From the NCBI RefSeq assembly GCF_000150275.1, contig NW_002060949.1, positions 457,861-521,860 on the forward strand: a DNA stretch of 64,000 nucleotides. Reading direction: 5' to 3'. The notes beneath the pieces are model-generated. The model did no database searches and was not told the origin of the DNA. It saw only the letters and a list, made by a program, of their open reading frames with translations. This stretch comes from Trichoplax adhaerens. Its lineage: Eukaryota; Animalia; Placozoa. A program made the translations under genes and the position numbers. Below, piece after piece: positions 1 to 64,000 of the stretch (its first letter is position 1; every line of letters begins with the position of its first letter).

Positions 1-73
1 TCGCACTCCGACTATGTCCATCCATACTACATATTTTAGTATGCCATATATCGCATAGGGCCATGCAAACAAA

Positions 74-1000
74 CCTTTTTCCCAAATTTTTTAATGAACT
101 GGATTCTTTTCGCTTTTTCAAAAGATTTAATATTTTCTTGTTTTTCCAATAACTTACGGCGTATCTAAGAGCCCATAATATGTATATTCAGAGAAATTAA
201 ATTTACCTTAAAATGATAAAATCTCTTTTACATTAAAATAGTGAATTAATTGAGAAATGCAAGCTTAGATTTTAGTATACTGTCGTGTGATTACATTACA
301 CACTACATACTGTACTGCACAGTAGCTACCCAATTTTACATCAGGTTTTCCCTTTATGAATACGATATATTACACGATCATACAACTAACAGACCTTCTG
401 CATATGAATATCAGACTTTACCATCTCCGCAAAATAGTCAGCTGGACGCTTTGTTATAACATTTTCCGAATGCAGTTTGGGGAGAGCTTCAATCACAGCT
501 TTCTGAGCTTGCCTATAACTGCAGATAAATAACAGTACTTACACTCTACTATGGGACTGTCTCCACACAATTATTCCTACTTTAAATAACATAAATTCTA
601 ATAAAACTTCTTACAATGACGCTTCCCTCTGGAAATCATCATGAATTCTAGCTACATTATCATCACTAAAAGTTTTATCCACAGCTACTTCCTTTGTAGC
701 ATGCAATAGATCCTGAGCTAAGCAGTAACTTAGAGTTACATCAATCCTTTCCAACCAATTAACACCATCGAAAATATCGGAGAGTCTCCGACGCAAGCCT
801 TCCTACGTTTCCGTAAATAAAATAGCAATCGAAAAATTATACGAACAGTACAAGTACAGCATAACTTTCGTAGATTATACATGATATACTCCATATATAT
901 GATCCACTTTCACATCATTACACAGATGTTCCACTACCAAAAGTTAGAAATTACTGACCGTATCGTTATGCTGTGTTCGATGTTCCGCAGCAACATCCAT
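74..1000 (-). CDS. EBNA1BP2: rRNA-processing protein EBP2 (EBNA1-binding protein 2 homolog), multi-exon, 3' end outside the window
   Basis: Candidate ATG at 1000 (MDVAAEHRTQHNDT). Spliced exons read EGLRRRLSDIFDGVNWLERIDVTL...IHDDFQREASF (~613-803), YRQAQKAVIEALPKLHSENVITKRPADYFAEMVKSDIHMQK (~393-519) and IRRKLLEKQENIKSFEKAKRIQFIKKFGKK (~74-164). These match the Ebp2 motif DDFxRExxFYxQA...KRPxDYFAEMxKSD. Confidence 0.92.
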
Positions 1001-1779
1001 TTTAAGACTGTTACGTGGCTAACGCTCTAGATTGGTCTTGTACAAACTACATATATATATGTACTGTATACAGTATATATATCTATATACATAAACTATC
1101 ACCGGCGAACAGCAAGCACTGACTAAGCCCAGTATAATCCAGTAAAGAACTGTACTATAGTTTTACTTTTATCAAAATATAAATTTTGTACTTGTACTTG
1201 TACTGTACAGTACAGTTCTGTAGCGTACAGTACTGTATTTTATTTTGAAATTTTACACATGGTTTTACTGTACAGTACCGTACCAGGACTGTACTGTACT
1301 GTACAGTACTACTGTATGGACTTGTAAAGACTACCGTGGTATTTACTGTAGAAGTCCCTGACTGTACACTGTACAGTACAGTACAGTACAGTAAAACCAT
1401 GTGTAAAATTACGACTGTACCTACGAGCCTGACACGCAAACCGTCGCTTTACTGAATAATTAGTTGTACAGTACGCTACTGTACACTATAGTTCAGCACC
1501 ATGGCATGGGCTACGGTACTGTGCTGTTTACTTTGCTTTACCAACACCGGTACACTGAGTGTAACAGGGGTAACTTCCAAAATACTGTAGGGCCTATGGA
1601 CATGGACCTCAAGATCTCGAGGCCCTTGCACTGTAAGGAAAAAGAGTGATACGCAAAGTACTCAAGCTCCTTTTCTGCACAGGAGGCTGCTGCAGGATGC
1701 TGCTGCATATTATTAGCTAACAGCATTCAATTCTGATAGTTAGTTGTATCTATTTGCCGCGTCTGTTGGATATGTTGTT
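1001..1779. promoter_or_regulatory. Probable bidirectional promoter for EBP2 and WDR36
   Basis: The two start codons are head-to-head and about 780 bp apart. Confidence 0.65.
1060..1560. repeat. TACAG/CTGTA pentamer-rich island in the EBP2/WDR36 divergent intergenic region
   Basis: Runs such as tactgtacagtacagttctgta (1201), ctgtactgtactgtacagtactactgta (~1290) and ctgtacactgtacagtacagtacagtacagta (~1362-1393); palindrome tactgtatacagta at 1062-1075. Confidence 0.85.
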
Positions 1780-4700
1780 ATGGCTCTATCCAATACTTGC
1801 AGCAATCTTTATTCATATTATCGAGCTATAGGATGTATCTGTAACCATGTACCCTATACGATTCAAATTAAAGGTGGTGAACATTTTGTCATTACCTCGA
1901 TTGGGAAAACGTTTCACGTATATAATGTGAGATTTTAGTTTTACGACGTACAGCTATATTCTTTAATGAGCTTTACTTTTTATGTATCAACCCATTACAC
2001 TGCTATATTGTACAATTCTTCAAAATAATACCTTTTATTTCGTTACTATTTTGAACTAATTGCAACTGCGAAGTCTTCAAAACTGAAGCTATTATTTGAA
2101 GGTACGGTAGACTAGCCTTAATGAGATACTGTACAGCGCTGTAATAAAGGAGCGGAAGGAATTTTACTGATATCTTTTTTATATAAATAACTACAGAACC
2201 GATCATATCCTCCATCTCGTCGAATGACAACTTTTAATACTTGTATTTCATTTCAGGACCGCAGCTTCCTAGCGATATCGAATGTCTTACAGTTAACCCT
2301 GACCTAATTTTTGTTGCCTGCTCTAAAGAGATCTTCTCTTTTCATCGCACAGAAAAAGTAATTGCATGCTGACCTTTTTTGCTAGCTCCTTATTCGCATA
2401 ATTCTCTACTTGTGCGAGCCGTTCAGATTTTATCGAATGTATCTCTATTCTATGCTCATCAATTAATGATTGTTCTTACTATTTCGCCAGCGCAATTCCT
2501 TTATTGGCCACTTAGGAAGGATTCATTCCCTTGTTACATTCGGAGAATTTCTATTATCAATTGATGAGAGGAGCAACGTTAAAATTTGGTTTATCGAAAC
2601 TGCAGGTTAATTTTATACCACTCTGAAACAGGTTTTGCTATGTATTGTCATTAGGAAGTAGGAACTGTCAAGTGCTTTACTCACGATTAATGAATGTTTG
2701 CTTTATACTTAGAGCTTTACACAGAGTTTCAGTTTAATAATCAAGAATTTCGTGTCACTTGTGCTATGCACCCAAATACCTACTTAAACAAAGTTTTACT
2801 AGGCTGCCAACAAGGCATGCTGCAATTATGGAACATAAAAACTCAGTAAGAGAGCTCTTATTAACATTGAACGTGTAAAATTATAATTTATAAGTCTAAA
2901 ATGACGACTGACTGTGAATACATAGATCGATTAATTACTTTTTTCGTACTGATAACTGTAACCCCTTTCGTTGTTTTAATCATACACACATATATCAGCA
3001 AGCTTGTGTATACTTTTCGTGGCTGGTCATCATCTGTGTTAACCACTGTACAGGTAAATTTGTATTAGTTGCAAAATTATATAAAATTTTAGGAGGCATA
3101 ATCGGTGTTATTCGGCGCTAAAAGTTCAATGTACTTATGTGCGTATAATTAAAATGCCCAATAGGCTCCAGCTATAGATACTGTAGCTATCGGTCTTGCA
3201 AACGGTTCCTGCATCCTTCACAATCTAAAATTAGACAAAACTTTAATGAAATTTAAGCAAGATTCGGGCCCAATCACTTCCATATCATTTAGAACAGGTA
3301 AATTCACACTGAGGATATACGTATTACACTTCAAGCTCTTTCATTCGCTGCACTTTTTTTACAAAACATGCCGTCTTAAAAGTGCTAAATGACTTCCGAT
3401 TTATCTTAAATGTAATCTCTTAACCAATCAAGATGGAGTTCCAATTATGGCCACCTCCAGTCCATCTGGATACGTATCGTTTTGGAATCTAAATGAACGA
3501 ACGCTTTCATCTACCTTACGAAATGCTCATGGAGGACTTTGTAAGGTAGATTTCGTAGCAGCTCAGCCTTTACTTATTTCCGGTGGTTCTGATAACACAC
3601 TCAAAGTATGCGATAGAATTAAAGAAGTTTACACTCATAGGACAAAATTTCTTCGTTTATACAGTAGCTGAGATAACTAAATTCACTTCTAGGTATGGGT
3701 CTTTGACAAATCCGATGAAAGCGCTAGGATGTTAATATGTCGTTCGGGACATTGTAGACCACCTAATAGAGCGCGATTTTACGGCAATTCCAGTCAATTA
3801 ATTATAAGCTCAGGTATTTTATAAAGTTAAAGTTTTTACTATGTTATCGGCTTTTGATATCTAACCAATCCATAGATGCAACTGGTTCTCTAAGAATTTC
3901 TTCCGTTGTTAATGATGCCTACGCTCACGAATTATCGAAAGGTTCGCCATTGCATCTGATTTTAGTGTTAACAAAGTAATCTTTCATTACTTTAATAACT
4001 GAAGCAACGAAATAATATTTAATTGTTTTGTATTAACTACATAACGTTCTATTGAAATAATTTCAAAAGGATACGGCAATGAAAAAAGGATTGAAGTTAG
4101 AAATGCCAACATACCACAAATAACGGCCTTCGCGTCAGGTAATCATAATTTACTTAATATCTTAAAATATTAGTACAAGAGTACATTACTACAGGATATT
4201 TACTCACAGTCTACTCTAACCAGATTCTGCTAGAGAAAAAGAGTGGGATAGTATCGTATCATGTCACCTCGGTAGAGCTGCAGCTCTTATGTGGAGCTTT
4301 CGTAACAAAAGTATTGGCAAGCACAGGTTACGACCACCATCGGATCAACTGGAAAACAATGGTCTAACAACTGCTACCGCTGTAACCATCACGAGTTGTG
4401 GAAATTTCGCTATTGTAGGACTATCTACTGGCTATGTAAATAAATTTAATATACAATCGGGCCAATACAGAGGCTCTTACGGAAATCCGAAAGGTATAGA
4501 TAATTACTTACGTAATAGTAATACGAATATGCCAGCACTCTAGAAACCTACACCATTCTTAGATTAAGCTAATGGTAATCTTCATTTTAAAGCTCATGCA
4601 GATTCCGTGCAATGCATTCTTAATGATGCCTGTAATCGTCATTTAATAACTGGTGGCTCTGATAAAATACTACAGGTTCACTTAGATTCTTTTATTAAAG

Positions 4701-6979
4701 CTTTTTACATAGTACTAAAGTGCACCATTGTTATTTATAACACGCTGTTGATAAATAACTATATAGAATATTCCTAACAAACACAATAATTAATTCTCTA
4801 TTCTTGACTGTACGAGTATAGTGTTGGAATTTACACAGCCGTACCCAAGTTAGTTTAGTCACATTTAACACCCCTGTAAGTCTTGGAACGATACACAAAG
4901 AGAGGTAGTATTTCAGAATCTGAAAAGCACTTGTCATTCTGTACGTATCTACACTATGGTAACGGTCATTCATTAACAGGAGCTATTTATATTTACAATT
5001 AGCTGCCTTGTCGCAATCGCATGTGAAGATTTTACCTGCTACGTTGTTGATATCGACATGATGAGAATCATCAGATCCTTTTCTGGACATGAAAACTGCA
5101 TAACAGATTTGGTAGCTATGCCATTGAACCACAAGTTATCAAAATACAGTATATAAAACTTAATTTTTCGTTTATTCTTTAACCCTTATCAAGGCGCTAA
5201 GTTTTGACTCTCGATGGTTAACGACATCTTCGGTAGACGGATCAATTAGAACATGGGATATACCATCGGCAAGGTACCACTCATCTTCAAGCGCAATTGT
5301 TGTACATTAACAAAGAATTTTTGATACCTTATGAGGAAATTCAAATTATTCCCTTTTATCAACCTCACCTGGTTTTATACTATAGGCTAATCGACACATT
5401 TCAGCTAGAATCACCAGTGACAAGTCTCTGTTTTTCTTCTACTGGAGAATATTTGGTTATAACACTTGCAGACAGTGTCGGATTGCATCTTTGGTGGGTT
5501 CTGCACACTAAAATCTTGATAAATTTATGATGCACACCTATTAAATTTTTTATGTATTTATATTGCAATTGGCGTAGGTCAAGTAAAATTATTTATTCTT
5601 CAGTACCGTTTCTCTCGATATCGCCGACATCTATGGAGCTGAAAGGTAAAGCTAGCTTAATCAGCTAAAACTTATTGGCGCAATGTATCTAACTTCACCT
5701 TTCAATCCTACTGGATACAGTATCTGCTGTAAAAGAATTTGTAGTAATCGAGATAGATGACCTTTAGCGGCATTAGTAAAACATCCCTTCTGATTCCGTT
5801 AATGGTCTATTTTCCAATTAAAAATAATAAATGTAAACATTATCGATAGAAATAAACCCAAGAAAACTTGAATATTTTGGAGATCATGCTTCACTACAAA
5901 GCTTGCAATCTTATATTTCAGAAAAAACTGTGATCATCGACAATACTGACCATCAGATTAAGCATGTCGGCGCTAGACATAATAATGAGCCTAGTAACCT
6001 CATCACGTTATCCCAATTGCCTCATACACATTGGAGAAACATAACAAACCTGGAAGTCATTCGTGTAAGGATCTAATTTGCAAAATGTGCCATTTCACCT
6101 CTTTACATATATTTCATCCAATATCAAACTTGTAGCAACGTAATAAGCCGAAGGAACAGGATGTAACAGTGAAGCCAGTGCCTTTTTTTCTACGTCACAG
6201 TAAAAGCCCCAAGACAGATCCTACCAAGTCAGAATCTGAGGTATCAGTAATATTTTCAAGATGGTAATCATTTCTGAATAAATGTATAGAAAAGAAAGAA
6301 GCATTGCTTATTGTTATGGCCAATAATTAACATATGCCATGATTATCACCTAGAAAACGAATCTGCGTGGAGTAATTAATGCTGTTGTAACGTCACGCTC
6401 CAGTTTGCAAGAGACTTTAACTCTATATCCGAAGATTCGAAAGAGTATGTGACAACTTAGTAAACACACTACTTATGTAAAGAGTATAGTTACATATTTA
6501 ACGAAGCATCTCCACCCTTAAATTATAAACATTGAGATTAGGTTCTGATGGTATTAGCATCATGAAATCTCTGGGACCATCAGCTATAGACTTTGAAATC
6601 CGCATGTTAGGACCGGATACTGGAGGAAGCCATGACTTACTCGGAAGCTTTATGTTACTTTGTGAAGACCTACTTAAAACTGGAAATGATTACGAAATCG
6701 TGCAGTCATATTTGTCGCTATTCTTACAGGTAGACGGAGGATTCAGAAATCTTGCATGATTCCTGTAATTAGAGAAGAAGATATAATAACTTTTTGATTG
6801 ATTTATGACTTACTATCCGATAATTGTAGGTTCATATGAAGACAATTACCGACAATCAGATTTTACGCAATCAAGCAAAGTGTCTTCTTGAGGCAATTAA
6901 TCAAACTTGGCCCACGACAGCGAAACTACTGGATGAAAATTTATGCCTTGTTTCTTACTGTAAAAATCTCGTACTATAG
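1780..6979 (+). CDS. WDR36: WD repeat-containing protein 36 / Utp21 (SSU processome), many short exons
   Basis: N-terminus MALSNTCSNLYSYYRAIGCICNHVPY...FVITSIGKTFHVYN; CAMHPNTYLNKVLLG; WD repeats (GHENCITDL..SFDSRWLTTSSVDGSIRTWDIPS); Utp21 C-terminus LITLSQLPHTHWRNITNLEVIR/QRNKPKE...PFF and MKSLGPSAIDFEIRML. Stop TAG at 6977-6979. Confidence 0.95.
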
Positions 6980-7926
6980 GCTACATTATCATGTATCGAA
7001 GAATGCGAATGCATGGTAGAGTAAATACAGCGAATAAAACGATACTATGAATCATACCAATGCTGAATCTGCAAATTCCTATCAGCCAATACAGTATTTG
7101 CCAAATATTATGAACCAATAGTTTACAAGTGTTTTAAATTTTACATCGGCAGTAATGTGGCTAAATTTATTAAAATTCTGACAAAGGCGCTCATATTGGA
7201 ATATCAGTACTGCACAATATTGTAGCATTCATTAACAGTGACAGTAGGCTTTCGTATTCTCTCAGCAGAATAGTAGTAGTATCCCAGTTGTGGACTAACA
7301 AACGCGATTATGTACTTCAAAATAATATTATCTCTAAAGACTTTTAACACAATTGAAGGTCATATCTTACTATATACTTACTCTGTCAAAATTTACATCA
7401 GTTATATTAATTATTAAGAACTACAGAAGCGGAGCACCGAAATATGACATGGTTGTAAAATGATTTGAAAATTTATTCAAACATACGTATGTCTATTACA
7501 TCGAGATGAAGCCTGATGTTTCAATTTAAAGAGTTTGGTTCTAAGGTATTAAAATGAAAATAATTATGAATTATAGTGAAACTTGGATTAATTAAAATAT
7601 ATTGCATCATTAACTAGTAATGATGTCCTTCGTTTCTTGAGCATCTTACAATAAGAATTGTTTGGTTTAATCGATCAGCGCTAGGCATATCTAGTAAAAA
7701 TAGCTACACTTTTTATTGCACGGGTACGTATGAGCATCCGACTATAAAGCCTTTGCACTTACCACGAGCGTTAATTATTATCCTCAAAAAGAGTAATTTC
7801 TACAACTAGCATATTGTGTAATCCTGACTTATAACAACTTAAACTATAAGTTTACCAACATTATCTTGACAAAAATTTTAAACTACAGCTTTATTATATG
7901 GTTATCGATATACGGCGCCTTTACAA

Positions 7927-9929
7927 TTATGTCAACTTCAAAATAACAGTAAACTTCTCCCACTTTCCGTGTTCGTCTTTTCTCAGGCTGCCAATAACCT
8001 TATCGTTGCTTTATAGGGATGAGAAAATAAGCATGTAGGTTTAGAGATAGCACTTAGTCACTAATAGTAATTACAAGTACTGTTTAATTAAATAAATCAT
8101 TCTTGCATAATGTAAAGTGTTACTAGCTTTTATATAACAGTAGGTAGTATTCTAATTCATTAAATCAAATATATATTTCCTCCGTGAAATTTTCAAATAT
8201 TACTAGCTGAAATCCTAACCAGTCATCATGATTGATTACTGATATTAACCTTAAAACGAGGCTATCATGTAGAACATGCAGCTGATTTATAGGCTTAAAT
8301 ATCCTTAGCGCGACACGTTTCTTTAAATCCTGAACGGTGTCAGTGTCTCTTACAGTGATTCTAAAATATAACAGAATCATGTTTACGTGTAAAGCCTTAC
8401 AATCTCAAAAACTCGTTAGCGAATATGCTACAAAATACAGCATACTGCATTTACACTCCGTACTACGACAAATCCCTAGGTTATTATTACAAATATCTTA
8501 CTTTATTTCAGGAATGAGAGTCTCTGTTGAATCGACATTCACAGACTTTATATCTTCAATATCTTCATTATCACTGTCATTGAATTCAGCTTCACCTTTA
8601 TAATATTATTACAGCAACAAGACTGATTTACTACTCTTCAGTAAATAATTTATCTAGTGATAGTTTCTGCACAGATAGTGTAATACGCTGAGGTAGATAA
8701 TACGAATGATTCATTTTTCTAATTATCTGATGCTTGACCACCATAATAATGTATGAATATGACTGGCTGTCATATTACTACAGCATGAGCCAAATAATAT
8801 AGTATACGAATACTGTCCTGAAAACGGTCATTCACTACAAATTAATTATAGATTATTAACCAATTTATTTGATCGCACTAAAAGAGGGCTTCATGTTACT
8901 ATCCGAAAAGTAGTTGACAACCCCCTTAATGCGTAACAATACAAAGCTACAACCGGCAATATAAGTAGACCATAAACGCGAAAGTAATAATAAAATCTCG
9001 GATTGTAATGCTCTTGTATCCATCGCATTTTCTTATGGTATCAATGTTGGCTTCGTAATAACTGATTGAAACTAGCAATTAAAAGCTGAAATTGTTAGCG
9101 TACCTTCTTGTTCCGCAAACTGTAACTGATAGTATAGGCAATTTGGATCACGGAACGACTTTGGCCAATTGTATCCCTTCCCTTGCGGCTTATAAGGTTG
9201 CTTTCTTATTCCAGAATCTTTTGCATTGAAACCAATTCCATATACATAATGTAATTGTTTATTTCCGTCTGTAGCAGGTCCTTTAGTGACGTAATGCAGT
9301 TTAAAGTTATGTTGCGCAGGCAAAGCTTTTCCTATAGAAGTATTAACATCCATTAATACCAGCGAAATTTTACGACATGAAATAAAATAAGCTGATTGAC
9401 TTCATAACTATTAACCTCTTTCATAGCCTTCTAAATTTGCGTGATAGAAATACCCTGTTTTAACTTTACCATGATCGTCGGCTGAAGAAATAGCCGCATT
9501 TTCTTTCGATCTATATCTTACAGTACCATGAGTCAAATCGACTATAGGATGAGAATCCAGTGCTGGCTGTTGTAGTAGAAAAGAATACAGTAGTCATCAG
9601 ATAAAAAATACGAGTGTTCTATCAAGTTGAGTCATCATAATGTTAAAAACTATAGAAAAATTATAAAATCTGATAGCGGTAATAAATCAATACAATGATC
9701 AGATTTTTAAAACCTCATGGTATAGATTTCTATTACATGTACGTATAGTCTCAAATCACGCTGTATATAAATATCGCCTGTTATTACGCTATGTATAAAC
9801 AAGAATAGAATAATCCTAACGTTGTAAACATTATACCTTCTCATCCCCGATTTTTTGAGCTGTCTTTCTCGCTAGTTCCTCTCGAGGGCTAATCATTAAA
9901 TTAGCCTGCGTGGAAGCCCCTGTACCCAT
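7927..9929 (-). CDS. Uncharacterised protein: N-terminal MGxxxS myristoylation-like motif, acidic linker, C-terminal ubiquitin-like domain
   Basis: Phase-compatible exons: MGTGASTQANLMISPREELARKTAQKIGDEK | PALDSHPIVDLTHG...DDH | GKALPAQHNFKLHYV...QFAEQE | ENAMDTRALQSEILLLLSRLWSTYIA | GEAEFNDSDNEDIEDIK...PEIK | ITVRDTDTVQDLKKRVALRIFKPINQLHVLHDSLVL | SNDKVIGSLRKDEHGKWEKFTVILKLT*. The last two exons follow the ubiquitin-fold pattern. Middle exons are less certain, and an AG directly before the ATG suggests an upstream intron. Confidence 0.6.
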
Positions 9930-11405
9930 CTGTCATAATTAATATAATTAATTAAAACCAGTCAAAAAGTCCATGAATCTTAAAAGGTATGATCATTTAT
10001 TTTACGGGAAGGATACCAGAAAAATGGAATTAGCACCTGTAGGTTTCAAGTAACATACGAACAGTAATGCGGTAATGTCGTTTGCTTCACGGAATTACTA
10101 TCAACTCTAAGCATAAATATGCAATCTATAAATTTGAGCATGTTGCACTGCTTGCAATTTTAATGATATTGCACAGCTGCAACATTTGTAATATTTCTAA
10201 AATTATCCAGATAGAATAGTCTATTACCTCTTTAATAATGTTAACATACCTAGCAACTGTATTGCATAAGTGTATTAGGAGAAAAAGCGTGAAGTTACTT
10301 ATAATGTAAGTGTAAATGGATACGTATTGAGGAAGTAACTACAGTAAAATGTGTGACACTGCTAACCAGACATGGATAATCTAATGAAAAGAACACAGCT
10401 GAGATTCAAACCTTGATGGATTGTAATCATGCGACAACTATATATAACTTAAATCTAAGATTTGCAATAAAGTAACATATCAATTAATTATTTGCAGTAG
10501 CTGAGAATCAAGCCTCGATTTCCTATTGTAACTTAATTTATTGCATTTGAAGGAATTCGATTTTTTTTCTAAAACAATCGTTAATAACTTGGCACGATGA
10601 AATTGTAAACTTCAGCTTTGTGCTTCCAACTGTTATACGCGTCTACTCGTATACTGTACTGTAATAAGAATTAAGATTAAACTTACAGTTAAGAATATTA
10701 ACCTTAATAGTTGACCGTTTCTAGATAATTTTTTTGCTTACGTTCCTAATGTGTATAACGCCTTGATACGCGTATAGTACACTGTTTTACTACGTGTATC
10801 AAATCTTGCAAATAAATTATATATTGTCTTCTTTCAAAATCAATAACAATTATTATTGCATACGATAATGGTCAATGAAGCACAATATTTCGCCTTAACT
10901 GCTAGCTAATCGTACGTTATGATAATTATAATTGAAATAAATAAATAAAATGAATGACCATTACTCTTATATTAAGTATAACAAATAAATACATAATCAT
11001 ATATAATATAATTCATTAAGTAGCACATCACATACTGTGCTACAAATCATGTGTACGTATAATTATGAGTATGATCAAAAAAGATTTTCGCCCTACCTTG
11101 TTATATCAGATGAGTATAGAAATATCATTTAATGATATGATTGACTACTGAGTCCAATAAGTCCTAATGATATAATCACATAAGAGTGAAAACCCAGATG
11201 AACCCTGCTAATTAACTGTACTTGTATAATGGCAGCAATTTATGTGTTGGGCTTACGCATTCATGCTTCCTCTATCAGCTGTAATTTATTTGAAAAATAC
11301 TATACAAGTATACATACACTTGCAGTATACGTTAACCTTAAATTAGATCGCTTCGAAACCAAACACTGAACATCGAATTGGAAGACATTCCCTAGATACA
11401 CCAAA

Positions 11406-11413
11406 TGACGTCA
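11406..11413. promoter_or_regulatory. Full CRE palindrome TGACGTCA at the edge of the promoter island
   Basis: Exact match to the CREB/ATF consensus, next to the TACAG island and upstream of putative 5' UTR exons of the Ubl gene. Confidence 0.35.
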
Positions 11414-11449
11414 CAATTGCGACTTGCAAGTACTGTAGAGTTGCAAGTT

Positions 11450-12265
11450 CATAGTACTGTACTGTACAGTGTACAGTGTACAGTGTACAGTGTACAGTAC
11501 TGTACTTTATAGCAAATGTAATAGCACAATCCAGGGTATCTACAGTATGTTAACTTCACGGACACATTCACTAAACTTTACCCCAACTGTCTATGCAAGA
11601 ATTGTTCAATCAACTCATTCTCTTTCATTAGGTATAAAATTTATTTGTAAAAAACAAAAATTTTTTTATACAGTACATTTATTTGCAAGTACTGTACAAA
11701 AAAATGGAAAAATTCACCGTCCACAGTGTACAGTACAATACTGAGTATGGAAAATACTACCGTGTTCTGTACTGTACTGCCTTATTAAACAGTTAACTTC
11801 ACAGAATCACGTACTGTACTGTACTGTACATACAGTACACAGTACGCGAAGTATCGTAGAATGTTCTGTACAGTACAGTACAGTACACTGTACTGCACAG
11901 TACAAACTGCGTGTTCTTTCGTCAGCCGATTCCGACAAACCAGTAGACAAACGGTGTAGCTACTGTATGTTAAGCAAGAGTACGAGTACTGTAAGTGTAC
12001 GCTTGTACAGTACAGACTGTACAGACTGTACACTGTACAGTACAGTAAACGGACAGTCAGGTAGAGAAAACTTTCCGCTACTTTATACTGTACTGTACAG
12101 TACAGATTCTGTACAGGAGAAAGACGTACGTACAGTACAGTACAGTACAGTACAGTACGTAGTGTACTGTACTAGACAGTACAGTATAAGACTGTACTGT
12201 ACTGTACCGTATACTGTATGGACATACTGTACACACCGTAATGCAAACTATACTGTACAATGTTA
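11450..12265. repeat. Large TACAG/CTGTA island between the divergent Ubl gene and KDM4 (probable bidirectional promoter)
   Basis: Examples: gtactgtactgtacagtgtacagtgtacagtgtacagtgtacagtactgta (~11455-11504) and tacagtacagtacagtacagtacagta (12131-12157), plus many mixed-orientation units. Confidence 0.85.
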
Positions 12266-12762
12266 AAAATGATTCAAAACTGGACAGGTATCATATTACC
12301 TTAAAGGTACAGTATCGGAGAAGACGTGTAATAGAGGATTGGAAGACCGTTAAGCTCGGTTTATGTTATTAGTTGAAACTCGTTTTCTAGATCAAGATTT
12401 CCGTTAACGAGCAAGCCCCAACTGCCATTGGATACGGCAAATGCAGGATTCCTTTTTTACCACTTCATTATTGGCATACTAGCTAGCTAAAGAGTACGCT
12501 TTACTTAAACTGTATCTGTATATCGTGCATCGAAGAGTCTAGCTAAAGGTAGGGTACGAAAATGTAATCTAACGACCTATTACAGCTTATTGTTTACTAT
12601 CTAGTTGAAATTAATTTGCACTGAAATACTGTAAATTGGGACCTTTTGCAGTATTTGGAAATTATATTATGTTATGAATCAACTTATGATTGGAAAAAAT
12701 CAAGCATTGACTGATGCCCTGACACCAACTCTTTGCACCGTTCTAAAGCCATGTTTATATAG

Positions 12763-12846
12763 TATATACTATACTGTGTACAGTACTGTACAGTACTGTA
12801 TGCAGTACTATATATCATATATATAGTATATACAGTATAGTATATA
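12763..12846. repeat. Nested AT/TACAG inverted repeat (hairpin- or cruciform-capable)
   Basis: tatatactatactgtgta (12763-12780) pairs with tatacagtatagtatata (12829-12846) with 1 mismatch; an inner tactatatat/atatatagta pair is also present. Confidence 0.6.
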
Positions 12847-13760
12847 AGCGTATACAGTTCAGCTAACACACGTTTGATATTTACCTTCGCACTCCTAATA
12901 ATTCGTAATTTGGAAAATGCATTTAATATAATTTGAGTACAAGTACCATATCCTCATCAACGCTGCATTACATAATAACACCCATACGCTGGAATAAACA
13001 ACTGCGTTCAATATAAGTGTCATCTACCATTCTATTTTCAATGACCCTCACCGTACAGTACTAAAAAATGTACAGTGATTATAATTATGCATCTAGTTCT
13101 GATACTATGAAACATCTTTCAAGTATTGCAACTTGCAATGTGAATCTACAGCAAGCGTGAACATGGCGTGAAACTGCAAGTAGTCAAGTACTCATTATGA
13201 CAAAGAGTAATCAGCTCTATTAAACATTTTCTGTATAAATAAGAACGAATGATTCACGACTGCTCGAGAGTAGAGGTACATCAAGAATCTATTTTGCAAT
13301 ATCTTATGCTATAATACGAGAATGGCGAATGCTAAAAATATTTGGATACCGGTGACCCATATGGTCAAGTGGAATGACTCTGTCTATGAAATGCTGTTAT
13401 TAATTAATCAGTAGGCTGAACATTTACCAATCTTATTTAGACTGCTGTATTTATCTGATCCATACAGCGTAAAAGGCGTGTAATGGAGACATTAAAATTT
13501 ATCAAAGGCTGATGATATCAATAAACCCATAACCAGTAGTTACAGTCTAAGAAACTTTATACAATACAATACATGTGAACAAAACTGCAATTTATCCATC
13601 CACTTCAAAACTAATTCGTAGAATACTGTTGAACAAATTAGAATAAATACATTGCTGACTAACTAGTAATAGAAATTACTCGTAGGTACTTGGCATTCCC
13701 TTTATATTTCATGCAAGAATTTTATTATAACAACTTTTATTTTACTTTTCTATGAGAAAC

Positions 13761-13872
13761 TACAGTAGAACATGCTCTATAACATAGCCTCTGGAAGGGT
13801 TAATGAATCCTATGCCATCCTTAACTACTCGTTACGATACAGCACTGTGATTCACTCACAAAGTCTACTGTA
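13761..13872. mobile_element. Possible degenerate Tc1/mariner/pogo-type MITE
   Basis: Ends are TA-CAGTAGA ... TCTACTG-TA: a short terminal inverted repeat beginning CAGT, flanked by TA; no coding capacity. Confidence 0.3.
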
Positions 13873-14296
13873 TTAAGTATGCATGACCTCAAGCAGCTAT
13901 CCAAGTCCATTTAAATATCTTCCAATGACAGTCGTGCATGGCTGCTAAATTAAATCAATCTGCAGATCCATGCCACTTCGTGCTAAATTTTATAGAAAAG
14001 AAAATTTCAATACAATTTGGTTGCTGTCAACCAATCCTTTCAAAATTTCACTGTAGAACTTGTTACCTAATTAGCACAGCCAAACAGAAAGAAAATTTAT
14101 GATTCAAATTTTAATTACGATACTATAGATTCAATCATGAACAATTAACTTATTTACTATAACTATAACCTGAAGACTGTTATGAAGCTGCTAACGTTTT
14201 GCAGTGACAAAACAATCGCTCTTTATCATTCAGCACGCTAACAACGAATTATCTATCGGTATTTCTTCACTAAATCAACGTAGTTAGGTTACCGCA

Positions 14297-19743
<5,447 letters not shown>

Positions 19744-21373
19744 AATTTGTTGGTTACAACTAGTATAGTAGAGTAATTATATGTAAGTCGAATCCGGATT
19801 CCAATGGATACTTCGAAATCGTTAATATAATTATTACCAGCCAGAATTTGTAATTCTATATTTGGCTCAATTTCAGATTTTGCTATTTGAGTAAATTCAC
19901 TAGAATGTAGATATTATGAAGTTTAAAATTATAGCAACCTTTGTATATAGTAAATTCCAAAATTGATATTTGCTGCTTTATGATGTACTTTCTATAATAA
20001 TAATATACAAATTAAGTTTCGTAATTTCCATATAAAATGGGTTCCGTATGCGTATCATGGCCTAAGAAACTGGAAAAGCACGATACCATCCATGACTTAC
20101 GGTCTTATAATTGATGGCAAAATCTCTTATCAAATTGAAATATCATCATAGTACTACTCTATTAGTTAAAACTGATTCTGCTATCAGCCAATAAGTGTGC
20201 ACTTTATGCACCATCACTTTATTTTGCGTAAACCACCATAATGCAATGACTGGTAGTTTCGTACGATCGATTTAGCAATGTGTGGAAAAACTGTACAGTC
20301 ATGCTGAAAGGCTGTAGCCGCATACAGTACATGTACGTTATTAAATATTCGAAATTTGTAAGCTAAAGGAGATTATTTATACTAATGGAGTCAGCAAATA
20401 AAATTGTGTGGATTATAATTATAATTATTAAAGTTCGGAGGCATTCAATTATATTCTAAAATATTGATATAAAACTACATACGTTCCTCTTTACTCTCGT
20501 CAATGATAACAAGCATGAATAGTAAGATTACAAAATGTTCTGTTGATTGCATATACGTACGGTATACAACACTCGGATAAGATTTTAGTTAGTTTAACCA
20601 ATATTTTTTATTCCATTTGGCGTATACAGTACTACTTAATAAATAAGTTATTCAGAAACATTCCTGCTCAAAGCTATCCGTCGATTCCTCAATATTTATT
20701 AATTGTATAATTATATATAATTAATCATTCGACCGAAGCACTCGATAACTATGACGATCAACCTTCGGTCGATTACTGCTTATTATGTTGCTTTTATAAA
20801 TTATCATACGTACTATACCCAAACTACTGCTAAGGTACTTCGCAGATGCCCATATTTTATTGTTATCCATTTGCACAGTATATCATAATAAAACAAATCT
20901 ATTTCGATGTGCAAAATTTGAAATTAATCTTATTTAAGTCCATAATCACGCCGGTATGTCAACAGTTTATTATAACCGAACTTTATTATTTTAAATAGTT
21001 TGACTTACATTGCATGATACAGAATGTATCGTACTGAATATCTTACAATTTTTACATTGAAGAGCTGATACTGTACGATTAAATACAGCAGTTATAATTA
21101 TTTTACATAAGCATATGAAACTTGAAAAACCGAACTAACTTGACAGTGTAGTAGTAAATATGTACTGAATAATTTCTGTGCATTATCCAAATTCGTAGAA
21201 AATCTATTAATTCAGTTTGTAGTCATTACAAAAACAGGACCTACAATATGTAATATACAGTACAACAAGTGTTGATAATAGATATTACAGTCAGATAAGT
21301 CTTAAACAGACTTTAAGCAAAATTTCATTATTCATTAACCAATACAAAATGATAAAGTGAGGTATTTCTACAT

Positions 21374-24300
21374 TTAACGGTTAGCTATTATGTTGCGGTA
21401 GATCATAGTCACATAAATCAGAATTACAACGATAATTAGTAAATCATCCAATAGCCCAAGTATACCAAAGACTGCCTCCGGAATTATGTCGAAAGGTGAT
21501 AGTACATAAATCATAGCAATCACTACACAAACTACAATTTTAACTCTAAACAGTGCTATCATGCCATTGACAGTAAAGCATTCACGTACAAAGTGCCGAA
21601 GTAAAGTAGGAAAATCTTGAACGTAGTCCCAGAGCTGAAATCGATAAAACACCTAATATTAAGCATTTTTTTACACATTCGAGAATACGCACTAAAATAT
21701 TGGCATGAATCATAACCCTTAAACCTAACACTACCGTAGATGTGCGCTTTGATATCGTAAACCACATCAAAAATTGACGAAATGCAATCCTAATACCAAA
21801 CTATCAAATATTTAACAGATCTATGCAACATAGTTCTACTTGTATTTTCAAGAGATTAAAACCTGTTAAAGTAGAAATAAGTATTGACATAGCAGTATCA
21901 CGAATATACTGCACCTTATACGCTCGCATGTATATTTCGTAGATACTATACATCAGTGAATAGCTTTGAGGGTTCCCGAATTTCGGGCCACTTTTGCTAT
22001 TCACTGCTGTACTGTACATATGTCACCAGAATTAAACTCAGTCTTAGTAAGACATAACTTGTACAAAAACGATCATGTGAAATGATTATAATGCAACAAT
22101 TAGATTTCACCATAATGCGTTTTATCCGGTTGCGTCTAATTAGTGTCAGTTTGTAGAATAAGTTAAGAGCATACTCATACAGTATCCAGCAAGAGCACTG
22201 CAGCTTTAACATCATATAGCGCCTGAAGTAGCACACAAAACTGCGAACTACTAAATGCGACCATTCACGAATATACAAAATATAGCACTCTGGAAAGTAT
22301 TAAATATATAATACATTACCGATCGCGGTTCACCAGAAAATCTTCTATTGTACGTAGTAATGTCCACTGATACATCAGTTTCTTGTCCATCTTCGTAATT
22401 TGGAAATAAGATCGTAATCTAGCATACATTAACAGCAATAAAACATCATTAAGTTCACAAATACACGAAGCATAGCATTAAAATAAGAAAGTTTGATCTT
22501 TAGTACTGTGCAATAAGTATGTGAGAATTCGCCTTTTCCATCACGCTCACGGTACAGACGAAGTTCTATATTGTTGTATATTGATAGATACATATGAAAA
22601 AGCATCTTCTACCTACTACAAAACTATGTAATCCTACTCATGACTACACTATCAGATTACTACATTCGGAATAATAAAAGCGACTTATAATTATAATTAA
22701 CGAAGTCGCTAATGAAGCTTGTTATGCAACGTTACACATATGTGAACGATAGAGTCAAGAGGCTTTTCAGGGTATTTAGTGCACGATACGTTGCAAAGCG
22801 TAAATAGCCTGGAACACCGTTAAGGATTAACGAAGCAGTGGTCACAAGCTACACTTCCACAACCTTACGGTGACACTTAACATAGCATAAATACACAGTA
22901 TTTCACTGATATGGTGTACGTGTATAATGTGTACTCTGCACACGTATAATAATACAGGTACATTTAGAATTCTAAGACATCTAAGTTGCCTTACCTCTTG
23001 TCTACAGATTGGACAATTCATGGGACCTAGCCATGAGCCATGTTTCCAATAAGTAATTATACATTCAGCTAATAAAATTTAGTAATTTATGGGATTAGAA
23101 ATACCAAAACAGACAAGCAGACATGTTCGTATATCACTTCTCAATTTGTCAGGTGCAACATACATCTGAATTCAATTTGCAAAACACATTGGACTTTAAA
23201 GCAATCATAATTCTAACGATTTGAAATGCATCTATGCTAATTGTAATATCAGTGATCCTAACATACCGTATAGTACTTCGCTACAATTGCCACTGATCAA
23301 ACAAAGTAAACGATACAGTACTGTATATTACAGTATAACTTCAAACATCCCCATTTTTTTGCTTTTCGAGAAGATTACTTACAATATTCCTCCTCACTGC
23401 TATTTTAAAGGTTCTACCAGCTAACTAAGGTACTGCAAATTACTATACAGCAGGTTGAGGAAAACCCCCTTTTCAACTTTCATGCTGTAAATATATAAGC
23501 AGTATTATAATATCTAAAATTAAGTAAGTTATAACATAACACCTATTACTACGAGGATAATCTATGAGTATTTATATGTGCAATAAAACACAACGATGCA
23601 CCATGTTCGTATAGTACTGTACAGTGTATAGTATAAGTATATACTATGTTTGGTATATCAATCTACGGCGGAGAATAATGTACTGTGGTTTACTATTACA
23701 TTTCTACAACAATTTTTACCCAAATGCGAAAACTTACGAATACAACACCAAAATATTAATTTAGCCTGAAAATAACATAATATAATTATAACACAATCCA
23801 GCCAAATAGAAGTTTTTCAACTACAAACGTGCTCATTATTGTAACAAAGACCTCAGACAAACTCGCCTCTACTTGATGCTATGCAACTACCATCGAACAA
23901 AAACTAACTGTACAGCAAACGAATACAGTAAAACGTTTGAGACGTCTCAAACTCCGCTGAGTCTTTCATTTGCCATAATCTATGACAGTACGGTGCATTA
24001 GTAGTGAATAAACTGATTTATTATAAGCGTATTTATAGTATCAAGTAATAAAAGGAATGAGAGTGAAAACGTATGTAATGTTAGCTAGATAAATACTGTA
24101 CACATTATGAATGTAGTGAGCCCACCGACAAAATCCAGAACAGTAAAACTAACCACAAAATATGTGACCACAATTAGTTTCCACTGGCGCTCGAGGATCA
24201 AGAATGCAAATTGGACATCTAGAATCAGCGTTATAAGATACCCTTGGTCTGCCATTGCGAATGCCCTCAGAATGATCACTGTTCGAAAGGAATGATCTAG

Positions 24301-24475
24301 CTTGTTCAACTGCATGCTCCTGAGAAGGATGTACGCGTACACCCAAGTATCGACATCGAGATTTCCAAAGCTCGAAGAAGATAAAAGCTAAACAAATGCA
24401 TAGCAATCCGCCAGCTATGAGTACAGCTTCATCACTTACTCCTTCAACCAGACTGCCCTGCACTGGATGATTCAT
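21374..24475 (-). CDS. RNF170: E3 ubiquitin ligase RNF170 (TM-RING-DUF1232), 4 exons
   Basis: MNHPVQGSLVEGVSDE + TM; RING CPICILDPRAPVETNCGHIFC|AECIITYWKHGSWLGPMNCPICRQE; YNRRFSGEPRS; YVLSPFDIIPEAVFGILGLLDDLLI. Confidence 0.95.
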
Positions 24476-24637
24476 CCTTCTTGAATTTTACTTTATTTAG
24501 GGAAATTAATGTTTTCCCGTTATTGATGATGTGAGTAATTTATAATTAATAATTTATTTATAGTTAGTAAATCAGCATTCTACACATTGTTATTAAATTA
24601 AATTAACTGATGCGTATCGAAGAAAATTTCAACCAAA

Positions 24638-24945
24638 CTACAGTATTGTGCTTTACAGTATACTGTACTGTACTTAGTCGGAGTGGCGTTTACAGAACAC
24701 TACTGCATAGCAGAGACCTGCAGTGAAAGCTCTTTGCGCAGTAGACACATTTACATCCTTTTGCACTCTGTGCGGCTACGAATCTCTCGTAAAAATTAAT
24801 TAGATCAGATTTTGTTCTGGTGTACTGTACAGTAAAACAGTAAAACGAGCTCTAGTATGATTGTAACTGACTGCTATGGACTACAATACTAGAGTAGCCC
24901 AAAACCACTGTATCTCTGTAGTGTACAGTACAGTACTGTATAGCT
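24638..24945. repeat. TACAG/CTGTA-rich island upstream of RNF170
   Basis: tacagtatactgtactgta (~24655), gtactgtacagta (~24822), gtgtacagtacagtactgta (~24922). Confidence 0.7.
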
Positions 24946-27346
24946 AATTAATTAGCCATGAACAACTGGAAACCCTGGTAGTGATTTGTAGTAGTCCTCG
25001 ATATAACATTGATTGAATTTTTTCGCTGTTCCCCACAAAAGTGAAATAGTAAAAAGTAACTACTAAAGCCCTTAATAAACAGTATTTTGAGCAATTCGTA
25101 TAATAATTTTGTTAGAGGGCTACGACAGTGCAGTATAATGGTATACTAAACTTTAACAACAATCCAAAGCATTTATACAGTGGACAGCTACTGCATACGT
25201 AGTCTACGGATTATGTAATTAAGGACTACTGCAACACTAGATATTAGTGGATTGCATCGGAGACAAATGTCACTCCGAACTCCGATTGGTGATGAAATAC
25301 GACCACGGTAGTTCAAAGTTGCTCATGCGAGAAATCTGTGTGATTCTTGCAGTCAATTAACCATTGTAATAATTTACTAGTATGTATTACACCGTAGTAA
25401 TCGTAATTCACAAGAGTACGATACCTCATTCTGAACAAATCGTTTTACTGAAAACCTACGAAACAAGTATAATGAACTACGAATGTACTGATTACTTCGC
25501 TAATTAATTAGCTAGAAGTATGAGATCTTAATAGCGGTAAGTTTACAACACAGGCGTTTTACTGTACTGTGGTTGAAGAGAATTTTAGAAATCATATTTA
25601 CTCGCAATAGTTCAATAACCGAGATACCTAAACACTGTAATTATGATAATTCACTTCACTCGTATCTTCCTTAATAATAATTTAGGAAGATCAACAGATT
25701 GGTAAAGTAATAATTTCTCTTGTTACAACAGATCTGTACAGACTAGTAAATAGTTATAATTAAATCACTTTAAAAAACGTACAAGAAAATGTAAGCCATA
25801 ATCAAGTGTTATATTCCAATCAGGCAGTAGTCAAATGCAACCTACTTAGGAGCAAAAAATTATCCTAACAACTAGTTTTATTATACTGAAAATTCTGTCT
25901 ACATTGTTACAGATACAATTCATGCTAGGAACGATGCAGCACAATGTGAATATTTTAACACATGATATCATAAGAATAGTACCGCCATTCCAATTTATAA
26001 CACTGAGAACTGTGCGGATTTCTGATTACCACATATTTTATAGAACCTTAACATCACATGCACACATGTGCGCTATTTGGTCACGTAGCTACGTCATTAT
26101 ACTGCCTTAAATACTTAAAGCATAATATAATAGATAAGACGTATTAAGTCTGCTTAATAAACTATGTTACAAATACCAACAAATTTGACAAATTTAATAA
26201 GTTCTATTTAACGATTGTAAAATTATTAACAGATTACTAAACAGAAATTATGAGTAAAACTTATACAGAATATGTTGAGAATACAAAAATACGGAAAGCA
26301 GTGATAACAAATTCAACTGTACAAGTGATTACTTATCTTAGTGTACAGTATTTAAGATCAGTGATAGAGACTACTGTCATAAATAGTAGATACACAATAA
26401 TTACAATTATTTTTCTAAGTATAACTATAACTATAACGCATAACTACCGAAAATGTTGTTTTACCAACCGAAAAAAAATTCAAAAAATCTCTCGACATTG
26501 CTAAACAATAAATAAAAACCCAGATCATCAACCTATCATGACATAAATTGCAATTATTTGTTGATATTGCATAACATGTATATATATATAATGCGCAAAT
26601 GTAGCACAGTCTCATAATATTTCAAGTATTAAGTTGTATTCTGCTTAGCATATAATTTTTAATTTCACGTCCTGGATTATTATTAAACATTAATGACACG
26701 TTCTTATAGTAATACCTTAGCGATTTATACGCTGTTGCAGTAACTACTGCTTACATGTATATTAATTTGAAATACCTATTATTTATTCATGCGCTTTTAT
26801 ATGTGTTAATGTAATAACTGTCAAATCAAAATGTGAATTCGAGGTTATGCTGTACAATATTGAATATAACTGATTGTGAATAAATCAGGAGTAAAAATGT
26901 GTGGCTATTGCTCCACTATAATATTACTACAAGAAATTCCTTTGGAATCTTTAGAACAAGGCTTACAAATAATTATAATTCTTACGATAGCTATCATCGA
27001 AAGCAACTAAATCTGTATATTATATATTAAGAATTAGTAATTCATTACAAAAAATCGTCCGCAAAAAATTTCAGGCAATGTCGGAGAAAACATAAAAATT
27101 AACTGATTTAAGGCCTGTGGATTCTTGCATTTCACAAAAAATACGAGCCAATGTTTAACGAGTTAAATCTAACGATGGATTCTTTCCTGTAAAACAACAA
27201 ACAAACCACCTAACTGTACTTATACTATAATAACAAGGCTAAGTTTAAAAATACCATCACCATAAAAAAATATATTATAATAAATGTGATATAATACACT
27301 ATTATTATCCAAGTACCTTTTATTTGAAGATCATAAATTACAGAGA

Positions 27347-30300
27347 TTACACTCCATAAGAATTTGCAAGCCTTTCTTTTAAAGGTTGAGGAAACTGATT
27401 AGAAAAATTTCTCCAATTTTCTTCACCAACTTGCATCTTAAAGCCATGCAAAATCTAAAGCAAAAGCGTAATCTCTTTCAGGATACAATCACAAGAACGA
27501 CCGTGTATAATCAGAGTACAATCTACCTTATGAAATGTTTCCTTCAAATCTTCCTTCGGACTATGCCAGGATGCAACCGCATCGCAAAAATACATAAAAT
27601 CCTAATGCACCATAATCGTCATTATGAACAACGTAGTTTAACATGGTAGCTCATAACAGCTTACAGAGAATTTACCTGAACGACACCGCCAGGGTTAACA
27701 CTAATCATCCTACAAATACCACGAAATGCAGAATCTTTTTCTTCATTATCTCTAATGCATCTTAGTGCTTTACACCTTCAAAATATGGCAGGATCAAAGT
27801 ATAGTAAGTCTCTAACATTAAATTTTACTAAGTTAATTGATTAATAAAGATACACTACCATTTTTGAATGAAGTTTGGCAATTTAGGAGCAACTTCATGT
27901 GGACAAACATATCCTAATCGTCCAACCGTAATTGCTAATGTCCAACATTGAAGGATAACTTTTTAGAATAATATCAATCATATACAACATAAAAATATAA
28001 AACGAACCCGTATTTTCTAGTAAAGTTTTGGGTATGTCATCTCTATTAAGGATTTCAATCAGTTTATCTAACACTAAAGGCAAATAGGGTTGCACATCTG
28101 GACCTAAATAAAAAATGCGAACAATTAAATACTGCTGTAATCATATTTTTTGTACCCTAATGGTTTATAGATTTTTCTTTTCAGAAAAGTAGTACATACC
28201 CATTTGCATTGCCATCTCACCGATTGCCCATGCCGAATTATTGCAAACAGACACTAAATCCGGATTTAAATTTTTTCCAAGTAAAGGCATCATATCTCCT
28301 AAAATTAAAAAATACGATACGAATTTTTTTAAATGGTGTTTCAGTAAAATTGCCAAGAAATCTGAAACATACCAACATATTGTTGTACATGTCCGAAGCA
28401 TGCCTTCGTAAGATCACCAAGCAATGCAAATGAGCTCTGTCGTACTTCATCCGTTTGATCCTATATACATAACATAAAATTAATAAACCAATTAAGAAAC
28501 ATTTGTATCTATTAGCTACAGTATTAAACTCATTAGTCTAAAGAACCAACCTGCATGCACTGATATAGAAGTGCCAGCAAATTACTCTTTCCAATCAGTG
28601 AATCAATATTCTTATCAATTCCTTCCGTTAATCCACTCAGTAAATCTAAAGCAACTATCATGAAATCTTTGTCCGGTTGATCATACTGATCTATAGGTAT
28701 CTGAACTGTACTCTGACTTAAGGTCTGTTCCACCAGAGACACACATCGTTGAAATACTGGCTCCGCATACGGTAAGAACCCGGATTGAAGAGCTATAGCA
28801 ATTGATGACAAACACTAAAGCCAATGCAAATTATTAAATTGCCAAATTAATGCATCTTCGATTAATATAATTTTCATAAAAATGTTAATTGAATCCTACT
28901 TCAAGCAATGGGAATAAATCTCTATCTTGATCCTGTAAAGCATTCCACTTTTGTATTAACGGTGGCATCAACATAATAATTAATTCCTAGTCATAATAAC
29001 ATTAATAGATTTCAACATGAATACATGTATACTACGAAATTCTTCATTACTACATCAACTACGTACCGGTTTATTAAGATGATGTCCAACAGAGTCTGCA
29101 AGCGTACCAAAGGCATCATACAATATCAGAAGGTTTTTGCGCTAAACAAACGTATATTCACATTAGTAGTCAATAGCAATGGAACTATTCTTGAACAAAG
29201 TCTTATCTAACCTGATATTTGCTAAACGCAAAGACAAGCGTTTGAATAATATGCTCCAGATAAGGAACAAGAGCAGAGCAGGCTTCTTCTTCAAGGGTAG
29301 CAAATGCACTACATTTACGTAAAATGTATACGATGAACGATAACTCATAAGTGGTTATACTAAACGTGAAAGATTGTCTCAAAGATATCTGCAGTTTACC
29401 TGCAAGCAGCTTCTTGAACCCGCTTATTACTATCTAACAGACTCTTTAGTAACTAAAAATAATAAAATCCGTGAAAGATAATCCACCGTACTACAAGCAA
29501 AGACAAAATTAAAATCAAACCTCTCTTATCAGATCTTGAAAAAAGCTTTTCTCAGACTGATTTACAACCCAATGTGCGTAACGACTAAGTGTCCAACATG
29601 CAATTGAACGAACAGGAGCCTATCAAGGATATCATAAAATCTTTCAGTTTCAGCGCCGTCTAGTAACAAATAATAAAACCAACCTTATCATCGGATAATG
29701 ATTTTATTAGAAAAGGAATCAAGGTAGGCAAATGTTGATTCAGCCCTCTTAAACACCCTGCAGAAGTAACAGAAACAAGTTCTTGAATTGCGTCACTTAA
29801 AAATAGCAAATGTGCAGTTGTAACCTTCTGCAACAGCCCCAAGAACAAGAATGCCTGATTCTTTAACTACCCAATCACTATTGAACAATACTTCTTTCAG
29901 GATGGGTAGTAGCACTGGCAGAAGATCATTCCCAAAAACACTCGCTAAAATATCTAAAGCCGCAGCTGAGCACTTCCCTATATAGCAAGTTAGAAGAAAT
30001 AAACCATTTTCTCCGAGAAATTATATTACATGAATATATATATATATATATATAGACGAAATCTAATAAAGCAATTACTTAGGTTCCATTCAGATAACAT
30101 TTCGTCATCATCTGAGTCGTCATCATAATTATTATCTGTTGTGACGTCACCATAACCTTGGTTATCATCTATCCCATTTACGTGCTGATGACTCTGCAGC
30201 TTCGGTTTATGAAACCGTGGCTTAATATCTTCTTCCTTATCAGGAATTCCTTCATCATGTTCATCATCCTGCAATCAAATCTTTATTAATCTAATGCTAT

Positions 30301-31953
30301 ATTGTACAATATGCTAAAAAATATCAAATAACATGTTATCAATACGTAATTTTACAACCGTACCTTTAGTAGCATTACATCGATTTCTGAATACTTCATC
30401 CCACTTACAAGCACAGGAACTAAACTATTCATTAACATAATTTCCAAATTTCAGATATTACAGTTATGCTTGTTTGTTATTGCACACCTAAAACTTAGTC
30501 TTCAAAAACTAATAGGGTATACGCCTAACCTTGGCAAATAAGGGCGTAATGCTTCCTTACAAATAGACTGCTCAGCTATTATTAACCAAAATTCACAAGC
30601 TTCCAGTGCAACATTTCCATCTTCATCTTGTGTGCGAACCAGCATATACTAGCGCAATTTCGAAATACATTGTAAGGTTAGGTACAATAAAACTACTAAA
30701 AAATATTTACATTTTAACTTACCTCAATGATGCCATTAAGAAACGGCACCAATTGGCTTATTCGAATCCCTAATAAAGTCACCAAAGCATGACAAACATT
30801 TTTCCGAACTTCACCCGATTCATCGTTAGCAACAGAGAACAAATTCTGAAATGACATACGTACAATCAGGATGAACTTTTATTGAGTAAAGGTTCTTGAA
30901 TACCGTAAAGAACTAAATGTTTTCAAGCCAATTATTACACTCTAAATCAACTATATCTAACGAAAATACTCGAAAGAGTACATCGGAGAACATACCTGAA
31001 TTAAATCTTGAATATGCGGCAAAATCGTTGACGCTTGCATAAAGTGGCATATACATGCGACTGCTAATGATCTATAAAATACAGAATGTGTTTCATTAAT
31101 GCTAGTAATACTAAATATCAAGTTATATGTTTGCTACAGGTCGTAACTCTGGTAAATGCGATCCTTAAGCGGTATAGTAGAAAATCCACGAAACTTAATA
31201 CAAGTACTGTAATTGGATACCTAATTTTAGGACTGTAGTGTTTGATATATTGAATAAACTTTGGAATCATGAAATCCACTGGCAATCCAGATACAACATC
31301 GGCAACATCAGCAACATCTTCGCAAATGTTATGTAATGCAAGAAAGGCACCCTGCTCGTACAGAAAATACAGGCCGAACAATAAGCATAGCAGTCACATC
31401 GACAAGCGAAATTTCTTTTTGTAATTACTAAATTACATTACTGAAAGCAGGAGTAAATTCTTCGATACCTGATCCAAGCAAAATCAATCTGCTATCATTA
31501 CAGCTTATTGCTATTTTGCAATAGCTCCGATACAGTGAAACACGAAATGCTACAGTACGTATCCGACCTATCGTTCCTTATTATGCAATGCATTATAAAA
31601 AAATTCTATGGCAGGCCCTACACTTTCGATTCGATAAAGTGTACTAATAGTACAGTACATACGAGTATTCGAGTATAGTATTCAGTCCATAAAATTGAAA
31701 ATAATGATTGTGAACATTTATATACAAATAACAAGATCTATATTCGAAATCGCACAAACGTGATAACATTGCACTCATCTTTAAAGAGTAACTGAAATGC
31801 TTTACGAGCATATGCGTACATCGTAATCCAAGTCGGTCAATCGAGTGATAATGGCCCTTTTGATACAGGCATATTCAATAACATGAAATTAACTGAGTAT
31901 GAGGACTTTGCGAGTACTTGTGATGTTATACTGCACTATAATGTATACCGTCA

Positions 31954-31990
<37 letters not shown>

Positions 31991-34900
31991 CAATCTACTA
32001 AAACCGTGAAACGACCGTAATATTAAATGTCAAAAATCAAATTTTTCAGATGACTATGTGCATGTAGAACATCCATACAAGTTACAACAATCTAAAACAA
32101 TATAAGTATAACCCAAGATCTTTTCGAATCTACCATTGCATATGCTCGCACCGTAAATTTTATCAAGGAATAAAAATGAATTCTCATCTTGAGTACACGT
32201 ATCTCCCAAACGGTAACTGAATTACATTATAAACTAAAGATTACAATGCCTGTTTGAGGAACCAGTCAACCACTGTCGCTAAAAATTCTTCACGCGCAAA
32301 CTAAATAGTATTTGAAGATCAGTAAACCGACAAAGATAGAGATTAACTGAATGTAATTAAAAGACTGTGTATGAAATAACAGTTGCAGTTGTAAACTATA
32401 TTAGCCAGAACGTCAGCCAGTCCACCAAATGTGCACAGGTGATTAATGACTATAACTATAAGCTGTTAATAGTCCATACCAGTGGTATAGGTCGATCCGT
32501 GCCATAAAAAGCGGGATTTTTACATTTGCATCTATGAATACGCGTATATAGCACTCTACCACGTAGTACAGTAGTGCAATTAAGAAGGCAATCAACTGGT
32601 AGAGTTGAGGCAGCTTTATAAACCCTTAAGCAGTTCACGATGCATGCAGTGACACCTCAATGTAGTACAGTAAATTCAAGAATAATTTGTATAACGCCGC
32701 ATGGGATTGTACGATACTAAACTTACTGCATCAATATTAGACAATTCTATGCTAACATCCAGCTAACAAGCGTAACTGCTATAGAGTCGAATTTCGATTG
32801 ATAACACCAAAAATCTTTCAAATTATACTACTACGAGTATAGTGCTAAAATGAAACTTAAGTAGCTATTTTGGTTACTTAATTAAAGGGTTTGATTAACA
32901 TCATAAACCAACAACGCTTTCTCTCATTATTATTACTATGATGACTGAATGACACAACAAGTAAAATGAAGTATACAATATAATACATCTAAGTAACACT
33001 AAATAAATCATGCAACTAGGCAATAAAAGACAGTTCGCTGAATCGAACTCTTCTATTGAATTGTTAACATCCAAGAATAAACTCCCGATAAAGCGTTATT
33101 CGAAAAGTAGGTTCAATCTAATTAGCTATTACCATAACAGCTAAACTGAAATTTGTATCAAACCCTCACATCCAATTCGCACACCTTTCTACTTCTACGA
33201 TTGAAACTTCATTACTACCGCAGTGCACCATGAAATACTGTACTAACACCACGATAATACATTGCCAACAACGTATATCTCACCTCACAAGCCTCATAGT
33301 TTCCGCTGTCAACCAACTGAAAAAGTGCCGGTATTAGATCTTGCCACTCAGCAAACCCATCGTTTCGAGCAACTGCAGTTATCAAAATAGCAACTATTGC
33401 CCTAATCAAAGGCGAAGGGTCACCAATCGTATGCAGGCACTCATACTTTATCAGTTGCCTTACGTTCTCTGGAAATTTTTCATAATGTGATTTAACGTTG
33501 TTTTTAAGAATTAATCCAGCTAATGAACGAGTATGATCATCTATAACAGTAGAACGTATAAAAGATTTTTATTAGTTTTATTCTATTTATGCTTGTCGTT
33601 ATACTGCAATATTAGATTGTTGATACAAACATTACAGTTTCCATCTACGTATATATTTACTATATCGAGTGCTAAGAGTAATTAATCAACGTCGACACTG
33701 CTACTGAAGCTAACCTCTTCAAGCTAAGCTATATCAGATGCAGTGAAATGAGCAATTTTACGAATAACAATACCATAAATCATATAACTAACCTTCTGTT
33801 GTCATCTTAGTTAGTACAAATACCAAATAATTGTTGAAATCCGGATAACAACTTAAACTTTCTAATTTCTAATATTGCCGAATAATTGCAATTTGCATAC
33901 TTAGTTAAGAAATTTACATCAAAGCCTCCGTTACACTCTCAATTCTGATGCGAAACGTAAACAATAATTAGCAAAAAAGCGTCATATCATAAATTTAACC
34001 CAACTAGCTAGTAAATCAGGCAGTCAGGGCGATGCTGTCAAGAGAGAATGATCCTATCTTAAAAATACGCCTTTACGATTACGTAAGGTAACATAATCTT
34101 GATACGTTAGATACTGCGAAATAAGTAGAATTGCTACAGTACCTTGTACAGGGCAAGATCATCACATAAGAACTCACATTTAGCACAGTATAAACAAATT
34201 TGATGCGGGTATGAATAGTGAACCTTCTACTAATCAACTAGTGACGTGATAACGAGTGGTAAACTGGCATCAAAAAGATTTGATTATACTAGTTTATGAG
34301 ATTACTGTACACAACTCTTTGAGATTTTACGCAACAGTACTACCTTGCACATGGCAATCGTCCAATTAGTATACAGTATATATACATACATACATACATA
34401 CATACAAATATACTGTACTGATCCTTTTAGTCTTGTTAGCGATAAATTATAAGATACAGTTCGTACTTTTAATCCAACTCAATACTACAGTAAAATGCAC
34501 ACGTGCGGTTTAAACATGCATTGTCGCCTTTATACAGTACAGGAAGGAGCAAAACTATAATAACTTTTATGATTGAATCAAACTAAGATTTGGTGCCATA
34601 ATTCATGACTACAGTCTACTCAACAAGCAAACGTTACATCTCAATATTCCATAGAAAGATTTAAACTGTCGTACCTACAGTTTAAAACTTTCAATTGCTA
34701 GATTACAGAAATATGTGTGGTATCTTTTACGGATCATTAAAACTTAGAACGCAATGATGCAGTTAAAAGGTATCAAATTCTAAAGACTACAGTACTGTAC
34801 ATCCAAGCACAACGATCAATAGCAATCAGGTTGTTCAACATTGATTATAAATACTAGAATCAACAAGTAAAATTGCACGAACTATCCACTTTTTATCATT

Positions 34901-35110
34901 ATGTATCAAGAATAACGGGTTAATATTATACCAATATAAATACAGACAATATAAATTTGAATTTCGATCATTGGAATCTAGAAATGCCATCGCAGATTGC
35001 ATCAAGGATACGTTCTGTACAAGAGTTTGAATTCCCGTATTAGGGCTTTGACATTCCTTAAGAAGTTGCAAAATTTGCCTTAAATCAACTTCATTCGGCT
35101 GCCACGCCAT
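27347..35110 (-). CDS. TNPO1: Transportin-1/2 (karyopherin beta-2)
   Basis: [25 protein letters not shown]; [13 protein letters not shown]; [14 protein letters not shown]; acidic H8 loop [14 protein letters not shown]...[18 protein letters not shown]; [11 protein letters not shown]; [12 protein letters not shown]; [13 protein letters not shown]; C-terminus ERLANSYGV* (stop 27347-27349). Confidence 0.97.
31957..31986. repeat. (AT)n microsatellite in a TNPO intron
   Basis: Uninterrupted TA dinucleotide run. Confidence 0.85.
34380..34405. repeat. (CATA)n microsatellite in TNPO intron 1
   Basis: atacatacatacatacatacataca. Confidence 0.8.
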
Positions 35111-35279
35111 ACTGTCTGAGTAAAGTGTATTAGTATACCCTAACTATTAGAAAAATATCAAGTCGATTCCGACTACCTGACAGCCAACACAGGTTCAAAT
35201 AATATAATTATTGAGGACAAAAAATGTGACACGATAGCGGAACGCATGAATTGGAGCGGCTAGCGAAGTTTTTATTTTT

Positions 35280-36292
35280 TTACTGTCTAGTACGGTACTG
35301 TACCATGTACTGTACAGTACAGTACTCCATGATTCAGCAGTTCACAGTACACAGTACAGCACTACAGTAGATATACAGTACTGTACATTGTACGGTGCGG
35401 TGCATCCAGTAGTCCATGACTGTACAGTACTGTATGAGTTGATACTGTACTGTACAGTACAGTACTGTAAGTACTGTAGCTCCGGCTGCTAGAAGCTGAT
35501 ACTGGACAGTAAATTGTACTGTACGTTACTGTACAGTACTGTAGATCCCCGCCACCATGGGAGCTAGCTAAAAAGAAAGAAACGACCAGTGCAAAACACA
35601 GTAATGTGGAGGCTTTTTATTCATTCTTGGGGTCATTCTACTACACGTACAGTATATGCTACCGATGAAACCGTATACAATCCAGTCCAAACTTAACAGG
35701 CTAATAGTAGCTAATTTGGACGTCAATGATAGACAGTATAATGGACCGTTGCAGACATGCGATACACTTGAAATGACCAGTAAAAATAATCAGCCTCCAC
35801 ATCATGAGGATACAATCGTTCCTTGTCTCGTCTCTTTCTTTTAGCAGTCCCTGCCGCCACTCTATAAATAGTAAGAGGATAGTTTCAGCCATAGAGGTCA
35901 AAAATAGAAGAAAAAATGCTACAGTACAGTACTGTACAATACAGTACCGTACTGTTGGTTTCGTGGTTCCAACTAGTTCCGACGACAGTACAGTACTGTA
36001 GTGTTAATTGTAAAGACTTTTTATCAAACTACAGTACTACAGTACATTCAGTGTACAGTACGGTACTATACTGTACTGTACTGTACTGTACACTGTACAG
36101 TACTGTAATAACGTTGACAGATTTTTCATTTTCATTCACTGTCACAGTACTCTACAGTACAATATTGATTTTTACTGTACAGTATGTACTGTAGCCTAGA
36201 GCTACCATAAGAAGTACTGTACTGTACTGTACAGTACTGTAAGCTTGACAGACCAGACCCGTAAACAGTAAACGTGTTACGTGTTACTGTGT
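35280..36292. repeat. Two TACAG/CTGTA clusters (~35280-35545 and ~35918-36292) in the TNPO/YIPF bidirectional promoter
   Basis: Examples: gtactgtacagtacagtactcc, atactgtactgtacagtacagtactgtaagtactgta, tactatactgtactgtactgtactgtacactgtacagtactgta. The flanking ATGs at 35110 (-) and 36319 (+) are head-to-head. Confidence 0.85.
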
Positions 36293-36318
36293 AAGGCGAT
36301 CGGCTATTACATTTCAAA

Positions 36319-39300
36319 ATGAACGATGAAAATGAAGAAGCTAATGCCGAATTGAAGGTTTACTATTTGTATCCTATATTACTGTTGATCCGTATCTTGT
36401 ATTTCAGTATTCATAATAATGCCTAAATGATTGGCAGTACTGTTTCTCTACTACACAATTTTGTCTTTATTATAAACTTCAGCTAGTTTATGTTTGTCTC
36501 TGCTACGAATACTATCTACAGTACAGTACGGTCTTTCGCACAATTGTACACTGCAGTAGTAATACAGTTACAGTATTGCAAGCCCGCGTACGTTTCCATT
36601 TCTATTACTGTGCTGTACTACCGTATACTGGACTGTATGGGTATTTGTTTATTACTTATCTGTACTGTACTTACGAGATTACTCGTACACGAATGCTGCT
36701 AAAATACAGTAACTACATCAAATCATCCACTTCTCAGTCGTAGTTATTCATGGAGAACGCATTAAAGTCTTTTGAAGCAGCTATGCAGTACCGTATTACT
36801 GAACAGTGAACAGTATACCTGCAGAATCTGCAGACCCGATATTAGCAACAAGTATTGAGTATTTGTATTCGGTAATATTAGGTACTAGCATTTGCAAGTG
36901 AAACTGCCAACGTGTCGATTGCTTGTAATAGAAATGCTGCGCAATTTGACTACGTAATTTACTGCTCGTCAAATACAATATACACAAATAAAGCCACTAT
37001 AGTCAATGGCTAACAGCTTCCACTTTTCGATGCTTGATGAAGCCTGAAACTTGACGCTTTATCCACTGCATACAGTACGTGCAATACGTTCATCAGATGC
37101 TCACTCACTTTATGGATAGTAGATTCAAGCACATTTTAAATACCAATTTCTCTGAATACACATCTTCCCATTTACGATTACAAACATTCGTACACTATAG
37201 AATCATATTGCATATACTGTATGCCGTTAATTAACTATAAAGAATTACAAAAATGCTTGAAGGAACAAGCTGTCTTGCACCAACTAAATCTGAATCTGAA
37301 TACAGTACATAGCACTGATAACTGTAGAACTTGAAAGCAGGCTGAAAACTCTACTCTACTGCATATCACGACATTAACACTGGCTATGGAACTATAGGTT
37401 CAAGATATTGTAGAGTAGTCATACAGTATGTTAATGTAAACGTATACGTCAGTATTTCACCAACAGCTCTTGAAGTTCGTAACGAAGAAACAAATAAATA
37501 AATAAGTATAATCCTACTACCCAGTGATGTTGTAATCCAGTAATACTATTCAGACGGACCTGATAACGTATGTGTACTGTAGTAGAATGTAGTAACTGAA
37601 TATTCTTTTAATGTAATGCCCGGAAACAAATTTTTAAATATGTATCTAGACCCAGAAAGACCAAGACGACGTTTCCGTTGGTAGCTTGCAATTTCAAGGT
37701 ATTTTATGCTACTTTTATAATTGAACATTCACAATGTTGGTAAAATTGAAGGAGCTAACTCTAAAAATTTGGCAATAACGACTTTTGAGAAAAAATAGTA
37801 ATTTGAATGCAATCGTTTAAAAAATACGGTATGTGATTTGCTAATAACTTTATATAGAGTTTGGAAATGGAAATCCGGCGACAACTATACCATTAGATGC
37901 TGGAGAAATTGGAGATGCAGGTCTCCAAACAAATCGTGGGGTGCCCATTTCATTTGATAGCGCTGGTAAGTCTAAAGTTTTTAAAATATAGTACGTACAG
38001 TGTGAGGTGTACTGTATAGTATACTATAGTACTGCATATTCTGGTAAATGTATAGTAGATTGATATTGCAAATCAGAAAATTTACTAACGTCAACTTCAG
38101 TATAAATTAATCCAATGTTAATCGTATAGTATATACCACTCAGTCACTACGGCAAAGCAATCGCCAATACGTATATGTCTAGTATTTGTATGGCCTTTAA
38201 ATAATATTACACATTAATTAATTATTAAGGGTAATGTATGTGTATTCTAAATATATATGATGTTCATTATATCCCCCACTATAGATGAACAAGAGGATAC
38301 AGCCTCAAATGTAAGTTATCCCATAGACACTTTACTATACGTTATGCAACTCGTTCAGTTTGTAGCAAAGGGCAAACGCAGTACTGAGAGAATTGCATTT
38401 TATCCCATAGATCGTAGTGACAAATGTTGCATACGAAATAGCGCCTACGGTGCATATTGTATGATAAATATGTATCTGACTATGATACTATGCGAACGAA
38501 ATGAGCTGATAAAACTTGGAACGATAATATGATAAAACGAATAACTTGATGAACAGTTGAAATTCTATTCCCTATATTGTACACATATCGCTAGTAATCA
38601 AAAGTGGTTATTACAGAAATCGATGAATACGATAGTACTATACAATTCTGTAAAGATAAACAATGATAGATCCATTCTTCTACTGAGTATCTGCCAACCT
38701 AAGAGCTTTCGAAAGTTGGGAGTCATTTACAACAATTGCGAACATAATGCGTATGTCGCGTGTGTAATGTATGTCTAGTAATACGCGTTTTATTCTCGTA
38801 ATTGATTTCTTCTTCTAGTTATTGACTAATAAACGAAAGAAAAATATGCCCATGTGGACCTTCGATTACTATATGCAATTCTTCGACATAACCACAACTC
38901 AGGTTTCGTTTCTTAGATAAAATAAGGGTTTTTTAATGTTTTCATTTAATTTTTCTCTTTGTTCAAAATCTCGAAAGTTTCTGTGAGCATGTTGTTAAAA
39001 GTTCGGTAAAATTCGCTACTGACACTGCAAGCTATTTAACGTAAGGTATAGAACATAAATAAGTAACGCCTGTATTTCAGGTTTTACAGAGAATTACCGG
39101 ATCTGTTATTCCATCGTTTCAAGGAAATTATTTAAGAAAATATATACGAAGTAACCCTGATTTTTATGGTCCGTTTGCAGAGATCATAAACTTTGAATCA
39201 ATATGACACAATTGCTTTTTAGCTTCTTTAAATAGTGTACCGTAATGTAATGATCATCAACTGCATTTCGTTCTTAAAGGTCCTTTTTGGATATGTGCAA

Positions 39301-40360
39301 CACTAGTATTCACTACTGCTATCAGTGGCAATCTAGCTGATTACATCACCCATGCTGGAGATCATCAATGGACATATGACTTTCATAAAGGTTAAATATT
39401 TATATCAATCAATAATGATAATTTACTGAGTTCCAATTGTTCTTTAAGTTAAATAAATATTGAAATTTTAAGTATTATATGTCGTTGTTTGTTATCTTAT
39501 TTGGTATTCATAAAGCAAATTACTTTTAGTTACTGCAGCTGCTGGCGCAATTTATGTCTACGCTTGGCTTTTACCAGTTTTGTTGTGGGGTTTACTCTGG
39601 TGGAGGCACGACACTGTTGGAGCGAATATAACAGAAGTTGTTTGTATTTATGGCTATTCATTGTCCATTTACGTGCCGGTGTCGGTAATTGAGTTCATTA
39701 ATCTTTGTAATGAAGTGAAAATATGGAAAATAATATTGTATTGAATTGTTTATATATTGATTCAAAGATTTTATGGGCTATTCCGTTCGAATGGTTAAGA
39801 TGGATATTAGTTATTCTAGCAGCTGTCTCATCAGGTATAAATCTTTATACACCTGAAATCGAAACCGCTTATAGCATCAGCACAAGTTAAAACATCTACA
39901 CAGTATACATCATATTGTCAGATCGAGATTCCAGGTGGAATGTGAACGGAGTCCTTTAGAAATTTAAATTACACTGATTGCAATACGAATCGTTTCATTG
40001 TAGGACTTACAATGTCGCGTGTTTAACTCGGCAAAATATTAATAGTTTTCGTTCTCCTAGGACTAGTGCTTGTATTTACGATTTGGCCTCTTTTGAAACA
40101 CGAAAATCGCCAAATGGCTACTCTAATTTCTCTAATCGTCCTGGCTTTACACGCTTTACTGGCTATCGGCTTCAAGGTCTGAAGTATACATGATTATTTT
40201 AATACCGTCCATATGAAAGGGCATGGACCGTTGAAGTTAAGATTTACTGTTAATCCCTTTTCAGGTATATTTCTTTGGCTCCGTCGGGAAAGCTGTTTTA
40301 AATAGCACTTCTATTGCAAGTCCTTCTACATGGACTACTCTGACGCCTATGACGCTTTAG
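36319..40360 (+). CDS. YIPF1: Yip1-domain family member YIPF1/2 (Golgi membrane protein)
   Basis: Candidate first exon MNDENEEANAELK; MWTFDYYMQFFDITTTQ|VLQRITGSVIP...RSNPDFYG|PFWICATLVFTTAISGNL...YDFHKV; VCIYGYSLSIYVPVS|ILWAIP; LHALLAIGFK|VYFF. Stop TAG at 40358-40360. The 5' exon structure is uncertain. Confidence 0.9.
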
Positions 40361-41015
40361 TATCACAAGCATACAAAAATACATTTATATTTATGATCGT
40401 ATAATTTGTTACTTTTCCTAAAATTAAATCATACCGGTCTACAACGAAATCTGTACCCGCAACACCTGCGTAATGTGCATATATACGAGGTATGCATAAT
40501 ACTCATATGAGGGAACGCAGTATGGCTATAACTATTGCCGGGCGTGGATTATGCAGAGAATGTATTAACATATCGCATTTACTTAATTTAACTACAGTGC
40601 CGAATCTTTATAAACCAATTACATATTCTTTATTGCATATTATTTTGACCAGACACATCAAATTTATTAATCTAACTATATAAACATACGCGAAAATCAG
40701 TGTCACATTACTCATATTACTAAAGTACCAATACAAGATTAATCCTAAGATCGCTGTTCCTAACGTCGGAAGAGACTGAATTGTAATAAAATTATGCGGC
40801 AATAAGTATTAAAATGTATATCACATTCTGTATTAATTACCCAACATTGGCATTAGCCCAATAATGCCATCAAAGAATCGGTACCGTGATTGAATGGCTG
40901 TGTACTGTATGGAATCTCCAATTATACGAGTACAATGTAACACCGCCTTTGAGTACTACTTATTCGTGACTGTAATTAAACATAATATTTAGGTGCTAGG
41001 TTTAAAGGCATCTGT

Positions 41016-44240
<3,225 letters not shown>

Positions 44241-44448
44241 GTTACCGAGCAAAGATTAGGTAGATTGATTTAATAATGGAGAAATTGTTTTTTAATTTCA
44301 GATCAGGAACAAGTTCTTTCAGGTCTCTTTAAAAGACAGAGGCAGAGTACGGTGCAGTACAGACAGTAAAGTAAAAGTACTTACTGAACTGTACATTGCT
44401 ATGGACCAGACCTTACAATACACTACAGCGACTACACCGTTGATTTTA

Positions 44449-44887
44449 CGGCCGCTTGATCATTCGGCCACCCTTCGGATACCTTTCCTTCATACAGTAC
44501 ACTATAGCACATAGTATCTATGTAGGACTTCAAAAATGTATGGCTTAGTATAGTAACTCGGCCAATTAATCATCCGGCCACCCGCAGGATTATGGTTAGG
44601 GACAGACGGACTTTTCTTGCCCAATGAAGCCGTAAATATCGAAAAATAGCTACTCAGTATGGATCTTCTGTATCTGTTTTCTAAATCACTGGTACCAATT
44701 TAAATAACTGTTACGATCTTATATAACTGTTTTCATGCAGAATTTAGTAATGGGTGATAAGATTTAACGTAATATTACTTTCGTAAATATTTCTTTTACG
44801 AATTTATTATCGAGAAGTCCCTGCTGTCATAACGAAGTATTCGAAACAACCTTCTGACGAAATGAAGCCGAAAAGGCCTGTCCGTCC
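44449..44887. mobile_element. Possible non-autonomous DNA-transposon remnants upstream of FARSA
   Basis: 25-bp direct repeat with 21/25 identity (44449-44473 and 44559-44583, CGGCC..TT.ATCAT.CGGCCACCC); imperfect inverted pair ggacagacggacttttc (44600-44616) / gaaaaggcctgtccgtcc (44870-44887). Confidence 0.3.
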
Positions 44888-46200
44888 AAGAGTGATTAAT
44901 TAATTAATCAATCCAAGTATTCTTCTTCTAGAGTTATATAGTCCTATTGTAGCAAATAAATTTTACTTTGCAAAGCTATCTGTAATAATCCCCAATGCAG
45001 TACACTGATCTGTATACTGTATAGTGAGAAGTCTGGTATACTGTATGTATATTACTGTTATTATCAGCGCTCTCTTATGAACTGCTGTTAGAAGAGAGCG
45101 TCTTGTCCTAGTTGTCCATTACGATGGTATAATTATTTATTGATACTATCAATGCTGGAGTTTATTACCTGCATTGTCTATTGCATTTTTTCAACGATAG
45201 ATGTAAAAAATGTCTTTCTTACCTATGTTTCCAAGACTAGTTTCGACTACTAATATGTCGCAACAGAACAAAATAAGCGTTTTTCTGGCTAATAAGCAAT
45301 ATTAACGATTGCAACCGGAGATCATCTTCAATGAGTTAATCATGATCAAGACCGTCAAAAGCTATAATCAAGTTTACTCGGAGTCCTTTCATATAGTTTT
45401 CTTTTAATTTTTTTTTACAGACTTTAGCATTTACTGTGTAATGTAGTTACTTAACAAGATTATTCTTAAAATCTTAAAACACGCTAATATACGCTCGTAT
45501 AAATGCAATAACAATTATTATAATATTGCTATTATAAACAATTTTTATAAAGGGAAATTAATGATTTAATCGTGAAGTCTACAGCCAATATTAATAATGA
45601 TCATAAATTTAAAATTTTTCATTTGTTCTATAGCTCATGGGAGTCATTTTCGTCCATTAGAGTCAAGACAGGCATGCTGCACATAGCGACTGTGTGCAAT
45701 ACCAATTTGTAAATCTGCTAGACGTCGGGACCACAACATTAAACGAACTAACGAAGGTTTACAGTGGCACTTGCTACAGTACTTAGCTCAATCATTGCTT
45801 ATTATTAAGTTAACTGCATGTATATAGCAGTTCCAAGTTTAAAGTGAAACCCGTCATTCAATAAAGTACCGTAAATTCATGCGAAATACCCATATGGTAT
45901 CAATGCAATCATTTGCGCTACATAAAATTTCTATTCTTTTCACAAAACATACCGTAAATATTCCAGTTAATTAAACGAAATAGGAAGTTGTAGTTGTAAT
46001 TCGCCGCTGAATATTAAGTGATTGTGGCAGTAACAAAAATTGTATATAAATTAATTAATTAGTGACGAGTTATTCCATTTCGAAAATGATAACTTGGTGG
46101 CCATTTACAATTCGATACATATCCATATATGGTAAAATATACACATATCGCATTTAAAATATAACAAAAAAATGAATTATAATTACAAATCTATTCAAGA

Positions 46201-49200
46201 CTATAAATTTGTGATTTTGTTATTGCCACTCTCTTTCGAATATCTCGTATTCTTGTTTACGTTATCATCATTTGGCGTGTATGACTGGAGAGTATAAAAG
46301 AAGTAGGTTAATGTTGTAAGTTTTATATGCCGATTAATAGTTATAAGGTTCTTATTAAACTAGGATTTACCGTACTATATATACATTGTGGTACACGTAT
46401 TTTTAGTGTAACGTTGTAAAACTAGAACTCTCTCACTTAATACACCTTGCAACGCTAATAAGGCACCCATGCAAAGACTTAAAATAGCTCCCGGTGCTGC
46501 TATTTATTATCTAACTGCTCACCGCATAAGGTCCCTTAGATTCATGAAAATTTTCTGTTGTATTTCTAGTTACGTAAGTTGCTTTATCATCCGTTCTCGC
46601 AGTATCATTAGGTGATGTCATACGTTTAGTACTGGCAAACTTAACAGTACCACTCGTTCCCAAGATTTGTGATTGCCAAAACTGAGAGCAGATATTGTGC
46701 ATCTAAATAAAAGAGCAAGAAATGATGTTACAGCCTTAGTAACGATAATACTGTGAGATAATTTCGGTTGTAAACGATCAAACATAGATGTACTTCTCGT
46801 ACAATGCTGTATTATAATATCAGATCTCAAAAAATGACAATCAAAATTACCGGTCCAGTAACCACAGTATAAAAGACAAATAAAAAGATTCCCTAAAAGA
46901 ATTAACAAATAATAATAATATTAAGCACTACTAATCAAATCACGACTTGAGCAAAATAATTTAGCTTTTTACCAAAATCGAATTCAGAATTAGATATAGA
47001 ACAGCCATAATGGTGGAAATTTCTCTCATATATAATATAGCAAAGGTCCATGTCATGATGAGCAAAATAATGCTTATAACGGATCCCTGGGCTATCGTTC
47101 TACATTTTTTTGTCAACACGATTTCAGAGAATAGCAAACTTATAATAGATCCTTTTTTAGGCCTGAACAAACACCACAATTCAGTATAATTATACAATTA
47201 TCAACCTGGGGCTCCCCGCATAATTCTCTTGTTCCGTTCTCCTCCTCATTGATACTTCATGCATTACGCGTGAGCACATAATAACGCTTACCTAAAAATT
47301 TTTAAAATGCCGAATATTAGGTATTGGATATTAGTTCTGTTACATGCAATAATTAGTAAACAGCAGATGCACTCATATTATTATGTAGCAACATACACAA
47401 AATACTTACTACAACAAGCAATAAAACTTCCCCAACAAACAACCAAAATGCTCCGCTACCAATCCTCAGCCAACAACTAAAAGTTATTTTTTAATTAAAA
47501 CATTTATATGCAGTATTTATAAACATTAACACATTCGTAGAGTTGCAAGTAAGCATAAAAAATTTTACTATCCATAGTTAGTGAATCCTCTTTGAAGTTA
47601 CTTTCACATCTCAAGATAATAGTGATAATGTTACTATCATATCAGACTAAACAAACAGAAACGTAGCAAACACGACATGTATATTCATGTCACACTACAA
47701 GTAAGAGATTAATTCTTAATTTAATAACATACAACTTATCCGTGCCAAAATTGTCTGAAGCGGCAAATCCAGCGATGACAACGGTAATTGCCGGAATAGC
47801 TATAAATTAGAACACCCCAAATGAGAATTCTTTTAGATATGAATGCTGCACACTTTAATATTTTGGTAGTATTAAACGCTTATAATTGATACATGCACTA
47901 CAGATAATCTAAATTTAGTTTCAGTATTTGTCATCTTACCGTAGGCGAATATGTAGCAAAATCTTTTCTTTAATTTTTCCATTATATGAAAAGTTCGACG
48001 ATAAATTTCGAAGCTGCTGATAAAGATCCAGAAAAACGTGCACAAAGAAAAGTAATTTATAGAAACTGCCATTGCCAGACAAACGTCCTAATTAAAACAG
48101 AATAAAACCCAAGTTTCCAGTCAAGAAGTCAAACCTCATAAAATTAAAGCTTACAGACTTAAAGATATGCAAAAATAAGATTTAAAAACGGGTTGTAACG
48201 TATTGTTAAGAAACTGTATATCGTTGTAGGATGATATTAAATTTATCCTTCATATATTAAAACTGGATTAGTAAAAATACTCTTCTGAAAATTACAAAAC
48301 TAAAATGTTATGATCATACCTTATTTTTGGTTTGATATATTGAAAATAGACAAAGTAACTCAAACACAAACAAGGTAAACAGGATGTTTAAACGAATATG
48401 GTTCATGAACGTATTTTGCGATCTGTAAAAACAAAATTTTTAGTTACATTTGAAAATCCAGCAAGTATTTCACGACAAAAGTAATAAAAAATAAAAAATA
48501 TAAAGCTTAACAAATGATTTAAAAATTCTTTATCAGAAAGTACAATCATACCGAAACGAAAATAGAATTAACAATGCCGTTACAATCGCACCAGTGGCTA
48601 TACTGCAACCGATAATAGTTATTTCCTTAAGATTTTGAGGAATCTAAGAAAGTGTAAATACGAATATATTCAATCATTTTATGAATGCTAAAGAAAAATC
48701 ACAACAGAATCCACGGTCACTCACTAAATTCTTTCGCATAGTCTCTATGACGGTAAAACTAGTAAGGTGATTGCATCGACAAGTGATATGGGTACTGTTA
48801 AATAATACCACTGAACAACCCCGATTATTCCATAATCCTTGAGCTTGCCTAATCAATGACAAAATATTTTTATTCTTACAATGAATTAAAATCTAATGTT
48901 GCATAGTTATAGGCTTACGAAGTTGAGAAATCCCAATAAACGCATTTTTTCTCCGCATCATCTCTGGTAGCCTAATCAAACAGTCAACAATCCTGTTAAT
49001 TCACGCTGTTAACTTGTTATGCAGGATTGGAAACGATATCTTATCAAAATCGAAAAAATTTTATAAGTAAATAATCCGAACTTCTGTATATTTGATAATG
49101 TAGATAATGGGATTTTCATTTAAGAACTTTAAAGATAAGGAAGGCTTCGTCGAAATAGAAACGATGGCACCCAAAATTTTTTGATCAACGGCAACACTTG

Positions 49201-52200
49201 TGTTATTTCTAATTTTATTATCACTGTTAAGAGAATTTATTATAACATTAATCGGTACTTCCAACCTACTTATTCGTCTTGATAATGCTGTTTCGGATAT
49301 ATTTTTACTTACATTCCAGGTATATATTCTGACAATAAATTAGATATCTGTTTGTAGGCTGCGTATGCAAGTTGTGATTCTATTAAAATACCAAGTAAGA
49401 AATTCCAGTTATTTCCGAGATGGCAGAATTTACACAAACTCACTTAGAAAGGGTTTAGGATAGTAAAAAATTTACAATAATCAAGAGTGACACACAGAAA
49501 ATTAATCTTTAATGCTAGCAATAACTACCTCCTGAAGTTGCCAACGCTAAAGGAAGATTAACCTTTAATGTGCTAGCAAAGCTAGCAGGATTAGTAGTAA
49601 CTGGAAATGTTACAGACATTGGAAGATTCACTCTCAACTTTGAACTTACAACAACTTGAAAATAAGAACAACAGCCATTAATACAGTTTTTAAGCATATA
49701 TTACACTCATAGCAGAATTTTCTATTAAATACGGATACTTTTCTAGAATTTATTACTCACCAATGTTCTTAGTAATTATGGTAATATTGGCTTCAGCAAC
49801 ATTACGCGTATTGTTAGTCCAGAGAAATGCAATGTTATCAATTACACGCATTAAATTTGTGGCCAGAGCCATTCTTTGTGCCTAGTGAAAGATTAGTAAT
49901 TTACAGGACATTAACAATATGCTCTAAGTTACAATCGATCAATACTTTGAATACATTATATTTTTATCAAAAGTCACTACATCCATTATCAAGTGATTAC
50001 CTTTTTAAGTCCCACCCATCCGTTATAGTGTAGAGGATCGATAAGGCTACTAGAGCTTTCAATTAGGTCCTACCCAATGAACGAAATTTGCAAACACGTA
50101 CGATAACATAGATTAGCGATTAGACTTTTGCTCAATGTTAATACTTCTTTTATAAACGCAATATTCTGAATTTGAATTGTATAACAACTGTTGATTGCAA
50201 CGCTAATAATTACTGATCTTAAGCTGTTCTACAATTAGAAATTTCACCTTCAAAAAATTGTTAATACTAGACTTTTCAGTTTTCCTGATTTCGTCCCTTT
50301 TTTTCGCTAATAATCGATTATATATTTCAATAGCTGTGACGATATCCCCTCCATAGACGGGTTGATTAAAACCTGTACTGAGTCTAAGTGAAGCCGCTAA
50401 AAGTGTGCTATTGGAATCTGGCCTATTAGCCTAAAATTAAAATTAAATTTTATCAAAAATGCCTAGCAGTTATGACAATTTAACAAAGCTTATTTCTACA
50501 TTCTGTTTACGCCTTAGTAAGGAAATACGGTAAATTATGTCTCAGAAATCAACATTGCACTAACTTGATTTTTAAGGCTAGTGAATCGTGCAGATTTGCA
50601 TTGGCTAAGATCAGGCCAGCTTTTTGACCAATAATCAGCTGATAGGCAATACCAGGTAGCCGTACCTTAGATAATTAATGTAGGAATATAACGTAAAAGA
50701 AGATAAATAAAGCTATTCATATTCTCTATTTATTTTTTCAAGATATTTAATTGGCTATTAAAGGCCGAAGGCTATCTTTAACTTAAAAAAAGATGCAATA
50801 TTATATAGAAATATCATTCTTATCTTTTATGAATGGTAATCTTACCTGTACTACCTGCAGGGCAGGGCTTAGAATTGATCTTTCCAATCAATGTTCTATC
50901 CCAACGGATGCCTAATACTAATGTAGAAGGGCACCACTGAGACGATATCGTACCTTCGGTTGGCGCGGAACTTTTAGTAGTTACTTGGGTCGTTATAGCG
51001 TTAGTGCTAGCAGTAGTAATAGTGGTTGCTGTTGTAACAGGTCTCACTGTAATACCTAAGTGTATAAGCAGCGTGCTTAGTCTGAAGAAATCTCTAAAAC
51101 CTCTTAGGATAAAAATTCTAGTTTAGCACTTTACCCTCGTAATAATATCTCTGCAAGAACTGATTCAATAATATAATAAATACTATCTCACTTACTCGAT
51201 ACATTAAGGGTCATGTGATAGCGTTGAGCATTCGATATGTTATTACTTGCAGTACATGTATACGTCGAGCTATCAATTAAGGATGTTTTAGGAATATAAA
51301 GATACGAAACTCGAACATAAAGTTTATGATAAGTTTGCCAGGAATAAATTGATGATGAATTTGTAATATCTCGGTTTTGCTTGCTCCAGGTAATATTAGG
51401 TATTGGTGAACCTGAGGCGAAACACCGAAGAAGGGCGGCTTCACCTTCTTTGATATTTAATTTGCTCGTGCTTTCACTAACTAGGATCTTTGGCGGCACT
51501 GAAGCAAATAAAAACATAATGCCAGTATTACTTATAATGAAGACTTTATTACATCAATGACAGCGTAAAATTACTTAATCAAGCCTTCCTAGTATAAATG
51601 GCGATTTATAGTAGGATATTAATAATAAATTGCTAACTAGCTACAGATATAACAGTGTTTAGATCTCACCTTTTGGACAAGCTCCATTAACAATGTCACA
51701 CGTAGCACCGTTTGGACAATCGCAAGTTAATTTACAGTGATCTCCATAGGTACCTGCTGTGCATGCTAGAATAATTTAGATAATATTATGAAATAAGTTC
51801 TGCGAAGAGCAAAATGATTGTAGCTATGTGATTACTTATTAAATAAAAAAACTAGCGGAATTGTATAGGCACTATTATACTGTCGTGGGATGTAGAATTT
51901 AAAATAGAATGAATAAAGAATTAAGACATACGATCAGTACAGTCATTTCCCTTCCAGCCAGTTACACAAGTACAACCACCAGGGCTTCTTGTGCACACTA
52001 CTTGACTGGTACATGATCCCTTTGGACATCTTTGATCACAATTATGTCCAAAATAACCTGCAGAGCAAGCTAAGATAAGAATGAGTGATTAGTTTCCGCT
52101 AATACGTACAATGGTAATGCACTACTCAAAAGAAAATAAAACGCTCAGGGCGCTAATTGTATGCATCCTATGTTTCGAAAAAATTCACAACAGCATTACA

Positions 52201-55200
52201 ATATACAGCGAGAACTCTAGAACTATAAAAATGCATCAAAATTTGTAAATTTTAGTCAACTACAAGTTTAAAACCTACTTATTTCGCAATTATCTCCAGC
52301 AAAGCCAGGACTGCAAATACATTTACCATTAGCTGCATCACAAATGCCACCATTAAAACACGTGCATGTGCCATTACAACGACCACGACTAGTTGAATAC
52401 GTCCCTGCTGAACAAGGTTGAATTACCAAATTTACCCAGGCATTTCGCTCGGCATTGCTTGATTCACATTTATACATTCCACTGTTAAAGGCATCGGCTG
52501 AACTGAAGACTATATCTTTCCCGTTATTTTGAATATTAATAGAACTGGAAGTCTGAACTTCTTTACCACGTCGAAACCACTTAAATGACCCACTTAAGGC
52601 AGTAACGATTTTTAGTGTCGTTCTTTCCTGAACTGCTCTAGCAACATACGGCCGGACAGGTTGAATATCTGTAGAAAGAATAAAAGACATACCGTAACGG
52701 TAGCAAACCTTATTGCATTACAGAGTATTCCTGCTACAGTGTAGCAGGAAATAAAAGATATCAAACATTATGTGCCATAAAGATATCCCTTTCAACAAAG
52801 CAAAAAAATAATAATTTGCAAAGTTCAATACCTCGATCCTTATTATAGATTGCGTTAGCATATGAGGTAGTAGCATTAGTTGAAGCAGTGCATCGATATG
52901 GCCCAGCTTTAGCACTATCAGATTTCAACCTAATCACTCTTTTAACAATACCATTTTCTTGTATTTGTGGCTGCACACTATACAAGCTGATGCCAGCATA
53001 ATCAGCATCCCATCGCCATTCTAGCGAGACTTTTTCTGGACCCTCAAAGAAACAAGTAAATTCTACTATGTCATTGAAGATGCCACTCGTATTATAGAAT
53101 ATGCCGAAATTGGTTGCATCTGGAATTGATAGCACAAAAGGAATCAATTTTAATCAAAAAAATCTTCGCAATAATATCATCTACTATAATTAATGAAGAT
53201 ACTGAGTAAAATTCTAAAATCTACCGTAAAGAAGTCTGTTAAGAATATCATAAAGATTCCAATTATAGTGCTGTCATATGTCTTTTTTTATAAGTAATGT
53301 GTAAATCGGAAATGTATCATCTACCATTATCAGTTGTAAAGCGTAAATTTGCTGTAAGTATTTCATATTAAGAATTTAAATGGCGCTACTAGCTTTCAGT
53401 CATGGCGAAATTTCAAGATTTGTAGTAAAGATGATAAAATATAGCATAGAAGTACAATCACTATTAACTAAAGTAGATTCAAAACTCATGAAAACAAAGT
53501 AAATAATACTTTGTATTATACATATTAGTTAATTTCACTCAAAGAGGATAAGCCCGGACAAATATATCGCCTCAAATATTCCACAATATGCAATAATAAT
53601 AAAAATTCATGCAGTCAATAATTATAATGAAATGCTTTAGTTGATGATAGATAGAAATAAAAAATGTAAATGGAACCACTTGGCCTCTAAAATCTTAATA
53701 AGAACGTTGATCAAATACAATTACAAGATCCTACAATCACACGCCGTGCTTGTACTGTATATTGCATATACAGTAGTGGTTCAAGGACTACTTTTACTGA
53801 AAAAACGATACTTTTTGAATGTAGAAGAAACCATTTAACTCTTTAAACTGATTTCCGTCAAAGCAAGGAAATATGTAGAACGATTACATGTCATCACCAA
53901 TTTAAAAAATTTGTACATATTGTCTAACATTGCATTTTTGTGTAAGTATACGTATGCAGGTATTTGATTTATTATGTTATTAACCAATATTATCATTCCA
54001 GTTTACGGTGTAAAAGCAGAGGTAGCGATTCTATATTATTTCAGTTCATTATAAGTACTAAAGACTTAAATTAAAAGATTGGCTACCGTTAGTGCTATTT
54101 TATGCTTGTTAAGCCTACTCCGAACCAAAGTTTGTTATTTTGAAATGGATAACTTAAGATATTCATTTATTCGAATCACCTAAATTCGCTCAATATAATC
54201 AGTTCCTACTCTTCAAACTATTATCGCCTATATAATTAATTAATCAACAGTCAAATCCACTAACAAGAACAATTCATGTTTGCTTTACAAATCAACTATC
54301 CAATAGTTCAATTAGCAAATCGTTGCGTATACGCGTTTTGTTAAAACACATTTCTAATTCTGATTAAAAGCTGTTTTAATGTTACTCCAAACTGTGGGCT
54401 TTGATAAATCGATAATGAACTAACCGAAATGAGAAGTGAAGACTATGTCAATGGGGAAAACTGGTGTTATCTGCGATCGTACGCGATTTAATGACTGAAT
54501 AGGCACAGCAATAGGAGGGTCATCTTAAATTAGTATTCTATTCAAAAAGCCTTGTTTAGCTATTTAACGCTATAATGAAAAACATTCACCATAATATATT
54601 TTCTATATTAGCAGTAATTTTACAGTATAACAAGATATATTGTAAAGATATGACATTTTCGATTAGTATGTGTATGAGCTATTACAAAAGTATCCCTCAA
54701 TCTCCTAGCATCACTAATACTCTTAGACTTTTTATTACAACACCATCGATACCATGTCGAGGCGAAGACTGTTCCTTCTACATTACTTGTTAACTAGGTT
54801 GATCTCCTCGAGAACTTTAAAGATCATATTTCATCGCACTAATTTTTCTTTTATTCAGGGACAAATTAAACAAAAATTGTAATTAATTCTAGTCATATTA
54901 ATCAGCGTTAGTTGAGCTTATTAAAATGAGAAGTAGAGTACGAAATAGATCGATAAAAAAAGTCATAATTCTAAAATACGAACTAGTAGTAATTGCACGA
55001 TTACTTCATGCGTTTAAAGTAAATAATATATTATTCATTCGATATGGCGTTTCTTACAATCCAGTATAAAATTATCGACGAAATACCAATACTAACTACA
55101 AGTGATGCATCATACAAAATAGCGCCAAAGCTTTCAATAATAAAACTCTAAGAAATATAAGATTGAAAATTAAAATAAGAGGACGCTGTAGCGTAACTAA

Positions 55201-55802
55201 TTCATCTCATCAATCATCGTGATATAGAAAAATCTGTACGGATACCTATAACATTAGGGTAATTCAATGTAATTGAATTAGCTAGATAGATAAAAAGGGA
55301 TAGTAGCAGCTAAAGATTAGGTGCGAGATTGACTAAAGAAAGGAACTTGACTGACTAACCAACAAATAATTGGGTAAATAAGATGATATTTACTTAATAT
55401 TAAAACATACATTAGGCCGGCATATTTTATCAATCATAAACCTAGTAATAAAGTTTAGGGAAATATTATCACTTAGTGATAGCTGAAAGAAACAAATTGT
55501 GAGATTTAGGTCTATAGTAAAGCTTGATTATAACCAATAAATGAAAGCGATTACATGCTGTCATCCGATATTTGCGATACTAGTAAAAATCGAATAACGA
55601 CAATGTTGGCCACACTCTAAGGCTATTTACATAAGATATCCCTTAAGCCTCGGCCAATAACTGTATTACGATGCGAAAAACGATAATACATACTCACTAT
55701 AACCACGTTATCAAAAATTCAATTTAAAATTGACTTACCAATTTGGATAGCTAAACAAAGTAATAAGGCAATAGAATGAATGAAATATGTCAACTTTCCC
55801 AT
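46201..55802 (-). CDS. Adhesion GPCR: signal peptide - Ig - Ig - 3x EGF - Ig - Thr-rich stalk - HRM - GAIN/GPS - 7TM - PDZ-binding tail
   Basis: Signal-peptide exon MGKLTYFIHSIALLLCLAIQI (55739-55802); Ig exons (~52834-53120, ~52430-52670, ~51195-51500); EGF exons; HRM WCPSTLVLGIRWDRT...KPCPAGSTGTATWYC...PDLSQC; GPS CVYWDF...GLWNNRGCSVV...ITCRCNHL/TSFTVI; all seven TM segments found in phase-compatible exons (CWLR in ECL2); C-terminus ...NNKITNL* (stop 46201-46203). Confidence 0.9.
52728..52750. repeat. Perfect 11-bp inverted repeat in an aGPCR intron
   Basis: ttcctgctaca-g-tgtagcaggaa; nearby taccgt-a-acggta (52690-52702). Confidence 0.7.
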
Positions 55803-58800
55803 TCTTAGAAGCGTTCTAATATACGAGTTGGTCGCTGTCGTTGATTACTTCCACTTGACACTACGCTATCAAATAAGTTTTGGTCGCGTAGTCATCGGCT
55901 TGACGAGACTATCACTAATTAAAAAATTAACTATAAAATAATTGTTTGTATAGTAATTTAATGTTTAAACAGAACCAAATTTGCCCTATACCATACAAGA
56001 TAAGCGAAATCATAAAATGATTAAAATATCTAAACGTTGAGTCACGATAAAATTGAGTCTCGATGTCTAAAAATAATTATTCTCTTTCGTTCTCAAAGCA
56101 GTTTAAAAAAAGCTATGGTGGTACTCTTATAGTATTAGTGCTCATTTAACGACCACATATGGTTTTAGTTGAGTAAAATACAATATATTTGCAGCATCAA
56201 ATAACAACGTTCGTAGACTATGCGAAACGTTATTGTTAATCATTTGATCAACTATTTATTATATTGCTTAATAGGAACGCAATAAATCTATAGTAAGCTA
56301 ACAGTAAGGGTTCGGGTTCTTTTTGTCATTTCTTTTGTTTATCCAGCCTATACGGCGTATTAGAAGTTTTGAAGATGGAGAAAAAAGTTCGCAATGATGA
56401 GTTGACAAGGCGATAGTAAAGAATAGTCATTTGTTTACTGCAGACTAAAATTAAATTGTTATGCAAATAATGAAGATTCAATTATTGTCTACTAGCCTAA
56501 CCAGCTGATCCATAAATGCTCCTCTGTCTTGTGGGCGGTACATCAAATACACCTATTATACTATATCAGACATTGCTATTAGCTTTAGTTTTTAGCATTT
56601 CATGATAAAATCTGCTATAGAAGATAATACTATTATTAATTACTCTTTCTATTCAAAAGACTGTATTTGGCTTTCCTGTACGGCACACCGTACATCCAAT
56701 GTCATAGTTATTCTTTATACCAATAATGATTGATACTAACCTGGTAGAAAGAATCTTGATAACGGTCGACAATAGATCGCTTTTGATTATATTGTTTGAA
56801 ATTATACACGACGACCGGTACCTTATCATACCTCCCATTAATTTTACTTTACAGTTAACTGTCTTCCTTTACACCGCTGCTAAGCGCCGCAGCTAGTTTC
56901 TCAATGTATGGATATAGCTCCAATATGCTACATCATTGATTTTCTTAAATGAATTCTAGCCTAATGTCGTTCAACTACTTATTATTTAAACAGTCTAAAT
57001 AGTCCATACTGCCATGAGTTAAAATAGTCCGGATACATGGAAATCATCCTTAATAAACAAAAAGTATTATAGCTATGAAGTAAATTCTCCTAAAGTCTCT
57101 TACTAGAGTATCTAGTGATCGAAAAAATTATATTTCTATTGCCGTTATATATTTTTTATAAGACTGAATCCGTTGCTACGAATAGCCAGAGCATATACGT
57201 GCACATGCTACATACCTTACGTGTGGTGTGTTATTAAAGAGCTACTATAGTTAGAAGACGTACTATATTCTAATATCAGTAATTACTGTATCCATTACTC
57301 GAAATGAATTAGATATCAAGCATCGCAGGGTTGTATATATGATATAGGCATGACATAAGAATAAGCATATCCTATCCTATTAAATTATTAAAACGCTTAA
57401 CAGCTTTACGTTTTATGGTTATAAGAATAATCGATCTTACTACTGCGCTTCTGGTTTTATTATTTAAAAATGTCAGAAAATATTAGAAAATTACTTATCA
57501 AGTATTTACATTAAGTATCATGTTTTACTTAACTACTGTTTATGAGAATAAATTTACCCAAGTACTGTACCATTTATTAGCGTAGTCTTAGACACTCTAG
57601 CTGTAATATTTAGAACCAAGTATAGTAGTTTATAGATTAAAATCGTAATATATGAGGTATATAACGCTACGGTATTGTTTCTTGGACAATCAAAACAGCA
57701 AACATATACTTTTGATATCTCTAGCTGTGATACTGTATTAAGTATAACTGAATGTCAGTGCATAATATTCTTATTCTTATACGCGTATATACAGTAATTC
57801 GTATGCCGTTCCACGCGATATCGCATACTTTCTTTATATAGTTGAGCGGTAGATTCATAATTGCGTAGATACTAATATCGCTACTATATCTTATACGAGT
57901 ATACTACAGAATATAGTACTATGAATCATGTATAATATGTTAGTGGAACACATTACCTAGCATGAGAATACGGTAACATAGAGATCATTCCTATCATAGC
58001 TATCACATGTTTAGATATAGGCTATACGTGTATGTCTCTTTCTGATATGATATGAATTACTTTGTTATGTTGTACAAAATGCTGCTGTTGCTCGTGCTAC
58101 TATTCTATGCTTATCTCCTACTGCAACTTTGAAAAGTCTATAAGCTGCATAATCGATTATGAACTCAGTTTTATTCCAATCTTACTATATGCCGTCTGTC
58201 TTACATGTGCAGTTATCTCTTTGTTACCTATTTTCTAATAAATTGATTCTCTTCTCAATTTTCTATCTCTCATTTGATTAACTGAACCTGACATCGAAAT
58301 ACATTATATGCAGTACATGAGCATGAATATACTATCTAAGATGCTATCAGAGTGATAAGAATACACTTGATTTTCAAGTTATAATAATTAGAAACTATAA
58401 GGAACTATCGTATTCTCTACTCCTGTTACGGTAATTAATTATCGCAGAAAACATCACAAGCATGCAAGTAGTTACGTTTGATGCATTATTACTGACACTC
58501 GATAAATGGCTATTGCACAAGCTCTGTACCAGTGTTTTTACGTGTACTGCATGTACCATATAATGTATGGGTATACAGTAAATCCTGCAGCTGATATTAT
58601 CAGTATTGAGTCGTGCTACAGGCAAATATCGTGGAGGATAAGCCTGACAGTACTATTCCAGGATACTGTAGTAAGTTCCTCGTGACAAATCTCGATTTGA
58701 GATATCATGATAAATAAATCGTTTATATTAATTTGCCTTCTGAGCGATTGGTCGATAAAAATTGTTTACATACCTTTACAATTAATGCAGCTCTAATCAG

Positions 58801-60349
58801 AGTCCATCCTCTGAAACTATACATAACTACGGATCATGAGAAAGAATACGTACTGCATATTATCATGCTTTTAATATTTCTAGTGCTTCGTGATAAAACC
58901 TATTTATGAAATTATGTACACTATAGATGGTACTGTACGCATATTGTTAAATGTACTGTGGTAGTTTGCTAAAGAGCAGGGTATTTAAAAATGTGCTCAG
59001 CCTGAGGAACGATAATGTCTTATTACTGTACATTGTGAATTGTTACTATTTGTTAGTTTTTTTCAAATCGTATAATCTGTGCATTTACTGCTATAGGTGG
59101 TTTAATATACGACGACGACGTGTATAGTATATAGGTTATTTGCTTTTCTAACCAAAAAGATAGATTTAAAATAAGACATTTAATTAAGCGGAGGGAAAAA
59201 TGTTAATAGCAAACATATTTCTTGTAGCAGGAATGATGAACGATACGCAAACAGTAAGGAGTTTGCCGAAAACTTATCTGAGTTACCATCACCGTATGAC
59301 TCATACAGTATCGATCGATATCATTTGATTGCAACGAGTATTTCGATAAATTGAATTTAAGCGTATACTATAGATTTAAAAATTTTAAGATTCTTCATAC
59401 TTAACTTCAAGGTATTAGCACAAATGACAATTGGTTGTCTTATTCAGATTCAAACCAAAAAGTTTATGCGGCTGCAAGGATTAATCTTATTGCTAACGTC
59501 TCTTCTTGCAAGGCTATTAAAATGATATTTTACAACGCTTAATCATCGCTAAGTACTGCATAAATACTGTCACTCTATAGTACAACCATCAAAGAATATT
59601 CTGTCACAATTATTTCTTTGCAACTTTAATTTCAATCTAGGCTTCACTCTTAGAATTATAAAAGTGCCATAGCTTCGCAGACTCTAGCATCGTGAGCACA
59701 GAATCGCGTATGAAGTAGGTAATAAACCATCAATAGCTGATATTCATTGAGTATCAGTCTCCAAAAGATTCATCTTCTTTTTGTAGTAAAATTCATACAC
59801 AAAAACTGCCACTATATCTAAAGTCAGATATACCCTAAATATAATTATTTAAGTTATAGTAAAATATAGCTCATATATCAGCATGTTCTGTAGGTCCATA
59901 ACCATCAGTTCGTTATCAGTAACTGCAAAATTTCGGATATTCTAAATAGATTAATGCCTTTTCAGTAAATGTAATTCGATATTTCCAAAAGCGAATGTAT
60001 CAGCCTTATACGGACTTAAATATTGGCAAGCACATAGAATATACTTGATTTCGTGCAGCGTGATGGGCTGAACTAAATCTAATATTGTACGAATTACTTC
60101 AAGTGTTCGCAGACACTCATACAAAAGATATTCCTGTAACTTTAAAATTTTCATATGGTATATGCCCTAAGCGGCACGTAAACCGACATTAATGACACTA
60201 GTTTTTCCTTTATATAACTGTAGAATAATATGAATCTATGCTATTAATTTAATTAACAATATCAAATTTGCACTATATAACAAGTATTTTAACTGGATTT
60301 GTTACACTAGAACTCAACAGCAGTAATATAAAAAGTACGTGCGAAAATT

Positions 60350-63300
60350 TCAAAAAAGTGGCTTAGCGCCAGACTGTTCAAATTCAGTCCAAGCTTCATT
60401 TAATTCTACAAATATTGCCCTAGCCAATTTCTCATGTGGCTCTCCAACAACCTAAAGTCAAAGTTGCATCAATAAAACAAAATTTTCAATCGTTGAACAA
60501 ACGATGTCATTCCAAAACTTCCTTTACAGTTTTACCTTGTCCGGATGAATGCACAAGCACGCTTTTCGGTAGTATTTTTTAACCTAATCACATATTAAAG
60601 CATTTAAAGATTAGTTAAATGCTCAGTAAAGTCTTATCCAATCTTTTCTTTTATACTAACATTGTTCGATTCTATCACTTGGTGCATTCCTATTTCCTTC
60701 CATTTACAACCTTCCCAAACAGCAGTGTGTAAAGAGCAAAGTAGGGCCCGAATGTTACCCTTCTGTCCTCCCACCCAATCTTGAATCTAAAAATTACACT
60801 ATTACATTACTACCAAGTAAAATCCAATCAAAATGATCAATCAAAAACAACGAACTTTTAATTTAATAGGGTCAGTTGTCTTTTCGACTTCTTCTCGTCT
60901 CATTTCATTGATAGTTACGTGACCTTTGTCATGAGCCTTCGGTATAAATCCTTGAGCACCAAGTAAATCGCTGAACTCATTCTTAGCAACGTTTGGCTTG
61001 ACACCTAGAATTTCAGTTGATTTAAATTATATATTTATTGCTGAAATTAAAAGTTACTAAAATCATCATTATCCTTTACCGATAGAACCACGTAAGCCTC
61101 GTTCTTCCCTTGATCCAATAACATATGATGCTCTTTGTCCGGTAGGCAAATTTCCAATCGGTGATTTCTGTGTCGGTTTTTGAGCTGCCATTGGTTGCTT
61201 GTTGCCAATGTTGTTTGTTTGGTTCAGATTAAGATCAAATTTACCCTGTGCAAGTGACTCTAAATTACTTCGAAAACCTTGTTTCTTATTATCAGACTCC
61301 CTTTTCTGTGGCTTTATGATTGGTTGATTTGAAGTGCTACTTGGTTGCAATAGTTCTGGAGTACGGCGTTGATTTGTATCGCCCGTAGCTCCAAAAGGAT
61401 CAAAAATTATGCTTTCAGGACTATGAGTGCGTTGAGCTGATGGACTCGGGGCTCTTTGAGTTGCGAAGTCGAAGACATCTGGAGAATCCTTTGCCCTTGG
61501 AGATATGGATATCAAATCGTCCTTGCCAGAAACACTTTTATTATTATTTTGAGAAAACGGATCAAAAGCGTCTAGTTGAACAGCGCCAGTAGGGTTTGTT
61601 TCAGGTTTCTTTAAAGCATTATTACTAGCTTTAACAGTTGGTGCAAAAGGATCAAAAGAATCGGAGGAAACTGCTTTCGTAGGTAATTTGTTATCGAAAA
61701 AACTTGAAAAAGGGTCAGTAGGCGAGATCGGAGATTGATTTACTAACTCAGATATCCGATCAGCGCTCTTACTTCGATGCATCCCTTGAGACTTTTGACT
61801 TATCTCAAGATTGATCAAATTAACTTCAGAACTTGGAGATACGAGCTTTACTGGCGGGCTCTTCTGTAAGAATTTATCGTTAGAAACACTCTGATGTGAA
61901 GGAGCTGCTGTTACATTCGAAGAGCTAAAATCTAATAATGTATCCTCTGTCTTCGTAGTTTCCTGCTCGACATTTACGACGACTTTCGCTCGGTTTAAAA
62001 ATCTCTCCTCTGCTTCATCCGCGCGATTTACAGCGTCAGATGTTAAATCAAGGATATTTCCAGGATTGGAAGACGATTTACTCAATCCGCTAGTATCTCT
62101 AATAGCTGAAATTGAATCAGCACTTTGCTTTCGCTGTAATGCTTCTGTTCGAGCATTGTCCAATTTTTCTAACTTTTCATATGAAATAGTATCCATTTGG
62201 CCTTAATAAAAATATTAATATTAGCTGACATCAGTTAAGATCTGTTTATGCAGATATTCAATGATATCCTTACCATACTGTAAACGAATCGTTTCTAGCT
62301 CCTTCTTGGATGAGAGACATGGAAATAATATCACACGCTCCTGAAGATGAGTAGCATCTGGAGGCAGTATCGGATCGGGCTCATCATCACTATCATCATC
62401 CATATCTGTTGGACCCTGATGAGTTTTTAATACGCTCACAGCCAACTCTACATGAAATCCAGAAGGGTACTTATCGGGGTTGTCCTCATCTATATGATCC
62501 AGCTTTGATCTAAAACGAACAAATTATTTATGACTTTGTCAATATAACTTAAAAGGAAAATTTAATAAATAGATTAAAAACCTACATCGAAAACTTATAT
62601 CCTTTTGCCTCTGTTTCAACAAAGCTCGTATGAATTTGCAGTTGAAAAATTGGAAAAGATTGAATCTGAAAGACATAATTCTTATTTCTAAATTCTTCCT
62701 TATTATGCCAGTTGAGACTATTCTTAGATTACCTCTCTGTGTATTTTTGATGACAGCGTCGAGCGAGCGTGATAGACTGCTATCATTACGTCACCCCTAA
62801 CAAGAGTTCCTAATGGGAACATAATTTTGCCATCGCTACTATTGTAAACTCTAAAAATGTTGAAAGAACGTAGTATTATGTTTCCAACTACAGTTATTAA
62901 CCTTTATGAGTAATAACTACGATTGTAGCAAAATCATCGGACTATAAAGTAAAATCAATACCTCATCTCTTCTAAGGCATCCTGAAAAGTACACACCCGC
63001 CTCGTGTTGTTCTCAAAAACCTCAATATATGGCCGACACCCGATCCTAAATTAAAACAACGATTAGTACGGAAATGCAATCTTAATGGATAATTTTCATG
63101 GAGTACATACCGGGCTTTGTTGAACAATGGAACCGGAGTAATAGAAATGCTGTCTAATCGTACAGTATGCTCATGAAGACTGCTTTTTCCCTTGTTAACA
63201 ATTGTTGAAAAATACCTAAGGAACCTATGAAATAGTATGCGAAATAGAATTATTAGAAAAAATTTTGAAGACTCATCAATATAAATTAATGTCTAAAGAA

Positions 63301-64000
63301 CAGGTATCAACTTACCGACGTTGAGATGGAGAAATTTCAATAACATCTACATCCTGACTACGCTTTGCAAGAACCATCCGCAAAGTTGTTTCTCCGGTTT
63401 TAAAAAGACCGCAATAAACCAAATAACATGCTGTAACTAGGACAGAAGTACTTTTTCCATCCTATTGAGATCGTTGTCATCGTTTAGTGATATCGTAATT
63501 TCCAATATCTTAATCAAAAATTTTATTTCACCTTGCAATGAATAATAGCAACATTTTTACTGTCTTTACTCAGCCAACTATCAATAGCACGGCATACAGC
63601 AAATAGATGATTCAATGATAACAATCTTCTTGACGGTGTACAAAAATGTGTAACCTAGATTAGGTAAAATCGCGGTCAGTCCAGTACAAAAGTTAGATCA
63701 TACCAGAAATGGACTTAATAAGAATTATAACTTACGGCACTATTCAAGACAGTGGTATCATACATTTTCGGTGAAACATTGAACACGTGATAGCTTTGTG
63801 GATGTGACCTTTCAAGAAAGTTTCGAACTTCCTCGATTGGATTCTGCCTTGTTGATTCGTGACCACGGATAGATGGAAACGGCATAACTATAGCGTGCAA
63901 CATGGATGCAGTTATTTATATCAATATCAGATAAAGTTCTATGCTCTCAGTAGTAGTATTTAGACGTTAGGAATGTATTATGATCATATAACGAAGAAAA
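60350..64000 (-). CDS. GAK: Cyclin-G-associated kinase / auxilin (DNAJC6-like), 3' part: PTEN-like phosphatase, C2, clathrin/AP2-binding region, J domain
   Basis: IVMPFPS...RQNPIEEVRNFLERSHPQSYHVFNVS; IIHCKDGKSTS; SPSQRR; ITPVPLFNKAR.GCRPYIEV; FQLQIHT; DPF motifs and the LINLE clathrin box in exon 61069-62196; DWVGGQKGNIRALLCSLHTAVW...VKKYYRKACLCIHPDK...ELNEAWTEF. Stop TGA at 60350-60352; the 5' end, including any kinase domain, lies outside the window. Confidence 0.93.

What the first reader, a model, noticed from the sequence alone, without database searches (positions are those of the whole stretch)
51188..53147. Tie-receptor-like ectodomain (Ig-Ig-EGF-EGF-EGF-Ig) on an adhesion GPCR
Seen: after two Ig domains the spliced protein reads NAWVNLVIQPCSAGTY...CTCFNGGICDAANGKCICSPGFAGDNCEITCSAGYFGHNCDQRCPKGSCTSQVVCTRSPGGCTCVTGWKGNDCTDPCTAGTYGDHCKLTCDCPNGATCDIVNGAC, followed by a third Ig. 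Established: Tie1/Tie2 (TEK) ectodomains have the same Ig-Ig-EGF3-Ig order. From memory, the Tie2 second EGF (C.ERC....C...VFC...P.GCSC.TGWKG..C) has the same distinctive pattern. Here the module leads into HRM-GAIN-7TM instead of FN3 repeats and a kinase. I know of no vertebrate aGPCR with this architecture. Inference: a Tie-like ligand-binding head was shuffled between an RTK and a GPCR (these exons are phase 1-1), and it may sense fibrinogen-domain (angiopoietin-like) ligands.
Basis: partly seen in the sequence, partly recalled or inferred. Interest (0 to 1): 0.8.

Follow-up and report, generated by a model that had tools for sequence, protein, structure and literature searches.

The report
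Placozoan adhesion GPCR with Tie-type head
A Trichoplax gene appears to join the ligand-binding head known from Tie (angiopoietin) receptor kinases to an adhesion-type G-protein-coupled receptor, which suggests this head is an old, movable module that existed before animals had blood vessels.

Summary
On the minus strand, five phase 1-1 exons (53119-51196) encode Ig, Ig+EGF1, EGF2, a shortened EGF3 and Ig. About 150 bp downstream, exons follow for a Thr-rich stalk, HRM, GAIN/GPS (HL|T intact) and seven TM helices.

The Tie likeness is real, and it rests mainly on Ig2-EGF1 and EGF2:
- Human Tie2 is the best solved-structure match, in register, for the Ig2+EGF1 exon (2.8e-7) and the EGF2 exon (2.8e-8; next hit 0.019).
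- In 1.8 billion proteins, the 18 best single-stretch matches are all Tie-type heads or Ig-EGF receptor kinases of echinoderms, hemichordates, amphioxus and chelicerates.
- A Tie-EGF2 profile gives the exon 37.8 bits, against at most 15.4 for about 850 generic EGF alignments.
- The folded exon matches Tie2 best.

EGF1, EGF3, Ig1 and Ig3 are generic.

The head also sits on kinases, phosphatases and one sea-cucumber adhesion GPCR, so this is a new variant of a known kind.

The proposed angiopoietin-like ligand gets no support: no canonical fibrinogen domain was detected in this genome. I found no transcript evidence.

The parts
55739..55802 (-). Candidate first coding exon: Met plus a 21-residue hydrophobic signal peptide, GTAAGT donor, phase 1 (inferred)
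   Evidence: A scan for ATG...GT phase-1 exons with a hydrophobic core upstream of Ig1 gave this as the only good candidate. No transcript evidence.
52832..53119 (-). Ig1 exon (phase 1-1), a canonical Cys-Trp-Cys Ig domain, generic
   Evidence: Splice sites. Pfam Ig_3 0.0056 and I-set 0.04. Best solved structure is MuSK Ig1 at 0.0017.
52279..52668 (-). Ig2 + EGF1 exon (phase 1-1). Ig2 lacks the B-strand Cys and runs straight into EGF1, as in Tie heads
   Evidence: Tie2 is the top solved structure at 2.8e-7, query 61-128 = Tie2 163-230. Full-length match to a starfish Tie-type head, 65.7 bits, E 4.5e-13 in 1.8 billion proteins. Tie-head profile 96.3 bits, aligned to the Ig2+EGF1 columns end to end. 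The AF2 model (pLDDT 92) has Tie2 4K0V/2GY5 as its top Foldseek hits over about 132-139 columns.
51932..52069 (-). EGF2 exon (phase 1-1): the atypical Tie-type second EGF
   Evidence: Tie2 EGF2 (233-277) at 2.8e-8, next hit DLL4 at 0.019. Tie-EGF2 sub-profile 37.8 bits, against at most 15.4 for about 850 generic EGF alignments.
51670..51765 (-). EGF3 exon (phase 1-1), shortened: six Cys, last sub-loop missing
   Evidence: Tie2 EGF3 (280-307) is second in PDB at 0.06. It aligns to the first 31 columns of EGF3 in the Tie-head profile. Generic by score.
51196..51498 (-). Ig3 exon (phase 1-1), a typical I-set Ig domain
   Evidence: Pfam Ig_3 4e-16 and I-set 1.5e-13. Best solved structures are DSCAM, titin and Robo.
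50846..51046 (-). Thr-rich stalk plus first half of HRM (acceptor 51046 or 51055)
   Evidence: Pfam HRM 0.0045 on this exon alone. Splice sites.
50561..50665 (-). Second half of HRM
   Evidence: Read from the sequence: W..C....W......C pattern. Splice sites. No Pfam hit for this 32-residue piece.
48919..50417 (-). Five GAIN-domain exons (50417-50248, 49881-49761, 49654-49529, 49287-49082, 48961-48919)
   Evidence: Pfam GAIN 0.0017 on the first exon. The others have no Pfam hit when taken alone. Splice sites.
48725..48843 (-). GPS exon with the C-x-C-N-H-L|T-S-F site and a T-S-F-T-V-I tethered-agonist start
   Evidence: Pfam GPS 2e-11, 44.7 bits, above the 22.5 cut-off.
46850..48625 (-). Seven-transmembrane exons TM1 to TM7
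   Evidence: Pfam 7tm_2 7.5e-4 on the TM3 exon. The TM6 exon matches only adhesion GPCRs in PDB (ADGRL3 0.0022). For the TM3 exon the best hits are adhesion GPCRs (ADGRD1 0.16), with three TetR regulators at E 1.5 further down.
46512..46702 (-). C-terminal tail exon ending at a TAG stop
   Evidence: Read. Inferred.

Best explanation
This is one single-copy gene of a placozoan, very probably Trichoplax adhaerens. It lies on the minus strand from about 55.8 to 46.5 kb of the window, has about 22 exons, and should encode a receptor of about 1,080 residues.

The N-terminal head is Ig1-Ig2-EGF1-EGF2-short EGF3-Ig3 and is homologous to the ligand-binding head of Tie receptor tyrosine kinases. Here the head is not followed by FN3 repeats and a kinase. 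It is followed by a Thr-rich (probably O-glycosylated) stalk, an HRM domain, a GAIN domain with an intact HL|T self-cleavage site, and a seven-helix adhesion-GPCR core.

Shown: the exons, their phases, the domain identities, and the specific Tie-type similarity of Ig2-EGF1 and EGF2.

Inferred from the adhesion-GPCR family:
- The receptor self-cleaves at the GPS.
- The head binds a protein partner on another cell or in the matrix.
- Binding or pulling exposes the tethered agonist (T-S-F-T-V-I...), which switches on the 7TM core and a G protein.

Also inferred: the head was joined to this chassis by exon shuffling of phase 1-1 modules. The same head has been moved onto kinases, phosphatases and at least one other adhesion GPCR in deuterostome invertebrates. 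The ligand is unknown and is probably not a canonical angiopoietin.
For: - Gene structure: all head exons are phase 1-1 with GT-AG sites. Ig3 is about 150 bp from the stalk/HRM exon, which has no start codon of its own.
- Adhesion-GPCR core: GPS 2e-11, GAIN 0.0017, HRM 0.0045, 7tm_2 7.5e-4. Adhesion GPCRs are the best PDB matches for both TM exons tested.
- Solved structures: Tie2 is first for two exons, each aligned to its own Tie2 domain. EGF3 aligns to Tie2 EGF3.
- Large library: the 18 best single-stretch matches of the Ig2+EGF1 exon are Tie-type heads or related Ig-EGF receptor kinases. Most of those whose names I looked up are called Tie-1, Tie-2 or angiopoietin-1-receptor-like by their sources. 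Generic Ig or EGF domains reach at most 33.7 bits, against 65.7.
- The intermediate family is itself clearly Tie: a hemichordate head matches Tie2 at 3.6e-33, and the next hit is 1.4e-6.
- Profile of 15 Tie-type heads: the three exons align collinearly to Ig2+EGF1, EGF2 and EGF3 (96.3, 28.9 and 16.9 bits). The EGF2 sub-profile separates the exon (37.8 bits) from generic EGFs (15.4 bits or less).
- Fold: the AF2 model of the Ig2+EGF1 exon (pLDDT 92.4) has Tie2 as its two best Foldseek hits. These are among the only hits (three Tie2 entries) that cover both domains.
- Introns: the EGF1|EGF2 and EGF2|EGF3 introns match a starfish Tie-2-like gene exactly in position and phase, and the Ig1|Ig2 intron matches within one residue.
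- Precedent: a holothurian adhesion GPCR carries a Tie-type head.
- Copy number: no paralogue of the head or of the 7TM exons exists in the genome.
Against: - No transcript or annotated protein for this gene could be retrieved. No near-identical protein turned up in either protein library.
- Identity to Tie heads is only about 25-40%.
- EGF1, EGF3, Ig1 and Ig3 are generic. Trichoplax MEGF-type EGF arrays also score well on the EGF1 and EGF3 columns.
- The Ig2 part alone is only 3.5 bits above the best generic Ig domain.
- EGF3 is shortened.
- The profile members were chosen by similarity to the Ig2+EGF1 exon. That part of the test is therefore not independent, although the EGF2 and EGF3 results are.
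- The AF2 alignment consisted of Tie-type heads, and Tie2 was in AF2's training set. The fold match is supportive but not independent.
- HRM and 7tm_2 scores per exon lie just below Pfam's cut-offs.
Confidence: 0.7

Rival explanations
1. The resemblance to Tie is generic. The head is an ordinary IgSF/MEGF-type Ig and EGF array, and its order and patterns resemble Tie by chance or convergence.
For: By summed score, the top hits in the large library are giant multi-Ig and multi-EGF proteins. EGF1 and EGF3 do not stand out from generic EGFs: 49.6 against 49.5 bits for EGF1, and 87 controls score above EGF3. Ig1 and Ig3 match MuSK, DSCAM and titin rather than Tie. A Trichoplax MEGF-like ORF scores 72.5 bits across the EGF1-3 columns.
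Against: The EGF2 exon is 22 bits above every generic EGF on the Tie-EGF2 profile. In PDB it matches Tie2 EGF2 at 2.8e-8, with the next hit at 0.019. All the best contiguous Ig2+EGF1 alignments are Tie-type heads. The exons are collinear with the profile. The Ig2-to-EGF1 junction has the same spacing and Ig2 lacks the B-strand Cys, as in the family. Tie2 is the top fold hit covering both domains.
Confidence: 0.15
2. There are two genes: a secreted Ig/EGF protein ending after Ig3, and a separate HRM-GAIN-7TM receptor. The single-gene model would then be an artefact of reading exons in a row.
For: There is no transcript evidence, and no database protein joins the two halves for this species. Reading through the Ig3 donor meets a stop after three codons, so a secreted isoform is formally possible.
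Against: Only about 150 bp separate the Ig3 exon from the stalk/HRM exon, which is a normal intron length for this gene. Both junctions are phase 1. The stalk/HRM exon has no Met or signal peptide and begins in the middle of an open frame. The strand and exon spacing are uniform from 53.1 to 46.5 kb. A holothurian gene encodes the same kind of fusion.
Confidence: 0.1
3. One reading: the head senses a fibrinogen-domain, angiopoietin-like ligand, as Tie2 does through the tip of Ig2.
For: The head is homologous to the Tie2 head. In amphioxus, Tie-type heads occur in the same proteins as fibrinogen C domains (PF00147), which hints at an old link. Placozoans have about 30 divergent intelectin-like FReD proteins (PMC6321704).
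Against: Pfam Fibrinogen_C finds nothing in this genome even at E 10, while the same tool finds six HRM domains. No angiopoietin-like (coiled-coil plus FReD) gene is reported for placozoans. The Ig2 part is the least Tie-specific of the diagnostic segments. Tie1 has the same head, and from my own knowledge it is an orphan receptor with no direct ligand known. Having the head therefore does not imply angiopoietin binding.
Confidence: 0.1

Closest known systems
Tie2/TEK ligand-binding head (PDB 2GY5, 2GY7, 4K0V)
   Same: The order Ig-Ig-EGF-EGF-EGF-Ig is the same. The Ig2 G strand runs directly into EGF1. There is an atypical second EGF. Each exon aligns to its own Tie2 domain. The folded Ig2+EGF1 exon superposes best on Tie2.
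   Different: Identity is about 22-30%. EGF3 lacks its last sub-loop. Ig3 is followed by a Thr-rich stalk, HRM, GAIN and 7TM rather than three FN3 domains, one TM helix and a tyrosine kinase. No angiopoietin-like gene is detectable in the genome.
Invertebrate Tie-type heads on kinases and phosphatases, e.g. Patiria miniata 'Tie-2-like' XP_038066573.1 and 'receptor-type tyrosine-protein phosphatase T-like' XP_038056405.1
   Same: These are the closest sequence relatives of the Ig2+EGF1 exon, at up to 40% identity over all 129 residues. Head exons are phase 1 and share the EGF1|EGF2 and EGF2|EGF3 intron positions.
   Different: They carry FN3 repeats and a kinase or two phosphatase domains. They have an extra intron between Ig2 and EGF1, a full EGF3 and often a fourth EGF. 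All of them are bilaterian.
Holothuria leucospilota protein named 'Adhesion G-protein coupled receptor G4' by its source (P0236, 1274 aa)
   Same: A Tie-type head (Ig-Ig-EGF-Ig) is joined to a GPS motif and a 7tm_2 core in one predicted protein.
   Different: It has four EGFs and no HRM. Its 7TM is only weakly similar to the Trichoplax exons (10 and 4 bits), which match ADGRL3 better. The two fusions are therefore probably independent.
Vertebrate ADGRA receptors (GPR123/124/125)
   Same: From my own knowledge: an Ig domain lies directly before the HRM-GAIN-7TM core.
   Different: ADGRA heads are leucine-rich repeats plus one Ig. They have no EGFs and no Tie-type module. I made no sequence comparison here beyond PDB searches, which did not return ADGRA.
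MEGF10/11, SCARF1/2 and PEAR1-type EGF arrays
   Same: EGF1 and EGF3 are of this eight-Cys, roughly 43-residue repeat type, and score like them.
   Different: Those proteins have no Ig2-EGF1 junction and no Tie-type EGF2. SCARF1 (8HNA) scores 7e-4 for the Ig2+EGF1 exon and does not appear at all for the EGF2 exon.

Membership tests
Tie-type ectodomain head | Domain order Ig1-Ig2-EGF1-EGF2-EGF3-Ig3 | tested here: met
   Exon translations and Pfam per exon.
Tie-type ectodomain head | Contiguous Ig2+EGF1 unit, with the G strand (L-I/V-V-x-x) leading straight into the first Cys of EGF1, and best matches to Tie heads | tested here: met
   Tie2 is first in PDB, in register. The 18 best single-stretch hits in 1.8 billion proteins are Tie-type heads or related Ig-EGF receptor kinases. 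The alignment to the profile has no gap at the junction. The Ig2 part alone is only marginally above generic Ig domains (30.6 against 27.1 bits).
Tie-type ectodomain head | Atypical second EGF (C..RC....C.....C...P.GC.C..G.KG..C type) | tested here: met
   Tie2 EGF2 at 2.8e-8, next hit 0.019. Sub-profile 37.8 bits, against 15.4 or less for generic EGFs.
Tie-type ectodomain head | Complete third EGF with eight Cys | tested here: not met
   The exon ends after the sixth Cys and matches only the first 31 of 45 profile columns. There is no coding remnant in the next intron.
Tie-type ectodomain head | Ig2 and EGF1 packed as in the Tie2 crystal structure | tested here: met
   AF2 model with pLDDT 92.4. 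Foldseek top hits are 4K0V and 2GY5 (TMq 0.65-0.67, 132-139 columns), while non-Tie2 hits cover only the Ig domain. This is not independent of the Tie-rich alignment used for the fold.
Tie-type ectodomain head | Binds an angiopoietin (fibrinogen-domain) ligand at the tip of Ig2 | not testable with these tools
   No canonical Fibrinogen_C domain in the genome (with control). The binding residues were not compared.
Tie receptor tyrosine kinase family | FN3 repeats, a single TM helix and a cytoplasmic tyrosine kinase after the head | tested here: not met
   The head is followed by HRM, GAIN/GPS and 7TM exons. No second copy of the head exists elsewhere in the genome that could belong to a kinase.
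Adhesion GPCR (class B2) | GAIN domain ending in a GPS motif with the HL|T cleavage site, directly before TM1 | tested here: met
   Pfam GPS 2e-11, above cut-off. GAIN start 0.0017. The C-x-C-N-H-L-T-S-F site was read.
Adhesion GPCR (class B2) | Secretin-like seven-helix core (7tm_2) | tested here: inconclusive
   The core is split over eight small exons. The TM3 exon alone gives 19.3 bits, against the 20.6 cut-off. Adhesion GPCRs are the best PDB matches for the TM3 and TM6 exons, with E from 0.0022 to 0.2. The joined core was not scored.
Adhesion GPCR (class B2) | Head and 7TM core on one polypeptide | not testable with these tools
   Inferred from the intron length (about 150 bp), the matching phases and the lack of a start codon in the HRM exon. 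No transcript was found.
ADGRA subfamily (GPR124/125) | Leucine-rich repeats before the Ig-HRM unit | tested here: not met
   No exon gives an LRR hit. The head exons are Ig and EGF only.

The most novel reading that the evidence does not exclude
The Tie-type head is a pre-bilaterian ligand-binding cassette that existed in the common ancestor of placozoans and bilaterians, long before endothelium. It was first used on non-kinase chassis such as adhesion GPCRs. The angiopoietin-Tie kinase pairing would then be a later co-option. On this reading the placozoan receptor would point to the ancestral ligand class of the head, possibly an intelectin-like FReD protein or a cell-surface partner.
Probability: 0.2. 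Interest if true: 0.75.

Novelty: new variant of a known kind. Interest (0 to 1): 0.55.

Why it matters
Tie receptors are studied almost only as vertebrate vascular kinases. This gene, together with the echinoderm, hemichordate, amphioxus and chelicerate proteins found here, shows that their ligand-binding head is a free-standing exon-shuffled module. It has been attached to kinases, phosphatases and adhesion GPCRs, and it is probably older than Bilateria.

That opens a direct route to asking what the head recognised before angiopoietins and blood vessels existed. Trichoplax has few cell types and only one copy of the gene. It is also a clean example of how adhesion GPCRs gain new inputs by head exchange.

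It is not a new kind of system. Head swapping on the GAIN-7TM chassis is the rule in this receptor class, and other notes of this scan report it as common in this genome.

Tried and rejected
- Every search used single exons by reference. The whole head could therefore not be folded against 2GY5, and the 7TM core could not be scored as one piece.
- Search for this species' own protein or a transcript fragment: the 1.8-billion-protein search with the Ig2+EGF1 exon returned nothing above 48% identity. The word-indexed search returned nothing at all. The contig look-up tool states that records of the window's own genome may be left out; if that also applies to the protein libraries, this is not evidence that the exon is unannotated.
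- Ranking by whole-protein score is misleading, because giant titin-like and MEGF-like proteins win by summing many repeats. I re-ranked by best single stretch.
- Paralogues: searches of the genome with the head and 7TM exons found none. The gene is not part of a tandem array.
- Fibrinogen C domain in the genome: none, even at E 10.
- Literature: searches on adhesion GPCRs in placozoans, Tie evolution and placozoan FReDs found no description of a Tie-type head on an adhesion GPCR. They also gave no clear statement on how old the Tie head is. Two searches failed on term syntax.
- The HRM first-half exon against PDB: no hit.
- No co-folding with a candidate ligand was run, because I do not claim a specific partner.
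- No contig taken for human was handled. Human Tie2 appears only as a PDB match.

Full report
**What is there**

The window is AT-rich (about 33% G+C). It belongs to a 105.6-Mb assembly of 1,414 contigs. Size, composition and short introns point to Trichoplax adhaerens. That is my inference, and other notes of this scan on the same genome reached the same conclusion.

The finding lies on the minus strand. Stop-free segments and GT-AG sites give five head exons:
- Ig1, 53119-52832
- Ig2+EGF1, 52668-52279
- EGF2, 52069-51932
- EGF3, 51765-51670
- Ig3, 51498-51196

All junctions are phase 1. One correction is needed. EGF3 stops after its sixth Cys and passes straight into Ig3, and the intervening 171-bp intron holds nothing coding. 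A plausible signal-peptide exon with a GTAAGT donor in phase 1 lies at 55802-55739. The plus strand holds only a 59-aa antisense ORF.

**The rest of the gene**

About 150 bp after Ig3 comes an exon that encodes a Thr-rich stretch and the first half of an HRM domain (Pfam 0.0045). It is followed by:
- the second HRM half;
- five GAIN exons (first one 0.0017);
- a GPS exon (2e-11, above Pfam's cut-off) with the C-x-C-N-H-L-T-S-F site;
- eight small exons for seven TM helices;
- a tail exon ending at about 46512.

The TM3 exon alone scores 19.3 bits on 7tm_2, against a cut-off of 20.6. The best PDB matches for both the TM3 and TM6 exons are adhesion GPCRs: ADGRL3 at 0.0022 for TM6 and ADGRD1 at 0.16 for TM3. 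TM3 also has three TetR regulators further down at E 1.5.

Every search and the one fold used single exons by reference. The whole-head fold and a whole-core 7tm_2 score are therefore missing.

**Is the head Tie-like or merely EGF-rich?**

Against all solved structures, human Tie2 (2GY5, 4K0V) is the top hit for two exons:
- The Ig2+EGF1 exon scores 2.8e-7, with query 61-128 aligned to Tie2 163-230.
- The EGF2 exon scores 2.8e-8 and aligns best to Tie2's own EGF2 (233-277). The next protein is DLL4 at 0.019.

SCARF1 and other MEGF-like entries score far worse or do not appear. The EGF3 exon aligns to Tie2 EGF3 at 0.06, in second place. Ig1 and Ig3 are generic, matching MuSK, DSCAM and titin.

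**The large protein library**

In the 1.8-billion-protein library, whole-protein scores are dominated by giant multi-Ig and multi-EGF proteins that add up many repeats. Ranked by best single stretch, the first 18 proteins are all Tie-type heads or related Ig-EGF receptor kinases. They reach 65.7 bits and 40% identity over all 129 residues, with E 4.5e-13 for the whole library. Generic Ig or EGF domains stop at 33.7 bits.

Most of the source names I looked up are 'Tie-1-like', 'Tie-2-like' or 'angiopoietin-1 receptor-like'. The species are starfish, crinoids, sea cucumbers, an acorn worm, amphioxus, a spider and a sea spider.

This intermediate family is unquestionably Tie. A hemichordate head fragment matches Tie2 at 3.6e-33 from the end of Ig1 through EGF2, and the next hit is 1.4e-6.

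**A profile test with controls**

I aligned 15 of these heads, built a profile and scored each exon separately. The exons map collinearly:
- Ig2+EGF1 to columns 99-229, 96.3 bits
- EGF2 to columns 231-278, 28.9 bits
- EGF3 to columns 281-311, 16.9 bits

Sub-profiles were then run against about 850-1,900 control domain alignments. The controls were other Trichoplax EGF exons and all non-family hits. The results show where the signal lies:
- EGF2: 37.8 bits, against at most 15.4 for any generic EGF.
- Ig2: 30.6 bits, against 27.1 for the best generic Ig. This is first, but only just.
- EGF1: 49.6 against 49.5 bits, not diagnostic.
- EGF3: not diagnostic, with 87 controls scoring higher.

The family members were picked by similarity to the Ig2+EGF1 exon, so only the EGF2 and EGF3 results are independent. 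By reading the alignment, Ig2 also shares the family's missing B-strand Cys and the ungapped L-I/V-V-x-x-C junction into EGF1.

**Fold**

An AlphaFold2 model of the Ig2+EGF1 exon, made with 17 family sequences, has mean pLDDT 92.4. In Foldseek against the PDB, the two best hits are Tie2 (4K0V at 1.2e-7 and 2GY5 at 5.7e-7, TMq 0.65-0.67). Only Tie2 entries (these two, plus 9LV4 at rank 43) align over about 132-139 columns, covering both domains. All other hits cover only the Ig domain. This agrees with the sequence evidence but is not independent of it.

**Shuffling**

I mapped a starfish Tie-2-like protein onto its own gene. All its head introns are phase 1. The EGF1|EGF2 and EGF2|EGF3 introns sit in the codon just before the first Cys, exactly as in Trichoplax. 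The Ig1|Ig2 intron agrees within one residue. The starfish gene has an extra intron between Ig2 and EGF1. One-module phase-1 exons are common in EGF proteins, so this fits shuffling without proving it.

A search with the starfish head shows how mobile the module is in deuterostome invertebrates. It occurs on many tyrosine kinases and on receptor tyrosine phosphatases. It occurs with C-type lectin, HYR, F5/8-C, SAM and ZP domains. In amphioxus it occurs together with fibrinogen C domains.

It also occurs on one adhesion GPCR, a 1,274-residue Holothuria protein. That protein has Ig-Ig-EGF4-Ig, GPS (2.9e-14) and 7tm_2 (2e-37), and no HRM. Its gene has evenly spaced introns. Its 7TM is only weakly similar to the Trichoplax exons. 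The two fusions therefore look independent.

**One gene or two?**

I found no transcript or annotated protein.

The structural argument for one gene is strong:
- The intron between Ig3 and the stalk/HRM exon is about 150 bp, which is normal for this gene.
- The phases match.
- The HRM exon has no start codon or signal peptide.
- Strand and exon spacing are uniform.

I put about 85-90% on a single gene.

**Ligand**

Pfam Fibrinogen_C finds nothing in the genome even at E 10. The same tool finds six HRM domains, which serves as a positive control. Kamm et al. 2019 (PMC6321704) report only divergent, short intelectin-like FReDs in placozoans and no angiopoietin-like gene. The ligand remains unknown.

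**Context and verdict**

The head and the 7TM exons are single-copy in the genome. This is an isolated, intact gene and not a member of the lectin-headed or FCGBP-headed receptor arrays that other notes of this scan report for this genome.

My literature searches found no description of a Tie-type head on an adhesion GPCR.

The most likely mechanism is that of the class. The receptor self-cleaves at HL|T. The head engages a partner on another cell or in the matrix. This exposes the T-S-F-T-V-I tethered agonist, which activates the 7TM core and a G protein. All of these steps are inferred.

I rate it as a new variant of a known kind. It is of moderate interest, mainly because it suggests the Tie head is older than Bilateria and because it offers a simple animal in which to look for the head's original partner.

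Noticed in passing
Proteins P0084, P0099, P0086, P0140, P0187, P0194 and others: Echinoderm receptor-type tyrosine phosphatases carry one or two complete Tie-type heads (Ig-Ig-EGF3) in front of FN3 repeats and two phosphatase domains. The same ligand-binding head therefore sits on both a kinase and a phosphatase in one animal.
   Followed up: partly
Proteins P0188, P0239, P0250, P0257, P0262: Amphioxus proteins combine a Tie-type head with a fibrinogen C domain (PF00147) in one predicted polypeptide. That would put receptor-like and ligand-like modules together. I did not check whether these are gene-model fusions.
   Followed up: no
Protein P0236, locus L023:12066-39871: A Holothuria leucospilota gene that its source names ADGRG4 encodes Ig-Ig-EGF4-Ig with a clear Tie-type head, then GPS and 7tm_2 with no HRM. 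The Tie-type head does not show in the source's name for it.
   Followed up: partly
window 52466-52468 (-), residue 67 of the Ig2+EGF1 exon: Ig2 has a single F-strand Cys (Y-K-C) with no B-strand partner, which makes the Cys count of this exon odd (nine). Several Tie-type heads share this lone Cys (Y-E-C). It may be free or may pair with another domain.
   Followed up: no
window 53120-55738 (-): If the signal-peptide exon at 55802-55739 is right, the first intron is about 2.6 kb, roughly ten times the length of the other introns of the gene. I did not examine its content.
   Followed up: no
window 60637-63946, 41000-44255 and 27900-33568 (all -): By reading the translations only, the neighbouring genes look like a GAK/auxilin-like protein, phenylalanyl-tRNA synthetase alpha and a transportin/importin-beta-like protein. 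All are on the same strand as the receptor gene.
   Followed up: no
G000:C1387:376957-377487 (locus L013) and G000:C1409:3935081-3937343 (loci L004, L007, L010-L012): These are Trichoplax MEGF-type EGF arrays. One is a 388-aa single open frame that starts with an LDL-receptor-A-like Cys pattern. I used them here as generic-EGF controls. They score well on the Tie EGF1 and EGF3 columns but not on EGF2.
   Followed up: partly
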